A DNA stretch of 64,000 nucleotides, from the IMG/VR virus record IMGVR_UViG_3300009079_000013. One strand, given 5' to 3'. The position numbers and the translations under genes were made by a program. Under the pieces are notes generated by a model. The model was not told the DNA's origin. It saw only the letters and a program-made list of their open reading frames with translations, and searched no databases. Positions 1-64,000 of the stretch are shown piece after piece (the first letter of the stretch is position 1; each line of letters starts with the position of its first letter). This DNA comes from a virus.

Positions 1-2
1 AC

Positions 3-420
3 GGAAGTCAAGGTACTTCAGGTACTAATGGTACAAATGGAGCTCAAGGTACTTCAGGTACTAATGGAAGTCAGGGAATAGCAGGTACTCAAGGTACTAA
101 CGGAAGTCAAGGTACTACAGGTACTAATGGAGCTCAAGGTACTACAGGTACTAATGGAGCTCAAGGTACTCAAGGTACTAACGGAAGTCAAGGTACTACA
201 GGTACTAATGGAGCTCAAGGTACTACAGGTACTAACGGAGCTCAAGGTATTCAAGGCGTAAAAGGACCACAAGGAGCAACGGGAAGTCAAGGTATTCAAG
301 GAGCAACAGGAAGTCAAGGTATTCAAGGCGTAAAAGGACCACAAGGCGCAACGGGAAGTCAAGGTATTCAGGGTGTTTTAGGAACAATAGGTTCACAAGG
401 TATACAAGGAATACAAGGTA
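3..420 (+). repeat. Degenerate 9-bp-unit tandem repeats encoding Gly-X-Y
   Basis: Recurring ggtactaatggagctcaa / ggaagtcaaggtact / ggtattcaa units. Confidence 0.9.
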
Positions 421-584
421 TTGAGCAGCAGCATACTTTTTCATCTGCATCAAGTGCTGCGGGTCAATATGGATTTAGAGAACGTCAAGTGCCCGACAAT
501 GCAGGATTACTTGCAGCCGGATGGGTACAGGTAGTAGTAGGTTCAAAAACTTATTGGTTACCTGCTTGGCAAGAAGAGGGCTAG
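3..584 (+). CDS. Collagen-like (Gly-X-Y) fibre protein, 5'-truncated by window edge
   Basis: Frame 3 is open from base 3 to TAG 582-584: GSQGTSGTNGTNGAQG... Gly every third residue to ~420, then a short C-terminal domain ending VVVGSKTYWLPAWQEEG. Absent from the ORF track because the start lies outside the window. Confidence 0.9.
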   Translation, partial: GSQGTSGTNGTNGAQGTSGTNGSQGIAGTQGTNGSQGTTGTNGAQGTTGTNGAQGTQGTNGSQGTTGTNGAQGTTGTNGAQGIQGVKGPQGATGSQGIQGATGSQGIQGVKGPQGATGSQGIQGVLGTIGSQGIQGIQGIEQQHTFSSASSAAGQYGFRERQVPDNAGLLAAGWVQVVVGSKTYWLPAWQEEG

Positions 585-607
585 CAATTGACTGGGTAAC
601 TATTATA

Positions 608-634
608 GAACCTAAAATATAGTTTTTGTATAAT
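608..634 (+). promoter_or_regulatory. Phage early/middle promoter motif (AAACY-N15-16-GTATAAT class)
   Basis: GAACC-N15-GTATAAT 7 nt before ATG 642; same motif recurs before many non-structural genes. Confidence 0.65.
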
Positions 635-641
635 ATAAAAC

Positions 642-2861
642 ATGTATGATATCTGTAAACAATCAATAATAAGAGGCGGAAGGATAGCTCCTTTAATTTT
701 ACCTTTTAAAGTATCTGACGGTTTAGGTTTAACTAACCCTACAATATTAAAAATAAAGAATAAAATTTATATTAATATAAGGCACGTTGGATACGCATTA
801 TATCATTCTGAAAAAGATCAAAAATTTCAGAGTCCTTATGGATCCCTATGTTACTTAAATCCAGAAGATGATATTACATTAACTACTAAAAATTTTATTT
901 GTGAATTAAATCCAGATACACTGGAGATAGTTAAATATAAAGAGGTAGATACATCATTATTAGATGTAAAGCCAGTTTGGGAGTTTGTAGGATTAGAGGA
1001 TGCGCGATTAGTTAACTGGGATAATAAGATGCAACTAACTGGTGTAAGAAGAGACACAACTACAAATGGAGTAGGTAGAATGGAGTTGTCTGAATTAAAA
1101 AACAACTTTAAAGAAATTTCACGAAAAAGAATTGAATCTACTGATGAAAACAGTTACTGTGAAAAGAATTGGATGCCAATATCAGATATGCCATATCATT
1201 ATGTAAAATGGACATGTCCCACAGAAGTAGTAAAGTATGATATTAATACAGGTGTTACTACTCAAGTCTCTTTAGTTCAACAAGATGTTTCCTTTAAACG
1301 TGACGTAAGGGGTGGTTCACAAGTAGTTAAATATAAAGACTATTATGTAGCATTAACTCACGAGGTTGATTTATGGAATGATGAGCAAGGTAGAAAAGAT
1401 GCACAGTACTATCATAGATTCATAGTTTGGGATAAAGATTGGAATATTGTTTATAATTCTGATGAGTTTAAATTTGCTGATGCTAGGATAGAATTTTCTT
1501 GTGGTATTCATTTTGAAAAAAATGAACTTTTAATTACATTTGGATTTCAAGATACTACATCTTTTATCTTAACAATGCCAAACATATATTTTGAAGAATT
1601 AGTTGGAATGAAAAATAACTCTAACTTTTTTGCTCGCGATACAGCAAAAGATATTTTTACTAAATATGCACTTGATTATGACAATGGCAAAAATAACTTT
1701 AACTTAGGTTTATATTATTATCAGCAGTCTCAATGGGCTTCATCGTTATCTTTCTTTTTAAGAGCAGCTGAAATTGATTTAGATAAAGATCTTATTTATG
1801 AGTCTTTGCTTTTTATTGCAAAATGCATATGCAACTTAGGTAGAAGAAAGGTAACAGAGCTATCGTTATGGAATAATGCACTTAGATTCTGCCCTACGAG
1901 ACCTGAGGCATATTTATTCATATCTCAGTATTATGAATCCTTTAGTAAGTTTTCTGAAGCACAATCATTTGCAAAAATCGGTTTAGAATTCAAAGATAAT
2001 CACGTTCCTTTAAATTCTGAGTTAGGTTATCATCATTATTATCAATTATTATTTCAAGAAGCCATATGTGATTGGAATTTAGGACAAGGTAACTCGGCAA
2101 GAAACAAACTATTAAAACTAGGAAAGTCCATATACCCATTTAATTCTTTCTATAAAGATTTGATTCAAAAAAATATTACTTCATTAGGTTCTTCCGGAGA
2201 TCCATTTTTACCATATAATAAGTCTATGTCCAATAGACTTAAATATAAATTTACTGATTATGAAAAAATAGAAAAAAACTATTCGCAAACTTTTCAAGAC
2301 ATGTTTATATTATCTATGCTTAATGGTAAAAAAGATGGTAGATATTTAGAGATAGGTTCTGCTGATCCCTATCATGGAAGTAATACGGCTTTACTAGAAG
2401 AACTAGGCTGGACAGGGCTATCGTTAGAAATTTTAGAAAGAGAAGTAGAAAAGTTTAAAGAGCATAGAACTAATGAAGTAATTCTATGCGATGCTACTAA
2501 ATATGATTATCAATCATTAGTAGGGGACTTTGATTATTTACAGGTAGATTGCGAGCCGCCGGCTACGACATATTATATACTTACAAAAATCCCATTTGAT
2601 AAGATTAAGTTTTCAGTTATAACTTACGAACACGATCATTATACAGACATGGACAGTGTATATAGAGAAAAATCAAGAGAATTATTAAAAGAAAAAGGGT
2701 ATGTAATGGTAGTGGGAAATATTGCACCCGATGATACTTCTACGTATGAAGATTGGTATGTTCATCCAGAATGCGTTGATCCAGTTATTTTAGACATTAT
2801 GAAGCAAAGTAATGATGAAATAAAAAATGCAAAAAAATATATGCTTAATTCATTGTTGTAA
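642..2861 (+). CDS. Fusion: GH130/GT91-like beta-propeller + TPR repeats + FkbM-family SAM methyltransferase
   Basis: N-term GLEDARL, EKNWMP, RGGSQ, IEFSCG motifs; central TPR-like helices (FNLGLYYY, PTRPEAYLF); C-term YSQTFQD, YLEIGSADP..SNT, DYLQVDCE, ITYEHD, EDWYV. Confidence 0.75.
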   Translation: MYDICKQSIIRGGRIAPLILPFKVSDGLGLTNPTILKIKNKIYINIRHVGYALYHSEKDQKFQSPYGSLCYLNPEDDITLTTKNFICELNPDTLEIVKYKEVDTSLLDVKPVWEFVGLEDARLVNWDNKMQLTGVRRDTTTNGVGRMELSELKNNFKEISRKRIESTDENSYCEKNWMPISDMPYHYVKWTCPTEVVKYDINTGVTTQVSLVQQDVSFKRDVRGGSQVVKYKDYYVALTHEVDLWNDEQGRKDAQYYHRFIVWDKDWNIVYNSDEFKFADARIEFSCGIHFEKNELLITFGFQDTTSFILTMPNIYFEELVGMKNNSNFFARDTAKDIFTKYALDYDNGKNNFNLGLYYYQQSQWASSLSFFLRAAEIDLDKDLIYESLLFIAKCICNLGRRKVTELSLWNNALRFCPTRPEAYLFISQYYESFSKFSEAQSFAKIGLEFKDNHVPLNSELGYHHYYQLLFQEAICDWNLGQGNSARNKLLKLGKSIYPFNSFYKDLIQKNITSLGSSGDPFLPYNKSMSNRLKYKFTDYEKIEKNYSQTFQDMFILSMLNGKKDGRYLEIGSADPYHGSNTALLEELGWTGLSLEILEREVEKFKEHRTNEVILCDATKYDYQSLVGDFDYLQVDCEPPATTYYILTKIPFDKIKFSVITYEHDHYTDMDSVYREKSRELLKEKGYVMVVGNIAPDDTSTYEDWYVHPECVDPVILDIMKQSNDEIKNAKKYMLNSLL

Positions 2862-2963
2862 AATAACATAAGTAAATTACATAACCATTTCATAAGTTTT
2901 GTGCTGTATAAATAATATTATAGATTTCTCTATATAAACAATTTTAAAGCTACAAAAAATAAT

Positions 2964-3440
2964 ATGATTGGTGGAAGCATGACGAAGTTTGACTATTTAC
3001 TCAGAATAAGTGTGGTTATATTTGCCTCAATTTCACCTTTATTATGCCTATGTATTTCAGGGTATGAAGAATCATTATCTTCTTATTGGAATACTGAAAC
3101 GCAACCTATGTTTATAATATCTAATTTAATAACAGGTTATTATTTAATAGGAATTCCTAAGTGGAGACTATCTTCATGCTTATTGCTATTAGTTACGGCT
3201 TTTTCTATAGAGTACTATCCTAACGTACATAACGTATTAGCTATTATATTTTTTATATCATGCATATATCCTCTTTACAAAGCTAATAATTACAGATTCT
3301 GTATGTGTATATATTTAATATCTATTTTAGCTGTTCCGTTTAGTTTATTAGTTGCTGAATTAATAGCTATACTTTCAATATGTTTATTTCATTTATTAAC
3401 ACTTAATAAATTATATAGTATTCAAAAAGAAAGAGTATGA
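2964..3440 (+). CDS. Small polytopic membrane protein
   Basis: 158 aa with about 5-6 hydrophobic segments; TATAAATA at 2907-2914 upstream. Confidence 0.7.
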   Translation: MIGGSMTKFDYLLRISVVIFASISPLLCLCISGYEESLSSYWNTETQPMFIISNLITGYYLIGIPKWRLSSCLLLLVTAFSIEYYPNVHNVLAIIFFISCIYPLYKANNYRFCMCIYLISILAVPFSLLVAELIAILSICLFHLLTLNKLYSIQKERV

Positions 3441-3445
3441 ATAAA

Positions 3446-3994
3446 CTAACTAAAATCTACCTTTAAATCAAAATCATAATACTTGAATTTTATATCAAAC
3501 GTATTAAATTGCGGAGTTACTGAGCTATATGATAATTTTATTCCAGTTTGAGATGTAAGTATTGGTCTATTAAATATTATAGAAGACACTGAATAGCCTT
3601 CATTATTTAACATCATTAGTCTAATAGGAGAAAGGGTTTGTTTTTTATTTGAGAAGTCTAAAAATTCAAGTGAATTTTCTAAAAAAATAAAATAATTTAA
3701 ATATGCATCTGATATTTTCATAGTGAGAGTTATTTCTCTATTAAATAATTCCTTTAAAGGTTTAGAGCTTTTATAATCTTGTTGTTTACCTAAAGGCCTG
3801 GTTTGCTCAGCTGTTGTCATACTCCATGCAGGAAAATCTATTTGCTGAACCGTAGATGACATAAAATCATCTATGGTATCATACGGTAATATCAGACTTT
3901 GATAATAATCTTTATACTTTTCTTTTATTGAATCAGTAAAAAAATTTTCAGGAAATAGAAAAACAAAACTATTATTTCTTACGTTTAAAATCAT
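3446..3994 (-). CDS. Putative tail tube-like / tail completion protein
   Basis: 182 aa in structural block; QQIDFP, ITLTM and FDIKFKYYDF patterns recall T4 gp3/gp19/gp54-type proteins. Confidence 0.5.
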   Translation of the reverse strand: MILNVRNNSFVFLFPENFFTDSIKEKYKDYYQSLILPYDTIDDFMSSTVQQIDFPAWSMTTAEQTRPLGKQQDYKSSKPLKELFNREITLTMKISDAYLNYFIFLENSLEFLDFSNKKQTLSPIRLMMLNNEGYSVSSIIFNRPILTSQTGIKLSYSSVTPQFNTFDIKFKYYDFDLKVDFS

Positions 3995-3996
3995 AA

Positions 3997-4440
3997 TTAA
4001 TCAAAATGGCCTATTTGTATGTTGTATTCCCACTTACTAGTGTCAAATGTATTATTCATATCGATCACTACGGTATCTATGTATAATGGAAGTTCTCCCA
4101 TTTCCTCGTCATATTTCTCATGAGTTATATCGTCGTCTATTATATCAAAAGAATCTCGCTCTTCACTTTCAAAGTCTAAGACTGCTCCTTCTACTGCAAC
4201 ACTTTTCAATATAAACATTATTCCATCTATTCCACTTCTTTTGTATTGTACATTTAGATCAAATGTAATAACAATCTTGTTTAATACGATTTCAGAATCT
4301 TCGCCTATATTTTCACCTTTACTAGTGGTCTTTGGTCTATTATATAAATCAACTCTACCATATACATCACTGTCTATAGTTTCTACATAAGATGAATCGT
4401 ATTTAGATTCAAATAATTTTATATGTTTTCTATTTTTCAT
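3997..4440 (-). CDS. Hypothetical protein with N-terminal KHIKLFE motif (possible virion-internal)
   Basis: 147 aa acidic ORF tightly coupled to its neighbours. Confidence 0.65.
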   Translation of the reverse strand: MKNRKHIKLFESKYDSSYVETIDSDVYGRVDLYNRPKTTSKGENIGEDSEIVLNKIVITFDLNVQYKRSGIDGIMFILKSVAVEGAVLDFESEERDSFDIIDDDITHEKYDEEMGELPLYIDTVVIDMNNTFDTSKWEYNIQIGHFD

Positions 4441-5593
4441 AATTTACGAACTCTTTTATGTATTTAAATTGATATGATTCATTTGACATTAATTCTTTAA
4501 ATATATCAACTTCCATTTGTTTTATATATTCACCAACTTTAGGTCCACCTTTAATATTCATCTTATCCATTACATCTTTACCACTTACACTAGGTATATA
4601 CTGAATAAATGTGCGTATTAATTTTTCATCTATGTTATTTAGTTTAGCAAATTTTAACATTTGATTATCGTTAACTGAGGTATTATACTGAGACTTTTTA
4701 ATATCTAATACATTTTCTTGGTTTAAATGAAGAAGAGATTTTAAAAACAATATGTTTTTAATTTCTTCATTTGAATATGTTACTTTATTTAAAATATCTC
4801 TAATTTCTATTGAGTCATTTTCTCTAAGAAGTGTTGCAAGATTTATTATGTAGTCTTTTTCTTCTACATAGCTTGCGTTTATATTTAGATTTGGGAAAAT
4901 ATATTGAAAAAAGTTATATTTGTCTAAAAGATTCATAAAATATACAACAGAGGAAGATTTAGCAATACCTTTTAAAAACTCATCTCTGATTCTTTCAGAT
5001 GATATTTGATCTAAATCAGGGTCTTTAAGTAAATAATCATGTATACCTTTATCTAATTCTGAACCCGTTACGCCTGCGAAACGTATAGCTCTAAGTTTTC
5101 TTAGTTTATCGTCTGAAAAGCGATCCGCGGGATCTCCTACTGTTTTTACAACTCCATTTTTTAAATCGTCTATTCCTCCTACTAAGTCTACTATTTCTTC
5201 TGTTTCAATATCGTAAAATAAAGCATTTATAGTTAAATCTCTTCGTTTAACGTCGTTTTCTATAGTGGTAAAGGTAACATCATCAGGTCTTCTTCCAGTT
5301 CCTACATCTTCTCTAAAAGTAGCTATTTCAAATTCTCCGGTAGGTGTCATAGCTAACCATATTCCAAATTGCTCGCCTATAGGTAACATCTTATATATAG
5401 GAGATAACATTCTATTTACTTCATCGGGTAATGCATCAGTAGCTAAATCATAGTCCTTAGGGGTCATTCCAGATAGTGCATCTCTCACTGCGCCTCCTAC
5501 TAGATATAACTTATATCCATTCTTTTTAAATACATCTCGTATCATTAGAATGTCTTTTGGTAAATCTATGGTATATTTCTTTTTTATTTTCAT
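4430..5593 (-). CDS. cca: Class II tRNA nucleotidyltransferase (CCA-adding enzyme)
   Basis: LVGGAVRD..KDYDLAT, EIATFR, DVKRRDLTINAL, DDKLRKLRAIRF, ISSERIRDEF. Confidence 0.9.
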   Translation of the reverse strand: MKIKKKYTIDLPKDILMIRDVFKKNGYKLYLVGGAVRDALSGMTPKDYDLATDALPDEVNRMLSPIYKMLPIGEQFGIWLAMTPTGEFEIATFREDVGTGRRPDDVTFTTIENDVKRRDLTINALFYDIETEEIVDLVGGIDDLKNGVVKTVGDPADRFSDDKLRKLRAIRFAGVTGSELDKGIHDYLLKDPDLDQISSERIRDEFLKGIAKSSSVVYFMNLLDKYNFFQYIFPNLNINASYVEEKDYIINLATLLRENDSIEIRDILNKVTYSNEEIKNILFLKSLLHLNQENVLDIKKSQYNTSVNDNQMLKFAKLNNIDEKLIRTFIQYIPSVSGKDVMDKMNIKGGPKVGEYIKQMEVDIFKELMSNESYQFKYIKEFVNYEK

Positions 5594-5595
5594 AA

Positions 5596-6378
5596 CTATT
5601 CGCTAGGCGGGTGATCTTTGTCTATCCAGGCATTGTTTATATTTACACCTGTATCTTCTAATTTGGTATTTAGGCCTATTTGATTTATAGTATTTCCTTT
5701 ATAGAATACAGAGTCTTCGTTAAAGCTAGGAAAATACGTTTCCATATCTATACTAAAGGTTATATTAACTCTTTGATCTGTGGTATAATCAAAATCGTAT
5801 TTTTTTTCAAAGGATTCAGTATCAGGAAAAGTAAACTGTCCAGGTATTCTAACGCCTTTGTACTGGAAATAAACAACTCTATTTTTATAAAATAAATCTA
5901 TTAGTCTTTCTATTATTTTAAATGTTTTATTTAAATTATCACATATTATTTTAGCTGAGAATTTTAACCCCATTGGCATACTATATAATCTAGCTGAAAA
6001 TGCTTTATTTACCTTTTGATCATTATCATCAAGAACCTGTTGATTAAAACTACCTCTAACAAATTTATTGGTTATATCGCTAGTTTTTATCTGAAAGGAA
6101 TCTAAGGTTATAATGCCTCTTGGAACTATATCATAATTTCCTTCAGCCATTACTGGGACTTTACAGCCATCTGGGACTTGTATAAAGAAGTCTTTCATGA
6201 AGCCTTCGTCCGCCGCCATATTATAAAAGAAAGGTATCTCATGTTTTTCTATTTCTCCATTTCTAACTAGGTCTATTACAATTTCCCTGTTTAAAATGTC
6301 TAACAGTGCTAATACAGCATTTCTTAAAAAGATATCTTGCGTATTTGAATTTCTTATATTTTGATTATCAGTATTCAT
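5596..6378 (-). CDS. Tail terminator / sheath stabilizer, T4 gp15-like
   Basis: 260 aa; FLRNAVLALLD..IPFFY, VPRG, PMGLKF pattern; adjacent to gp14-like gene. Confidence 0.65.
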   Translation of the reverse strand: MNTDNQNIRNSNTQDIFLRNAVLALLDILNREIVIDLVRNGEIEKHEIPFFYNMAADEGFMKDFFIQVPDGCKVPVMAEGNYDIVPRGIITLDSFQIKTSDITNKFVRGSFNQQVLDDNDQKVNKAFSARLYSMPMGLKFSAKIICDNLNKTFKIIERLIDLFYKNRVVYFQYKGVRIPGQFTFPDTESFEKKYDFDYTTDQRVNITFSIDMETYFPSFNEDSVFYKGNTINQIGLNTKLEDTGVNINNAWIDKDHPPSE

Positions 6379-6391
6379 GTATTATTATTAT

Positions 6392-8548
6392 TTATCTATT
6401 TCTTGTTATAAAAGGTACCTTGACCTGAGGTCTACAATTATCTATCAATAATAACATAGATTCGTCTTTTATAAATTGCTGACTTAATATAAAGTCATGT
6501 TGTTCTTCTTTTATCATAGTTTTAAATAATCTAATATTAGATATCTTTAAATTAGAAGTAGGTATTGTGTATGGCTGTTCTAGATTAAATGTTTTTTCTT
6601 GCATGGAAGATACATTTTCAAATATTTTACTAAAATCTGTATGATTAGTTAAATCAGAAGGGTCTTCTATCGTTTTATATAGGTAAATTCCCATTTGCTT
6701 AAATTCATTAGATATAGAAATAACAGCAGAATGCCATTTTCCAGATTCAAAATTATTTATAGTAAAGGTACTTAAAGAATCATTTACTTTAACGTTCAAT
6801 ATTAAATCTCCTTCTGGCTGATCGCTGAAGTATTTATTAAATTGAGCGTAAAAATATATCCCAGATTCAGATTCGTTATCATAGCCGTTTATAAAACTAA
6901 TTATTTCAGAGTTTCCAGGAACATTAAACATACATGTATATGATAAATTGTCTATTCCATTTGAACCAAATTCAGGAAGTCTATTATATACAATAGAAGT
7001 TTCTCTTAACTTTAAAGTAACTGCTGGTTTAGAATCAACACTACTTGTCATTATATTTCTTTGATTGGTAAAACTTAAATCTTTATATGCTTCTAATTGT
7101 AAATATCGGCCAGATTCAGACTGACCTACGTGATCAGGTAATGTATCAAAAGGACCTCTAACTCTTAAATATTTTACGTTTATTCCTAATACATTTTTAT
7201 CATTTGTCATTAATGAATTATTTTGCCAAGTCTTGAAAATAGGACTATCTTGATATGCTCTAATTACGTTATATGATTTTTTGTCATTTACAGTTCCCGA
7301 TGCGTCTACTAATTCTTGAGAAGTAGATGTTAGCGGGGAATCACTAGTTAAAAAATAATCGTTAGAAGTTGCTTCTATTCCACTAAGGTCATAATAATTT
7401 TCCATTAGCGATGCAAAATTAAAGTTAAACTTTATATTCTTTATTTTTAGATCAGGATGAATAGAGCCTCTAGTAATGTCATATCTAGTAGATATAGTTT
7501 CATATTGCTGAGGCATTTTAGCGTCCTGTATGTCTTCTTTGACCTCCTCTGCAAACAGTTCTTCAGCGCTAGTTATAATATTATCCATGTATTGACGATT
7601 TTCGTCTTTCATTAACATGTCAATGTTTGGATTAAATTTATAAAGTTGTATTTTCCAAAAACTGGGTTCCATCATAAATCCCCTGTGTAAATAGGATCCT
7701 TGTATTTCAAACATCCTGTTGATTAATGGAAAATATAAGAAATCTCTTTTTCTTGGTTCTGCTTCGTTTCCAAAAACAGATTGAAAATATCTATGATCTA
7801 CATGTATTTCAAAAGGAACTTCAAAGTCTATTCCAAATTCAGAAAATTTAGGCTTATTGTCTGGAAAATTATTATCAGGTACAAGTATTTTTACACATTT
7901 CCTATCAACGTTTTTATATAGTGTCCATTCTTTAAAAATATAATCTCCACTGTCTGATTCAGGAACAGTTCTAAAATAAACAACTTCGTGTCCAAAGATT
8001 TTATTGGTATGGAAACTCAGTTCTTTATAAATTCCAATTGCACTATCTACTTGATAGGGTCTAAAACTAGCCTCTCTTTCAAATATAAGAGCTGGGCATT
8101 TTTCGTCAGTACAACACACAACGGGCGTTAAAACGTTAGGTAAACCTGGATCATTTCGTTTTGCTCTTATTTTTATTTCATCTATTTCTATTGGAGACTC
8201 TAACTCTTCAAAGGTACCGTTATCGTATTCATATTTTATTTCTATATAGACGCATTGATCTGGTTCTATTTCAATACTCTTTACACTGTCTAATCCCAAA
8301 GGGTCTATTGATTCTGGAGAAAATCCATACCAAAGAGACCAATCTATATTGTTAGAGGAATATCTAAAATATCTTTTTAAGAATGTTAAATCAATTGAAC
8401 CGGGCGAAGTAGTTTCAATGTCTTCTAATATATCAGATATACCTGTTATTCCTGTAATAGGGTCGGCTATAGAAAATATTCTAAAATTTTTACTAAATGT
8501 TAGCGTGTTTGAACCTGATTCAGGTATGATTTTTATAGTAATGTTCAT
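6392..8548 (-). CDS. Neck/head-closure protein, T4 gp14-like core with long N- and C-terminal extensions
   Basis: FGHEVVYF..IFKE, SEFGI, EPRKRDFLYFPLINRMFEI resemble gp14; C-terminus looks LamG-like (GKWHSAVIS, ISNIRLF). Confidence 0.7.
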   Translation of the reverse strand: MNITIKIIPESGSNTLTFSKNFRIFSIADPITGITGISDILEDIETTSPGSIDLTFLKRYFRYSSNNIDWSLWYGFSPESIDPLGLDSVKSIEIEPDQCVYIEIKYEYDNGTFEELESPIEIDEIKIRAKRNDPGLPNVLTPVVCCTDEKCPALIFEREASFRPYQVDSAIGIYKELSFHTNKIFGHEVVYFRTVPESDSGDYIFKEWTLYKNVDRKCVKILVPDNNFPDNKPKFSEFGIDFEVPFEIHVDHRYFQSVFGNEAEPRKRDFLYFPLINRMFEIQGSYLHRGFMMEPSFWKIQLYKFNPNIDMLMKDENRQYMDNIITSAEELFAEEVKEDIQDAKMPQQYETISTRYDITRGSIHPDLKIKNIKFNFNFASLMENYYDLSGIEATSNDYFLTSDSPLTSTSQELVDASGTVNDKKSYNVIRAYQDSPIFKTWQNNSLMTNDKNVLGINVKYLRVRGPFDTLPDHVGQSESGRYLQLEAYKDLSFTNQRNIMTSSVDSKPAVTLKLRETSIVYNRLPEFGSNGIDNLSYTCMFNVPGNSEIISFINGYDNESESGIYFYAQFNKYFSDQPEGDLILNVKVNDSLSTFTINNFESGKWHSAVISISNEFKQMGIYLYKTIEDPSDLTNHTDFSKIFENVSSMQEKTFNLEQPYTIPTSNLKISNIRLFKTMIKEEQHDFILSQQFIKDESMLLLIDNCRPQVKVPFITRNR

Positions 8549-8610
8549 TTATACGATATATTATGTTTGTGTTATATACTGTTATTTATTTAATTTTACA
8601 ATACTCTATT

Positions 8611-9480
8611 ATGATAGAACCAATAGATCGTTTCTTTGTAAAATATATAAAAATAAACGTGTTAACTTTGAAGCCTAAAAATATTTTAGATCCAATGTGG
8701 ATCGCTAAAAAAGATTATATTGATTCTGAATACTTTAATTATGTATTACTAGCGGCTGAGCAAAAATATTCTAAAGAATTAGAAAGCGGAAATAATGAAT
8801 ACTTTTATGAAGTAATGTTTCACTATTTAAATTTAAATAATTTAGTACTGGATGGAAACATGTTTGATTTTAAAATGAATTCTTCATGGAGAAACGATAG
8901 AATTATAGAAATATCAAATGAACTATCGCTTTTTTATAAGAAGGACAATGAAGCGGGTGAAACTGTAAAGCGAGCCAATGAGATATTTAAAAGTCTATGT
9001 ATAACTTACCTAAAGAAACAATGCGATATATTTAACATAAAAGATTTTAATGTGTATTATGTAAATAGTAAGATACAATTGTTAAATACAATTTATGTTT
9101 TAATAAACGTTAATGAAACGCAATCATATGAAATATGGAAATTAAAAATGGACAGACGTTTTTCTAAAGGGTACAAATTTTTAAAAGTTGAAACATTGCA
9201 TGTAGAAAACATAGAAGAAACTCCTATTAAAGATATTATTAAAGAATTAAATAACGTAGAATTAAACAAATTAGACCCAGATTTAAATTTACTTTTTTGT
9301 ATATGTAAAAATAAAGAACTAGACCTAGATAACATATCCGACTCTATAAAAAATACAATTCTGCTAAATAAACTAATGGCTAATGAGAGCAGATTTGATC
9401 CAAACTTGCTTGAAAATGCACTTGATATTATATTAGACGAAAATATCTTACCGTTTAAACTATCAGAAGATTTTATCTAA
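8611..9480 (+). CDS. Hypothetical protein
   Basis: Long ORF (track start 8563; ATG 8611 avoids the divergent promoter region); no family recognised. Confidence 0.6.
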   Translation: MIEPIDRFFVKYIKINVLTLKPKNILDPMWIAKKDYIDSEYFNYVLLAAEQKYSKELESGNNEYFYEVMFHYLNLNNLVLDGNMFDFKMNSSWRNDRIIEISNELSLFYKKDNEAGETVKRANEIFKSLCITYLKKQCDIFNIKDFNVYYVNSKIQLLNTIYVLINVNETQSYEIWKLKMDRRFSKGYKFLKVETLHVENIEETPIKDIIKELNNVELNKLDPDLNLLFCICKNKELDLDNISDSIKNTILLNKLMANESRFDPNLLENALDIILDENILPFKLSEDFI

Positions 9481-9486
9481 ATAATT

Positions 9487-9810
9487 CTAAGATAAAGAAT
9501 CAACAACAACTAATCCTTTACTTTCAAGTACTGATTTTATTTCTTCATATGATACTTCATATAGTGTTTCTGAAGAAAATAATGAAGTAACACTGGGACT
9601 TCCCTGGTTACTTATTCCAAATCTCCTAGGAATCATTTGAGATAAAACTGTACTATTAGAGTTGCTTTCTCTAGACTCTTCATTTAAGTATAAGTTAACC
9701 CATACATCACAGGCTCTGTTCTTTGAAAAAGCTAATTTTTCTATATTTAAATATGCAGCTGAGGTTATTCCTCCGCTTGTTGCTATTTCAGTTGATATTT
9801 TTAATCCCAT
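9487..9810 (-). CDS. Small hypothetical protein, possible tail-fibre-associated chaperone
   Basis: 107 aa directly downstream of fibre gene; ATAAATA at 9820-9826. Confidence 0.55.
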   Translation of the reverse strand: MGLKISTEIATSGGITSAAYLNIEKLAFSKNRACDVWVNLYLNEESRESNSNSTVLSQMIPRRFGISNQGSPSVTSLFSSETLYEVSYEEIKSVLESKGLVVVDSLS

Positions 9811-9831
9811 TTTATTTTTTATTTATTTTTT

Positions 9832-12800
9832 CTATATTCCAAATGTACGATAATAAGCTTGCGCTGAGCCTGTTGCACTAATATCTATTTGAACTCGACA
9901 GTTGGCCGGTACTAGTACGTTTCCATACGCTTGAGGTGTACCACCGCTATATCGTTCTCTGTAATTAGGAACATATATTCCGCTTAATGGAGCAGTTTCA
10001 ACGCCTATGTATAAATATGAGTATGCTCCGCCAAACCAGAAATATGTAGTTTTATCAGATGATAATACAGGAGTAGTAGCTTGACCACCGGATCCTGAGG
10101 CAGTAAAAAATAAACTAATAGCTGTAGTAGCACTTTGTAATGCGCCAACTTTATCTCCACTTACTTGCAATTCTCCGCCTACGATTAAGTCTCCTGATAG
10201 ATAATTACTATCTTCTCCAAAAACTGTTATTCCTTGCACAGATCCTGTTGTAGTTATTCCAGCCATATTTATAGAAATAGCTGATATTTGAGTAACATTT
10301 GTAACATTAGAAACGGTTATAGCTTGGGGATAGACGACAGTAGCATCTATATTATTCATAGCAATGCTCTGCCCTATCGTAAAAAGAAGTGCAGAAGCAA
10401 CAACATCTGATATATCATTGATTTTTATATCTTGACCGAGTATGGACGGGAAGCTGGACGGCGCTGTCGAATATTTAACTCCATTTGCTTCTATAGAGAC
10501 ACCTGTTACAGCGTTGTTAGTCACATCAGTGATACTTTTAGGTTTAATTGCTACGTTAACTCCACCATCGGTATGTATACCCTGTCCACTGTCTACCCAT
10601 AGGCCTCCTGAACCTATAGTTGCAGAATTTCTAACCTGTAAATTTTTACCAATTGAAACGTTATTAGATACTTTAATATCTTTAGATTGAATATTTCCTA
10701 TCATGGCGGTAGGTGCGTTTATTCCATCTATTTCTATAGAACGTACACCGCCTGTATCTGTATTATTAGTTACGGCAAGAGTATAAATCTTATTACCAAC
10801 CATAGTCATTTTTCCGGGTTTCCCATTACCTGTTCCAGTTCCAAAGGTCTCAACGGGATCTAACAATAAAGGAAACGAATAATCTGTGATATCGTAATTT
10901 ATAATACACGATCTAGCATTAGCCACATCTTCTGCATAGACATATAAATATCTACCTGATATTTCAACGTCATGGCCTGTGTAATTAACGGGGAGAGCAG
11001 TTGCACTTATTAAAGCAGGTGTAGATGAAATTCTATTTGTTCTATATATGTATAGTTTATTTAAGTAGACTACAAATATCCTATCTCCTATTACTTTAAT
11101 TGAACCCGAGATACTACCGGTCGTAGGAATAACTGTGAAGCTATCTATAGTAGTAGCATTTGTTAAAGTTGTACTTAACTTAGTTGGTTCGTGTAAAGAT
11201 ACTTTATAGATTTGCAAAGCTCCTAGTGAAGTCATAGACAAAGTATACGCTACGTTATTCTGTATGTCAAAATCAATATGTCTACAAAGACTCTTGGTAT
11301 CTATATAAGCGCCATCTACATACGGACGTCTTGGGTCAGTTATATCAATTGCTATTATATTGGAATCATTTAATGCAGTATCTGATTTATCTGTCATTAC
11401 ATAAGCCCAGTTTCCATTTATTTTTACTCTTCTAGAATAATTTAGATCAGGAATGGTAGCACCTTGATATGTCGAACCTGTCATAAAAGAGGAAAACGTT
11501 GTGGACGCACCTAGCCAGGAAACAATTTTAACGTCTCTTTTATCTGAATCTAATTCAAACACTAAAAATGAATCTTTGAAATGAACATCTGGGCTAATTG
11601 GAGGGGCAAAAGAAATGGGTATTTTTCTAACTATTATTCCATATTTTCCAGCAAAAACAATATCTCTAGCGTTAGTTAGTGGAATTGATCCGTTAAACAC
11701 ACGACTAGAATTTACGTATCCAGGAAAAGGCCCATCTCCATGTGGGTTTCCATGTATATCATAAGAGTCACTGCCATCTCCTGCATTAATATCGGAATTT
11801 TGAACAAAGCTGTTTACTAGCATTGTAGAATTAGGATCTGATATGTCCCATATTTTAAGAGTACCTGCGACACTAACAGAGGCAGGTAAAGTACCATTGT
11901 TTGACTGTACTGCCATCAAATATTGGCCATCTGAAAATATATTACCATAACCTTGTGCATCTGTTGTCGTTTGAAGAATGGAATCTAGCATTTCAGATTC
12001 ATAAGGGCTATAGCTATCTGTATATATTTTATTTAGAGAACCTTTATCAAAGTATAAATCTCCTTTTATGTAAGTTCTGTCTAAAAAGTCACTTACATTA
12101 ATAATACCATAGTCTCCATATAAAGATGTTGGTAAGGTTCCTGTTAGTTGACTCTCTATGTTTCTAACGATTCCTATAGAAATAGAATAGTTATCAAGTT
12201 TAAATTCTATACCGTCTGATGAAATATCTAACACTGAAGTTTCTTTTAAAGGTTCAGATGTTCCTATTTTTGTATAAAACCTAGATTGTTGAGGAGTTCC
12301 TGTGTCTATATTATACACGGGTGTTTCGAATTCAAAGAAACCTTGTTGATCTATAAGAGTTAGATTACCCTCATCTTCAGGTAAAGTTAATGAAAATTTA
12401 GCTTTGTTAATAATTTCATTAGACAACGGATAATAACTAGGTGTAGATATAGACTTAGTATATTTTAATTTTAAATTATTATTGATTTCACTAAGCAAGG
12501 TGTCTGGACCGTCTGTATATAAAGAACCTAATTCTAAATGGTACCTTCCAAGAGGCGATGCTGTATGATCAACCGATATAGTTTGTATAGCATTAAATTC
12601 ATCATCTGTGCTTGCTGGAAAATTATCTATTGTAGTAACTTTTTCATTCCAATTATTGAGAAGCAAAGTATCATTATTAGCAGAATTAGCTAGAGTAATG
12701 TCTGTGTTTATATCAGCTAAGTCATTTCCATGTCTAGTGAATGTTATATACCTATTATCGTCTGGGCTAGCTAGTCCAAACCCTCTTATAAAAGGAGTAG

Positions 12801-13167
12801 ATCCACTTGATATAATATTATTTACTATACTAGTAAAGTCAGTTATTTGAATCCAAGTGGATGGAGAACCTTGATATTGATATACACTGCTGCTTATAGT
12901 TTCTAAGTAAAAATCTCCTATTAATAAATCTGTAAAAATCTGAGTGTTAGGATCTCCTACTCCAACGAACCACTTATTTCCTCGTTGACCGTTGTCGCCT
13001 TGAATACCCTGAGGTCCAGCGGATCCTAATGGACCGGCTATACCCTGAGGACCAGGTTGACCTATTCCTAATTCTAATAGTTTGTTAAAGTTAAAATTTA
13101 CCTTGTCTACATAGATATCCTGTGCATCAGATGAAAATAGTTCTTTAAGATTTATAATGACTGCCAT
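9832..13167 (-). CDS. Tail fibre / virion appendage protein with short collagen stretch and LVIVD-like propeller repeats
   Basis: DKVNFNFNKL followed by GQPGPQGIAGPLGSAGPQGIQGDNGQRG; repeats such as IWDISDP, AIDITDP, VEISGRYLYV, YDITD. Confidence 0.7.
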   Translation of the reverse strand: MAVIINLKELFSSDAQDIYVDKVNFNFNKLLELGIGQPGPQGIAGPLGSAGPQGIQGDNGQRGNKWFVGVGDPNTQIFTDLLIGDFYLETISSSVYQYQGSPSTWIQITDFTSIVNNIISSGSTPFIRGFGLASPDDNRYITFTRHGNDLADINTDITLANSANNDTLLLNNWNEKVTTIDNFPASTDDEFNAIQTISVDHTASPLGRYHLELGSLYTDGPDTLLSEINNNLKLKYTKSISTPSYYPLSNEIINKAKFSLTLPEDEGNLTLIDQQGFFEFETPVYNIDTGTPQQSRFYTKIGTSEPLKETSVLDISSDGIEFKLDNYSISIGIVRNIESQLTGTLPTSLYGDYGIINVSDFLDRTYIKGDLYFDKGSLNKIYTDSYSPYESEMLDSILQTTTDAQGYGNIFSDGQYLMAVQSNNGTLPASVSVAGTLKIWDISDPNSTMLVNSFVQNSDINAGDGSDSYDIHGNPHGDGPFPGYVNSSRVFNGSIPLTNARDIVFAGKYGIIVRKIPISFAPPISPDVHFKDSFLVFELDSDKRDVKIVSWLGASTTFSSFMTGSTYQGATIPDLNYSRRVKINGNWAYVMTDKSDTALNDSNIIAIDITDPRRPYVDGAYIDTKSLCRHIDFDIQNNVAYTLSMTSLGALQIYKVSLHEPTKLSTTLTNATTIDSFTVIPTTGSISGSIKVIGDRIFVVYLNKLYIYRTNRISSTPALISATALPVNYTGHDVEISGRYLYVYAEDVANARSCIINYDITDYSFPLLLDPVETFGTGTGNGKPGKMTMVGNKIYTLAVTNNTDTGGVRSIEIDGINAPTAMIGNIQSKDIKVSNNVSIGKNLQVRNSATIGSGGLWVDSGQGIHTDGGVNVAIKPKSITDVTNNAVTGVSIEANGVKYSTAPSSFPSILGQDIKINDISDVVASALLFTIGQSIAMNNIDATVVYPQAITVSNVTNVTQISAISINMAGITTTGSVQGITVFGEDSNYLSGDLIVGGELQVSGDKVGALQSATTAISLFFTASGSGGQATTPVLSSDKTTYFWFGGAYSYLYIGVETAPLSGIYVPNYRERYSGGTPQAYGNVLVPANCRVQIDISATGSAQAYYRTFGI

Positions 13168-13169
13168 GT

Positions 13170-16100
13170 TTAAATAAATTTCATTTTAATTTTTGGACTA
13201 ACTAAGGTTCCGCTCTCACTGTTTTTGTTAAAGCTAAATCTCAATATCAATCTTTCATATTTATTTATCTCTAGATTTTTATTAATAAAAAAATCTTGCT
13301 CATTACGTTGGTTATCGTCTAATGAAACAAATTTTATATTATTTGAGTTATCAGGAGTTTGTAATTGAGATACTAGTTTTCTATCTTGTTTTGTATAAAA
13401 GAATAGCTCCTGGGTTTCATATAATTTTAATATATTAAGTTTGATATATTTGTTTACATATTCATCTATAGATTCATAAGGTCCTAGGTATTGTTCTTCA
13501 TTTACCAAGTACTCATAGAATTTATTAGATATGCCAGAATCTGTAAAGTACCTAGTTAAAATATTATTTAAGTTTATGAATCCTTCTATTCCTTTGGAAG
13601 TTTCTTTTGAAACAATTTCTATGTTATCTAAGTTAACGTTCTCTAATAGTTCTAGCTCAGATAATTCTAAAACATTGTAATTTTCTAAAGATACTTCATT
13701 TGGTAAATTTATAAGTTTTCCAATAAAAGAATCATCTTCTTCTATTCTAAGGGAACCGGCTACCGGTTTAGAAGAAGATTTATCTAAATATCCATGATGA
13801 AATCCAAATTCCCAATTAGAATTAAATAAGAAGTATGGTTTTTTACCAATTGCTATTTCATCTATTAGCTCGTATCTAGGTTCAAAGGAGTCGTTAGCTT
13901 CTAAATCTAGTATTTTAATTGGAGATATTTTTATATGAGAAAAATTTTCGATTGTTCCAAATGAATCAACACTTGTGTTATAAGAAACATTAGCTAAATC
14001 TAAATTTTTTAAAGTAACATTTTTAGTAAAGGTATAACTAGAGTTAAAAAACAATACGTCTGTAAAGATAGGTTCAAATGTTCCTTTGTATCTGTTTATT
14101 TCATAGTTATTATCTAATTTAGAGGTATAATAATCGTAACCTATAGTTTCTATAAAAGAAAAATTAGAAGGTCTATTGCTATCATATAAAGCGGCTAACC
14201 CTTGTTTTTTAATTATAGTTTCATTATCAGGTATTTCAATATAATACTTAGGTGATGCTATTTGAGTTGGTGTGCCGCTTGAGTCTAGTTCCCAACTTTC
14301 ATATTCTATAAAATCGTTTAATTCGTTTACATATTGTTTGAATCTTGCAAAAGAAAGTTTTTCTATTATTTTTTCATAATAACCTTCTCCTGAAACCATA
14401 GATTTAAATGTAAATAGATCTCGGTATACCGGGGTTGGAATACCTGTTGGGATATTTCCAGCAAATGAAGAAACATTGCTTGTTAAAGATATATTTACAC
14501 CTGAAGGTAAATTTTTTATTTCTAAACCATTGCTTACTGCTTTTAAAACTCCGTTATTTAGCAATGGAGTAAACCCGGTTTGAGTGTCTAAGAAAGAATC
14601 AGTTGATATAGATTTAAATCTAGGGATAATAAAAGTATCAGACTTAGATTTAACTACTTCATCTAAAATATTAGATGGATAATTTAATATATTTGGGTTA
14701 TCAATAGTTTCAATTAAATTAGAGCCTCCTAAGAAAGCACCACTTGGTCCTAAATCTACCTTTGAACTTAATTTTATGTTTGAATAATTATCAAGTATAT
14801 TATTATATTTTTTATGTTTTAAAGAATACAATAAAGAGTATGTTATATTTGAAATATCTATACCAGTAGAAGGCTCATTTTCAAAAGATATTCTATAGTC
14901 TCCGTTAACCGTGTTATAAAGTTGATTAAATGGATCTAAAGGGTCTGGGGAAAGAAAGTTGCTAGTTTTAACTGATGTTATTCCGCTTAAATCCTGTTCT
15001 GCTAATTCTTTCCATAAATCTCCTATGTTATCATATGATCCTATTTGTAATTCTATAACTATTAATATAAACTTAAAATCTTTATGCTCTATTGATCTAT
15101 ATTTTATAGGTGGTTTAGTGTCATCATTTATGTCTTCTTTTACCGTTTTTAGAATACATGAAAATTTATAATTTTCAAAACGAGTAGTGCTTGGGTTTGA
15201 GATAGGCTTTCTGTCTGCTCCTAAATCATTTACGTTTATAACATCTTCAAAACTTACTTTAAATCCTTTTAGAAATGTTTCAAACTGACTAACTTCGTTT
15301 TTTGAAATTATAGAATATCTAGTTTGTGTTTCACCTACTTCTTTTCCTGCAAAAGAAGGAGTATATGTAAAATAATTTATGAAATAATCTTCTTCACTTA
15401 ACAGCTTTGATTCGTCTAGTGGAACGTCAAAATAGCTATTATTTAACTTTGAAGTTTTTTCATCATTTAAATATTCAAACCTTGATTCTAAATAAAACCA
15501 TTCATGTGTAAAATTAGAAGGATTTTGAGTAGTATCATCGTGACTAGGTGAAAAATTATTAAACCCAAATATTAATTCATCGTTTAATCTATAAGGATTA
15601 TTTCTAGCGTCTTTACCATTTAGCAAAGACCATTTTGTTATATAAGGAATAAGCTTAGATTCTAAAGAAAAATCTTTTGTGTAGTTTTCTTTATAGTAAT
15701 CATACTCTGTTTGAGTAATACCATTTAAATATCGTTCTCTTCTGTTAAATTGTTCATTATTTTCTTCATCTACTACTTTTGAAGGATCTTTAAGTAAGAA
15801 AAAGCCTTCGAAATCTTGTATTTCTTGATTTTGATCGTTGTATGGTATAACAGACGACCCTACATTAGACGTCAAGTCTACGTCTTCATAAGAAACAACA
15901 GGATTACCTGATTCAATATCATAAAATTTAGGATCACCTGTGCTTATTGGTCCAAAAACATCTCCACCAGAGTAAGAAGCACCATTCCATGTAATAGAAG
16001 AACCTCTCCCATATACTTGATATGTAGATCCTTCTTTTAATATATTAGTTTTACTAGGTATATAATAAAATTGATATAGGTCATTTATAGGAAAGTTTAA

Positions 16101-18167
16101 ATATTTACTTGAATAGAAATCGAAATCAAAATCGCGGATAGGTAAAAACGAAACAAAACCAAAGGAAGGCCTATGTATTAATTTTAGAATAGCCTCTCCA
16201 AATCTTATGAATGGTTTTTCCTCTAATTCAAGAACAACGGCTATTTTATTGAAGTAATCGTTATATCCTGATGAAATAGTATCTATATAGTTAGACACTT
16301 TTTTTATTTTAGACCAACCATTTTCTGTTCTAACTACTACATCACCTATGTTGTTTTCTAGTTTTTCCCTTTGATCAACTTCCATTATTAATCTATTTCC
16401 AGAATAAGAAGAACCTCCTTCAAAATTAAAGATGGTACCTATTAAAGAACTGCCCGTAGAATTTTTTATTTCTATAGGGCTATAATCTAAGCTTGGTGAT
16501 TGGAATTCAAATGAAAACTTAGTATCATGATCACCATATGAAGATGATCTAACAAATATGTACTCGTCTATTTGAGTGACCCTGAACGCTCTGTTTCTAA
16601 AATTACTTAGACAACCAATAATTGCATTACTTATTTCACTAGGATCACCCGTTGCATTAAAATAAAAAGTATCATAACCCGTTATATTATCTATATCATT
16701 GTAATAGTAATAGTCACCTGGGTTAGGAACAGATGGATAACCTATAGCCGCAATTATTTCATCATGTTTTCCATTAGTGTCAGTCTTAGTTCCACTTGGG
16801 TGATAAAATTTTATAATATCACCGTTTTTGAATTCAGATAATATTTTAAAGTATGAACTTGAGTATCCTGGATTAGATGTTGAAAAAGCTGTATCCTGTA
16901 AAAAGTCTCTACCTGGTCCAAAAAACTTACCTATGTTTATTTCTGTTTTAGATAATCTTATTTTACCAGTATCTAATTCATTAGACGAATTATCTAAGTC
17001 TTCGTTTATAGGATTATCGTTAAGTTTAAAAGAATATAGGTTTCCATCTTTATCATTAACATAATTCATATACATATTATCTTTATCAGAATAGGTATCA
17101 TTGAATTCTGACATTAATAATTGAGTATCTTTATATGGAAAAAGTACACCATTTGAATTTTTTTGAATAATATTAATGTCTTCGTAATCTTTTACATTTC
17201 TTCTTATTCTAGGAGTATTTTGCCAAGTTGCACGTTCATTGTAAACTCGATCTATATCAGTTGATATTTTATCTAATTCTATTTTATTAATATAAAAACC
17301 TACATATCTATTAAAATCGTATTGATCGGAAGTTTCATCGTTAAATATAAATTCAATGTTGATTATATTAGGATATATTATTCCATTTCTTTCATATCCT
17401 TGTGTAATAAATTGTTCAAAATGCTTTAATGGAGCAGCTGATGAATAGAAATCAGATAATAATTCACTTTTGCTTCCAAATGAACCTGAGTTCATTAATA
17501 TACCATTAAATTTAGTGTAAGAATCATCTTCATAATTCATAGTTAGCCCTCCTGTTGGAAAGTTTAAATCGGAAACGTATTTTCTTAAGTATGACCCGAC
17601 TTTGCTAGATTCTGTTAAGTCGAATGTTTTAATTATTGTTGATTTCTCAAACATATCAATTAAATATTCGTCTTTAGTAAATGGGTATTTAGCCTTTGAT
17701 TTATCTATTTTGTAATTTATAGGGTCGTTTATTTTAAAAATTACAAAATACTCAGGCAAATCTTTCTTTAAGTATATCGGAGCAAAGTAAGATAACCTTT
17801 CTTCGTATTGTTTAGAAGGAAAGTATCGAGCTCCGCTAAAGTATTCTGAAAAATCATACTGATCTTTATAATCATTAGAAGTCTTTGTTTTAGATAAAGT
17901 TTCATTTAATGAAAATGCTATTTCATTTGGAGTTTTACCGTTACCATAAAAGTTATAAAGGTTAGCTGGATGAGTTATACCAGGATTAACTGAGAATTTT
18001 TTATATTTATCGTCTGCTAATTCTGAAGATACTTCAATTGAATCTAACCACATTTGATCGGATTCATTAACTGTAAGTTTTACATTTGTTGTTAATTTAG
18101 GGTTAGTCCTGATTAACTGAAAACTAGTAGTATCATTTAATATTTTATTATACTTTATATTTTTCAT
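13170..18167 (-). CDS. Large virion structural protein (baseplate region)
   Basis: 1665 aa uninterrupted ORF, 2-6 nt spacing to neighbours in the structural operon. Confidence 0.6.
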   Translation of the reverse strand: MKNIKYNKILNDTTSFQLIRTNPKLTTNVKLTVNESDQMWLDSIEVSSELADDKYKKFSVNPGITHPANLYNFYGNGKTPNEIAFSLNETLSKTKTSNDYKDQYDFSEYFSGARYFPSKQYEERLSYFAPIYLKKDLPEYFVIFKINDPINYKIDKSKAKYPFTKDEYLIDMFEKSTIIKTFDLTESSKVGSYLRKYVSDLNFPTGGLTMNYEDDSYTKFNGILMNSGSFGSKSELLSDFYSSAAPLKHFEQFITQGYERNGIIYPNIINIEFIFNDETSDQYDFNRYVGFYINKIELDKISTDIDRVYNERATWQNTPRIRRNVKDYEDINIIQKNSNGVLFPYKDTQLLMSEFNDTYSDKDNMYMNYVNDKDGNLYSFKLNDNPINEDLDNSSNELDTGKIRLSKTEINIGKFFGPGRDFLQDTAFSTSNPGYSSSYFKILSEFKNGDIIKFYHPSGTKTDTNGKHDEIIAAIGYPSVPNPGDYYYYNDIDNITGYDTFYFNATGDPSEISNAIIGCLSNFRNRAFRVTQIDEYIFVRSSSYGDHDTKFSFEFQSPSLDYSPIEIKNSTGSSLIGTIFNFEGGSSYSGNRLIMEVDQREKLENNIGDVVVRTENGWSKIKKVSNYIDTISSGYNDYFNKIAVVLELEEKPFIRFGEAILKLIHRPSFGFVSFLPIRDFDFDFYSSKYLNFPINDLYQFYYIPSKTNILKEGSTYQVYGRGSSITWNGASYSGGDVFGPISTGDPKFYDIESGNPVVSYEDVDLTSNVGSSVIPYNDQNQEIQDFEGFFLLKDPSKVVDEENNEQFNRRERYLNGITQTEYDYYKENYTKDFSLESKLIPYITKWSLLNGKDARNNPYRLNDELIFGFNNFSPSHDDTTQNPSNFTHEWFYLESRFEYLNDEKTSKLNNSYFDVPLDESKLLSEEDYFINYFTYTPSFAGKEVGETQTRYSIISKNEVSQFETFLKGFKVSFEDVINVNDLGADRKPISNPSTTRFENYKFSCILKTVKEDINDDTKPPIKYRSIEHKDFKFILIVIELQIGSYDNIGDLWKELAEQDLSGITSVKTSNFLSPDPLDPFNQLYNTVNGDYRISFENEPSTGIDISNITYSLLYSLKHKKYNNILDNYSNIKLSSKVDLGPSGAFLGGSNLIETIDNPNILNYPSNILDEVVKSKSDTFIIPRFKSISTDSFLDTQTGFTPLLNNGVLKAVSNGLEIKNLPSGVNISLTSNVSSFAGNIPTGIPTPVYRDLFTFKSMVSGEGYYEKIIEKLSFARFKQYVNELNDFIEYESWELDSSGTPTQIASPKYYIEIPDNETIIKKQGLAALYDSNRPSNFSFIETIGYDYYTSKLDNNYEINRYKGTFEPIFTDVLFFNSSYTFTKNVTLKNLDLANVSYNTSVDSFGTIENFSHIKISPIKILDLEANDSFEPRYELIDEIAIGKKPYFLFNSNWEFGFHHGYLDKSSSKPVAGSLRIEEDDSFIGKLINLPNEVSLENYNVLELSELELLENVNLDNIEIVSKETSKGIEGFINLNNILTRYFTDSGISNKFYEYLVNEEQYLGPYESIDEYVNKYIKLNILKLYETQELFFYTKQDRKLVSQLQTPDNSNNIKFVSLDDNQRNEQDFFINKNLEINKYERLILRFSFNKNSESGTLVSPKIKMKFI

Positions 18168-18173
18168 CTATTT

Positions 18174-21100
18174 CTAGAAAGAAGCACTTGAAAGACCGCT
18201 TGCTGGAATAATTGGTGCATCTAAACTGGTTACTTTTTTATATTGACAATTAACTTTTAAATCAAAAGAAAATGGTACATCATCTTTTATATAGATATCT
18301 ATCCCTAGTTTCTTAGAATATTTTATATTAGTTAATGCCCCATTGGTTCTGTAACCTCCAACATTTCCTAATTTGTCAGAACATCTGAATTGAAATAGTA
18401 TTGGGATATTTAAAGAATTTTCCGAGCCCGTTATAATTTCTTTATAAGAAAGTCTTGGGTGATTTCCTTCAACTGATATGGTTTCATAATTTAAAGGAAA
18501 AGGATATAGATAAGCTCCACATGTATATTTACCTATTAAGTATTCGTCATTTGGTATAAACCCTAGTTTAATAGGATAATCTTCATCGCTTCTAAGTGGA
18601 TTACTGACAGGTATATTAGGTAAACGTCTAGTTACTTGATTTAAATAATTTACTCCAAATACGTTTGTTCTATCTGTTTCAGAAGTTTCAAAATGAAGTG
18701 CGTGTGAAAATTTATAATAAACTTGATTTGAAACAGATACCGGTGTATTGAATAAAGGTCTAAATAAATCTTCTCCTTGAGTACCTGTAGAAAAATCCCA
18801 TGAGTTTCCTAACGATTGTATTTCAGGATGGTCTACGTGTATACAAAATTCGCTTATTACACCTCCATCTTCAGGAAGACCTGTTACATCTGTTGTTCCT
18901 TTCCATACATTCGACCGCGTACCTCCATCCGGATACGTTGCAGTAACGCCAGGAGTAAAAGGTAAATAGTTACCGCCATTGTATGGAACGGTGTCTGAAC
19001 CTACAGTTTGTCCATTAAAAGTATAACCTCCTAAATAATTCTCAAAAGTATCATATAAAGAATTAGATAATCCAAAATCTTTATATCTTGAATATAAAAC
19101 TTGACTTTTAACTTGAGAAGATTGATTACCGGGCGATTGTTTAATACTACCTAATTCTGAACTTCCTATTTCAGTTATGCTTAAAGAAGGTAAATCGTAC
19201 CTACGGTTAACGTGATAATCCTGATCGGGATTAGCCGATGGATCAGATAAAGGAGCTGCTTCGTCTATTCCTCCCATTAGTAAAGATATCAGCTCTAAAG
19301 AGGTTGCAGATGAATTTTCTATAGAAAGAATATATTGTGATGTAATAATTTGTCCTTCATTGTATACAGTTGTACCTCCCGTTGTATCTTTTATAAGATC
19401 TTTATAAAATCCAGCGAAAAGATCTACAGTTTGACCATTTTTTATTTCTGTACTATCGCCGTTTGGTGAAATTACTGATACTTTTATTACACCTTTTGCT
19501 TCAGATATCGATTGCTGTAAAGATTCTAGACTAGATTGAACGCTTCTTAATTGTTCAAATAGATCTACGACGTTTCCTTCGTTTGTAAAAAATCCACTTG
19601 ATATATCCTTGGCTTGATGAGCAAAGAATCTTTCACCTGTTGTAAATTGAGAATCTAAGTGTAAATCAAGACCTTTAGCGTTCAATTCATCTTGAAATTC
19701 TATTCTAGATTTTTCAGCTATGAATCGGGTTGCAATTGCATTTCCCTCTTCTTCTGATTCTATTTCTGAAGGAAACTCTACCTGAACGGACTCTGACCAA
19801 TCGGATTGAGCTGAGTTTTCAGGCCAACCTGCTTCTGAAATAGACTTAACTTGTAATTCTAGTATTTCACCTTTTCTAATTGTTATCGCTAATTGATTCA
19901 CATTTACTGCGTCTGCGTCTGAAACGTTTTCATCTGCCCATTCATATAAACCTGTATTCTCATTAAGAGTTCTACTTTTTGATTTAGTTAATCGTTCAGT
20001 CCATGGAGAAAATACTGCAAATTTCTTAGTACCATTGCTTTCCACAAACTCGCTTTGAGTAGCATTAGCGGCAGTTCCTTTTTTGCTTAAGTATCTAAAC
20101 CTATATTTAAATTGAACAATCTCTTGTTTTCCGTATTGGCTAGGTTTGGCTTCAGGTATTTGCCAAAATCCTCTAACTTGATATTTAGAAGAAGTAACAA
20201 ATTGAGGTGTTGTTGCAACAGTCAAAGTAACATCTCTAACTAAGGTAGATATTCTATCCTGTAATACTTTCCTATCCTCTGTTTTCTTTTTAATTTCTTT
20301 TTCTATACGTTGTTTTTCAGCTTGCGTCTTTACCTTAGTTGTAATTTCAGCTTTTAAATCAGTTATTTTTCTATCTGTTTCTTTTTGCTGGGAAAGAGCG
20401 TCTTCTTTTTCTTTTATCTTAGATTTTAATTGTAACGTGTTTTCTGCCTCTTTTATATGAGAATCTATTTGAATAACCTGAAAATTACCTGAGTCTAGGA
20501 CTGGCGCATCAGGCGTTTCTGCTAAAATAGCAGGTATCTTTTTATCTTTTGCTAAATTTAGTAGAATTAATCCAAAATCAGAAACAAAATTATTGTAATA
20601 ATCTTCTAAAGTACTTTCACTATCATCATCTAATGGAATAGTTAATTCATTAGTATATACACCAAATCCTTTTGAATATGAATCAACTGTTAAGTTTTGT
20701 TTTTTACTTATGGGTTTTGCAAAAACTATTTCTCTTTCATTAAAACCTACGTTTACTTGTAACTCTGGAATTACGTATACACTAGGCTTTATCTTAAGGA
20801 TAGATGCGCCTATAGTAATAGGATCTACTCCAAACACAGATTCTAAAACAACTTCGGTGTTTGTTGCGTTTACAGAAGTTACTTCATATTCGGAATCTTC
20901 TTTCGTAATTAGTCTATCTCCTACTGAAATAAACAAAGCTCCTTCTTCATCTGAAAGAACATCCGAATATTGTAATGTATTTAATATGTATTTTCTTCTT
21001 ATGACAGAGACATCTGACCCAGTTGTATTGTCAGTTATTTCTTCTTCTAAAATTCTAAGTACATCAAAATCTCCTCTGTATCTATTGATTCCAACAGGTA

Positions 21101-21722
21101 AGTCAACAATATTATCGTCTTCTACATAATCTATTCCTTCTGCTTCTAAATCATCTATAACAGTGTCTAAATCTAAATTATTAACACCTTTATAATTCGT
21201 ATCAAAATAACTTAGATCATCGTCTAAAATAGAATTAATAATTATTCTTTTTACTGAAAATCTATTAATATCATCAGTTACAATAGAACTTATATCTAAA
21301 CTAACAAAAAGAAGAGGATTTAAAAAGGATTCAAAAAACCAGTTGTTTTTAACTCTAAAATCCGTTGGTACTGTGAAAGTGGTTTCATCGATGCTTTCTA
21401 ACTCACTAATTAGTGAAGATATTTTTTGTAATTCAAATTTCCTTACATCTCCATTCTCAGATTTAATACCTATTACATCGTCATTATTGTTTATTAAAGT
21501 ATTAAAATTGTTATTGATATCTTCTATTTTACCTTTCATGTATCCAAAGGATGGTACACTTATGTTATATTTAGAACCATCATCTTTAGTTTGACTAACG
21601 TCTACATTGTCAGATTTAGATATTAAAATATTATTTAAGCTATACAAAAAAGAATTCATGTTATCAATGTCAACTGATAATCTATTTAGTACGTCCTGTA
21701 ATGAATTTTGTGTTTTAGGCAT
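18174..21722 (-). CDS. Large virion structural protein with central coiled coil
   Basis: 1182 aa; K/E-rich heptad stretch and FN3-like WSESVQVEF segment. Confidence 0.6.
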   Translation of the reverse strand: MPKTQNSLQDVLNRLSVDIDNMNSFLYSLNNILISKSDNVDVSQTKDDGSKYNISVPSFGYMKGKIEDINNNFNTLINNNDDVIGIKSENGDVRKFELQKISSLISELESIDETTFTVPTDFRVKNNWFFESFLNPLLFVSLDISSIVTDDINRFSVKRIIINSILDDDLSYFDTNYKGVNNLDLDTVIDDLEAEGIDYVEDDNIVDLPVGINRYRGDFDVLRILEEEITDNTTGSDVSVIRRKYILNTLQYSDVLSDEEGALFISVGDRLITKEDSEYEVTSVNATNTEVVLESVFGVDPITIGASILKIKPSVYVIPELQVNVGFNEREIVFAKPISKKQNLTVDSYSKGFGVYTNELTIPLDDDSESTLEDYYNNFVSDFGLILLNLAKDKKIPAILAETPDAPVLDSGNFQVIQIDSHIKEAENTLQLKSKIKEKEDALSQQKETDRKITDLKAEITTKVKTQAEKQRIEKEIKKKTEDRKVLQDRISTLVRDVTLTVATTPQFVTSSKYQVRGFWQIPEAKPSQYGKQEIVQFKYRFRYLSKKGTAANATQSEFVESNGTKKFAVFSPWTERLTKSKSRTLNENTGLYEWADENVSDADAVNVNQLAITIRKGEILELQVKSISEAGWPENSAQSDWSESVQVEFPSEIESEEEGNAIATRFIAEKSRIEFQDELNAKGLDLHLDSQFTTGERFFAHQAKDISSGFFTNEGNVVDLFEQLRSVQSSLESLQQSISEAKGVIKVSVISPNGDSTEIKNGQTVDLFAGFYKDLIKDTTGGTTVYNEGQIITSQYILSIENSSATSLELISLLMGGIDEAAPLSDPSANPDQDYHVNRRYDLPSLSITEIGSSELGSIKQSPGNQSSQVKSQVLYSRYKDFGLSNSLYDTFENYLGGYTFNGQTVGSDTVPYNGGNYLPFTPGVTATYPDGGTRSNVWKGTTDVTGLPEDGGVISEFCIHVDHPEIQSLGNSWDFSTGTQGEDLFRPLFNTPVSVSNQVYYKFSHALHFETSETDRTNVFGVNYLNQVTRRLPNIPVSNPLRSDEDYPIKLGFIPNDEYLIGKYTCGAYLYPFPLNYETISVEGNHPRLSYKEIITGSENSLNIPILFQFRCSDKLGNVGGYRTNGALTNIKYSKKLGIDIYIKDDVPFSFDLKVNCQYKKVTSLDAPIIPASGLSSASF

Positions 21723-21727
21723 TTTTT

Positions 21728-23833
21728 CTATCTTATTTTATCTACTTCAAAGTTTAATAACATATTATCTGTACATGTTATTTTTAAAATAGGTGTATCG
21801 TTTGGTTGGAAATCTAGGTCAGTTAGATTTATTATATTTTTACCGAATGGACCTAATCCTATTTTATTAGTTGCATCAGTATATATTTTAACATTGTAAA
21901 TGTTTACATCTATAGGATCTTCGAATATTAATTCTAAAGATTGGCCTTTAGACCAATTGTTACTTGTATCATCTATAAAAATATCTAGATCTCTAGATAA
22001 AGTTATACCTAACCCTGCGTTTTCATGTTTAATATAGTTAGTGTATTTCCCAAGTTTTACATTATTGTTAGTAAACACATTCGTTAAAGAATTATTTTCT
22101 ATGTTATACTCTTGATTTGAATTAATTATTTTAAGTCTATTTGGAATAGTCTTATCAAGAGTTATTCCAGGACCTGCTTTAATTACGTCTAAATTATATG
22201 AAACTTCTATTGAGGTATTTCCATTTATGATATCATTTACTCTACTATTTACGCTTTCTATCATTTCAACAACGGCGTTGGTATTATTGAATAATGCTTG
22301 ATTTGCATTTAATGAGGTTTCTAGATTAGAGACCCTTATGCTTAGTTCATTTAAGTCTTCTTGGTTTAGTAATAAATCTTTTAAACCTTCTACTTCTGTT
22401 TGTAAATTATTTAATTCAAGAAGTTTGTCTGAATATAACACTTGAAGTTGTTTAAACTGTGTCAGTACATCTAAAAATAGATCCATAGAAAAAGTTGAAT
22501 AATCGTTTATTGATTTTTCAACTAAAACATTTTCAACAGAGGTGTCTAATTTTAAATTTGGTTTATGAGAAAACGCGTTTCCATTAGTTCCGTTTAACGG
22601 ATCTGGCATATATTTAGTGATAGGAGGAATTATAAATTCTAAACCGTCCTGTTCTACTTTGTCTAAAAATAAAACTCCATATAAATTAGTTTTAGGATCT
22701 ATCGGATTACCACTTGAATCTAAATTGTTAGGATCAAATACATCGTAATAAATTAAAACCGCGTTGTATTCAAAGTTTTTATTATTTACATAATCATTTA
22801 ACTGAGTGAAAGCTTTTATTTCTTGATTTTCAGCAGCTAATTTATAATTCTGTAAATCAAAGTCTATACATATTCCATCTAAAGTATTTCTAACGTATTC
22901 AACCGACGTAGATCCAAACTGCTTTCTTATTAATTGATCTTCAGATACGTCATATTCTCCAGTTGAATTATAATCATCTGTAAAATATGAATTATTAGTA
23001 AGTTCAGTATACCAATTACCTGGCAATAAAGATGCTGGATCAGTAGGATCATCTGTAATCTCTGTGTTTACGCTTCCGTCATCTTTATCATAAAAAGCTT
23101 TCAGGCTTAAACCAAATGGATTTATCTCGTCGTAATGTCTGCCTTTTAAGTATTCTATGTCTAAAGGGTCAGGTGGATTATTAGTTATAGTTTGATTAGG
23201 GTAATAGTTTTCATCTTTTACAGATTTAAACAATACATAAGGAGTAGTACCGACATTAGTTGGTACATGTAAAAATATTTCGGTATAGGCATTATCAGCT
23301 GACCTAATAGAATTAACGACGTCGATATCAGCTACATACTGAACCATTCGTTTATACGTAGAAGTAGGATCATCTGGTTCTACAAATCTTTTATCTGTTC
23401 CTAAGGAATCTACATTTTTTTGGAGGTTATTAGCATCTGTAAATCTAATAGAGCCAAGTTCTTTTGCCCATTTAAAAAATACCCTTTCAGCTACTGTTAG
23501 CTTATTTTCATAGTTGTAATCATTTTGACTAACAAGCAATGCTTCTAAATTAAGAGCATAATTTTGAAAACTCTCTGCTAAGTTTATATTGTTGTCGGGG
23601 TTAAGGCCTTCTATTATTGGACTTTCTCCTGGTGCTAAGAACTGTATTTTATTATCAGTAGCTAAAGTATCGGGCGTACCTATTTCAGGAAGTCTTACTA
23701 GTGCAAATTTAGAATATCTAACCCCATTAGGATTATTAGTTAAATTTAATTGTATGTCTTCAATTGAACTTTGAAAATTATATAATATACCTTTCTTGTT
23801 CTGTATTGGTTTTATTAAAGGTGTAACTGCCAT
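21728..23833 (-). CDS. Virion structural protein with coiled coil
   Basis: 701 aa in the same operon; heptad region LLELNNLQTEVEGLK. Confidence 0.6.
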   Translation of the reverse strand: MAVTPLIKPIQNKKGILYNFQSSIEDIQLNLTNNPNGVRYSKFALVRLPEIGTPDTLATDNKIQFLAPGESPIIEGLNPDNNINLAESFQNYALNLEALLVSQNDYNYENKLTVAERVFFKWAKELGSIRFTDANNLQKNVDSLGTDKRFVEPDDPTSTYKRMVQYVADIDVVNSIRSADNAYTEIFLHVPTNVGTTPYVLFKSVKDENYYPNQTITNNPPDPLDIEYLKGRHYDEINPFGLSLKAFYDKDDGSVNTEITDDPTDPASLLPGNWYTELTNNSYFTDDYNSTGEYDVSEDQLIRKQFGSTSVEYVRNTLDGICIDFDLQNYKLAAENQEIKAFTQLNDYVNNKNFEYNAVLIYYDVFDPNNLDSSGNPIDPKTNLYGVLFLDKVEQDGLEFIIPPITKYMPDPLNGTNGNAFSHKPNLKLDTSVENVLVEKSINDYSTFSMDLFLDVLTQFKQLQVLYSDKLLELNNLQTEVEGLKDLLLNQEDLNELSIRVSNLETSLNANQALFNNTNAVVEMIESVNSRVNDIINGNTSIEVSYNLDVIKAGPGITLDKTIPNRLKIINSNQEYNIENNSLTNVFTNNNVKLGKYTNYIKHENAGLGITLSRDLDIFIDDTSNNWSKGQSLELIFEDPIDVNIYNVKIYTDATNKIGLGPFGKNIINLTDLDFQPNDTPILKITCTDNMLLNFEVDKIR

Positions 23834-23851
23834 TTACATTAGTTTCTTTTT

Positions 23852-24775
23852 TTATGATAACGTCATATTAATATTAGACTTAACCATTATTCTATCAGCC
23901 GATGTTGAGTCTAAAATATAAATCATATCTACATTTGATGCGTATTCGGCGATACTACCAGGTGTTATGCCTAATGTAGATGTTCCATCATGTAAAGTGA
24001 TAGGCTGACTTGTGTTTTGATTAGTTCCTGCTTCAATATAGAAAGGTAACAGCGCTGTGTTAATATCGGTTATTATGCTAGTTATACTCGGCTGTCCTTG
24101 TTCTTTTATATTTACTAAAAATATACTAAACACTGTATCTTGTGCTGGAGGGTTAGCTGCATCAAAATCTAATTTTATTTTTAATTCTGAAATACTTCCA
24201 ACTATAGAACCACCAGTATATACAGAAGGATCTGCATCTAATGTTACAAAAATATTTTGTCTAGATGTATCAGTTAAGTTAATTACACCTTCAGCAACTC
24301 CTCCGTTATCCGAAAGAGTAACTAGTATAGATTCTTTGGATTCAGAAACTGATGACATATTATCTACTGAAGCGTTAAATGTAACGGCACCATTACTAAT
24401 TAAAGAATCTGCTACGATAATACTATTAGAACTTATAGAATTTACTTGTAAAGTATCATCTACGCTTAATAAGTCAACATTCAAATTAGATTGATTACTT
24501 CCGTTTTTAGTCAAACTTGATATGATCTGTGTTGGACTACCTGTTTGAAAAATAAAACCCGTATCTTCCATGATTAATGAATCGGTTCTTAAAAAACTAA
24601 TGGGAGTATTAGTTCCTATTGATAAGGAATTGGTATCTATTTCTAAATTGTTAACTAAGGCTTCTAAAGAATCTTTTAGAAGAAGCACGTTAGCGTTACT
24701 TATTACTCTTAAATCTACTACAAAATCTGTTTCTAAAATTTCCTGCGTAGGTATATCTATTGGTGTAAATGCCAT
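23852..24775 (-). CDS. Virion structural protein
   Basis: 307 aa, S/T/D/N-rich; exact TATAAATA at 24795-24802 (minus). Confidence 0.6.
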   Translation of the reverse strand: MAFTPIDIPTQEILETDFVVDLRVISNANVLLLKDSLEALVNNLEIDTNSLSIGTNTPISFLRTDSLIMEDTGFIFQTGSPTQIISSLTKNGSNQSNLNVDLLSVDDTLQVNSISSNSIIVADSLISNGAVTFNASVDNMSSVSESKESILVTLSDNGGVAEGVINLTDTSRQNIFVTLDADPSVYTGGSIVGSISELKIKLDFDAANPPAQDTVFSIFLVNIKEQGQPSITSIITDINTALLPFYIEAGTNQNTSQPITLHDGTSTLGITPGSIAEYASNVDMIYILDSTSADRIMVKSNINMTLS

Positions 24776-24794
24776 TGTTGTTAATTATTTTAAT

Positions 24795-24802
24795 TATTTA
24801 TA
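24795..24802 (-). promoter_or_regulatory. T4-type late promoter TATAAATA
   Basis: Exact T4 late consensus ~20 nt before ATG 24775; gp55 homologue is in the window. Confidence 0.6.
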
Positions 24803-24811
24803 AAGAATAAA

Positions 24812-27800
24812 CTAAGAACTTAATACGTTTAATTTTCTATTGTTTAATCTTGTTTCAATATTTTCTATATAGTTTATTTTATTGTTCACCGTAACAAAGT
24901 TTTCTATTTCTTGTAAATATGTCCCTCCAGCGTTATCTTTTACTTCAACACTAATGTCATATTTTCCTAAATCACTGAACTTCCATACAAAGAAAGGTAC
25001 TCCTTTTACTTTAGTAATTTCCTTCTTTGTAAACGAGTCTTTAAGCGTCCATATGTATTCTTGTTTTCCATCTAAGTTGTTGACTACAAAGAAAACCGGC
25101 GCATGTTGGGGAACTTTAAATCTTTCATTAAAAAACTTAAGGCTATTTATTTTTAAAGAATTTTCATCTATTGTAGACGGTAAGTATCCTATTTGTTTAT
25201 CGTTTTCAAATCTCCAATAATCTTTATCTTGCCAAAAATAAGGATCCTGAACTGCTCCTGTTATAATATCGCTTGTTTTAGCAAATAGAAACAACGTATC
25301 TTCATCAAACATTGGAAAAGTATTTTTAAGATAATCAACCAATCTTTGAGAATATACATTTCTAGGATGAAAGAATGTATATTTACTACTATCTTTTTCT
25401 AAATCTGGACTAATCGGGCTATACCAATTTACATAAGAAAGTATGTGATACATATCTTTACTTAAATAATTAGCTTGGGCATGTATTTTACCTCCTATTA
25501 TTTCATAGTTAAATTTACTTATCCCATTATGGATAGATTCAGCATTTAACAAATCAACTAATTCTATTAATGTTGAAAAATTAGGCAAATAATAAGTAGA
25601 ATATAAAGATATTTGTATAGCATCTCCTGGAGTAGGATCTGCTATGTAGAATCCTGCTAAAAAATCTCCTTGATATACTAAATCAGTAAATCTCATGTAG
25701 TATAGATCTTTTAAAGTTTTTTGCTCAAAATCACTTATCTTGAATGGTATGTTATTTTTACCTAGTCCCCAGTTGTTTTTTGCCTCTAGATTGTTTAAAG
25801 GATCGTTATATGAAATAAATGAATCAGTGTTTTCATCATAAAATTCTACATCGTACATGTCTTTTCCTGAACCATATCTATGTTGAAAAAATGTTTCAAA
25901 TTCTAATAAGTTTTTATATATGTCAAAATTGTTTAGACTAGTATTTAGTACATTAATTTTTGGAAAGTATAGTGTTGAAGTTCCAAAGTCTTTTACTTGA
26001 ACGTTATCTAAATTATCTAATCTTAAACTAAATTTATCCTCTAGTCTAGAAAAAGCTATTATTTCTGGTTTCTTGGCTTCATCAACTGTTATCTTTTTAG
26101 AATAAGTACTAGTGTTTCCATTAAATGTATGTATACTGATATCTACATTATATTCACCAACATATGGTAAAAAATGAGGAAGCCTCTTTAGGTCTTTGGC
26201 AAGACCTCTGTATTCAAAGTTATATGGATTAGGAGTAGGTTTTGTTATTTTCCAAGTTACTTCATAAACATTTTTTAAATCTATATTTTCAAAAGTCCAA
26301 TATAATGGCGTATTTGAAAGATCTAACCATGTTATTCCATTAAAAGTTTTACATGTAAATTTATCTATTCCTATTTCAAGTATAATAGGCGCACCGACTT
26401 TTTTATCAGGGTCATCGCCTGTGTCCCATGATAACATAGAAGATATATTTGGGTATCTTTGATTTTTAACAGATGTATAATACTCTTTTATATAGTCGCA
26501 TATTGAATCTATATCAGTTGGGCTATATTTTTGAAAAGACGAATATGGATTAGGAGAGTTTTTGTTAATTCTATTAACACCCATATCAATTCCATTCAAA
26601 TAGCTTTGGGAATAAAGAGGGTCTAAAGAAACTATAGTAAGCCTATCACTATTACTGGGTGAATTTTCAATACTAACCCTTTCGTTTAAATCATAATCTA
26701 ATATATCCGTTCTGTCTGGCCAATACTTTATAGTAAACTTTTGAAAATAGATAAATTCACCAATAATATCTTTTATTTTTACATTTATTGGTATAATTTC
26801 ATTTTTTAATTTCTTGTCTAACTGATTTAACTTATAGAATATCTCATCAACCGTAAAGTCAGTTGTTTCTACTACTTTAGGTAAACCATCATCATCGAAT
26901 TCATCTGTTGCTTTTGTGAATTCATAAGTGAGAGCTAAGAATTCTGTTTTTACAAATTGCTTTCCTGATTTTACATTTTTATTTAGATTTAATAGATTAA
27001 GGTTGTCTATTTTACCGTCATCTAGTATGTCTGTTAGGTCTACTAAAAATAATTTGTCAAAGTAAGGAGAATCAACATTTACATTTTTCCAATACTCTTT
27101 TATATGAAGAGTGTCTTTGTAACCTAACATATTAATGAAATTAACTAATCCCTTATAGGTTCCTATATATGGATATATTTCACTATGATTTACAAGTAAA
27201 CTTTTTCGTGTTGAATTTATTTTTTTCCAATCTGGATATACCTCTTTTATGTCGTATGTTGCTAGTATATTAGCGTCTTGTCTGTTAAATTTAATACCAA
27301 AGTTTTCTAACCATACTCTAAATCTTTCATCTTCGTCTTCCCCTTCTCCGTAAAATAATAGTTTGGCAACTGTTTCACTAGTGCCTGTTATTTCGTCTTC
27401 TAGGTAAATAGTTAAAGATCTAACATACTCTATTTCTTCGTTTGGGTTAAAACCTACATTCAATTGAAGAGGAACTTTTAAATCTATAGCTGCTCCGGTT
27501 CCGTTAGGTAAAATGTCTTCATAGGAAACTTTTATTGAATCCTTTTTATTAATTACATATTCTCCTATTTTAAATTCTTTTTCAACGTCATATAGGAAAA
27601 AAGGAGATTCATTGATGCTATCCCATTTAACAACTATAGACTGGCCTCCAGTTAATGTTGGAAATTTATAATCAGATCCTACTTTTTCAAGTATAAAAAA
27701 GTTTTCATTATCATATAGAGCAATAGATAATTGTTCGAAATACATGTTTGCCTCTAATATACCAGTGTCAGGGTTTTCCTGAAGGTTTATTAATTCGCCA

Positions 27801-27835
27801 TCTCTATCAAAAAAATGAAGATTATCTATTTGCAT
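24812..27835 (-). CDS. Baseplate wedge-like protein with PKD-like domains
   Basis: IGTYKGLVNFINMLGY..IKEYW recalls wedge subunits; GEYNVDISI and GKYDISVEVKD are PKD-like; ATAAATA at 27858-27864. Confidence 0.6.
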   Translation of the reverse strand: MQIDNLHFFDRDGELINLQENPDTGILEANMYFEQLSIALYDNENFFILEKVGSDYKFPTLTGGQSIVVKWDSINESPFFLYDVEKEFKIGEYVINKKDSIKVSYEDILPNGTGAAIDLKVPLQLNVGFNPNEEIEYVRSLTIYLEDEITGTSETVAKLLFYGEGEDEDERFRVWLENFGIKFNRQDANILATYDIKEVYPDWKKINSTRKSLLVNHSEIYPYIGTYKGLVNFINMLGYKDTLHIKEYWKNVNVDSPYFDKLFLVDLTDILDDGKIDNLNLLNLNKNVKSGKQFVKTEFLALTYEFTKATDEFDDDGLPKVVETTDFTVDEIFYKLNQLDKKLKNEIIPINVKIKDIIGEFIYFQKFTIKYWPDRTDILDYDLNERVSIENSPSNSDRLTIVSLDPLYSQSYLNGIDMGVNRINKNSPNPYSSFQKYSPTDIDSICDYIKEYYTSVKNQRYPNISSMLSWDTGDDPDKKVGAPIILEIGIDKFTCKTFNGITWLDLSNTPLYWTFENIDLKNVYEVTWKITKPTPNPYNFEYRGLAKDLKRLPHFLPYVGEYNVDISIHTFNGNTSTYSKKITVDEAKKPEIIAFSRLEDKFSLRLDNLDNVQVKDFGTSTLYFPKINVLNTSLNNFDIYKNLLEFETFFQHRYGSGKDMYDVEFYDENTDSFISYNDPLNNLEAKNNWGLGKNNIPFKISDFEQKTLKDLYYMRFTDLVYQGDFLAGFYIADPTPGDAIQISLYSTYYLPNFSTLIELVDLLNAESIHNGISKFNYEIIGGKIHAQANYLSKDMYHILSYVNWYSPISPDLEKDSSKYTFFHPRNVYSQRLVDYLKNTFPMFDEDTLFLFAKTSDIITGAVQDPYFWQDKDYWRFENDKQIGYLPSTIDENSLKINSLKFFNERFKVPQHAPVFFVVNNLDGKQEYIWTLKDSFTKKEITKVKGVPFFVWKFSDLGKYDISVEVKDNAGGTYLQEIENFVTVNNKINYIENIETRLNNRKLNVLSS

Positions 27836-27880
27836 AATTATAACTTAGTGTTTGAATTATTTATCAAAATTTAATTTAAA

Positions 27881-28294
27881 TTAAATGGTGTATACTGAAC
27901 TGTCACCGCCTGTGCTTAAAGATATAGTTTCAATAGTTTCTCCGTCTTCTAATCCTGTTTTTTTATGAATTTTCTTCCATTCTTTTGCATATCCATTTTT
28001 ACACATTTGAGTAAAGTAAGCAAAAGCGTTAGGTGGACTTGATTTAGTTGGATCAAAATTTCTCCAATATTTAATGCAATCTACTAAAGCTGATTGTATA
28101 CAGTCTTCTTTGTCGCGAGGATCTTTAAAATATAATCTCTCTACTGCTCTATTAGCTAGCATTACAAAACAATCTATTGTAAATTTGGTTAATTCGTCTG
28201 CTTCTTTAGATTCAATAACAGCTGCGGTGAATTCCTTGTTATTTATGTAGTTTTTATCACCCTTTTTTCTACGAGTTCTCTTTTGTTGAGGCAT
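27881..28294 (-). CDS. gp55: Late-transcription sigma factor, T4 gp55-like
   Basis: NYINNKEF, CIKYWRNFDPTKS, NAFAYFTQ signature motifs. Confidence 0.88.
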   Translation of the reverse strand: MPQQKRTRRKKGDKNYINNKEFTAAVIESKEADELTKFTIDCFVMLANRAVERLYFKDPRDKEDCIQSALVDCIKYWRNFDPTKSSPPNAFAYFTQMCKNGYAKEWKKIHKKTGLEDGETIETISLSTGGDSSVYTI

Positions 28295-28295
28295 T

Positions 28296-28964
28296 TCATT
28301 TTTCGTTATTTTTTAAAATGTTATGTATCTTTACAATGGGTAAATATGAATCTATCATGTCCATGTAAGGTGATTTAACATTTTTTCCATTAAAAATAAC
28401 GCCTTCGTCTCGGTTTAATAATTTGTATAAATCGGATTGTTTTGCTTTTTCTATTACAGGGTCTTCTTTGAACTTATTATATACATCTATCTTAGATGCA
28501 TTACCTTTACAGCCTATGGCGTTTTTTAATTCACTGGGACTAAATACAAATATTTTCTGTATTGAGTCTGTTAATGTAAGTAATTTAGATTTTATTATAC
28601 CTGTCGCCTGTGATATGTCTACTAAGCTGTTTCCTGATGATCCAAATGATATTCCTTCTATTGCTATTATATTATCTTTTGTTTTGGTATGCTCTTTTAT
28701 TTGTTTTATTATAAAGTCGGTTAGTTTAATATAGTTTTCTAGTTTATTTCTTTCATTAATATGATATTGATCTACTTTTTTAGTACGTTCACCTAAAGAA
28801 TGTAATTTTAAATTAGGATAGGTTAAAACAAGATCTTCCATTAATCTTGTATCTTTTTTAGTTATTTTATTGTTAGCTATTCCAATCCATTTAAATTCTT
28901 TAAAGTCTTTTGATATACATATACCTGGATAAAGAATAGAAAAATCTATACCTATAATGTTCAT
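28296..28964 (-). CDS. RuvC-like Holliday junction resolvase / nuclease
   Basis: IIGIDFS, IAIEGISFGS, PSELK..GNASK, DMIDSY. Confidence 0.8.
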   Translation of the reverse strand: MNIIGIDFSILYPGICISKDFKEFKWIGIANNKITKKDTRLMEDLVLTYPNLKLHSLGERTKKVDQYHINERNKLENYIKLTDFIIKQIKEHTKTKDNIIAIEGISFGSSGNSLVDISQATGIIKSKLLTLTDSIQKIFVFSPSELKNAIGCKGNASKIDVYNKFKEDPVIEKAKQSDLYKLLNRDEGVIFNGKNVKSPYMDMIDSYLPIVKIHNILKNNEK

Positions 28965-28990
28965 TCATAATGGATAATTTTAATAAAAAT

Positions 28991-29017
28991 ATTATATTGT
29001 AAAATATAAAATAGTTT
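28991..29017 (-). promoter_or_regulatory. Early/middle promoter for RuvC-like and gp55 genes
   Basis: Minus strand AAACT-N15-ATATAAT. Confidence 0.6.
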
Positions 29018-29053
29018 CGTAGCTACTTTTTCTAATTTTTTTAAAAAAAAATA

Positions 29054-29168
29054 AAACCTTGTCCACGTGTAAAGTACAAAAGGGTTAGTGGGTGGGTACT
29101 TTATAATTACTTTAATCCTTACTTTTATACTTATACTTTAGTAACTACTATAGTAACGCGCGAAACAA
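29054..29168 (+). other. Orphan promoter + G-rich tract + TACTT repeats; candidate replication origin
   Basis: AAACC-N15-GTACAAA (29054-29080) with no plus-strand gene after it, then GGGTTAGTGGGTGGG and five TACTT units. Confidence 0.35.
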
Positions 29169-29852
29169 TTAAAATAAATGTTTAATAATATAATCTTTTA
29201 ATTGAAAATGCTTTCCGCTACGTATTATTTCACTATTAAAGACGTTAGACTTTATAAGAGTCCACTTGGCTATTCCCAAGTCTGTTGCTCTTATTAAGGT
29301 TTTACCTTTTTCGTTTTCATATTTTATAAATTCTGAATCTTCATCTTCATATTGCTCAAGCTCTATTTTAGCTCCCCTATCTATGCTTGGCATCTTTGAT
29401 ACTAAAAACCTCGAAGGCTCTTCTAATAATTTCATTTTATATAAATAATGCGGACCTTTTTCGTCTTCAACGTTTGGGTATTTACCTAACATTTGTTGAA
29501 ACCAATCTGCTGTTTTTACTTGATTGTACACTTTTTGTGTTCTTGTTATTCGTCCCGTATTATCCCAAGTATTTTGATATATTGCATCGTTATTTACTAT
29601 ACTTAAGATTTTTATTGTTCCAGGACCTTGTACTTGCTCAGGATCTGTTATTAATTCCCATTCAGTATCATCGTTTCTATCAAGAGTTATCCATGCTTCC
29701 CATTTACTTCCATCTTCTCCGATGCCTGTCATTACACCGTTAATATAATGATCATTTATATCATTTGCTTCTTCATCAGATATATCAGCCGTATCCCATA
29801 CTATTCTGATATCATCTCCGGCTTTATTTTTTCTAATTTCAAAATGTTCCAT
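29169..29852 (-). CDS. Hypothetical late protein
   Basis: 227 aa; exact TATAAATA at 29876-29883 (minus). Confidence 0.65.
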   Translation of the reverse strand: MEHFEIRKNKAGDDIRIVWDTADISDEEANDINDHYINGVMTGIGEDGSKWEAWITLDRNDDTEWELITDPEQVQGPGTIKILSIVNNDAIYQNTWDNTGRITRTQKVYNQVKTADWFQQMLGKYPNVEDEKGPHYLYKMKLLEEPSRFLVSKMPSIDRGAKIELEQYEDEDSEFIKYENEKGKTLIRATDLGIAKWTLIKSNVFNSEIIRSGKHFQLKDYIIKHLF

Positions 29853-29928
29853 GAATAAAAAGACACTCTTTGGTTTATTTATACGTAAAAAATAGTATTA
29901 TATTTTTATAACAACAAATACATATTTT

Positions 29929-30417
29929 ATGAAAACTTTATTTACATTAATATCAATACTGGTTTTTTCATTTTCTTACTCTCAAAACATGATTGTAAAA
30001 TCACTAACTCTAGATAGTTTAGTATGGAAAAAAATTAATGAATACAGGGTTTCTAAAAATGTAGCTCCCTTTAATGCGTTTGAGTATTCAGATATTAGAG
30101 ATTATAGTTATAGCGTAACTACTAGTAACTCTAAATTAGAAATGATAGAACATTCTGGAAATAACTTTCATATTTATAATATAGAATGCATTTATTCCTG
30201 GGTAAAAACTTATCCCGATGGTTTTTTAGATATAATCAAAGTTAAAGATTGGGAATATTTAGCAGACGATATAGTAAATTCCTGGATAGCGTCTCCTCCT
30301 CATGAAATAGGAATATCGTCTGATCAATTTACCAAAGCAACAATTACTACGATACTAACTATCGATTCAAACGCTGATAATTATAGACTTGATGCATCAT
30401 ACCATGGAAAATACTAA
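29929..30417 (+). CDS. Secreted CAP/SCP-domain protein
   Basis: Signal-peptide-like N-term; INEYR and IVNSWIASPPH CAP motifs. Confidence 0.75.
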   Translation: MKTLFTLISILVFSFSYSQNMIVKSLTLDSLVWKKINEYRVSKNVAPFNAFEYSDIRDYSYSVTTSNSKLEMIEHSGNNFHIYNIECIYSWVKTYPDGFLDIIKVKDWEYLADDIVNSWIASPPHEIGISSDQFTKATITTILTIDSNADNYRLDASYHGKY

Positions 30418-30420
30418 TCA

Positions 30421-30452
30421 AAAAAAAAGAGAGACTTAAAGTCTCTCTTTTT
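30421..30452. terminator. Bidirectional intrinsic terminator
   Basis: A-run, GAGAGAC-ttaaa-GTCTCTC, T-run between convergent genes. Confidence 0.85.
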
Positions 30453-30471
30453 ATATTATCATTAAATGATA

Positions 30472-31881
30472 TTAAGCGTTTGGTGATGGGAATTTAAGTC
30501 TATATGCAAATATTTTACCTGACATAAGTCCTTCTTCTCTAGTCTTATCTCCTCCAGAAGCTCTTGATCCAGCAGGTGTTTTAAAAGTCTTACCTGGATC
30601 GTTTGCTTTGTTCCAAGTATACTTGGCATGTTTTCCACTTCCTGGTTCGTCTGTTGAGATTTTCCAACTAATATCCATTGTTCCTGGTAACCTGTCTCCT
30701 AAAGCAGCTTTAAGGGCCATTGCTAATATATTACCTCTTTCATAAGCCAATTTAGCATTTTTACTTGCATAATCGTTACCAACTCCAGGGTCAGAATTAC
30801 CCGCTGTTGTTTTTCCTTCGTTTTTATAAAGTTCCATTGTTTGATTAGCATTATCCCAAACCGGACTTGCTGAAGAAACTAAAGTCATAGTATCTATATA
30901 ATCATTATCAGTTAATAACGATAGTATCTTTTTAGCTTCTTCTTTTACTAATGGATGATTACTATCTATTTTTACTCCGCTCTTGTCTTTATCTGATACA
31001 CCGTTGTTATATGCTAGTTGCATAGCTCCTTCTCCACCGGCTTTAGCACCAACTGTTTTAGTATCTCCTCCTTTTTTTGCTATATTAATAGCATCAACTG
31101 TTGTGTTTGATCTGCTATATAAATATGGCGATTTCATATCGCTTACTCTGGAAGTATCTGTCAGTGATACGTATTTTCCTTCTGAGTCTCGACTATCATC
31201 TTTGTTTACTAATCCTGTTTTAGGTAAAACATAGTAGTCTTGATGTCCTTTTGCAAAATTACTAAAATTCCATGTGTTCATGTATCTAATTACATTCGCA
31301 TAACCGGAAGTTTTTGGCTTTGTTGTATCTTTAACAGGACCGTTTCTTGATATAATTCTTCCAATAGTATACATATAACCATCTTCTTTTATAGATACAT
31401 CTATTGGGTTTGCTATTTTTACAAGTGATATGCCTTTGGCTTTTGTTTTTAACAAGTAATTTTGAAAACCATCCCATAAAGAACTTTCGTTTTCAATAGT
31501 CCACCATTTTCTTTCAGGTGCATTTTCTTTAAACCATGTTTTAAATGCTTTTTTATCTCTTCCTGGTGCAAATGGACTTGATCTCCAAACTCCTTGTAAT
31601 AATATATCAATAAGATCTTCTCTGTATTCTTGAGGCGTAGATCTTTCAACACCCGACTTACTAAGGTCACTTTTTAATTTTTGCAACTGTGCTAGGTTTT
31701 TAACCTCTTCACTTAAACTTACGCCAATCCTTTGACTGTAATCAAGTTTAACAGAATTCTGATTAGCAGGCTTACCGCCTGGTGTTAATTTAGCTTCTAA
31801 AATAGATTCGCTATTCAAATAATTTAAATTGTTATTCTCTAATAACTTCTTAAAATTTTTAAAATCTGATATGTGTGCCAT
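30472..31881 (-). CDS. Putative virion-internal protein with degenerate OmpA-like C-terminal domain
   Basis: N-term HISDFKNF..LLE..ILEA; MTLVSSAS...NAKLAYERG resembles the OmpA_C N..LS..RA motif; TAAATA at 31898-31907. Confidence 0.55.
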   Translation of the reverse strand: MAHISDFKNFKKLLENNNLNYLNSESILEAKLTPGGKPANQNSVKLDYSQRIGVSLSEEVKNLAQLQKLKSDLSKSGVERSTPQEYREDLIDILLQGVWRSSPFAPGRDKKAFKTWFKENAPERKWWTIENESSLWDGFQNYLLKTKAKGISLVKIANPIDVSIKEDGYMYTIGRIISRNGPVKDTTKPKTSGYANVIRYMNTWNFSNFAKGHQDYYVLPKTGLVNKDDSRDSEGKYVSLTDTSRVSDMKSPYLYSRSNTTVDAINIAKKGGDTKTVGAKAGGEGAMQLAYNNGVSDKDKSGVKIDSNHPLVKEEAKKILSLLTDNDYIDTMTLVSSASPVWDNANQTMELYKNEGKTTAGNSDPGVGNDYASKNAKLAYERGNILAMALKAALGDRLPGTMDISWKISTDEPGSGKHAKYTWNKANDPGKTFKTPAGSRASGGDKTREEGLMSGKIFAYRLKFPSPNA

Positions 31882-31936
31882 CTTTAAATTTTATTTTTAT
31901 TTATTTACATAAAGTGTTTGCTTTTATAAAAAAACT

Positions 31937-31964
31937 AAACCTATGAAAAGTATTTTAGTTTAAT
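31937..31964 (+). promoter_or_regulatory. Early/middle promoter motif
   Basis: AAACC-N16-GTTTAAT 5 nt before ATG. Confidence 0.6.
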
Positions 31965-31969
31965 ATAAC

Positions 31970-32806
31970 ATGAACACTACAAAAGAAAATGTAAATACTT
32001 TTAAAAAATTTAAAGACTCTAATTTTAAGTTTAATAAAGAACTACATAAATATACATATCATGATGAATCTACAGGTAAAGTTTTACAAACCTTTAAATC
32101 TGTTTCTGGGTTTGCTGATAATTTTAAAGAACCTTTTAATGGTAGGCTTATTGCTGAAAACCTTTCAACTAGCAATCCTCTTTATGGAAAACCCGTAGAT
32201 GATATACTTGCGATATGGAAAGAAAAAGGAAGAGTAGCAGCTGACTTGGGAACAACTGTTCATGAATGGATAGAAGATTTTTATAAAACAATAACTGATG
32301 ATAATATATTTGCTACAATAGATCACCAAAACCTATTAAAAAATCCAATTGAATTAGAAGACAAAGAAGCTGTGTCAAGGGTAGAAAAATTTAGAACATA
32401 TTACACCGAAAGGTTAACTTCTTTAAAATCAGTTTTTCAAGAAGTCAAGGTTTTTTCTAGAAAATGGGGATATGCAGGAACGATAGACGGTATATTTTCT
32501 ATTGATGGTGAAAGGTTAATAATATGTGATTATAAAACCAATAAAGAGTTTACAACAGATTCTGATTGGAAAGGAAGTAGAAATAGACTATTTGAACCGT
32601 TTAACGATACTTTTGATAATAAGCATAATAATTACTCTATACAGGTCAGTCTATATAGGCTAATAATAGAAGAAGAATGTGGTATAGAGATGCAAGATCC
32701 TTTTCTACTTTGGATACCTCCAAAAGGACCTTGTAAAGCATTTAAAGCAAAAGATTATAGAAATAAAATAAGAACATATTTAAATGATAAAAATTTAGTC
32801 ATATAA
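31970..32806 (+). CDS. PD-(D/E)XK (RecB/Cas4-like) exonuclease
   Basis: GTTVHEWIE, QEVKV, AGTIDG, CDYKT, YSIQVSLY. Confidence 0.85.
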   Translation: MNTTKENVNTFKKFKDSNFKFNKELHKYTYHDESTGKVLQTFKSVSGFADNFKEPFNGRLIAENLSTSNPLYGKPVDDILAIWKEKGRVAADLGTTVHEWIEDFYKTITDDNIFATIDHQNLLKNPIELEDKEAVSRVEKFRTYYTERLTSLKSVFQEVKVFSRKWGYAGTIDGIFSIDGERLIICDYKTNKEFTTDSDWKGSRNRLFEPFNDTFDNKHNNYSIQVSLYRLIIEEECGIEMQDPFLLWIPPKGPCKAFKAKDYRNKIRTYLNDKNLVI

Positions 32807-32809
32807 TAA

Positions 32810-34467
<1,658 letters not shown>

Positions 34468-34490
34468 TACTTTTATTTAGATGCTATATT

Positions 34491-34518
34491 AAAAGACCCT
34501 TTATGGGTCTTTTTTTTT
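34491..34518 (+). terminator. Intrinsic terminator
   Basis: AAAAGACCC-tttat-GGGTCTTTT plus T-run after groEL. Confidence 0.85.
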
Positions 34519-34554
34519 GTTTCAAATAAATAATAAAAAATCAAGTGTTTTTAA

Positions 34555-37500
34555 ATGTCCTGTGAAAATAAAAAAGCAAGTTTAGACGAATTAATTATAG
34601 ATATATCAAAAGATATTGAATTAAATCAAAAAGAATTAGGGTTCGATATATCTAATTTAACCTCAATCGATTCTTTAAAGGGAATTATAGATGAACTTAC
34701 TTCTCAGGATCTATGTAAATCTCCATCTAACCCTGTTTTTTCAATGGAACAACTAAGTGAAGTTGGTTGCGATAAGGATTCTTCTAATGAATTACCTAAT
34801 ATAAACGTAAATTTAGGAGATATAAATACTTCGGCTAATGAAAAATCACATAGCTGTCAGGATGCGTTGAATAAAGCTAATATTATATTAAAAGCAGAAC
34901 AGGAGGAATATTCAGATTTAAACATACTACTTCAAAAGCTTTTAGAATATCAGGACAATTACAAAGTTTTGAATGAATATTACGTTGAAAGGTCTAAAGA
35001 GTCAGCGCGGCTTTTAAATTTATTTCAACCTATATTAAAAGAAATACGTAGATTAGAAAACCTTTATCAAGAAGTATTAGCAGAGAGATCTGATATTTTA
35101 GTTCAGAGGAATTCTGCATCATACTTTTCAGCTGAACGCTCTGCTTTAACAGATACATATAACAAGTTATCTCTTGAATTAAACACTATATCTAACGAGA
35201 AGTCAGAATCTGAAAATGAATTATCGTCAGTGACAAGCCAAGAAGATATTTTTTCAGACACTGGTTTCTCTTCCGCTGTATCATCACTTTTCGATACCGG
35301 AACAAATTACTCTAGTTATTTTTATTATGCAGTTAACAACTTTTTAGACGCAGCTGGCTTTAGTCAAATAAAAAATTCAATAGAGCAATACTCAACATGT
35401 GTAAAAGCAAATTCTAATTTATCATATAATGTAAACACATATATTGAAACACCAATTATAGAATTTTCAATAGATTTCATAGGTATAAATTTTATAAAAT
35501 CTCAAAAGGATTTGTATAATGAAGAAACAGGGAAAAGAACAAATGTTGATTTTAATTTTAAAATCAAGGATAACCCAAGACTTCTTAAAAACGATTATTT
35601 TAATAATACACCCGGTTTAAATATAACAAATGCTAGCTTCGACAAAACGTTTTCTGGAGTACTTTACGAAGAATATTATAATAAATTAAACGATCCTATT
35701 AATAATTTATTTTCTTTAAACGAAAGAGGATTGACTAGTACAGAATCGTTAATAGATACTAATCTTAAAGACAAAACCTTTAATAAAAAGAGAGAGGGTT
35801 CATCGGAGTATTACATACAAGATCAGCAAAAATTAGAGTCTTTCTATGAAAACTTTGAAATAAATTTAGCAAACAAAAAAGAATTAATACGAAATGAAAA
35901 AGTAAAACCTGCATTTTCATTAGTATCATTGAACTTAAAAAAGCTAGCTAGGGTCGATATCAAGCTTTTATTAATGATAGGTGGAGCTAATGTAAACATT
36001 CTAGATGAAAGTAACAATTTAAGCACAATCGTAGAGTCCATATCTGCTTCTCAAGAAGATTTTATAACAAAGATAACTAACTTAGAATCTGAAATATCTA
36101 GGATAAAATTAAGAATGAAAGAAATTAAACCTACATCTGATAGGGTTAAATCATTATTAATAGAATTTGATAGTAATTGTTTTTCTAAAGAAAATCTAGA
36201 AGTGTCCGACTCTTTATTAGAGAAAAAAGCAGAAGATATAAAAGGTAACGATCCCTTTGGAATAGATTCTTTAAATGAAACAGATCCTACTATGCCAACG
36301 TTGTTAGATCTTAAATATTGGTTAGAATTTTCAAAGGTTCTAAATAAAGTAGCACTTTTACCTTTACCTGAAAATCCAACAACTTTAAGATATTGGCCTG
36401 TAGGTTTATTTTTTCCAACTCCAGCTGGTACTCTGATAAAGATTCCGTTACCTATAATCTGGATACCATTAATAGTTATACCTAGTCCCACTGGCGTTAT
36501 AGTGGTTTTCTTAACTATAAATGGTATCTTTATAAGTCCTATTATGTTTACTATAAATGCAACCGGGACTAAACAACATTTACTTACTGTTAGAGGTCCG
36601 AGTAAGCAATTTGGTTACTCCGGAGATTCAATTAGTGATTTGCTTAAAATTCCTTTAAATATAGTAGCTGCTAAAAAATCGGTTTTAAATAAAGGATTGC
36701 TTTCTAAATTACCAGAAAACGAAAAAGAAGAATACGAAATAAAACTAGAAGCTTTAGAAAAAAAATTAAGTAAAGCAAAACCTGAGTCTTACAAGTATAA
36801 ACGAATACAGATTAAAATATCTGATCTAAAAGAATCTGTTTCTGGAAAATCAGAAGACGAAAAAACAGTAGAAGCATTAGATAAAAAAGAGTCTGCTGAA
36901 GACGCTATAAACAAAGCTAAAGATTCTATAAAAGATAAAATGAATCAGTTAGGAGAACCTGAGTTTTTAAATAGTTTAAATATTCAAAACGAAATAGAAA
37001 ACATAAGGTTACAAAAACGCAAAGAAATAGACGAGGTATACAAATCGGACCTTTCTCCTAAAGAAAAAAGAAAAAAGCTAAAAACATTAAGAAATGAATT
37101 AAAAAAAGAAGGTATATCTAAAGAGTCAAAAGAGGAAGCTATAAAAAAAGACGTCATGGAATTCTTTGAAAAATTAAAGCTTCCTTCTATTAAAATACCA
37201 GCTGATTCTACTAAACTTAATCCTCCGCCTACACCTTTGTCACAATTAAAGGAATCTACCGAAGAAAGTATAAGTGATTATAAAAATGATCCAACTGCAG
37301 ATAGAAATAGAATAGTGAAAGATATGATGAAGCGGGAACTTCCTAGTATATCAGACTTAATAAACATTAATGATATACCTGTAAATTCAAAAAATAGAAT
37401 AGTCATATCAGATAGTTATTTAAAAATTAAGGATAAACTGAATCAAATAAATGAAGCCATTATCGATACCCTAAAAGGAAGCGTTAATTTAAACACGAAA

Positions 37501-38673
37501 CAGATTGAAACTAAAATAGAAGAACTAAAAAAAGATATTTCTTTAGAAGAAAATAGAACCGCTAAAAGGAAATTAAAAACAAGTCTTAGAAAAGAGGAAT
37601 CTATCTTAAATAATTACAACAAATCTGAGGAATTTAAAAAAGACAACTCTTTAAACAAAGACAAAAGAAAAGAAATATCTGATGTAAAATTTAAATTTAA
37701 CGCGTTTAAACGCTTAGATGAGATGTTACCTACTAAGGTTGATTTTTTACCAAGTAAAAGTGATATATTACCAATAACTCAAGCTGGGTCTTTGCTTAAA
37801 ACTTATATAGATTCTTTAAAATTAAATGACGTTAAATCTATTTTTGGAGGAGCAGATGAAATAACTGTATCATCTATACAAGATGTATATTTTAATATTT
37901 TAAATAAAGAAATTCCTAATGATTTAATAATGAAAAATGAAACCAGTGCTAAAGATATTCTAAAATCTTCATCCGGTGTTCTGTCTTCTATAGCTATTCC
38001 TTCTAAATCTATAAATTTACTTAAACCTTTTACTATGTCTAAAAAGATTCCAATCGATTTAAACATGTTAATGGGACCTCTAAGAAAAAAGATAGAAAAT
38101 GACATGCAAAATTTAAATGGATGTTTGCCGGTAGATATAGATAACAACTTTAGTAATCTTAATCCAACTGATATCAAAGTATATTTGGAAGATAGTATTT
38201 TGTCTAAATTAGATGACTTATTAAGTATCATTTCTCCTATATACGCTATAATATCTTTTCTAAAGTCAACTAAGGGGATAAATTTATCTCAATCTCAAAT
38301 ATCCTCATTTCTAAAACCTCCGTTCGGTTCTTTAGATTTTGCTTTATTTACAGCAGATGCTTTAATTAAAATAAATTCGCCTAACTCTGCGAACATGCCT
38401 TCATTTAATTTAGAAGCTTTGCAAAAAGCAAAAAGTGTTATAGATGAAGTAGTATCTCCCATAATGGATAATCCCGCTAGTTATATAATACCAGCAAGTA
38501 CGGCTAGCATTGGATTGTCTGACACTCTACGAGTATTTCATCCAGTAATGAAAGCAGATGATATTCCACCTTGGGAAAGATTGTCGAGTAGAAACTTTTT
38601 ATTTGTATTATTTCTAGATGAATTTATTTCAGAAGCCGCTAAAAAAGTAGGATTTTTTAGATCATTTATTTAA
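34555..38673 (+). CDS. Large hypothetical protein (coiled coils, Pro-rich hydrophobic core), probably virion-associated
   Basis: 1372 aa; ATAAATA at 34526-34532. Confidence 0.65.
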   Translation: MSCENKKASLDELIIDISKDIELNQKELGFDISNLTSIDSLKGIIDELTSQDLCKSPSNPVFSMEQLSEVGCDKDSSNELPNINVNLGDINTSANEKSHSCQDALNKANIILKAEQEEYSDLNILLQKLLEYQDNYKVLNEYYVERSKESARLLNLFQPILKEIRRLENLYQEVLAERSDILVQRNSASYFSAERSALTDTYNKLSLELNTISNEKSESENELSSVTSQEDIFSDTGFSSAVSSLFDTGTNYSSYFYYAVNNFLDAAGFSQIKNSIEQYSTCVKANSNLSYNVNTYIETPIIEFSIDFIGINFIKSQKDLYNEETGKRTNVDFNFKIKDNPRLLKNDYFNNTPGLNITNASFDKTFSGVLYEEYYNKLNDPINNLFSLNERGLTSTESLIDTNLKDKTFNKKREGSSEYYIQDQQKLESFYENFEINLANKKELIRNEKVKPAFSLVSLNLKKLARVDIKLLLMIGGANVNILDESNNLSTIVESISASQEDFITKITNLESEISRIKLRMKEIKPTSDRVKSLLIEFDSNCFSKENLEVSDSLLEKKAEDIKGNDPFGIDSLNETDPTMPTLLDLKYWLEFSKVLNKVALLPLPENPTTLRYWPVGLFFPTPAGTLIKIPLPIIWIPLIVIPSPTGVIVVFLTINGIFISPIMFTINATGTKQHLLTVRGPSKQFGYSGDSISDLLKIPLNIVAAKKSVLNKGLLSKLPENEKEEYEIKLEALEKKLSKAKPESYKYKRIQIKISDLKESVSGKSEDEKTVEALDKKESAEDAINKAKDSIKDKMNQLGEPEFLNSLNIQNEIENIRLQKRKEIDEVYKSDLSPKEKRKKLKTLRNELKKEGISKESKEEAIKKDVMEFFEKLKLPSIKIPADSTKLNPPPTPLSQLKESTEESISDYKNDPTADRNRIVKDMMKRELPSISDLININDIPVNSKNRIVISDSYLKIKDKLNQINEAIIDTLKGSVNLNTKQIETKIEELKKDISLEENRTAKRKLKTSLRKEESILNNYNKSEEFKKDNSLNKDKRKEISDVKFKFNAFKRLDEMLPTKVDFLPSKSDILPITQAGSLLKTYIDSLKLNDVKSIFGGADEITVSSIQDVYFNILNKEIPNDLIMKNETSAKDILKSSSGVLSSIAIPSKSINLLKPFTMSKKIPIDLNMLMGPLRKKIENDMQNLNGCLPVDIDNNFSNLNPTDIKVYLEDSILSKLDDLLSIISPIYAIISFLKSTKGINLSQSQISSFLKPPFGSLDFALFTADALIKINSPNSANMPSFNLEALQKAKSVIDEVVSPIMDNPASYIIPASTASIGLSDTLRVFHPVMKADDIPPWERLSSRNFLFVLFLDEFISEAAKKVGFFRSFI

Positions 38674-38700
38674 AACTAAAAGTACTTTTTTCAATATAAT
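38673..38700 (+). promoter_or_regulatory. Early/middle promoter motif
   Basis: AAACT-N16-ATATAAT before S1-like gene. Confidence 0.6.
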
Positions 38701-38717
38701 ATTTAAAAATATAAAAT

Positions 38718-39911
38718 ATGCAAAACAGTAGCCGGGAATATGGACAACCATTAGATGATTTTGACTGGGATAATCTATCTAATGACAAATATAATAAGAA
38801 AGTAATTATATCTGAACAAGATCGTAAAGAGAATACTAAGATATTATGTAAAGAGCCATATGCACAGGAATTATATGACATGTATAAGAAATATGAAGAA
38901 AATAGTTCTGTTAATCCTTACGTAAGCAAAGATTTAGAAATAGGCCAATTATATAAAGTAAATGCCAAAAGTATATGCTTGAAAACAGGAGTTATTAAAT
39001 CTATTGAGGAGAACTCCGGTGTTGAGATAAGTATTCCATTAAAAGAATATGGAGGTGACTTAGATGAGCTTAAAAGTGGAATAGGCACAGCTTTTAAAGT
39101 CATGCTCTACAAATCAACTGGGAATTGCGAATATATTGCTTCTGAAAAGAAAAGTAGATCTATTAATTATAGAGATGAACTTATTGCACATTTAGAAAAT
39201 AATACATGGTTCGATGTAACTATAAGAAAACTAATTAAGGGTGGATATATTGCTACCTATAAGAACGAAATAGATTGTTTTATACCAGGATCACAAGCAG
39301 GTGCCAATGTTATAAAAGACTTTTCTATTCTTTTAAACAAGACTATTTCAGTCATGGTAGACAACTATGATAAATCTAATAACTTATTCATCGTTTCTTA
39401 TAAAAAATATATTAAACATAGTTTACCTGAAAAAGTATCTGATTTAAGGTTTGGTAAAATGTATACGGGTAAGTTAACTAACAAACCATATCCTTTTGGA
39501 GTATTCGTTGAATTAGAAAATTACTATACTGGTCTTGTTCATAGCTCAGATTTTGAAAATTACGATGAGGTTTCTAGAAACTTAAGAGCAGGAGATGATA
39601 TAGATGTTTACGTTAAAGGTGTTACTTATAAGAAAAATCAGTATAGAATAGTATTGTCTCTTAAAAAAGAATCTATACCGGATGAACTTATAAAATGGGA
39701 TAATTTAAAAGAAGATTTAGAAGGAAATACATTTGATTTTACTGAACATGAAACAAAGAGAAATACTATTGTAATGTATTATAATGGAGAGTCAGTAGAG
39801 TTACAATTAGGTAAACAGTATAGAGATCTTAAAGTATCTGACTTTTCTAAAGTACTGATTCATCATGTAGATTCTTTAAATAAAGTTATGAATTTTTCAT
39901 TAATTAATTAA
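38718..39911 (+). CDS. rpsA: Ribosomal protein S1-like multi-S1-domain protein
   Basis: IKGGY..CFIPGSQ and GKLTNKPYPFGVFVELE..TGLVHSSD are S1 repeats; N-term DDFDWD recalls Bacteroidota RpsA. Confidence 0.78.
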   Translation: MQNSSREYGQPLDDFDWDNLSNDKYNKKVIISEQDRKENTKILCKEPYAQELYDMYKKYEENSSVNPYVSKDLEIGQLYKVNAKSICLKTGVIKSIEENSGVEISIPLKEYGGDLDELKSGIGTAFKVMLYKSTGNCEYIASEKKSRSINYRDELIAHLENNTWFDVTIRKLIKGGYIATYKNEIDCFIPGSQAGANVIKDFSILLNKTISVMVDNYDKSNNLFIVSYKKYIKHSLPEKVSDLRFGKMYTGKLTNKPYPFGVFVELENYYTGLVHSSDFENYDEVSRNLRAGDDIDVYVKGVTYKKNQYRIVLSLKKESIPDELIKWDNLKEDLEGNTFDFTEHETKRNTIVMYYNGESVELQLGKQYRDLKVSDFSKVLIHHVDSLNKVMNFSLIN

Positions 39912-39966
39912 TAAAAAACATATCCACTTGTTTCGGTTTACTATAATCTTAAATAAATAAATCTGT

Positions 39967-40000
39967 AATGGGCAACCCCTAAAAGGATTGCCCATTTTTA
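39967..40000 (+). terminator. Hairpin with T-run (terminator or nrdB leader attenuator)
   Basis: AATGGGCAA (39967-75) / TTGCCCATT (39988-96) followed by Ts. Confidence 0.7.
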
Positions 40001-40047
40001 AACTGATAGATCTTGCAAAAAGGTTTATATTAAAAATAATTTTACGT

Positions 40048-41007
40048 ATGTATTTAAAAAATTCTGACACTGAGAAAAGATATTCTATATTTCCAATTAA
40101 AAATCAAGATTTATGGGATGCTTATAAAGCCGCTGAAAAACAAACTTGGGTTGCCGAGGAAGTCAATTTAGCTCAAGACGACTATAATTCATTGAGTGAC
40201 GATGAAAAATTCTACTTAAAAAATATACTTGCCTTTTTTACTATATCAGATGGTTTAGTAATAGACAATTTATGTGATAATGTAATAGACAATGTAGAAA
40301 TATCAGAAGCAAAATATTATTATAATCATCAAATGTTCATGGAACAAGTTCATGCTAATGGATATGCTCTACTAATAGATACATACATAGATGATCCTGA
40401 AGAAAAAAACAAGTTGTTTAATTCTATGTTAACTAATGATGCTGTTAGAGACAAAGCGGAATGGGCAGAAAATTGGTTAAATAATGGTTCTTTTGTTGAA
40501 AAATTAATAGCTTTCGCTTGCGTTGAAGGCATTGCTTTTTCTTCAGTTTTCGCTGGAGTATTTTGGTTTAGAAGTAGAAATAAAATGCCAGGGTTAGCTG
40601 AAATGAATGAACTTATATTAAGAGATGAGTCTTTTCATTACGAGTTTGCTTTACAAATGTTTAATAATTACGTAAAAGAAGAACATAAACCTTCTAAAGA
40701 AAGAATTAAAGAAGTTATACTTTCTTGTTTTGAAACTGAAAAAACTTTTGTAGAAAAAAGCTTACCCGATGGACTTCAAGGTATGTCCAAACAAATGATG
40801 ATTGAATATGTTGAATTTGTAACAGATATTGTATTGAATGATTTCATAGGAGAAACAAAATTTAGTACAAAAAATCCTTTAGACTTCATGAAAAAGATAG
40901 GATTGTCTTCAAAAAACAATTTCTTTGAGAGAAGAACGGGCGGAGGATATACTAGAGTAGATATACCTACCAGTAATTTAGGTATATTTGATGACGCAGA
41001 CTTTTAA
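40048..41007 (+). CDS. nrdB: Ribonucleotide reductase class Ia beta subunit
   Basis: WVAEEV, EQVHANGY, VEGIAFS, ILRDESFH, NFFERR; ATG 40048 preferred over TTG 39988, which lies in the hairpin. Confidence 0.95.
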   Translation: MYLKNSDTEKRYSIFPIKNQDLWDAYKAAEKQTWVAEEVNLAQDDYNSLSDDEKFYLKNILAFFTISDGLVIDNLCDNVIDNVEISEAKYYYNHQMFMEQVHANGYALLIDTYIDDPEEKNKLFNSMLTNDAVRDKAEWAENWLNNGSFVEKLIAFACVEGIAFSSVFAGVFWFRSRNKMPGLAEMNELILRDESFHYEFALQMFNNYVKEEHKPSKERIKEVILSCFETEKTFVEKSLPDGLQGMSKQMMIEYVEFVTDIVLNDFIGETKFSTKNPLDFMKKIGLSSKNNFFERRTGGGYTRVDIPTSNLGIFDDADF

Positions 41008-41025
41008 TATAAAAAAAATAGACAG

Positions 41026-43194
41026 ATGAAAATAATAAAAAGAGATGGCTCAAAGCAGTCTTTTATGCCTAATAAAATTTTAAGTAGAATAAAAACCCAA
41101 TCTATAGGGCTTAGTATCAAAGCTGAAAAGTTATTTCAAAGAGTTATTCCACACATAAAAGACGGAATGACAGCAACTGACATTGATGAAATAATAGCCT
41201 TTCAGACTGCTGATTTACAAATAGAACACCCCGACTACGCTATTTTAGGAGGTAGGATATTGATATCTAGACAAGGAAAGCTATTAGAGGTAGAAGAGAA
41301 AGAAATAGATGAAAAATTTGATTCATTTGCCGCTTCTACGTTTCTTACTAAATATTCTCAAAAAGATAACGATAAGAGGCCTATTGAAATACCTTCTATG
41401 ATGTATAATAGAGTTGCTTCTCACTTGTATCCTGATTCATTCAAAGATAGGAGAAAGTTATTAAATGAATTATATGCTAAAAGAGGAAATTTTGCAACTC
41501 CTATTCTTTCTAATTCAGGCGTAGAAGGAAGAAACGGGTTAATTAGTTGCAATCTTACTACTCTCATGGATGATAGTATAGAAGGAATAAATGCCACCTT
41601 AGATAAAATAGCTCATGGATCAAAAGAAGGATCCGGTATAGGTTTTTGTATAGACATGTTAAGGAGTAGTAAGAGCATGGTCAATAGTTTTAAAGGACAT
41701 GCCGGAGGTGTCGTTAGATTCGCAGACATGGTTCAAGCTAAAATGAGATTCTTTAAACAGGGAAATAGATCAGGTAGCTGTGCATTATACTTATCAGTAT
41801 GGCATAGAGATATAATGCCTTTTTTAGAATTAAGATTACCTATAGGAGAAGAACTAAATAGAGCTAGGGATCTTTTTACTGCTATTACTATTGATAACGT
41901 TTTTATGGAAGCTTTAACAAATGGAGGAAAGTACCATTTGTTTTGTCCTAATGATATTAAAAAAGCAGGATTAAAGCCTTTTTATGAAATACATGGAGAA
42001 GAATTTAAAGAAGAATACAATAAAGCAGTTGAATTAGGAATAGGAGAAGAAATTGATCCTAGGAAAATTTGGGATGCAGCTATTAGATCTCAAGTTGAAA
42101 GTGGAACTCCTTATACTTTTTATAAAGACAATGCTAACGTTCGTAATATGCAAAAAAACATAGGTATTGTAAATCAATCTAATCTATGTATCGAAATAAT
42201 GCAAGCAAGTAAGCCTGAATACACACCTCAGTGTACCTTAGCCTCTGTAAATCTAGCTGAACATGATTCTTTAAAGAGTATAGCTAAAACCACTAAAGTA
42301 CTCGTAAGAGCCCTTAATAGGGTCATTGATAAAAATAAATGGTCAGACGAATGGAGTAAAAACGCAGGAGAAGATCAAAGAGCAATAGCAATAGGAGTAG
42401 CTGGTCTTGCTGATTTTTTCGCTAAAAAGAAAATTTCTTTTGAAAGTGAAGATGCTAAAACATGGAATCACGATATATTTGAAACAATGTATAAAGCGGC
42501 TGTTGAAGAGAGTATGTCTATTGCTATTGAAGACGATAATTCTTATCCAGCATGGGAAGGAAGTCCTTATAGTAAAGGTGAAACTTATATAGAAGGATGG
42601 TCCCCTGTGAAAAAAGGTGAACCTATTCCTATGAAAAATTCTTTACTTTTAGGTCTAATGCCCACTGCTTCAAGCGCAATATTATTAGGGGCCTTTGAAT
42701 GTTTTGAACCTATTACATCTAACGTTTTTACTAGAATGGTTGGAGATGGTGAATTTATTGTAGTTAATAAATATTTAGCAAGGGAATTAGATGAATTAGG
42801 CCTATGGAACGATAATATACGAAATAAAATAATAGCTAACGAAGGAAGCGTTCAAGAAATTCAAGAAATTCCAGATGACATTAGATATAGATATAAAACA
42901 GTATGGGAAATACCTCAAAAGGTTCTTTTAGACTTAGCTATTATTAGAAATAAATTTATAGATCAGTCTCAAAGTTTAAACGTATACCATAGGGATGCTA
43001 AATATAGCAAAATATCAAGCGCTTTAGTATATGCTTGGAAAAATGGTCTTAAAACTGGATCGTATTACACAAGAACAGAACCTAAATTAGGTAAAAACAA
43101 GAAATTATCAGCTTCTGAAAATAATTCTACTAAAGCTCCTAAAAGACCTGAAAACTCAATGTTTACTTGCGCTGGAGGTGGATGTGACGCATAA
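41026..43194 (+). CDS. nrdA: Ribonucleotide reductase class Ia alpha subunit
   Basis: ATP-cone MKIIKRDG, ATPILSNSG, ISC, SNLCIEI, MPTASS, GLKTGSYY, C-terminal Cys pair. Confidence 0.96.
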   Translation: MKIIKRDGSKQSFMPNKILSRIKTQSIGLSIKAEKLFQRVIPHIKDGMTATDIDEIIAFQTADLQIEHPDYAILGGRILISRQGKLLEVEEKEIDEKFDSFAASTFLTKYSQKDNDKRPIEIPSMMYNRVASHLYPDSFKDRRKLLNELYAKRGNFATPILSNSGVEGRNGLISCNLTTLMDDSIEGINATLDKIAHGSKEGSGIGFCIDMLRSSKSMVNSFKGHAGGVVRFADMVQAKMRFFKQGNRSGSCALYLSVWHRDIMPFLELRLPIGEELNRARDLFTAITIDNVFMEALTNGGKYHLFCPNDIKKAGLKPFYEIHGEEFKEEYNKAVELGIGEEIDPRKIWDAAIRSQVESGTPYTFYKDNANVRNMQKNIGIVNQSNLCIEIMQASKPEYTPQCTLASVNLAEHDSLKSIAKTTKVLVRALNRVIDKNKWSDEWSKNAGEDQRAIAIGVAGLADFFAKKKISFESEDAKTWNHDIFETMYKAAVEESMSIAIEDDNSYPAWEGSPYSKGETYIEGWSPVKKGEPIPMKNSLLLGLMPTASSAILLGAFECFEPITSNVFTRMVGDGEFIVVNKYLARELDELGLWNDNIRNKIIANEGSVQEIQEIPDDIRYRYKTVWEIPQKVLLDLAIIRNKFIDQSQSLNVYHRDAKYSKISSALVYAWKNGLKTGSYYTRTEPKLGKNKKLSASENNSTKAPKRPENSMFTCAGGGCDA

Positions 43195-43200
43195 TTAAAA

Positions 43201-43281
43201 GTTCTGTGTTAATCACAGACTTTAGGACCGGGATAGTTCCGGAATATTAAAGCAGGGGATTCGCTACTCCTGCTTTTTTTA
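43201..43281 (+). terminator. Three-hairpin element ending in an intrinsic terminator
   Basis: TCTGTG/CACAGA, CCGG/CCGG and AAAGCAGGGG/CTCCTGCTTT stems then T-run. Confidence 0.7.
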
Positions 43282-43363
43282 TTTTACAATAAGATTAGAG
43301 TTTTGTAAACTTACTATTTTGATTTACTTATTCGAATAAATAAATTAAATAAAGATGTAAACC

Positions 43364-43906
43364 GTGGTAAAAAGATACATAAAAGATTTTAATAATTTTA
43401 TACTAATCGAACAAGATATGGGTATGGGCATGGGTATGGAAGAAGACGGACAACAACCCGCTGCTCCAAAACAAAAATTCTACTCTTTCATATTTTTAGA
43501 CGATGGTAAGAAAATATCATCAACAGGACCTTTAGAAAAAAGATATAACTTATATAGAATAAAAGAGACTGAGCTAGACGCTTGGATAGATAAAAGTATA
43601 TCTTCTAAAAAAGAAAGATTATCAGACGCCACTAGTACTGAAATAGATAAAGTAAAACTAGATGTTAAAAACGCTATTATAGGAGAAAGATTTTCAATAT
43701 CAAACATAGACAGATCTTTTTTAAAGAAATTTAAAAACGATGTTAAAGCTGGTTTGATAGACGGTACTGATTCAGTTCAACATTACAAAGATAAGAATAA
43801 TAAAGACGCCTATAACTCTTTAGAAACTATTACTGTAGAATTTGATAAAAACAATATACCAGTAACCACTGAGCTAGAAGTTACATTTATTGAAACAGAA
43901 AAATAA
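43364..43906 (+). CDS. Hypothetical late protein (KRYIKDFNNF N-term)
   Basis: GTG start; ATAAATA at 43336-43342. Confidence 0.65.
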   Translation: MVKRYIKDFNNFILIEQDMGMGMGMEEDGQQPAAPKQKFYSFIFLDDGKKISSTGPLEKRYNLYRIKETELDAWIDKSISSKKERLSDATSTEIDKVKLDVKNAIIGERFSISNIDRSFLKKFKNDVKAGLIDGTDSVQHYKDKNNKDAYNSLETITVEFDKNNIPVTTELEVTFIETEK

Positions 43907-43915
43907 GTAAATTCT

Positions 43916-44674
43916 TTGAAAAATTTAATATCTTATTCAAATTACGTATTAGAACACTCTCACAACAGTGAATTGAATGAGCTAATAACCACGCTTTCCG
44001 ATTTTTGTTTTTCTAGTATAAACGAAGCTTCTGATACTAACGGTGAATATGTTATTTTACAGGAATTAGAAGTATCTGAACCAGGAATAGACGTAGATAT
44101 TCGCTTTCTTCTTAGAAAAGAACAAGACATTTCTTTAAAAAACGATTCTCATTTCTCTAAAATGAATTGGCAATCTGTAAAACTTGACAACAATGGATAT
44201 GTCGTAAGTGGAAATACATTTATGACAGATGGCAATATACCTGAAATAGAAATAATAATAGCACTAGATTCAAATAAAGTAAACTCTGAGACGAATAAAA
44301 AACTGTATTTAAATTTAAATAACACAATTTCTCATGAATTAAATCACTTGAAACAAACAGGTTGGAATATGGACTTTCAGAATATAGAACCTTCATCGAT
44401 GGAACACCGTAAGAAAAACAATAAAAAACATTCTTACTTCATATTGCCTGAAGAAATAGAATCAATGGTATATGGAATGAATAAACAAGCTGAAAAACAA
44501 GGCGTTCCAATTGATACCTTATTTGATTCATACCTAAAACCATTTGTAGAATCTGAGTTTATGACATATTCAGAGATGATGGAAATAATTAGAAAATGGA
44601 TATCTCATACATTAAAAATGTATCCTAACGCTTCTATGTCTAATAAATATGATAATATTATAGACAATATTTAA
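43916..44674 (+). CDS. Putative zincin metallopeptidase-like protein
   Basis: ISHELNHLKQ (HExxH) plus downstream PEEIES; TTG start. Confidence 0.6.
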   Translation: MKNLISYSNYVLEHSHNSELNELITTLSDFCFSSINEASDTNGEYVILQELEVSEPGIDVDIRFLLRKEQDISLKNDSHFSKMNWQSVKLDNNGYVVSGNTFMTDGNIPEIEIIIALDSNKVNSETNKKLYLNLNNTISHELNHLKQTGWNMDFQNIEPSSMEHRKKNNKKHSYFILPEEIESMVYGMNKQAEKQGVPIDTLFDSYLKPFVESEFMTYSEMMEIIRKWISHTLKMYPNASMSNKYDNIIDNI

Positions 44675-44701
44675 AACCTTTAAGTTACTTATTTGTAGAA
44701 T
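44674..44701 (+). promoter_or_regulatory. Early/middle promoter motif
   Basis: AAACC-N16-GTAGAAT. Confidence 0.6.
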
Positions 44702-44719
44702 ATAAAAAAACAAATAAGT

Positions 44720-44983
44720 ATGAATAATCAATTTGAAGAATTAAGAAAAACAATCTATGACGTAAAAGAAAGTATCTTTTCTGAAATAGAAGGATTAATC
44801 GCAACTTGCGAAGAAGACGCTGATAAATTTTACGACAAAGGAAATAAAAGCGCAGGTACCAGAATCAGAAAAAGTGCCCAATTAATTAGAAAACAGATTC
44901 ATCACCCATCTATTAGAAAACAAATGGTTAAGATAGAAGAAGCTGCCAAAGAATTAAGATCGACTATTTCTGAAACTAAATAA
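44720..44983 (+). CDS. Histone H1-like Hc1 family nucleoid protein
   Basis: DADKFYDKGNKSAGTRIRK...AKELR. Confidence 0.78.
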   Translation: MNNQFEELRKTIYDVKESIFSEIEGLIATCEEDADKFYDKGNKSAGTRIRKSAQLIRKQIHHPSIRKQMVKIEEAAKELRSTISETK

Positions 44984-45000
44984 AATACATTTAGTATAAT
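44973..45000 (+). promoter_or_regulatory. Early/middle promoter motif
   Basis: AAACT-N16-GTATAAT before SSB gene. Confidence 0.65.
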
Positions 45001-45036
45001 ATACAAATATACAATAACTAAAAAAATACATTAAAA

Positions 45037-46041
45037 ATGAACGACTTTTTTAACTTACCGGATGAAACATTATCATCTACTAATCAAAATCAATCTTACG
45101 AAAAAAAGGTTGATACTAATTTATATGACCCTAATCCTGATTTAAGTAACGGTGTTTACAAATCAGTTATTAGATTCATACCTAATTTAAGAGACAAAAC
45201 ATTAAAATATACTAAATACAGTGCTAAGATTTGGAATCCTGTTGCTAGAAAATCAGTAGTAGTGGATTGTCCTTCTAATGAAAACAAACCTTCTGTTTTA
45301 TGGACACTGAGTACTATATTAGGAAGACTATACAAAGAAGAACCTACTATTGTTAAAGAAATAAATGAAAACTTTTCAAGATGGTATACTCATCACTCTT
45401 ATGTATATGTATCTAAAGATCCTACTATACCTGAGCTGCAAGGCCAAATCAAAATTTTTAAATACAGAGCTCAAATAAACGAGCTACTAGAGCAGCAGAT
45501 GAACCCAGAAGAAGATGGTTTATTAGAAAATACAACTAAAATAAATCCTTTTCACATGCTAGAAGGAAAAGATTTCTTATGTGTAGTTGGTAAAAAGACT
45601 AAAACATGGAGAGACTGGACTAAATGTAAATTCATGGACGAAGTAACACCTTTCAGATTTTCTATAAAGGATACTGAAGTTGTAATGAAAAATGAAGAAG
45701 GAGCTATAAAACTAGTAACAGAATTCTTTGAAAAAACAGCTCCGTCTATGAAAGAATATGAACACCAGCCATGGACAGAAGAAACTTACACTCAAGTAGC
45801 AGAGGCATTGAAGGCTGCTATTCCCTATAAACAAGTGTTAGATATGTTAGTTAATGAAACTAGAGATGAAAAAATGAAAGCACTATTAAAAGGTGAAACT
45901 TCATCTTCTTTGTCTCAAGAGTCTTTCTCTAAGGAAACTACTGAAGTCACTCCTACTACTGAAGTCACTTCTGCTACTGAAACTAGTAATTCATCTGATC
46001 TTAAATCTGATGAATATGACGATATATTCAGTAATTTATAA
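45037..46041 (+). CDS. gp32: Single-stranded DNA-binding protein, T4 gp32-like
   Basis: SVIRFIP, DCPS, GQIKIFKY, INPF..EGKDF, acidic tail DEYDDIFSNL. Confidence 0.85.
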   Translation: MNDFFNLPDETLSSTNQNQSYEKKVDTNLYDPNPDLSNGVYKSVIRFIPNLRDKTLKYTKYSAKIWNPVARKSVVVDCPSNENKPSVLWTLSTILGRLYKEEPTIVKEINENFSRWYTHHSYVYVSKDPTIPELQGQIKIFKYRAQINELLEQQMNPEEDGLLENTTKINPFHMLEGKDFLCVVGKKTKTWRDWTKCKFMDEVTPFRFSIKDTEVVMKNEEGAIKLVTEFFEKTAPSMKEYEHQPWTEETYTQVAEALKAAIPYKQVLDMLVNETRDEKMKALLKGETSSSLSQESFSKETTEVTPTTEVTSATETSNSSDLKSDEYDDIFSNL

Positions 46042-46063
46042 TAATAAAAAAAACAACAAGTAT

Positions 46064-46369
46064 ATGTCAACCGATGTAAAAAATAAAGCAACAGAGACAG
46101 AGGACGCTGTTCAAGAAAAAGATCCCAATCAAGTAGTTCTCCTAGGAAGTATTTCATATAATGATGAAAAAGAATATATGCAATGGCTTTCTAAAATGGA
46201 CGTAAGTCAAGCTATTTTTGTATTAGTAGCAGGCGCAAACTTTGCACAATCCAAAGGCTTATTAAACCTAGCTGAATCTGAATTAATTTCATCAGCTATA
46301 CGGTCAATAAAAAATGGATCTACAGATACCACTGCCACTGAAATGCCTACTAACGAAGAAACTAAATAA
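46064..46369 (+). CDS. Hypothetical protein
   Basis: ATG 46064 after A-rich leader; the track start 45893 overlaps gp32. Confidence 0.65.
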   Translation: MSTDVKNKATETEDAVQEKDPNQVVLLGSISYNDEKEYMQWLSKMDVSQAIFVLVAGANFAQSKGLLNLAESELISSAIRSIKNGSTDTTATEMPTNEETK

Positions 46370-46383
46370 TAGTTAATTTTAAT

Positions 46384-47484
46384 ATGATTTACCTGATAGA
46401 CGGAAACGCGTACTTAAATGTTGCAATAAATGTAGTAAAGAGAATGCTATACACCGACAAAACAGCAGGAAAAGAATATTATATGAGAGACATCTTCAAT
46501 GAAGATAGGTATATCTTAAAGGAAACTGCAAGAATAAAATTTAGAGATTTTTCACTAAATTACCTATCTTCATTGATTTCTCCTGTTAGCGACTCAGTAA
46601 ACGAAGTTCACATAGTCTTTGATTCTAAAAGTTGGAGAAAAGAATATGTAACATCTAAGCTCAAAACTCTTTCTTTACCTTCAGGTGATTTTAAGTATAA
46701 AGACAGGAAAAAAGACAATATGATATATTTGTTTTTTGAGTATTTTCAAAATGAAATTCAAAGTTATCTTGAAAAAAATTCAGGTATTGTTTTTCATAGA
46801 ACGCCTGGTATGGAAGGTGATGATATAATCGCTCAACTTTGTGAAAATACTAATAAGAATATGATTATCTATACAGTAGATAAAGATATGTTTCAATTAG
46901 TAGAAGATTCTAGCAGATTCATTATTTTAGCCATGCCCAAAATGATGTCAAAGAACAAAAAAATATTCTACACTAAAAAAAGTGACGCTGGAGATTTCTT
47001 TAGTTTAACTGAGACAAATAGTGTTGAAGGAACTATTTCAAAATTTGAAAAGAGAGGGTATGTTAGAAATGAAATAGGCCCGATTAATGAAATAGTAACT
47101 AAGGTTTTTACTGGAGATAAATCAGATAATATCCCTAGAATACATAAAATGACTCCTTCTAAAGTTAAAAAAGTAGCAGCCTATCTTATAGAAAAATATG
47201 ACTCTGAAATATTAGATAAACTAGATAACTATAAAAATGATATTTCATTTATAGAAGAATGCGCTAAAAAAGTAATTGAAGTAGCCAAAATAAAAGACAG
47301 CGATGTCATTTTATCTTTAAACGAAGCGATATGCCTGAATATTAAATTAATGAGGTTATCCACCAAAATGATACCTTCTCATGTTAAAACAGAGGAGTAT
47401 GATAAAATATACAAAAATAAAGTATATACCAAATTTAACTATAATAAATTAGTAGAAATAAAAAATAATTCAGTACTTATATGA
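46384..47484 (+). CDS. rnh: 5'-3' exonuclease / RNase H (T4 rnh, FEN family)
   Basis: LIDGN, VFDSKSWRK, EGDDIIA, DKDMFQL, GDKSDNIP. Confidence 0.9.
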   Translation: MIYLIDGNAYLNVAINVVKRMLYTDKTAGKEYYMRDIFNEDRYILKETARIKFRDFSLNYLSSLISPVSDSVNEVHIVFDSKSWRKEYVTSKLKTLSLPSGDFKYKDRKKDNMIYLFFEYFQNEIQSYLEKNSGIVFHRTPGMEGDDIIAQLCENTNKNMIIYTVDKDMFQLVEDSSRFIILAMPKMMSKNKKIFYTKKSDAGDFFSLTETNSVEGTISKFEKRGYVRNEIGPINEIVTKVFTGDKSDNIPRIHKMTPSKVKKVAAYLIEKYDSEILDKLDNYKNDISFIEECAKKVIEVAKIKDSDVILSLNEAICLNIKLMRLSTKMIPSHVKTEEYDKIYKNKVYTKFNYNKLVEIKNNSVLI

Positions 47485-47780
47485 AACCGTTATACGAAAG
47501 AATTTTAATTAAACCAGTAGAAAAAGAAACTCAGACTAAGTCTGGTATTCTATTACCTGGAAAAGCAGTAAAAAGACCTAATATAGGAACAGTTGTTGCT
47601 TGCGGAGAAGGAACTCCTCATAATCCAATGAAAGTAAAAGCAGGTGATATTGTATTATGTAATAGATACGCGGGTATCGATATAAATTACAAAGATACTT
47701 CTCACTATGTTATTATGTCTAATGAAATTATCGCAGTATTGGACACTGTAGATGAAGTTAAGTTAGACGAATATGAATAG
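47481..47780 (+). CDS. groES: Co-chaperonin GroES
   Basis: MKPLYERILIK, TKSGILLP, GTVVACG, VKAGDIV, YAG. Confidence 0.95.
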   Translation: MKPLYERILIKPVEKETQTKSGILLPGKAVKRPNIGTVVACGEGTPHNPMKVKAGDIVLCNRYAGIDINYKDTSHYVIMSNEIIAVLDTVDEVKLDEYE

Positions 47781-48801
47781 GAAGTTTGATTTCAATGACA
47801 TACTAATATGTCCAGCAATCCAAACATCTATACAATCTAGAGATAATATAGATATTTATTATCCAGATGGTAATCTCCCAATAATAACGGCTCCAATGGA
47901 TACTGTTATATCAAGACAAAACGAACATGCATTTAGCTCTAATAGAATTATAGCGTGTTTACCTAGGGGTGAAAAGACAGGATTTTCAGGAATAGAATCG
48001 TATTCATTGCACGATATAACTAAAATGTTTAATTCTGGTGAACTTAAGAAACACTCAGGTTACTTAATAGATATAGCCAATGGTCATATCAATGATTTAG
48101 AAAGTATCACTAGAAGCATTAAAAACAAATATGGTGATGACATATATCTAATGGTAGGTAATGTAGCTCATCCTAAAACATATAAAATATTATCTGAAGC
48201 GGGTGCAGATTCAATTAGAGTAGGGATAGGTAATGGAGCAGGTTGCTTAACAACACAGCAAACAGGAGTAGGTTATCCAATGGCTTCTCTTATTCAAGAA
48301 TGTTATCATGAATCTTGTTCTTTAGATAAACCTGCTATGATAGTGGCAGATGGAGGAATGAAGACGTATTCTGATATAATAAAGGCTCTAGCATTAGGCG
48401 CAGATTTCGTTATGCTGGGATCTATTTTAAATAAAGCGCTAGAAAGTTGTTCACCATGTATGTATGAATCTAAATTTGCAGGAAACTCTACTGGTTTAAA
48501 TGAATTAACTCATACAGAAGCGTTGGAAATGTTTAACAATGGACAACCCATATTTAAAAACTTTAGAGGCATGTCAACTAAAGAAGTTCAAAAGAAATGG
48601 GGAAAACAAAATATAAAAACCTCAGAAGGTATATCTGAAATTAGACAAGTTGAATATACTCTTTCAGGCTGGACTGACAATTTTAAACACTACTTAAAGT
48701 CAGCAATGAGCTACACTAATTCTATAAATCTAAATGAATTTATAGGAAAAGTTGTTATTGATATGATAACAAATAACGCTTACGAAAGATTTAAAAAATA
48801 A
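47773..48801 (+). CDS. IMP dehydrogenase / GMP reductase family, CBS-less
   Basis: FDFNDILICP, APMDTV, IDIANGH, RVGIGNGAGCLT, ADGG, KALALGADFVMLG, FRGMST, SEG. Confidence 0.9.
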   Translation: MNRKFDFNDILICPAIQTSIQSRDNIDIYYPDGNLPIITAPMDTVISRQNEHAFSSNRIIACLPRGEKTGFSGIESYSLHDITKMFNSGELKKHSGYLIDIANGHINDLESITRSIKNKYGDDIYLMVGNVAHPKTYKILSEAGADSIRVGIGNGAGCLTTQQTGVGYPMASLIQECYHESCSLDKPAMIVADGGMKTYSDIIKALALGADFVMLGSILNKALESCSPCMYESKFAGNSTGLNELTHTEALEMFNNGQPIFKNFRGMSTKEVQKKWGKQNIKTSEGISEIRQVEYTLSGWTDNFKHYLKSAMSYTNSINLNEFIGKVVIDMITNNAYERFKK

Positions 48802-48807
48802 CCAAAA

Positions 48808-49386
48808 ATGAAAATGGCAGATATGAATAGCCTACCGCTTCCTTTACATAGAACTCTTATGTTTGCAAAGGACGTTAATTTAGAGTCAATTGAGGCTTTA
48901 TCTAGAAATATACTTAGGATAAATGAAGACGATGATCATCTTGAAAAATTGTACAAAGTCTACGATATAGATTATATCAGAAGACCCATTAAAATAATGA
49001 TAGATAGTTATGGAGGATATGTATATCAATGTATGGGATTACTTGGTATAATGGAAAAATCAGTTACTCCTGTGCATACCTATGCAACAGGTGCTGCAAT
49101 GTCCTGTGGTTTTATGATACTTATATCTGGACATAAAAGGTTTGCCTATAGACATGCTACTCCTATGTATCATCAAGTATCTACTGGTTTTTGGGGAAAA
49201 ACACAGGATATGGAAGAAAGTTATAAAGAAACTAAAAGACTTCAACAAAAATTTGAAAACATAACATTAGAATCAACAAAAATATCTAAAACTAAGTTAA
49301 AAGATATTCTTAAAACAAAGCAAGATTGGTACATGGATGCTAAAGAAGCTTTATCACATGGGGTAATAGATAAAATAATAGATTAA
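48808..49386 (+). CDS. clpP: ClpP-like serine protease
   Basis: IDSYGG, GAAMSCG (Ser), MYHQ (His), DWYMDAKEAL..GVID (Asp). Confidence 0.88.
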   Translation: MKMADMNSLPLPLHRTLMFAKDVNLESIEALSRNILRINEDDDHLEKLYKVYDIDYIRRPIKIMIDSYGGYVYQCMGLLGIMEKSVTPVHTYATGAAMSCGFMILISGHKRFAYRHATPMYHQVSTGFWGKTQDMEESYKETKRLQQKFENITLESTKISKTKLKDILKTKQDWYMDAKEALSHGVIDKIID

Positions 49387-49387
49387 T

Positions 49388-49609
49388 ATGAACAAAGAAT
49401 TATACATAATGCTAGAAACAATGGCTTTAGCAGAAATTGCAAAAGCTAAAATGAGTTTACACCTTTTAGGAGAAAAATCAGTTGGCATAGGAGACCATTC
49501 AACTGCTGATTTTTATAATAACGCAGACGAAGCTCTCGCTAAATTAGCCGAAGCTGAAGATAAACTACAATGCTTAGAAAAAAATTATACACAAAAAGTT
49601 AAACTTTAA
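49388..49609 (+). CDS. Small hypothetical phage protein
   Basis: 73 aa helical ORF with VGIGDH motif, coupled to clpP. Confidence 0.7.
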   Translation: MNKELYIMLETMALAEIAKAKMSLHLLGEKSVGIGDHSTADFYNNADEALAKLAEAEDKLQCLEKNYTQKVKL

Positions 49610-49656
49610 TAAAAACTTTAGTATAATATTTTACAAGTAAGAAAAACGTTCTTTAA
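49601..49656 (+). promoter_or_regulatory. Promoter plus boxA-like leader of the ncRNA
   Basis: AAACT-N15-GTATAAT (49601-49627); CGTTCTTTAA (49647-49656) resembles boxA. Confidence 0.65.
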
Positions 49657-49662
49657 TTTATT

Positions 49663-50084
49663 GGTGAAAGGTGTCAGATATCGACGGATTGATGACATTG
49701 ATATGTGCCTGAATAATAAGTGAAGCGAAGCTTATAAAGGAATGTATTAGATCGATGGATCGCAATTAAAGTCCTATACCAAGGACCTACTCTAATGAGA
49801 ATATTGAACTAAGATAGCTCTTAGAATACATGTACATAATAACAAGAATCTAAAAGATTCGCAAATTGTTTATAGGTAATACAAAAATCCTATTTAATGA
49901 CTGAATAACCATTACGTTTGCGTGGTAAGGTGTTTCTTAGACCATAGTGGTCCTAACGATGTGATGAACGAGTACAAGTTTAAAATGAGTTAGTTCTTTG
50001 ACAGAAGAAATAGAAAGCAACAATAATTTGTAGTAAACGATTAAGTTAGAGGTAATCTTTAATCCTCTCATATCATCTTTCACT
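49663..50084 (+). ncRNA. Large (~420 nt) multi-stem non-coding RNA, family not assigned
   Basis: No ORF; ends pair (GGTGAAAGG/TCTTTCACT; TGATATG/CATATCA); more than 10 nested stems; own promoter and terminator. Confidence 0.8.
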
Positions 50085-50094
50085 TTTTATATTT

Positions 50095-50123
50095 AAACCC
50101 AATCTTTTTAGATTGGGTTTTTT
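50095..50123 (+). terminator. Intrinsic terminator of ncRNA
   Basis: AAACCCAATC-ttttta-GATTGGGTTT plus Ts. Confidence 0.85.
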
Positions 50124-50165
50124 AGGTATACCTGATTTTTTTAAAATTCCTTTCTCTCTAAACTA

Positions 50166-50193
50166 AAAGAAGAGAGCAATTGCTCTCTTCTTT
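50166..50193 (-). terminator. Terminator of tail sheath gene
   Basis: Perfect 28-bp palindrome AAAGAAGAGAGCAATTGCTCTCTTCTTT ~20 nt past the sheath stop. Confidence 0.8.
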
Positions 50194-50215
50194 ATACTTT
50201 CGTATGAATGTTTAG

Positions 50216-53152
50216 TTAGAAACTTGGAGTAAATCCAGTTGAATCTGAGCTTAATCCTCCACCAACTCTAGTAATAGTAATTCTATTGATGAATTTATGA
50301 ATTCCTCTTGGGAAGTCTACACTAATATCAACAATCGCAGTATTAGCTTCAATTACTTCATTAGTATTATTCTCAGTATCAAATTGTACTGTATAGCCTT
50401 GAAGACCTCTAGCATTTACAACTGAGTCCATGTAGTTTTCTAATATTCCTTTAACTCTTAATCTTGTGATTTCATCATTAAAGTCAAATAAGAAATTAAC
50501 TAATATTTGTTCAATGTCTCTTTCAATAGTAGATAGGTTATCTCTAATATGAGCATTGTTAAGAGCTGATTTAACTCTTTGGTATGCAGTGTTATTACTA
50601 AATACTGTAATTCCAAATCCTCTTCTTTTAACTATTAAATTATGACCAACTGGCTCTAAGAAATCTCTATCGTCATTTGTTAAATCATATTCTAATCCAA
50701 CTACTTCTGGATCAGTGATAATAGCTCTTTTACCAGCAGTAATCAAGAAAGGTGTTCCGTTCTTAAATTTTCTAACATACGCGTTAGATACATAAGCTGC
50801 TGGTGGAACTGATTTAGTTTTACCGCCTTCTCTAATAAGCATGTTTGGCATTACAAAATATTCGTAAGATGACAATGGCACTCCATTAACATCTTCATCT
50901 GCAAATTTAAAGGTATAGCTTGGATTCAAACTTAAATTACCTCCTTTAGAAATATATTCTGTTGAAACTAATTTATTTACAACGTTAACAAAACTAGGGT
51001 CAACTGATTTTTCAAATTGTTCAAATGAAGGATCGTTTAATATCGCCATGACCTTTCCATTCATTGCTGCTATTTTTCCAAGATGATACTTAGAAGATTG
51101 AGATAGATCTCCTTCATAAGAATCTACTATATATCTATAATCTATAGTTTCTCTGTCTGAAAGAGCAGAAGGTATTGCTGTATATTTAAACAGATACTCT
51201 AATATCTCTTTTTGTCTATCTGATGTAGAGTTAGGTAACAATCCAGTTCTTATTTTGAATCCTTTCATACATTGTCCCTTTAAAGAACCTACAAAGTTTG
51301 CAATTCCTTTATATACGGATATTGTATTTCCAGTAGTGTCTAATCCATCTACTTCGTTTATGCTAGGTACCATAGTAGTAATAACATATTCTAACCTATA
51401 AGGGCTTAAATCTTCGCTTGATGTAATTGAAATTATCTTAAGCAGCCTAGGTCTTGAATCTCCTACTAATCTAGCTTTAATATAGTGATTAACTTTTAAA
51501 AATTCATCAATCTCTGCTTTTTCAGCAGCATTAGCTGTATTTATACCTAATACTAATTTATTAGGTTGTTGTATTTGATAATCAGTAAAATAATCAGTGT
51601 CAGTTAAATCAAATACCTTTTTAAAATCTGAACCTGAATCTAATACATATTTTATGTAGTCGTCTACGTTATTATACGTATTTACTGCGATTCTATTTAA
51701 TAAACTGGAATCCTGATATGTGTAAATCTTAATGTAAGAATAATCATTTCCTCCAAGGTCTTGTATAAAACCATCTTCTATTTTAGAATAATAAGTGTTT
51801 ACGCCATCAATAGATTCGTCTCCTGTTCTTAAGAAGCCATCTGTATATGCTTTATAAACTTTACTATCTTCAAAAGCTATTAAATAATCATCAGCAGCTG
51901 TCCATTTAATTAAACTACTTGTTGTTGCTCCAGTAAAATCATTCTCTGGCAAAGACAAATCTATTTTGTAAATAAGTTCCTTGTCTCCAGGTTTACTATA
52001 ACTCAATATGTCTATTAAAGGTGTACTATCTGCTACAGTTCCAGATGGTTCAAAACCACCGTTGTCTATTGAATATACATCGTCTGAATCTAATTCATCA
52101 TATCCATGTCCTATTGTATCAACTCTATGTGTTTCCATGTTGATATCGCTAAAATTGTCGTCTTCTAAGTCTATCAAATCTAATTTATCTGCGTCTAATG
52201 CACATAATAAACCGGTAGTGGCAAATAATCTATTTACTAATGAATCAACTGATGCAATAGTACCACTTTGATCTTTAAATTCTGGTATCAAACATCCTGT
52301 TACTCTAGCGATTGCTTGTACTTCTTGTAAAGCTAAGAATGAAGGTACTTGACTGTCTATCAATCCGCTTTCATCAAAGAATTGACTAAATAGAGCATCT
52401 TTTGATAATCTAATGTTATTAGACCAATCTCCATCTACTATGATTACTTCTACGAAATAATCTGAAATAAAATCGTCTGCGCTAACAAAATTAGGAAAGT
52501 CAATTGATTCTCCAAAACTAGCATACCATTCTTTAGCTGTTACATCAAATCCAGTAACGGTTGCTTTTCTAACCCACACCGTCATATTAGTGTTTCCTGT
52601 ATTAGCAAAACTTAATATTTTATTTGATGCGATAGATGCGTTACCAAATGAACTAGGATTTAATATATAATCATCTCCTAATGCTAAGTTTTTTGATTTA
52701 TTTAAGCTTTCATCATCCGCGAACCACAGTTTTCTCTTGTTAAAGAATTCAACTAGTGGATATTGATATGGTGCAGAGTCTTCATTATTAGAAGAAGATT
52801 CAGTATTATATGTTGTAAAGTAGGCTTTATCTAAGTTAGCAACAACGTCAGTGTCTGTATCTAAAGGCAGTACATTCATTGCAAAAACGGGACCTTCCCG
52901 TAATGCTACTTCTATTGTTCTATGAAAGTAACTTCCTTGTTTTTCTAATTGAGTATCTCTGTCTCCATATACTGCGTTTAATGTACGTACATCGTTTATT
53001 AATACCACTGTATTAAAAGGACCTTTTCTACTAGATCCTATGATTAATCTTCCTGTCGTAAGCGGTAGAGCTAGACCTTGACTTTGGTCTATTTCAACTG
53101 TATACACACCAGATGATTTAAAGTTGTTTAAGTTTAATACTTTTTCGGCCAT
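50216..53152 (-). CDS. gp18: Contractile tail sheath protein, T4 gp18-like
   Basis: SSGVYTVEID, KGPFNT, VPPAAYV, TAGKRA, SALNNAHIR, FLFDFNDEITR, ENNTNEVIEAN; ATAAATA at 53174-53180. Confidence 0.93.
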   Translation of the reverse strand: MAEKVLNLNNFKSSGVYTVEIDQSQGLALPLTTGRLIIGSSRKGPFNTVVLINDVRTLNAVYGDRDTQLEKQGSYFHRTIEVALREGPVFAMNVLPLDTDTDVVANLDKAYFTTYNTESSSNNEDSAPYQYPLVEFFNKRKLWFADDESLNKSKNLALGDDYILNPSSFGNASIASNKILSFANTGNTNMTVWVRKATVTGFDVTAKEWYASFGESIDFPNFVSADDFISDYFVEVIIVDGDWSNNIRLSKDALFSQFFDESGLIDSQVPSFLALQEVQAIARVTGCLIPEFKDQSGTIASVDSLVNRLFATTGLLCALDADKLDLIDLEDDNFSDINMETHRVDTIGHGYDELDSDDVYSIDNGGFEPSGTVADSTPLIDILSYSKPGDKELIYKIDLSLPENDFTGATTSSLIKWTAADDYLIAFEDSKVYKAYTDGFLRTGDESIDGVNTYYSKIEDGFIQDLGGNDYSYIKIYTYQDSSLLNRIAVNTYNNVDDYIKYVLDSGSDFKKVFDLTDTDYFTDYQIQQPNKLVLGINTANAAEKAEIDEFLKVNHYIKARLVGDSRPRLLKIISITSSEDLSPYRLEYVITTMVPSINEVDGLDTTGNTISVYKGIANFVGSLKGQCMKGFKIRTGLLPNSTSDRQKEILEYLFKYTAIPSALSDRETIDYRYIVDSYEGDLSQSSKYHLGKIAAMNGKVMAILNDPSFEQFEKSVDPSFVNVVNKLVSTEYISKGGNLSLNPSYTFKFADEDVNGVPLSSYEYFVMPNMLIREGGKTKSVPPAAYVSNAYVRKFKNGTPFLITAGKRAIITDPEVVGLEYDLTNDDRDFLEPVGHNLIVKRRGFGITVFSNNTAYQRVKSALNNAHIRDNLSTIERDIEQILVNFLFDFNDEITRLRVKGILENYMDSVVNARGLQGYTVQFDTENNTNEVIEANTAIVDISVDFPRGIHKFINRITITRVGGGLSSDSTGFTPSF

Positions 53153-53219
53153 TACTGATACTATATTTTTAATTATTTATCCAATATTCTAACTAATAAA
53201 ATTAAAAATGCAAAAAAAT

Positions 53220-53246
53220 AAACCTTTTGCAAATATTTAGTAAAAG
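53220..53246 (+). promoter_or_regulatory. Early/middle promoter motif
   Basis: AAACC-N15-GTAAAAG, divergent from the sheath late promoter. Confidence 0.5.
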
Positions 53247-53274
53247 ATTATACAGTTTTAAAAAAATAAATAGT

Positions 53275-53739
53275 ATGGCAAACTCAGACAACAAATGTTC
53301 AGATTTAGAAGTAAAGGATACATATACTGATGCAAAAGATACATTCGGTATGATTTACAATAAACAAAAGGAACTACAGCAACGATTAGGATTAGATTAT
53401 ACGAACCTTTCTCTACAGGAAATAGCAGAGTCTTGGATGGTAAATAAGCATGCAATGAGCGATGAATTAAATGAAATGTTTGATGCATTAGGCGGTATAA
53501 ATGACGGTATAGGTTCATCTGCTTGGAAATACTGGAAAAAAGACCATTATAAATCAAGCGAAATGACTATTAAGGATTTATCAGATGAAGATAAATTAGA
53601 ATTATATTACGAATGGATAGATGGACTTCATTTTTATATGAATTTTGCAATAGCAATAGGTATGACAAGTAAAGACATTGTAAATTTATACATGGCTAAA
53701 AACGCAGAAAATCACGACCGTCAGGATAGAGGTTACTAA
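53275..53739 (+). CDS. All-alpha dCTP/dUTP pyrophosphatase, T4 gp56-like
   Basis: DELNEM, WKYWKK, EWIDGLHF, YMAKNAENHDRQDRGY; ATG 53275 preferred. Confidence 0.85.
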   Translation: MANSDNKCSDLEVKDTYTDAKDTFGMIYNKQKELQQRLGLDYTNLSLQEIAESWMVNKHAMSDELNEMFDALGGINDGIGSSAWKYWKKDHYKSSEMTIKDLSDEDKLELYYEWIDGLHFYMNFAIAIGMTSKDIVNLYMAKNAENHDRQDRGY

Positions 53740-53752
53740 AAAAATAAAAGAT

Positions 53753-54010
53753 ATGAAAATACTAGACGATAACGAACAAACAGGATCAACACCAGGTCCA
53801 ACTAATAATCCATCGATCAACGCTCACTTAAAGGATGCTGAATGGCTTGCTTGCGAAAAATGTGATTGTAAAACGTTTGTAGAAGCAATGCAAATTAAAA
53901 AAATATCAAAGTTTTTGACAGGTTCAGAAAGAGATAGTATTGCACCTATGCCAGTAATAGCCTGTGCTTCATGTGGACATGTAAATGCTGAAATGCAGCC
54001 TAACTTATAA
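53753..54010 (+). CDS. Small zinc-ribbon protein
   Basis: CEKC ... CASC. Confidence 0.7.
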   Translation: MKILDDNEQTGSTPGPTNNPSINAHLKDAEWLACEKCDCKTFVEAMQIKKISKFLTGSERDSIAPMPVIACASCGHVNAEMQPNL

Positions 54011-54019
54011 AAAATACAT

Positions 54020-55435
54020 ATGATAATAGGAAGCGAATATAATGAAAAAATACAATCTTTACTTATCTCATATATAAATGAGGCAGGTAAATGTTCTTTC
54101 ATGAAGAAAAAGTTACATAGATCAGAACTTTTTAACTGGACTATTTCTAAAAATCCTACCGTAGATAAAAATTGGGATGGAAGATTTATTAAAAGAACAC
54201 CTTCATCTGGAAAATGGTTAACTAAAGAACGAGTATTTGAATTAATTCAAACTAAATTTTCAAAAGAAGATTTAAATACTATATACGAGTCTGATTTCAC
54301 TGCAAGTAAAGCATACTTAGATATTGAAATAGAATTAATAAGTGATGATTTTCCAGAAGCAGATAAAGCAGCAATGCCAGTTAATCTTATAACTTTTTGT
54401 AATAGCAATAACGATTGTTACGTGTTAAGCACTATGAAAGATCAAAATACAGGAGATCCTTTATCAATAGACGAACAAAAAACTATCAATGAAGACGTTC
54501 ATACATATTTTAAAAATATAAAAAATACAAAGGAAGGTGATAGAAAAATACTGGATCAAACCTTTAATATAAATTATATACAATTTAGTACTGAGAAAGA
54601 AATGATGGAATGTTTTTTTCATAAAATACTTCCAAAAATACCTCTTATAACTGGTTGGAATGTCATAAATTTTGACTGGATATATTTAATGAATAGATGT
54701 AAAAATATAGGAGTTGATGCATTTTTAAACTTACCGAGTGAAAGAATAGTTTCAAGACATAATAAAGTTCCTATACATACTGCTGTTCTTGATTATATGG
54801 AAATGGTAATGCAAATGAAACCTTATAAAGTAATGGAAAATTACAAATTAGATTATTTTGCTAACCTTTCATTAGGTGTAACTAAACTTAAAAGCAATCA
54901 TAAGTCAATGCGAGAAGCTCAAAAACATGTAGCTGAATTTACTATGTATAACATAATAGACGTATTAATAGTTAAAATGCTAGATGATAAACATGAATTA
55001 CTAGATGTTGCTCTTAGTTTATCAAAAGTGGCAAGGGTTGAAATAAACAAAGTTTTTAACCCTGTTCATATAACGGAAACTTTAATATGCAGAGAATTTT
55101 TATCAAATGGAATGAGAATGGCAAAGGATGGAAAACCTGAGAATGCAAATAAGTCTGGTACTTACGCAGGCGCCTTTGTTATGCCTCCTATACCTGGACA
55201 TTATGATTATGTAGCTTGTTACGATTTTGCCTCAATGTATCCTAATGTTCAAATGCAATTTAATATATCACCGGATTCCTTTTTAGGAAAAGGAAGTATT
55301 AAAAAAACAGGAACAGAAATACCTACAAAAAATGACACATTGTTTTCAGGAGAAAAGGATTCTGTAACCCGTGTCATATTAAATAGGTTATATAATAAAA
55401 GAGTAGAGACAAAGAAAAAAATGAAAACTCTGTGA
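54020..55435 (+). CDS. gp43: Family-B DNA polymerase, N-terminal subunit (3'-5' exonuclease + motif A) of a split gp43
   Basis: ExoI LDIE, ExoII TGWNVINFDWIYL, ExoIII YNIIDV, YAGAFV, motif A DFASMYPN..NISPDS; TGA falls before motif B (KxxxNSxYG) and motif C (YGDTDS). Confidence 0.88.
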   Translation: MIIGSEYNEKIQSLLISYINEAGKCSFMKKKLHRSELFNWTISKNPTVDKNWDGRFIKRTPSSGKWLTKERVFELIQTKFSKEDLNTIYESDFTASKAYLDIEIELISDDFPEADKAAMPVNLITFCNSNNDCYVLSTMKDQNTGDPLSIDEQKTINEDVHTYFKNIKNTKEGDRKILDQTFNINYIQFSTEKEMMECFFHKILPKIPLITGWNVINFDWIYLMNRCKNIGVDAFLNLPSERIVSRHNKVPIHTAVLDYMEMVMQMKPYKVMENYKLDYFANLSLGVTKLKSNHKSMREAQKHVAEFTMYNIIDVLIVKMLDDKHELLDVALSLSKVARVEINKVFNPVHITETLICREFLSNGMRMAKDGKPENANKSGTYAGAFVMPPIPGHYDYVACYDFASMYPNVQMQFNISPDSFLGKGSIKKTGTEIPTKNDTLFSGEKDSVTRVILNRLYNKRVETKKKMKTL

Positions 55436-55535
55436 TAACATATACATATAATATAGACATTAATAATTATTTTACCTATTATAACGTAAGTTGTTCTTAT
55501 GTAAATATTATACCTAAATATGAAATCAGGGAGAT

Positions 55536-56297
55536 ATGATAGGATTTCTAAAAAAAATATTCAATAAAAAAAATAAGAATAGTATGAATACTGAAAGATT
55601 AATAAGCTTAAAAGAAAACTTTACAGGTCAGCAGTTTCAATGGATAAAAACTCCAGATAGAAACTTACTTGGTAAAATAGTCAAATGTAGAGATATAGAA
55701 CCGAAGGGAAGAGGTTTTGTAGCAACTTTTAATGATGGATCTAGTATAAACACTGAATTATTAAATAGAAATTTAATGATGATCACCGAAGGAATGCAAC
55801 CTCTATCTAAATCAGAAGTACAAGCTATAGCAGGTCCCCCTGTTCCCACTAGCGTACCTAATTCCAATGAAACATTAAAAGCAGGTCCAACTGGAAGCGG
55901 GCCTATTCAAATGCCAGATAACTTGAAACAATTTCAAACGCCTCCTTCTCAAAAAATAACTGAACCTGCTAAAGACAAGGTAGGAGAAAACCCATATACA
56001 AAACAAACCCCTGTTCATGCAACAAATATGTTTAGCATGTTTAACGCAGACGAAACTACCTTAAATATTTCAGTTAGCTTAAAGTTACCTAATAAGAAAC
56101 TTCTTAAGATGATGTATGAAAACGCAGATAATAAAGAAGTATTCTTATCTGATCTATCTCAATACGTTTATTCAAAGATAAATAATAACATAGTTAAAGA
56201 ATCTCTTAAAAACAATTTAGTCCCACTTAAAAAAAAGACTAAAACTAACAAGACAACCGAAGTAACTATAACTGAAATAACAGATAATCATGAATAA
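55536..56297 (+). CDS. Hypothetical protein
   Basis: 253 aa, Pro/Thr-rich linker between two domains; no polymerase motifs. Confidence 0.7.
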   Translation: MIGFLKKIFNKKNKNSMNTERLISLKENFTGQQFQWIKTPDRNLLGKIVKCRDIEPKGRGFVATFNDGSSINTELLNRNLMMITEGMQPLSKSEVQAIAGPPVPTSVPNSNETLKAGPTGSGPIQMPDNLKQFQTPPSQKITEPAKDKVGENPYTKQTPVHATNMFSMFNADETTLNISVSLKLPNKKLLKMMYENADNKEVFLSDLSQYVYSKINNNIVKESLKNNLVPLKKKTKTNKTTEVTITEITDNHE

Positions 56298-56853
56298 AGA
56301 AGAAAATATCAAACAATTATTATATTCAAATGATGACAATCTAGAAGTAAATTGGATATCTCAAGGAAAATCTGGATTTCAAAGAACTAGCGACTCCAAA
56401 GAAGCTATTTCTATTTTATTATTTGACTTGACAGATGGAATGAAAATTAACAACATATATTTGTTAAATCAAGCGGACTATTTAAATGGAAAAGAATGTT
56501 CTTCATGCTTAATAGAAGACATTAACTATAAAATAGAAGACAATGAATACGATACTTTTTTGAGATGCATTCATAAAGATTTAAACATAAAAAAACCTAA
56601 TGTAGATCATTGTTATTATTTAGGTAAGGTTAATCACAACATACCTTTTAAAAAGACATATAATGCATATGCTCTTTGTTTAAACGATTATATAAAATCT
56701 CCAAAGGGATTCAAATTAGATATCCCAGAAGGTGATATCAATGGAAATCATTATTCCTTGAAAAAAATGAAATTTTCAAGAGTAATAAAAGGCGAATGCG
56801 AAGACTCACTAGTCTTATCTAGTTGTATGCTTCTTCTTTCGTATTTATCTTAA
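56290..56853 (+). CDS. Hypothetical protein, possible degenerate Nudix fold
   Basis: AISILLFD and TFLRCIHKDLNI..YLG loosely follow the Nudix layout without catalytic glutamates. Confidence 0.5.
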   Translation: MNKEENIKQLLYSNDDNLEVNWISQGKSGFQRTSDSKEAISILLFDLTDGMKINNIYLLNQADYLNGKECSSCLIEDINYKIEDNEYDTFLRCIHKDLNIKKPNVDHCYYLGKVNHNIPFKKTYNAYALCLNDYIKSPKGFKLDIPEGDINGNHYSLKKMKFSRVIKGECEDSLVLSSCMLLLSYLS

Positions 56854-56942
56854 TACACCTTATATATGATATAATAATTCATAAGGAATTAAATAATGAG
56901 CGCGTTTATTTTAAATTTTAGTAAATAAGAATAAATGTATGA

Positions 56943-56969
56943 AAACCCACGCATCTTTTTTAGTACAAA
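56943..56969 (+). promoter_or_regulatory. Early/middle promoter motif
   Basis: AAACC-N15-GTACAAA before uvsX. Confidence 0.6.
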
Positions 56970-56987
56970 AATAAAAATATAACAAAC

Positions 56988-58196
56988 ATGAGTAGAAGTA
57001 CAGCAGATACATTAGCAGCTTTTAGTAAATTTAACGACAAGTTAGCAAAAGAAACAAAAGGAAGAGTAAAATTAAGAGGATTTTCTGATATAGATGAATT
57101 TATTCATACTGGAAATTATTTACTTAACGCTCAAATGTCAGGTAGCCTAAGAGGCGGATATCCAAATGCTAGAAGTTTAGGCGTATCTGGAGATTCTGGA
57201 ACAGGTAAAACCTTCTTAGCGATGAACGCAGTTCATAACGCACAAAAACAGGGATACGTTGCTTTTTATATAGATTCAGAGGGAGCTTTAGATTCAAAAG
57301 ACTTTGAAAACTTTGGAATAGATATGAGTCTTTTAAATTATAAAAGAATGGCAAAAATATCAGAAGTAAAGTTTTACATAAATGATATTATAAAAACAGC
57401 TGAGGCAAATCCAGGTTTAAAAATGATATTGGTTGTAGATTCTTTAACTCACTTGAACACAGATAAAGAAGTAAACGATATTAGTAAAGGAAGCAACGCT
57501 CAAGATATGGGACTAAGAGCAAAAGAGTTAAGAGCTCTTTTCAAATCATTTACACTAGACTTATCTAATTTAAAAATACCTTTAATTTTTACCGCCCATA
57601 ACTATGCAGGACAGGATCAATATGCTGGAAAAACAATGTCAGGCGGAGGTGGTCCTTTGTATGCCGCTTCAGTAGTAATGATGTTGGCTAAAGGACATCT
57701 TAAAGATGATGAAGAAGATGAAAAAAAGAAAACTGGAGTAATAGTTAGATGTAATACCGATAAGAATCGTTTAGCTAAACCTGAAAGAATAGAATTCCAT
57801 ATAGGTTTTCACAAAGGAATGAATCCATATGTTGGATTACAGGATTACATTAGCTGGGATGCATGTGGAGTAGGTAGAGGAAGTGTTATATCCGAAAAAG
57901 AATTTAGTAAGCTTTCAGAATCAGATCAAGCACAGTGTAGACCTTTTAAAGAAGGAGATAAAGATGTATATTTTCAACCTAAAAAATCAGCACGAAACTA
58001 TATAAACAAATGGACAGGCGATAGGATACCTTGGAGGGAAATATTTACAGAAAAGGTATTTACCGATAAAGTAATAGATGAACTTGATGAAAACGTAATA
58101 AAGCCAAAGTTTAAATATAGTTCTATCTCAGAAGTTTTAAAAGATGAATTAGAGGAATTAGAAGACTCTTTTGAAATAGAAGCTAGCGATGATTGA
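56988..58196 (+). CDS. uvsX: RecA-like recombinase UvsX
   Basis: TGNYLLNAQMSGS, Walker A GDSGTGKT, YIDSE, VVDSL, DMGLRAK, MSGGGG. Confidence 0.93.
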   Translation: MSRSTADTLAAFSKFNDKLAKETKGRVKLRGFSDIDEFIHTGNYLLNAQMSGSLRGGYPNARSLGVSGDSGTGKTFLAMNAVHNAQKQGYVAFYIDSEGALDSKDFENFGIDMSLLNYKRMAKISEVKFYINDIIKTAEANPGLKMILVVDSLTHLNTDKEVNDISKGSNAQDMGLRAKELRALFKSFTLDLSNLKIPLIFTAHNYAGQDQYAGKTMSGGGGPLYAASVVMMLAKGHLKDDEEDEKKKTGVIVRCNTDKNRLAKPERIEFHIGFHKGMNPYVGLQDYISWDACGVGRGSVISEKEFSKLSESDQAQCRPFKEGDKDVYFQPKKSARNYINKWTGDRIPWREIFTEKVFTDKVIDELDENVIKPKFKYSSISEVLKDELEELEDSFEIEASDD

Positions 58197-58533
58197 ACTC
58201 AAAAAAAATCTTGAATTAAAGTATTATTTAAATATGCACTTAAATAGTGCTTTACTTGAAAAGGAATCTATATTGTTTGAGATAATAAATTACATATTAG
58301 AAAACAATACTAAAGACAAAGAAGTAACTTACAAAAATTGTAAATTTTCAACTAAGACTTTAAAATATATTTTTGGCGAAAGATTTGTAACTGATGAATC
58401 AAAAGATAGTATAATATACATGATAAAGGGATTGGTTGAAGATGGATACATAGACGTAAACTCTAAAACCTTCCATATATCTAAAAAAGGAATAGGTAAA
58501 TTCTATAACATAACTGAAAAATATAAAGCATGA
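58189..58533 (+). CDS. Hypothetical protein, possible winged helix
   Basis: IKGLVEDGYI..ISKKG; overlaps both neighbours in operon fashion. Confidence 0.6.
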   Translation: MIELKKNLELKYYLNMHLNSALLEKESILFEIINYILENNTKDKEVTYKNCKFSTKTLKYIFGERFVTDESKDSIIYMIKGLVEDGYIDVNSKTFHISKKGIGKFYNITEKYKA

Positions 58534-60035
58534 TAGACTTCATAGAAAACATTGAGCTTCTTGAAAAAATGGTTTGGAACTTTGTTTTAAACCCAAATGC
58601 AGATGAAGATTTATTAAAACCTTCTAATTCCGAAGAATATCTAGATAAAAAAGATTTAATAAGTAAAATCAAAGCTAAATATTTTTCAAATGAAGATTTA
58701 CAAGTTACTTGGAAGTATGCTACTCTATATTATAAAGACCATAAAAAAATACCTACTAAAAAAGAATTAAAAGTATTTCTAGGCCTTAAGAATGAAGAAA
58801 TAGATCAATTAGTTTTAGACGAGATTTATAACTATAACTTGTCTGATCATAATTATAGTTTTTTATATAAGTATGTAAAAGCTTTTGTTTTGTTAAGAGG
58901 ATTTAACATATTATTAATAGATATGTTAACTACTTTGAAAACTACTAACGTTAATCCTGAAAACATAGAACAGGTTATTGAAAGCGTTAGAAATAAAATG
59001 AACGATAAGTTATCTATTAATTTTGAAAATGGCAAGTCAGGGCTTAACTTTTTAAATCCAATGCACCACATTCAAATATCTAAAGAAGGTTGTCCATCAG
59101 GTTTTAAATTCTTTGATAAGACACAGGGAGGAGGTTGGAATGCAAAATCATTAGTTGTTTTTCAAGGTAGACCAAAAGTAGGAAAATCAATAGTTCTTGG
59201 AAATATAGCAACACGTTCTTTTCTAGCTGGAAATAACACAGGGGTAGTCACCGTTGAATTATCTGAAGGTAAATACATGAAAAGATTAGGTTCAAACATA
59301 TTGGGTATTGAAACTATCAAATATGATGCCTTTACTAATGAAAAGGCAATGGCTATGGTTCAAGGAAAATTAAAAGAACTTAAAGATTCTGGAAAACAAT
59401 ACGGAGAACTTTTAATAAAAGAATTTGCAACAGGTGGCGCAACCGCTATTGATGTAGAAAATTACTTTATTAGACAGGAAAAAGAAATGAATAAAAAGTT
59501 TACCGTAATCGTTGTTGATTATATAAACTTAATGAGACCTATTACTGAACAGGGAGGTTTGTATGAAAAGATAAAAGTAATATCCGAAGAATTAAGAGGA
59601 GTTGCTATGAGAAATAAATGGTGTATAATAACAGCTACTCAAATTAAAAGAGATGCTATCGATGACTTTGATTTAGGAATGGATTCAGTAGCTGAATCTT
59701 TTGGGTTAATACATACAGTAGATGCATTATACGGGTTAATGCGAGGTCCTCTTGAATCAAGAATGAAAATAAAACTTATAGCAAATCGTGATAATGGATA
59801 CGAAGAAAGTTATAAATTTTATGATATGAAAAAAGACTATATGAGATTAGATGAATCGTTTGGAGAAAATAGCGAATATTACAGCGATGATGACTCAACT
59901 AACAACATGGAAACTGAATTAAGAGATTCTTATAAAAATATTAACTCTGTTAAATCTGATGATATTGATTCTAATAACCAAGAGCACACGTCTACTAAGT
60001 TAGATGACTACACTGACTTGCTTAGTCAGATATAA
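58530..60035 (+). CDS. gp41: Replicative DnaB-like helicase, T4 gp41
   Basis: GRPKVGKS, VELSE, IKEF, VVDYINLM, SEELRG, TATQ, AESFGL. Confidence 0.93.
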   Translation: MIDFIENIELLEKMVWNFVLNPNADEDLLKPSNSEEYLDKKDLISKIKAKYFSNEDLQVTWKYATLYYKDHKKIPTKKELKVFLGLKNEEIDQLVLDEIYNYNLSDHNYSFLYKYVKAFVLLRGFNILLIDMLTTLKTTNVNPENIEQVIESVRNKMNDKLSINFENGKSGLNFLNPMHHIQISKEGCPSGFKFFDKTQGGGWNAKSLVVFQGRPKVGKSIVLGNIATRSFLAGNNTGVVTVELSEGKYMKRLGSNILGIETIKYDAFTNEKAMAMVQGKLKELKDSGKQYGELLIKEFATGGATAIDVENYFIRQEKEMNKKFTVIVVDYINLMRPITEQGGLYEKIKVISEELRGVAMRNKWCIITATQIKRDAIDDFDLGMDSVAESFGLIHTVDALYGLMRGPLESRMKIKLIANRDNGYEESYKFYDMKKDYMRLDESFGENSEYYSDDDSTNNMETELRDSYKNINSVKSDDIDSNNQEHTSTKLDDYTDLLSQI

Positions 60036-60054
60036 AAAAGTATTGAATAATAAT

Positions 60055-60597
60055 ATGAAAAAAAAAGAAGTTGATTCTAAAGCTAAAAAAATAGCAGCCG
60101 CAGAAAAAAGAGAAGATAAAATATTTAATAATAGATATAATCAAGGAGAAGGTTTAAAAGACCCAAATGACTACGAATACAATAGAAATATACAGGTCGA
60201 AGCTAATTACTCTAAAAGTTATCTAAATGATTTGTATGATTATGAAAACAATGTCGAATATAAAATTTTTTTAGATCACATATTTAAAATAATAAAAGAA
60301 AACATTGAATTATCTAAAATGGTACAAGAAAAAGAAGGTACCAGAAATAAGTTCAACAAAGATGAAGTTAATTTTATTTTTGAAAAAGTTAGCCGTGTAT
60401 TAGAAACACAGAAAGAATACGAAACTTTTTCAAATCCTATATACATATTAGAAGCTATTTCTAATGTAACTGCAATGGACTATAAAAAAATATTTGATTT
60501 TTTAGAATACACTCATAAGGAACTTCTTTTATCTGAGCTTAATAAAAAATACAAATTCCTAGATTGGAAGATGAATAAGAATAACAAAATGTTTTAA
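60055..60597 (+). CDS. Hypothetical protein
   Basis: ATG 60055 preferred; abuts gp47 start. Confidence 0.7.
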   Translation: MKKKEVDSKAKKIAAAEKREDKIFNNRYNQGEGLKDPNDYEYNRNIQVEANYSKSYLNDLYDYENNVEYKIFLDHIFKIIKENIELSKMVQEKEGTRNKFNKDEVNFIFEKVSRVLETQKEYETFSNPIYILEAISNVTAMDYKKIFDFLEYTHKELLLSELNKKYKFLDWKMNKNNKMF

Positions 60598-61737
60598 ATG
60601 ATATCACTGGAAAAAATAAACAAAATATTCCTTTTAGGAGACCTTCACTTAGGCATACGTAACAATTCTGTAGAATGGGCTAATTCTCAAAAGTCTTATT
60701 TAATCGAGCATTTTTTAAATGACATAACTAAACATAATTTTAACGAAGATACCGATATTCTAATACAAGAAGGTGATTGGTTTCATAACCGTGAGCATAC
60801 TAATAATAGAATATGGAGCGATTCTTTAGAAATATTAAGCGCTTTATCTAAAAAATTTAAACGTGGTGTTTATATTATTTTAGGAAATCATGATGTTTAT
60901 TATAAAGATAATAATAGTATTCATTCTTTAAAGGGCATAGAAAAAATATTTCCTAATATACATGTATTTGAAAAATCTGAAATTCTAAGCCTTAATTCTA
61001 TTCATAAATTTTTAATGCTTCCTTGGATAGAAGACGAAGTTAAAATAACTAAGGAAGTAAAATCTTACGTAGGAAAGGTTGATTATATAATATGCCATGC
61101 AGACATTAAAAACTTTAAATTAAATAAATGGGTAAAGTTACACTCTGGATTAGACACAAAACTATTAAGTAATTTTTCTAGAGTATTCTCAGGTCATATT
61201 CATATACATCAGGAAGACGGAAACGTATTATACACTGGAACACCTTTTGAATTAGATAGAGGTGATAGGGGTAACTCAAAAGGCTATCATGTAATAGATT
61301 TAATTAATGAAAATGGAAAAAGTAAAATATTAGAAACATTTGAAGAAAACAACTTTTCACCAAGATTTATTAAAGTAGACGCATTTGATTTATTAGATAT
61401 GAAATTAAATGATATCAAAAGCATGTTTGATAACAATTACGTTGATATAATGATGCGCATAGATAAAGCTTCTTCTTTTCCTGTTACTAAATTTATGGAC
61501 TTAGTAGAAGGTTTTAATTATAAAAAAATAGAAATAGCTACATACAATCCTACTATAAAAGAAAACATAAAAGAAGAAGAGAAAAGCATAGAAGAAATAA
61601 AAGATTATGATATACATGATATTTTTATAAAGTCTCTATCTGAGCGAGAATACCCTGAATCATATAACAACACTATGAAAATGTATTTTCAAAAATTAAG
61701 TGATAGGGTAAAAAATAAAGAAAAAAACTATGAGTAA
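60598..61737 (+). CDS. gp47: Mre11/SbcD-like nuclease, T4 gp47
   Basis: GDLHLG, GDWF, GNHD, SGHIH, YTGTP. Confidence 0.92.
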   Translation: MISLEKINKIFLLGDLHLGIRNNSVEWANSQKSYLIEHFLNDITKHNFNEDTDILIQEGDWFHNREHTNNRIWSDSLEILSALSKKFKRGVYIILGNHDVYYKDNNSIHSLKGIEKIFPNIHVFEKSEILSLNSIHKFLMLPWIEDEVKITKEVKSYVGKVDYIICHADIKNFKLNKWVKLHSGLDTKLLSNFSRVFSGHIHIHQEDGNVLYTGTPFELDRGDRGNSKGYHVIDLINENGKSKILETFEENNFSPRFIKVDAFDLLDMKLNDIKSMFDNNYVDIMMRIDKASSFPVTKFMDLVEGFNYKKIEIATYNPTIKENIKEEEKSIEEIKDYDIHDIFIKSLSEREYPESYNNTMKMYFQKLSDRVKNKEKNYE

Positions 61738-62092
61738 CCTATACAACTATAGAGCAAAGTTAGATAGAGTAGTAGATGGCGATACTATAGATGCTTTAGT
61801 GGATTTAGGATTCGATACTTGGAAAAAAGTTAGAATTAGAATGATGGGAATGAATGCTCCAGAATCTAGAACAAGAGATAAAGAAGAAAAGAAGAAAGGT
61901 TTAGCTGCTAAAAAGTATTTGCAAACTCTTTTAGAATCTTACGATTTTGTTTTTATTTTGAAATCACATGGAGTTGGAAAATTTGGAAGGTGTTTAGGTG
62001 AAATATTATTTGAAGATTCTGACATAAGCGCAAATCAAATAATGATAAACGAAGGACACGCAGTAGAATATCATGGAGGTAAACGAAAATAA
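61730..62092 (+). CDS. Thermonuclease (SNase) family protein
   Basis: RVVDGDTID, IRMMGMNAPES, GKFGRCLG, GHAVEYHGG. Confidence 0.9.
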   Translation: MSNLYNYRAKLDRVVDGDTIDALVDLGFDTWKKVRIRMMGMNAPESRTRDKEEKKKGLAAKKYLQTLLESYDFVFILKSHGVGKFGRCLGEILFEDSDISANQIMINEGHAVEYHGGKRK

Positions 62093-62095
62093 TAT

Positions 62096-63772
62096 ATGAA
62101 ATTATTAAAAATAGCTTGGAGAAACATATGTTCATATGGAAATAAATTGCAAGAATTTACATTTTCAAATGATCCAGAACTAATATTAGTAGAAGGTAAA
62201 AATGGAAGCGGTAAATCTTCAATAAAAGAAGCCTTGACTATTTCATTATATGGAAAATCAGCAGTTAGGAAAACAAAAGACATACCTAATAGGGTTAATA
62301 AAAACGCCTATACGTGTATAGATTTCTTGTCTCCTTCTGGAAACAATATACGTTTAGAGAGAGGTATTGATCCTAATTATACGAATCTGACTATAGATGG
62401 CTCTTCTCATAACCTACCTGATAAACGTAAAGTAGATTCCTTCGTAGAAGATGAACTTTTAGATTTTCCATTTTCTGTTTTTTCAAATACAATAAGCTTA
62501 TCGTTTGAAGATTTTAAGTCCTTTATAAAATTAACACCAACGGATAAAAGAAAAATAATAGATAGAATATTCGGTACAGACATTTTAACTGAAATGTCTA
62601 ATCAAGTAAAAGAAGACTCTAAAGAAAGCAAATCTAACATTGCATTTATTGAGTCTGATATTGAAAGCAATAAGGAAACGTTAAATAAATCAAAGGAACA
62701 ATTAGATATATTAAAAAATAGTATAACTAAAGAGAACACTGAGGAAATATCTACAAAGCTAAATGAAATAAGCTTAAAGAGCGTTGAAGTAAGTACTAAT
62801 AAAAAAATACTAATTTCATTAAATAAAGATATTGAATCTTTGAAAAAAGAATCATCCGAAATTGTATCTATATACGCTAAGAACAGTGCTGCTTTAAGTG
62901 AAATAGCTAAAAAATTGGAAATATATGAATTAAGTAAATGTCCGCATTGTTTAAGTGATTTAACAGATAATGGTCATCATGAAATTAAAAAAGCAATATT
63001 AGAAAAACAAGATATTTTTAAAAAAAGAGTACCTATTTTAGAAAAAAAGATAAGCGAGGCCTCTGAAATTTTAAAACAACATCAACAGAATTCAGATTCG
63101 CACAAATCAAAAGTATCAAAGCTCAATTTAGACATAATAAACCTACAGGAAGCAATAGAAAACTTAAAGTCTAAGGACAACACTAAGCAAACGTCTGCTT
63201 TATCTAATATCATATCAAATATAGAGGAAAAGGTTACTAAGTCTAATGAAAAATTAAGCAAAACTATTAAAAAACAAGAAATTTTTACAGATATGTTAGG
63301 TTTCTTGTCTGATTCAGGTATAAAACAAAGCCTAATGGATAAAATAATGCCTGTTCTTAATTCAAAAATATTAGGAATTAGTAAAAAGTTAGACTTTAAA
63401 TTTAGTTTTGAATTTGATAGCCAATTTAATCCAATTATTTCACATTTAGGCGAAGAAATAGCTCCCGATAGTTTATCAACTGGCGAACAAAAGAAAATGA
63501 ATCTCATAGTACTTTTGGCTATGTTAGAATTAATAAAAATGAAGAATCATCAAATAAATGTATTATTTTTAGATGAAATTTTTAGTTCTTTAGATAAAGA
63601 TAGCATATATAAAACAATAGAGATACTAAAAGATTTTTCAAAGGAACATGGTCTTACTGTTTTTGTTATTTCACACGACCCTCTACCTGAGGAGTTATTC
63701 AGTAAAAAAATAAGCATAGAAAAAACTAACTTTTTCTCTGAAATGACTATTACATCAGCCACAGAAGGTTAA
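62096..63772 (+). CDS. gp46: Rad50/SbcC-like ATPase, T4 gp46
   Basis: GKNGSGKS, CPHC zinc hook, LSTGE, LFLDE, ISH. Confidence 0.93.
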   Translation: MKLLKIAWRNICSYGNKLQEFTFSNDPELILVEGKNGSGKSSIKEALTISLYGKSAVRKTKDIPNRVNKNAYTCIDFLSPSGNNIRLERGIDPNYTNLTIDGSSHNLPDKRKVDSFVEDELLDFPFSVFSNTISLSFEDFKSFIKLTPTDKRKIIDRIFGTDILTEMSNQVKEDSKESKSNIAFIESDIESNKETLNKSKEQLDILKNSITKENTEEISTKLNEISLKSVEVSTNKKILISLNKDIESLKKESSEIVSIYAKNSAALSEIAKKLEIYELSKCPHCLSDLTDNGHHEIKKAILEKQDIFKKRVPILEKKISEASEILKQHQQNSDSHKSKVSKLNLDIINLQEAIENLKSKDNTKQTSALSNIISNIEEKVTKSNEKLSKTIKKQEIFTDMLGFLSDSGIKQSLMDKIMPVLNSKILGISKKLDFKFSFEFDSQFNPIISHLGEEIAPDSLSTGEQKKMNLIVLLAMLELIKMKNHQINVLFLDEIFSSLDKDSIYKTIEILKDFSKEHGLTVFVISHDPLPEELFSKKISIEKTNFFSEMTITSATEG

Positions 63773-63775
63773 TTA

Positions 63776-63802
63776 AAACCTATAACTTATTTATTGTATA
63801 AT
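63776..63802 (+). promoter_or_regulatory. Early/middle promoter motif
   Basis: AAACC-N15-GTATAAT 5 nt before ATG 63808. Confidence 0.65.
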
Positions 63803-63807
63803 ATTTT

Positions 63808-64000
63808 ATGAAAGTATATTCAAAAGACACGTTCGCAGAGTCATACAGACAACTATTAGCCGATTTAATGGGACCTAATGGTAAAAAAAGTGATCCTAGA
63901 TCAACATCAACTAAAGAAATAATAGATGTATGTTTAGAAATAAAGAATCCAATAGATTGTCTTTATTCTAACAAAATAAGGTCTTCCCAGAAGAAATATA
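63808..64000 (+). CDS. Thymidylate synthase / dNMP hydroxymethylase family protein, 3'-truncated
   Basis: MKVYSKDTFAESYRQLLADLM..DPRSTSTKEI..LEIKNP..RSSQKKY resembles TS-family N-termini; only 64 codons visible. Confidence 0.55.
   Translation, partial: MKVYSKDTFAESYRQLLADLMGPNGKKSDPRSTSTKEIIDVCLEIKNPIDCLYSNKIRSSQKKY

What the first reader, a model, noticed from the sequence alone, without database searches (positions are those of the whole stretch)
49601..50123. Stand-alone ~420-nt ornate non-coding RNA with its own promoter, boxA-like leader and terminator
Seen: the largest ORF-free gap in the window forms a full transcription unit (promoter 49601-49627, CGTTCTTTAA 49647-56, terminator 50095-50123). 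The ends pair (49663-71 with 50076-84; 49699-705 with 50069-75). They enclose TGTCA/TGACA, ATAAG/CTTAT, a junction closed by ATGTATT/AATACAT (49742/49825; arms GATC/GATC, GTCCT/AGGAC, CTAAGA/TCTTAG), a second domain between two GTAC sites (49832/49972; arms AACAA/TTGTT, GAATCT/AGATTC, ATAGG/CCTAT, ACCA/TGGT, GACCA/TGGTC) and AGAGG/CCTCT. Known: some phages carry large ornate RNAs of unknown function (ROOL, GOLLD). Inference: an abundant stable phage RNA, either a compact relative of those or a new class. It lacks tRNA, tmRNA, RNase P and intron signatures.
Basis: partly seen in the sequence, partly recalled or inferred. Interest (0 to 1): 0.9.

Follow-up and report, generated by a model that had tools for sequence, protein, structure and literature searches.

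The report
Double-core manA-type phage RNA gene
The gene-free stretch is a real, self-contained gene for a folded RNA of about 420 bases in an uncultured marine giant phage: an enlarged, uncatalogued two-core relative of the known "manA" RNA, which a 2026 preprint reports to build RNA-only cages in vitro.

Summary
Window 49610-50215 is the largest ORF-free gap, and 49663-50084 folds into a closed multi-helix RNA. It folds better than shuffles (z -3.1). It is conserved in 19 non-redundant uncultured marine phage sequences. Compensatory changes occur in 44 of 131 pairs in the window's clade and 38 of 97 pairs in a distant clade.

It is neither a ROOL/GOLLD relative nor a new class. Both halves hit Rfam manA (RF01745) below the gathering score of 55.2 bits (36.7 and 34.5 bits). 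In homologues from other clades the second core passes it (61-71 bits).

The RNA is one manA frame (5' hairpin, closing helix P1) holding two manA cores. They are interlocked: the 'P4' helix is long-range, not local.

It has a recurring phage promoter, a leader matching the boxA consensus, and its own terminator. Downstream neighbours differ between relatives (convergent tail sheath gene here, tRNAs or unrelated genes elsewhere). So it acts as a gene of its own, not a 5'-UTR switch.

One loop-loop complementarity (7 bp) covaries across clades. I map it to a kissing contact that builds manA pentamers in a 2026 cryo-EM preprint, so self-assembly is my preferred but untested mechanism.

This scan has found double-core manA-like RNAs before on other DNA.

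The parts
49601..49627 (+). Promoter-like site: AAACTT (49601-06), 15-nt spacer, TATAAT (49622-27, within TAGTATAATAT). The start is predicted near 49634.
   Evidence: The same AAAC[CT][TA]-N13-18-T[AT]TAAT layout occurs 13 times in the window against 6.5 +/- 2.7 in shuffles. Sites lie directly upstream of genes at 31937, 38673, 44973, 46359, 63776 and 29017(-). It is conserved in L001, L176, L186, L002 and L036. No transcript data.
49648..49657 (+). boxA-like leader element GTTCTTTAAT.
   Evidence: It matches GYTCTTTAANA, the gamma-proteobacterial boxA consensus (PMC5725501), at all specified positions but the last. A GTTYTTTRA-type element sits at the same leader position in the clades: GTTCTTTAA/GA in A and L036, GTTCTTTGA in L192, GTTTTTTGA in B, and a weaker ATTTTTGA in C. 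The 9-mer alone is not rare: 12 in the window against 5.4 expected.
49663..49670 (+). Outer stem, 5' strand (GGTGAAAG). It pairs with 50077-50084.
   Evidence: It is invariant in the window's clade (helix 1). Other clades use different complementary sequences: GGAAG/CTTCC in L192, AATTG-A-GAAATC/GATTTC-CAATT in B, TTGGAAT/ATTCCAA in C.
49671..49698 (+). P0 hairpin (GTGTCA..TGACAT, inner ATC/GAT, loop GACG). It equals the 5' hairpin of manA with its conserved GAcg loop.
   Evidence: Rfam model positions 1-16. The GACG loop is seen in Weinberg's manA alignment. Three compensatory pairs (helices 2-3).
49700..49705 (+). P1, 5' strand GATATG. It pairs with CATATC 50069-50074 and encloses both cores.
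   Evidence: Cross-clade covariation: GATATG/CATATC (A), GATGCG/CGCATC (L192), GGGAT/ATCCC (B/C), GGAAT/ATTCC (L161). It is the P1 position of the manA model.
49706..49831 (+). manA core 1: TGCCTGAATAA, P2a hairpin 49716-35, TAAAGG, and the P3 junction ATGTATT/AATACAT with four hairpins.
   Evidence: Rfam manA 36.7 bits, E 2.8e-8, for 49679-49898. The same unit scores 47.3 bits in L002 and 34.9 bits in L036. Compensatory pairs in helices 6, 7, 9-12.
49834..49871 (+). 5' half of the long-range 'P4': a1 49834-37, inner hairpin GAATC-TAAAA-GATTC 49846-60, b1 AATTGTTT 49864-71.
   Evidence: b1 pairs with AAACGATT 50035-42: 8 bp, perfect in L001/L176/L186/L002 and one G-U in the window. In clades B/C the equivalent a1.a2 (8 bp) and b1.b2 (7 bp) helices carry compensatory changes and fold at -15 to -22 kcal/mol against -8 +/- 2.4 for shuffles. 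a1.a2 is weak in the window (3 of 4 pairs).
49853..49859 (+). AAAGATT in the inner hairpin of P4, the candidate kissing-loop partner of 50054-50060.
   Evidence: It is the only loop pair with at least 5 Watson-Crick bp in every sequence of both alignments. It covaries: AAAGAUU.AAUCUUU (window clade), UUAUAGAA.UUCUAUAA (L036), AACGAUU.AAUCGUU (B), AGCGAUU.AAUCGCU (L169), GAACU.AGUUC (L207).
49872..49893 (+). P5 hairpin of core 1 (ATAGG-TAATACAAAAAT-CCTAT). It is manA's GGUA..AAUCC hairpin.
   Evidence: (helix 16, two compensatory pairs).
49898..50016 (+). manA core 2: TGACTGAATAA, P2a hairpin, TAAGGTG, and the P3 junction TTTCT/AGAAA with three hairpins. The loop GAGTACAA (49970-77) is invariant even where its stem has changed.
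   Evidence: Rfam manA 34.5 bits, E 3.8e-7, for 49898-50068. The homologous unit scores 61.2-70.8 bits (gathering score 55.2) in clades B/C. Compensatory pairs in helices 19-22.
50017..50046 (+). Small local hairpin 50017-34, then the 3' half of the long-range P4: b2 AAACGATT 50035-42 and a2 50043-46.
   Evidence: (helices 13, 15, 23).
50048..50068 (+). P5 hairpin of core 2 (AGAGG-TAATCTTTAAT-CCTCT). Its loop holds AATCTTT at 50054-60.
   Evidence: (helix 24).
50069..50084 (+). 3' strands of P1 (CATATC 50069-74) and of the outer stem (CTTTCACT 50077-84).
50095..50123 (+). Intrinsic terminator of the RNA gene: AACCCAATCT/AGATTGGGTT followed by a T run.
   Evidence: It folds. The stem is replaced by AAGGGAAT../..TTTTCCCTT in L002, and it varies yet stays paired in L176 and L186. 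It is separate from the palindromic terminator of the convergent sheath gene at about 50160-50195.

Best explanation
49601-50123 is an independent gene for a non-coding RNA that is a double-core variant of the manA RNA (Rfam RF01745).

**Transcription (inferred).** It starts at a phage promoter (AAACTT-N15-TATAAT). It passes a boxA-like leader that probably recruits the host Nus factors, as in rRNA operons, so that the untranslated transcript escapes Rho. It stops at its own terminator.

**Fold (shown by comparison).** The mature core (49663-50084, 422 nt) has paired ends, one manA 5' hairpin and one closing helix P1. P1 encloses two manA cores, each with the CUGAAUAA/UAARG junction, a multi-hairpin P3 junction and a GGUAA..AAUCC hairpin. 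The cores are interlocked, not merely tandem. The strands at the 'P4' position of core 1 pair with those of core 2, so core 2 sits as an insertion in the P4 helix of core 1.

**Mode of action (inferred).** It works in trans as a folded RNA particle, not as a 5'-UTR switch. It keeps a covarying 7-bp complementarity between the P4 hairpin loop and the last P5 loop. In single-core manA RNAs this contact is intermolecular and builds pentamers. So it most likely self-assembles into a closed homo-oligomer in the infected cell. What the particle does for the phage is not known.
For: **Family.**
- Both halves match RF01745: 36.7 bits (E 2.8e-8) and 34.5 bits (E 3.8e-7).
- In L002 the two adjacent units score 47.3 and 25.9 bits.
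- In clades B/C, which share the same two-core layout, core 2 scores 61.2-70.8 bits. That is above the gathering score of 55.2.

**Structure.**
- The curated model is 95.8% paired over 6 sequences. 44 of 131 pairs carry compensatory changes, against 11.8 +/- 2.7 in shuffles and at most 9 when partners are slid.
- In 11 sequences of B/C it is 98.3% paired. 38 of 97 pairs are compensatory, against 15 +/- 2.3 in shuffles and at most 5 when slid.
- The long-range P4 is supported.
- P1 and the outer stem covary between clades.
- Many conserved G-U pairs would be A-C on the other strand. The + strand also folds better.

**Stand-alone gene.**
- It has a promoter motif shared with other genes of the phage.
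- A terminator or terminator-like hairpin follows the RNA in the clades.
- The downstream neighbour differs between relatives: the convergent tail sheath gene here and in L076; tRNA-Ala/Glu/Gln in L175, L176 and L186; an exonuclease-like gene in L002; gp32 in clade B; tRNA-Gly in clade C.

**boxA.**

**Assembly.**
- Preprint 10.64898/2026.07.01.735769 reports pentamer-based decamers and a 60-mer cage of manA RNAs held by L5-L7' and L8-L9' kissing loops.
- The P4-loop/P5-loop complementarity is the only one conserved in all sequences, and it covaries.
Against: - No transcript evidence could be obtained. The start, ends, abundance and processing are all inferred.
- The window's own units fall below Rfam's gathering score.
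- The comparative structure is about 24 kcal/mol above the thermodynamic MFE.
- In the window the a1.a2 helix is weak, and a local AACAA/TTGTT alternative exists. The long-range P4 therefore rests mainly on relatives.
- Equating the covarying loops with the preprint's L8-L9' contact rests on my own numbering of helices. That numbering is anchored only by L6 being the GNRA loop. The figures were not available.
- The other published interface (GUGGUG/ACCA, L5-L7') has no counterpart in the window's clade.
- The cage work is in vitro, at high RNA and Mg concentrations, and is an un-reviewed preprint.
- The boxA 9-mer is common in this AT-rich DNA.
- Only about 4 clades were sampled, so compensatory cells are not independent events.
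Confidence: 0.7

Rival explanations
1. Tandem riboswitch or cis-regulator. Two manA aptamers sense a metabolite and control read-through of the terminator at 50095-50123 into downstream genes, as manA was originally proposed to act in 5' UTRs.
For: manA was classed as a riboswitch candidate because it lies upstream of non-homologous genes (PMC2864571). Tandem aptamers are known for other riboswitches (my knowledge). In L175, L176, L186, L147 and L207, co-oriented tRNA genes follow the terminator, and in L002 and L093 protein genes do.
Against: In the window and in L076 nothing co-oriented follows: the next gene is the convergent tail sheath gene. The downstream genes in relatives are unrelated to each other. 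The terminator does not overlap any strand of the conserved fold, and the RNA's ends are sealed by a long stem. There is therefore no visible expression platform. The two cores are interlocked, not independent aptamers.
Confidence: 0.1
2. A monomeric trans-acting RNA. The covarying loop-loop pairing forms within one molecule, and the compact RNA binds or sequesters a protein. Examples would be a host tRNA-related or defence factor, given the frequent tRNA neighbourhood, or a phage protein. It would do this without forming cages.
For: Loop-loop covariation cannot by itself tell cis from trans pairing. manA and these RNAs often sit beside tRNA genes (PMC3692125). Closed ends and many conserved loops (GACG, GAGUACAA) fit protein or tertiary contacts.
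Against: In single-core manA the same two loops sit on adjacent hairpins and pair between molecules in the cryo-EM assemblies (by my mapping). The same adjacency holds here. No candidate partner protein is conserved next to the RNA.
Confidence: 0.18
3. Not an RNA. The inverted repeats act at the DNA level, for example as a replication origin, packaging site or protein-binding array, or the stretch is decaying spacer.
For: It lies at a convergence point of transcription units. AT-rich DNA gives many chance hairpins: the - strand also folds at z = -2.47.
Against: There are 44 and 38 compensatory pairs in two clades, far above controls. Conserved G-U pairs work on one strand only. There are significant matches to an RNA covariance model. 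A promoter and terminator bracket the fold.
Confidence: 0.02

Closest known systems
manA RNA motif (Rfam RF01745; Weinberg et al. 2010, PMC2864571)
   Same: - 5' hairpin with a GACG loop, and the P1 closing helix.
- UGNCUGAAUAA...UAARG junction around a hairpin.
- P3 multi-hairpin junction.
- Terminal GGUAA..AAUCC hairpin.
- Complementary P4 and P5 loops.
- Found in marine T4-like and large phages, and often beside tRNA genes.
   Different: - Two cores lie inside one P1 (about 420 nt against about 190 nt).
- P4 is a long-range helix between the cores, not a local hairpin.
- There is an extra outer stem.
- The window's units score 34-37 bits, below the gathering score of 55.2.
- It is a stand-alone transcription unit with a boxA-like leader and terminator, not a 5' UTR.
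- The GUGGUG/ACCA loops are absent in the window's clade.
- No mention of tandem or double forms was found in the 2010 paper's held text or in the 2026 preprint.
manA homo-oligomeric cages (Ren et al. 2026 preprint, 10.64898/2026.07.01.735769)
   Same: The same family. The loop pair that I map to the L8-L9' kissing contact is kept and covaries.
   Different: The preprint used single-core RNAs under 200 nt, in vitro. Nothing is known for a chain with two cores. Its stoichiometry and symmetry would have to differ.
ROOL, GOLLD and OLE (large ornate RNAs; the first two are phage-associated and form RNA-only multimers)
   Same: A large, ornate, phage-borne, stand-alone RNA of unknown function. It possibly works alike as a self-assembling RNA particle.
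   Different: No sequence or structure match to their Rfam models at any threshold. It is smaller and has a different architecture.
boxA/Nus-factor antitermination leaders of rRNA operons and lambdoid phages (consensus GYTCTTTAANA; PMC5725501)
   Same: GTTCTTTAAT lies about 15 nt after the predicted start, ahead of a long untranslated structured RNA. The position is conserved across clades.
   Different: Not tested. The host and its own boxA are unknown. The motif is short and frequent in this genome.
Tandem riboswitch aptamers (for example the glycine riboswitch; my knowledge)
   Same: Two homologous folded units in one transcript.
   Different: No expression platform and no regulated gene. 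The units share helices instead of folding side by side.

Membership tests
manA RNA (RF01745) | Covariance-model score at or above the gathering score (55.2 bits) | tested here: not met
   Window core 1 scores 36.7 bits and core 2 scores 34.5 bits. Both are significant but below threshold. Homologous core 2 of clades B/C scores 61.2-70.8 bits. The double-core family therefore includes accepted manA members, with the window's copy a divergent one.
manA RNA (RF01745) | Conserved junction UGaCUGAAUAA - hairpin - UAAgGug | tested here: met
   TGCCTGAATAA...TAAAGGAATG (49706-49744) and TGACTGAATAA...TAAGGTG (49898-49932).
manA RNA (RF01745) | P3 stem closing a junction of three hairpins | tested here: met
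   ATGTATT/AATACAT closes four hairpins. TTTCT/AGAAA closes three. Both carry compensatory changes (helices 7-12 and 19-22).
manA RNA (RF01745) | Terminal P5 hairpin GGUA...AAUCC | tested here: met
   49872-93 and 50048-68.
manA RNA (RF01745) | 5' hairpin with a GAcg loop, and a P1 helix closing the motif | tested here: met
   Present once, shared by both cores: 49671-98 and 49700-05/50069-74. P1 covaries between clades.
manA RNA (RF01745) | Local P4 hairpin between P3 and P5 | tested here: not met
   It is replaced by a long-range helix between the two cores. Only its distal hairpin (49846-60) is local.
manA RNA (RF01745) | Position in the 5' UTR of a gene (cis-regulatory annotation) | tested here: not met
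   A terminator follows, then a convergent gene. Neighbours vary in relatives.
manA RNA (RF01745) | Pentamer-based self-assembly through kissing loops (preprint) | not testable with these tools
   Only the sequence prerequisite was tested: complementarity of the P4 and P5 loops is conserved and covaries.
ROOL / GOLLD / OLE | Match to the family covariance model | tested here: not met
   No hit at gathering score, nor at E up to 10 on the region or E up to 0.01 on the whole window.
tRNA, tmRNA, RNase P, group I/II introns | Match to ARAGORN or Rfam models | tested here: not met
boxA (Nus-factor site) | Sequence GYTCTTTAANA near the 5' end of an untranslated transcript, plus NusB/NusE binding | tested here: inconclusive
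   It matches at all specified positions but the last, and its position is conserved across clades. Binding is untestable here, and the 9-mer is frequent in the window.

The most novel reading that the evidence does not exclude
The double-core RNA is a covalently linked pair of manA protomers that assembles in infected cells into an RNA-only closed shell. One possibility is five chains forming a decamer-like particle; another is thirty chains forming a 60-core icosahedral cage. It would be made as a dedicated phage gene under rRNA-style antitermination. That would make it a natural, in vivo RNA compartment or scaffold used by large marine phages.
Probability: 0.15. Interest if true: 0.85.

Novelty: new variant of a known kind. 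Interest (0 to 1): 0.6.

Why it matters
manA has been an orphan 'riboswitch candidate' since 2010. Only in 2026 was it reported to form RNA-only cages in vitro.

This locus belongs to a conserved form that current catalogues miss, because it scores below Rfam's threshold. In this form two manA cores are interlocked in one chain. The RNA is expressed as a gene of its own with an rRNA-like leader, and it has no conserved gene to regulate. That argues against the riboswitch reading. It favours a trans-acting RNA particle in phage infection.

The covarying loop pair 49853-59/50054-60 gives a precise handle for testing assembly. The double-core architecture also constrains how such particles could be built.

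Tried and rejected
- **Cultured phages.** blastn of the element, of 12 kb around it, and of a clade-B copy against 50,697 phage records gave no match. No cultured phage carries a close copy.
- **Whole genome.** None is held for the window.
- **First pattern scan.** Only one of 119 was real.
- **More distant relatives by synteny.** L003-L012 (ClpP 54-78% identical) lack the RNA after ClpP. The whole contigs of L003, L004 and L009 have no manA match at E up to 1.
- **RNAalifold alternatives in the window's clade.** TATGTGCC with GGTGCATA, and GATTATG with CATATC, were both rejected. They are not kept in L036, L192 or clades B/C, whereas P1 is.
- **Full CM.** A covariance model of the full RNA was not built. 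The RNA exceeds the 400-column limit and the calibration time limit.
- **L5-L7' interface.** A counterpart of the published GUGGUG/ACCA interface was sought in the window's clade and not found.
- **Weinberg 2010 supplements.** They were searched for 'tandem' and for flanks of clade-B RNAs. Nothing was found, but only 200 of 438 files are held, and the manA alignment file was cut when stored.
- **Simple terminator scan.** It reported no terminator. The hairpin plus T run is nevertheless clear.
Full report
**Setting.** The window is AT-rich (about 30% G+C) DNA of an uncultured large myophage. Upstream of the finding lie a gp32-like SSB, an RNase H-like exonuclease, GroES, an IMPDH-like enzyme, a ClpP-like protease (48808-49386) and a 73-aa protein (49388-49609). 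Downstream, on the other strand, lies a 978-aa tail sheath gene (50216-53152). Its family B DNA polymerase is at most 34% identical to anything in 50,697 phage records. The nearest are uncultured huge phages, Chryseobacterium phages and Lak phages. Related IMG/VR contigs reach 232-294 kb. No whole genome is held for the window.

**The observation.**
- 49610-50215 has no + strand ORF of 30 aa or more and is the largest gap in the window.
- The + strand of 49635-50125 folds at -113.7 kcal/mol against -93.2 +/- 6.6 for shuffles (z = -3.09, 0 of 100 as good). The - strand gives z = -2.47.
- Two are not kept: a 'domain closed by two GTAC sites', and the local arm AACAA/TTGTT.

**What it is.**
- No Rfam family reaches its gathering score.
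- With E-value reporting, the only meaningful hit in the whole window is manA (RF01745): 34.5 bits (E 3.8e-7) at 49898-50068.
- Searched alone, the 5' half gives a second, global manA match at 49679-49898: 36.7 bits, E 2.8e-8.
- In the closely related contig of L002 the same two adjacent units score 47.3 and 25.9 bits.
- By eye both halves carry the family's hallmarks. These are UGNCUGAAUAA - hairpin - UAARG, a stem closing a cluster of hairpins, and a terminal GGUAA...AAUCC hairpin.
- The 5' hairpin with a GACG loop and the closing helix P1 occur only once, around both halves.

**Relatives.**
- Neighbour-gene searches gave only close copies: L001 at 92% and L002/L005 at 88%.
- A junction pattern specific to the link between the two cores (ATCCNNNTTNATGACTGAATAA) found more in IMG/VR and in metagenomes.
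- After removing duplicates there are 19 RNAs in about four clades:
  - The window's clade A (window, L001, L176, L186, L002), with the more distant L036/L076.
  - L192.
  - Clade B (11 sequences, T4-like phages with gp32 and UvsX next to the RNA).
  - Clade C (L147, L207).
- In clades B and C the second core passes Rfam's manA threshold: 70.8, 62.7, 61.6, 61.2 and 61.2 bits against 55.2. The first core scores 20-24 bits.
- The double-core RNAs are therefore one homologous family that includes accepted manA members. The window's copy is a divergent one.

**Structure.**
- I curated one nested model guided by the manA model and RNAalifold.
- On clade A (6 sequences) 95.8% of cells pair. 44 of 131 pairs have compensatory changes, against 11.8 +/- 2.7 in shuffles and 5-9 when partners are slid.
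- On clades B/C (11 sequences) 98.3% pair. 38 of 97 pairs are compensatory, against 15 +/- 2.3 in shuffles and 2-5 when slid.
- P1 changes between clades while staying complementary: GAUAUG/CAUAUC, GAUGCG/CGCAUC, GGGAU/AUCCC, GGAAU/AUUCC. The outer stem does the same.
- The two cores are not independent.
  - In B/C the strand just 3' of P3 of core 1 pairs with the strand just 5' of the last P5 (ACUUGAAG/CUUCAAGU).
  - The strand just 5' of the first P5 pairs with the strand just 3' of P3 of core 2 (ACCUUGU/ACAAGGU).
  - Several of these pairs are compensatory. The duplexes fold at -15 to -22 kcal/mol against -8 +/- 2.4 for shuffles.
  - In the window's clade the equivalent helix is AAUYGUUU (49864-71) with AAACGAUU (50035-42).
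  - In L036 it is CUUAGUUU with AGACUAAG.
- Core 2 thus sits as an insertion in the P4 helix of core 1.
- Caveats:
  - The comparative fold of the window RNA is about 24 kcal/mol above the MFE.
  - The short a1.a2 helix is weak in the window.
  - The sequences fall into few clades, so cell counts overstate independent events.

**Transcription unit.**
- The promoter-like site (AAACTT-N15-TATAAT, 49601-27) belongs to a layout found 13 times in the window against 6.5 +/- 2.7 in shuffles. Copies lie directly before the genes at 31970, 38718, 45037, 46384 and others. It is conserved in clade A.
- GTTCTTTAAT (49648-57) matches the boxA consensus GYTCTTTAANA of Baniulyte et al. 2017 (PMC5725501).
  - A GTTYTTTRA-type element holds the same leader position in the clades, weakest in clade C, although the surrounding leader differs.
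  - The 9-mer alone is not rare here, so its conserved position carries the argument.
- The terminator hairpin 50095-50123 keeps pairing through changes on both sides in L002, L176 and L186.

**Cis or trans.** What follows the RNA differs between relatives:
- The convergent sheath gene here and in L076.
- tRNA-Ala/Glu/Gln inserted before the sheath gene in L175, L176 and L186.
- An exonuclease-like gene in L002.
- gp32 in clade B.
- tRNA-Gly and a Mom-like gene in clade C.

No strand of the conserved fold overlaps the terminator. This does not fit a 5'-UTR switch for a given gene class, which was the original proposal for manA (PMC2864571). It fits the remark that manA often lies beside tRNA genes (PMC3692125).

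**Mechanism.**
- A preprint of July 2026 (10.64898/2026.07.01.735769) reports cryo-EM structures of single-core manA RNAs. They form decamers, an octamer and a 60-subunit icosahedral cage.
- All are built from pentamers held by the kissing loops L5-L7' and L8-L9'. In another variant the contacts are L6-P6' (GNRA-receptor), L5-L7' and L3-L8'.
- I numbered the hairpins of the Rfam consensus from 5' to 3'. That makes L6 the GNRA loop, L8 the P4 loop (aCUguA) and L9 the P5 loop (uacAgu), which are complementary. This mapping is my inference.
- I compared all loops of the double-core RNAs with each other. The only pair with at least 5 Watson-Crick pairs in every sequence of both alignments is this one, the P4 inner hairpin with the last P5 loop.
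- It covaries: AAAGAUU.AAUCUUU (window, 49853-59 with 50054-60), UUAUAGAA.UUCUAUAA (L036), AACGAUU.AAUCGUU (B), AGCGAUU.AAUCGCU (L169), GAACU.AGUUC (L207).
- As in single-core manA, the two hairpins are neighbours on the same junction. Pairing between molecules is therefore the more likely reading (inference).
- A counterpart of L5-L7' is missing in the window's clade.
- I therefore favour a stand-alone RNA that self-assembles. I rate that step at about even odds. Family membership and the fold are well supported. The biological role remains unknown.

**Comparison and novelty.**
- It is not ROOL, GOLLD, OLE, tRNA, tmRNA, RNase P or an intron.
- It is a new variant of manA:
  - two interlocked cores in one frame;
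  - an extra outer stem;
  - a boxA-like leader;
  - stand-alone expression;
  - scores below the Rfam threshold in this clade.
- Neither the held text of the 2010 paper nor the 2026 preprint mentions tandem or double forms.
- Earlier notes of this scan describe double-core manA-like RNAs in other phage genomes. I read them after reaching the same conclusion, and they are not independent evidence.

Noticed in passing
window 623-641 and 31953-31969: TATAAT-type -10 elements of the recurring promoter motif end only 4-6 nt before the ATG of the ORFs at 642 and 31970. These genes may be transcribed as leaderless mRNAs.
   Followed up: no
window 50157-50203: A perfect palindrome, AAGAAGAGAGCAATTGCTCTCTTCTT, lies right after the stop of the convergent tail sheath gene. 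It is a second terminator, possibly bidirectional, and is distinct from the RNA's own terminator.
   Followed up: partly
L175 1575-2184; L176 1255-1868; L186 261-419: In the window's closest relatives a tRNA-Ala/Glu/Gln cluster sits between the RNA and the sheath gene. The window itself has no tRNA gene in its 64 kb.
   Followed up: partly
window 49970-49977: The loop GAGTACAA, with the palindrome GUAC, is invariant in clade A. It stays so even in L036, where the supporting stem has changed. It is a candidate two-fold symmetric contact.
   Followed up: partly
A4 columns 43-51 (clades B/C, e.g. L058 about 1033-1041): The 5' hairpin loop of clades B/C carries an invariant 6-nt palindrome, UAAUUA, in place of the GACG loop. 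It could mediate loop-loop dimerisation.
   Followed up: no
A4 columns 283-285 and 385-399 (clades B/C): The P2a loop of core 2 and the internal loop of the long-range P4 are complementary, with a reciprocal swap: UCUGA/UCAGA in B and UCAGA/UCUGA in C and L169. This is a likely pseudoknot. It may be the 'pseudoknot?' drawn for manA in 2010.
   Followed up: partly
L157 3304-3700: A different two-unit arrangement: two CUGAAUAA-hairpin-UAARG units about 210 nt apart. The second is closed by its own 12-bp stem (AGTTTTGAGTTG/CAACTCAAAACT), and no GGTAA..AATCC hairpins are obvious.
   Followed up: no
window 49993-50001: A second GTTCTTTGA (boxA-like 9-mer) lies inside the RNA, within the P3c hairpin of core 2. 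It is probably sequestered in the stem.
   Followed up: no
L076 6975-12962: In the more distant relative L076 the RNA sits between the IMPDH-like gene and the convergent sheath gene, without the ClpP-like and 73-aa genes. The RNA's place before the sheath gene is older than those two genes' presence there.
   Followed up: partly
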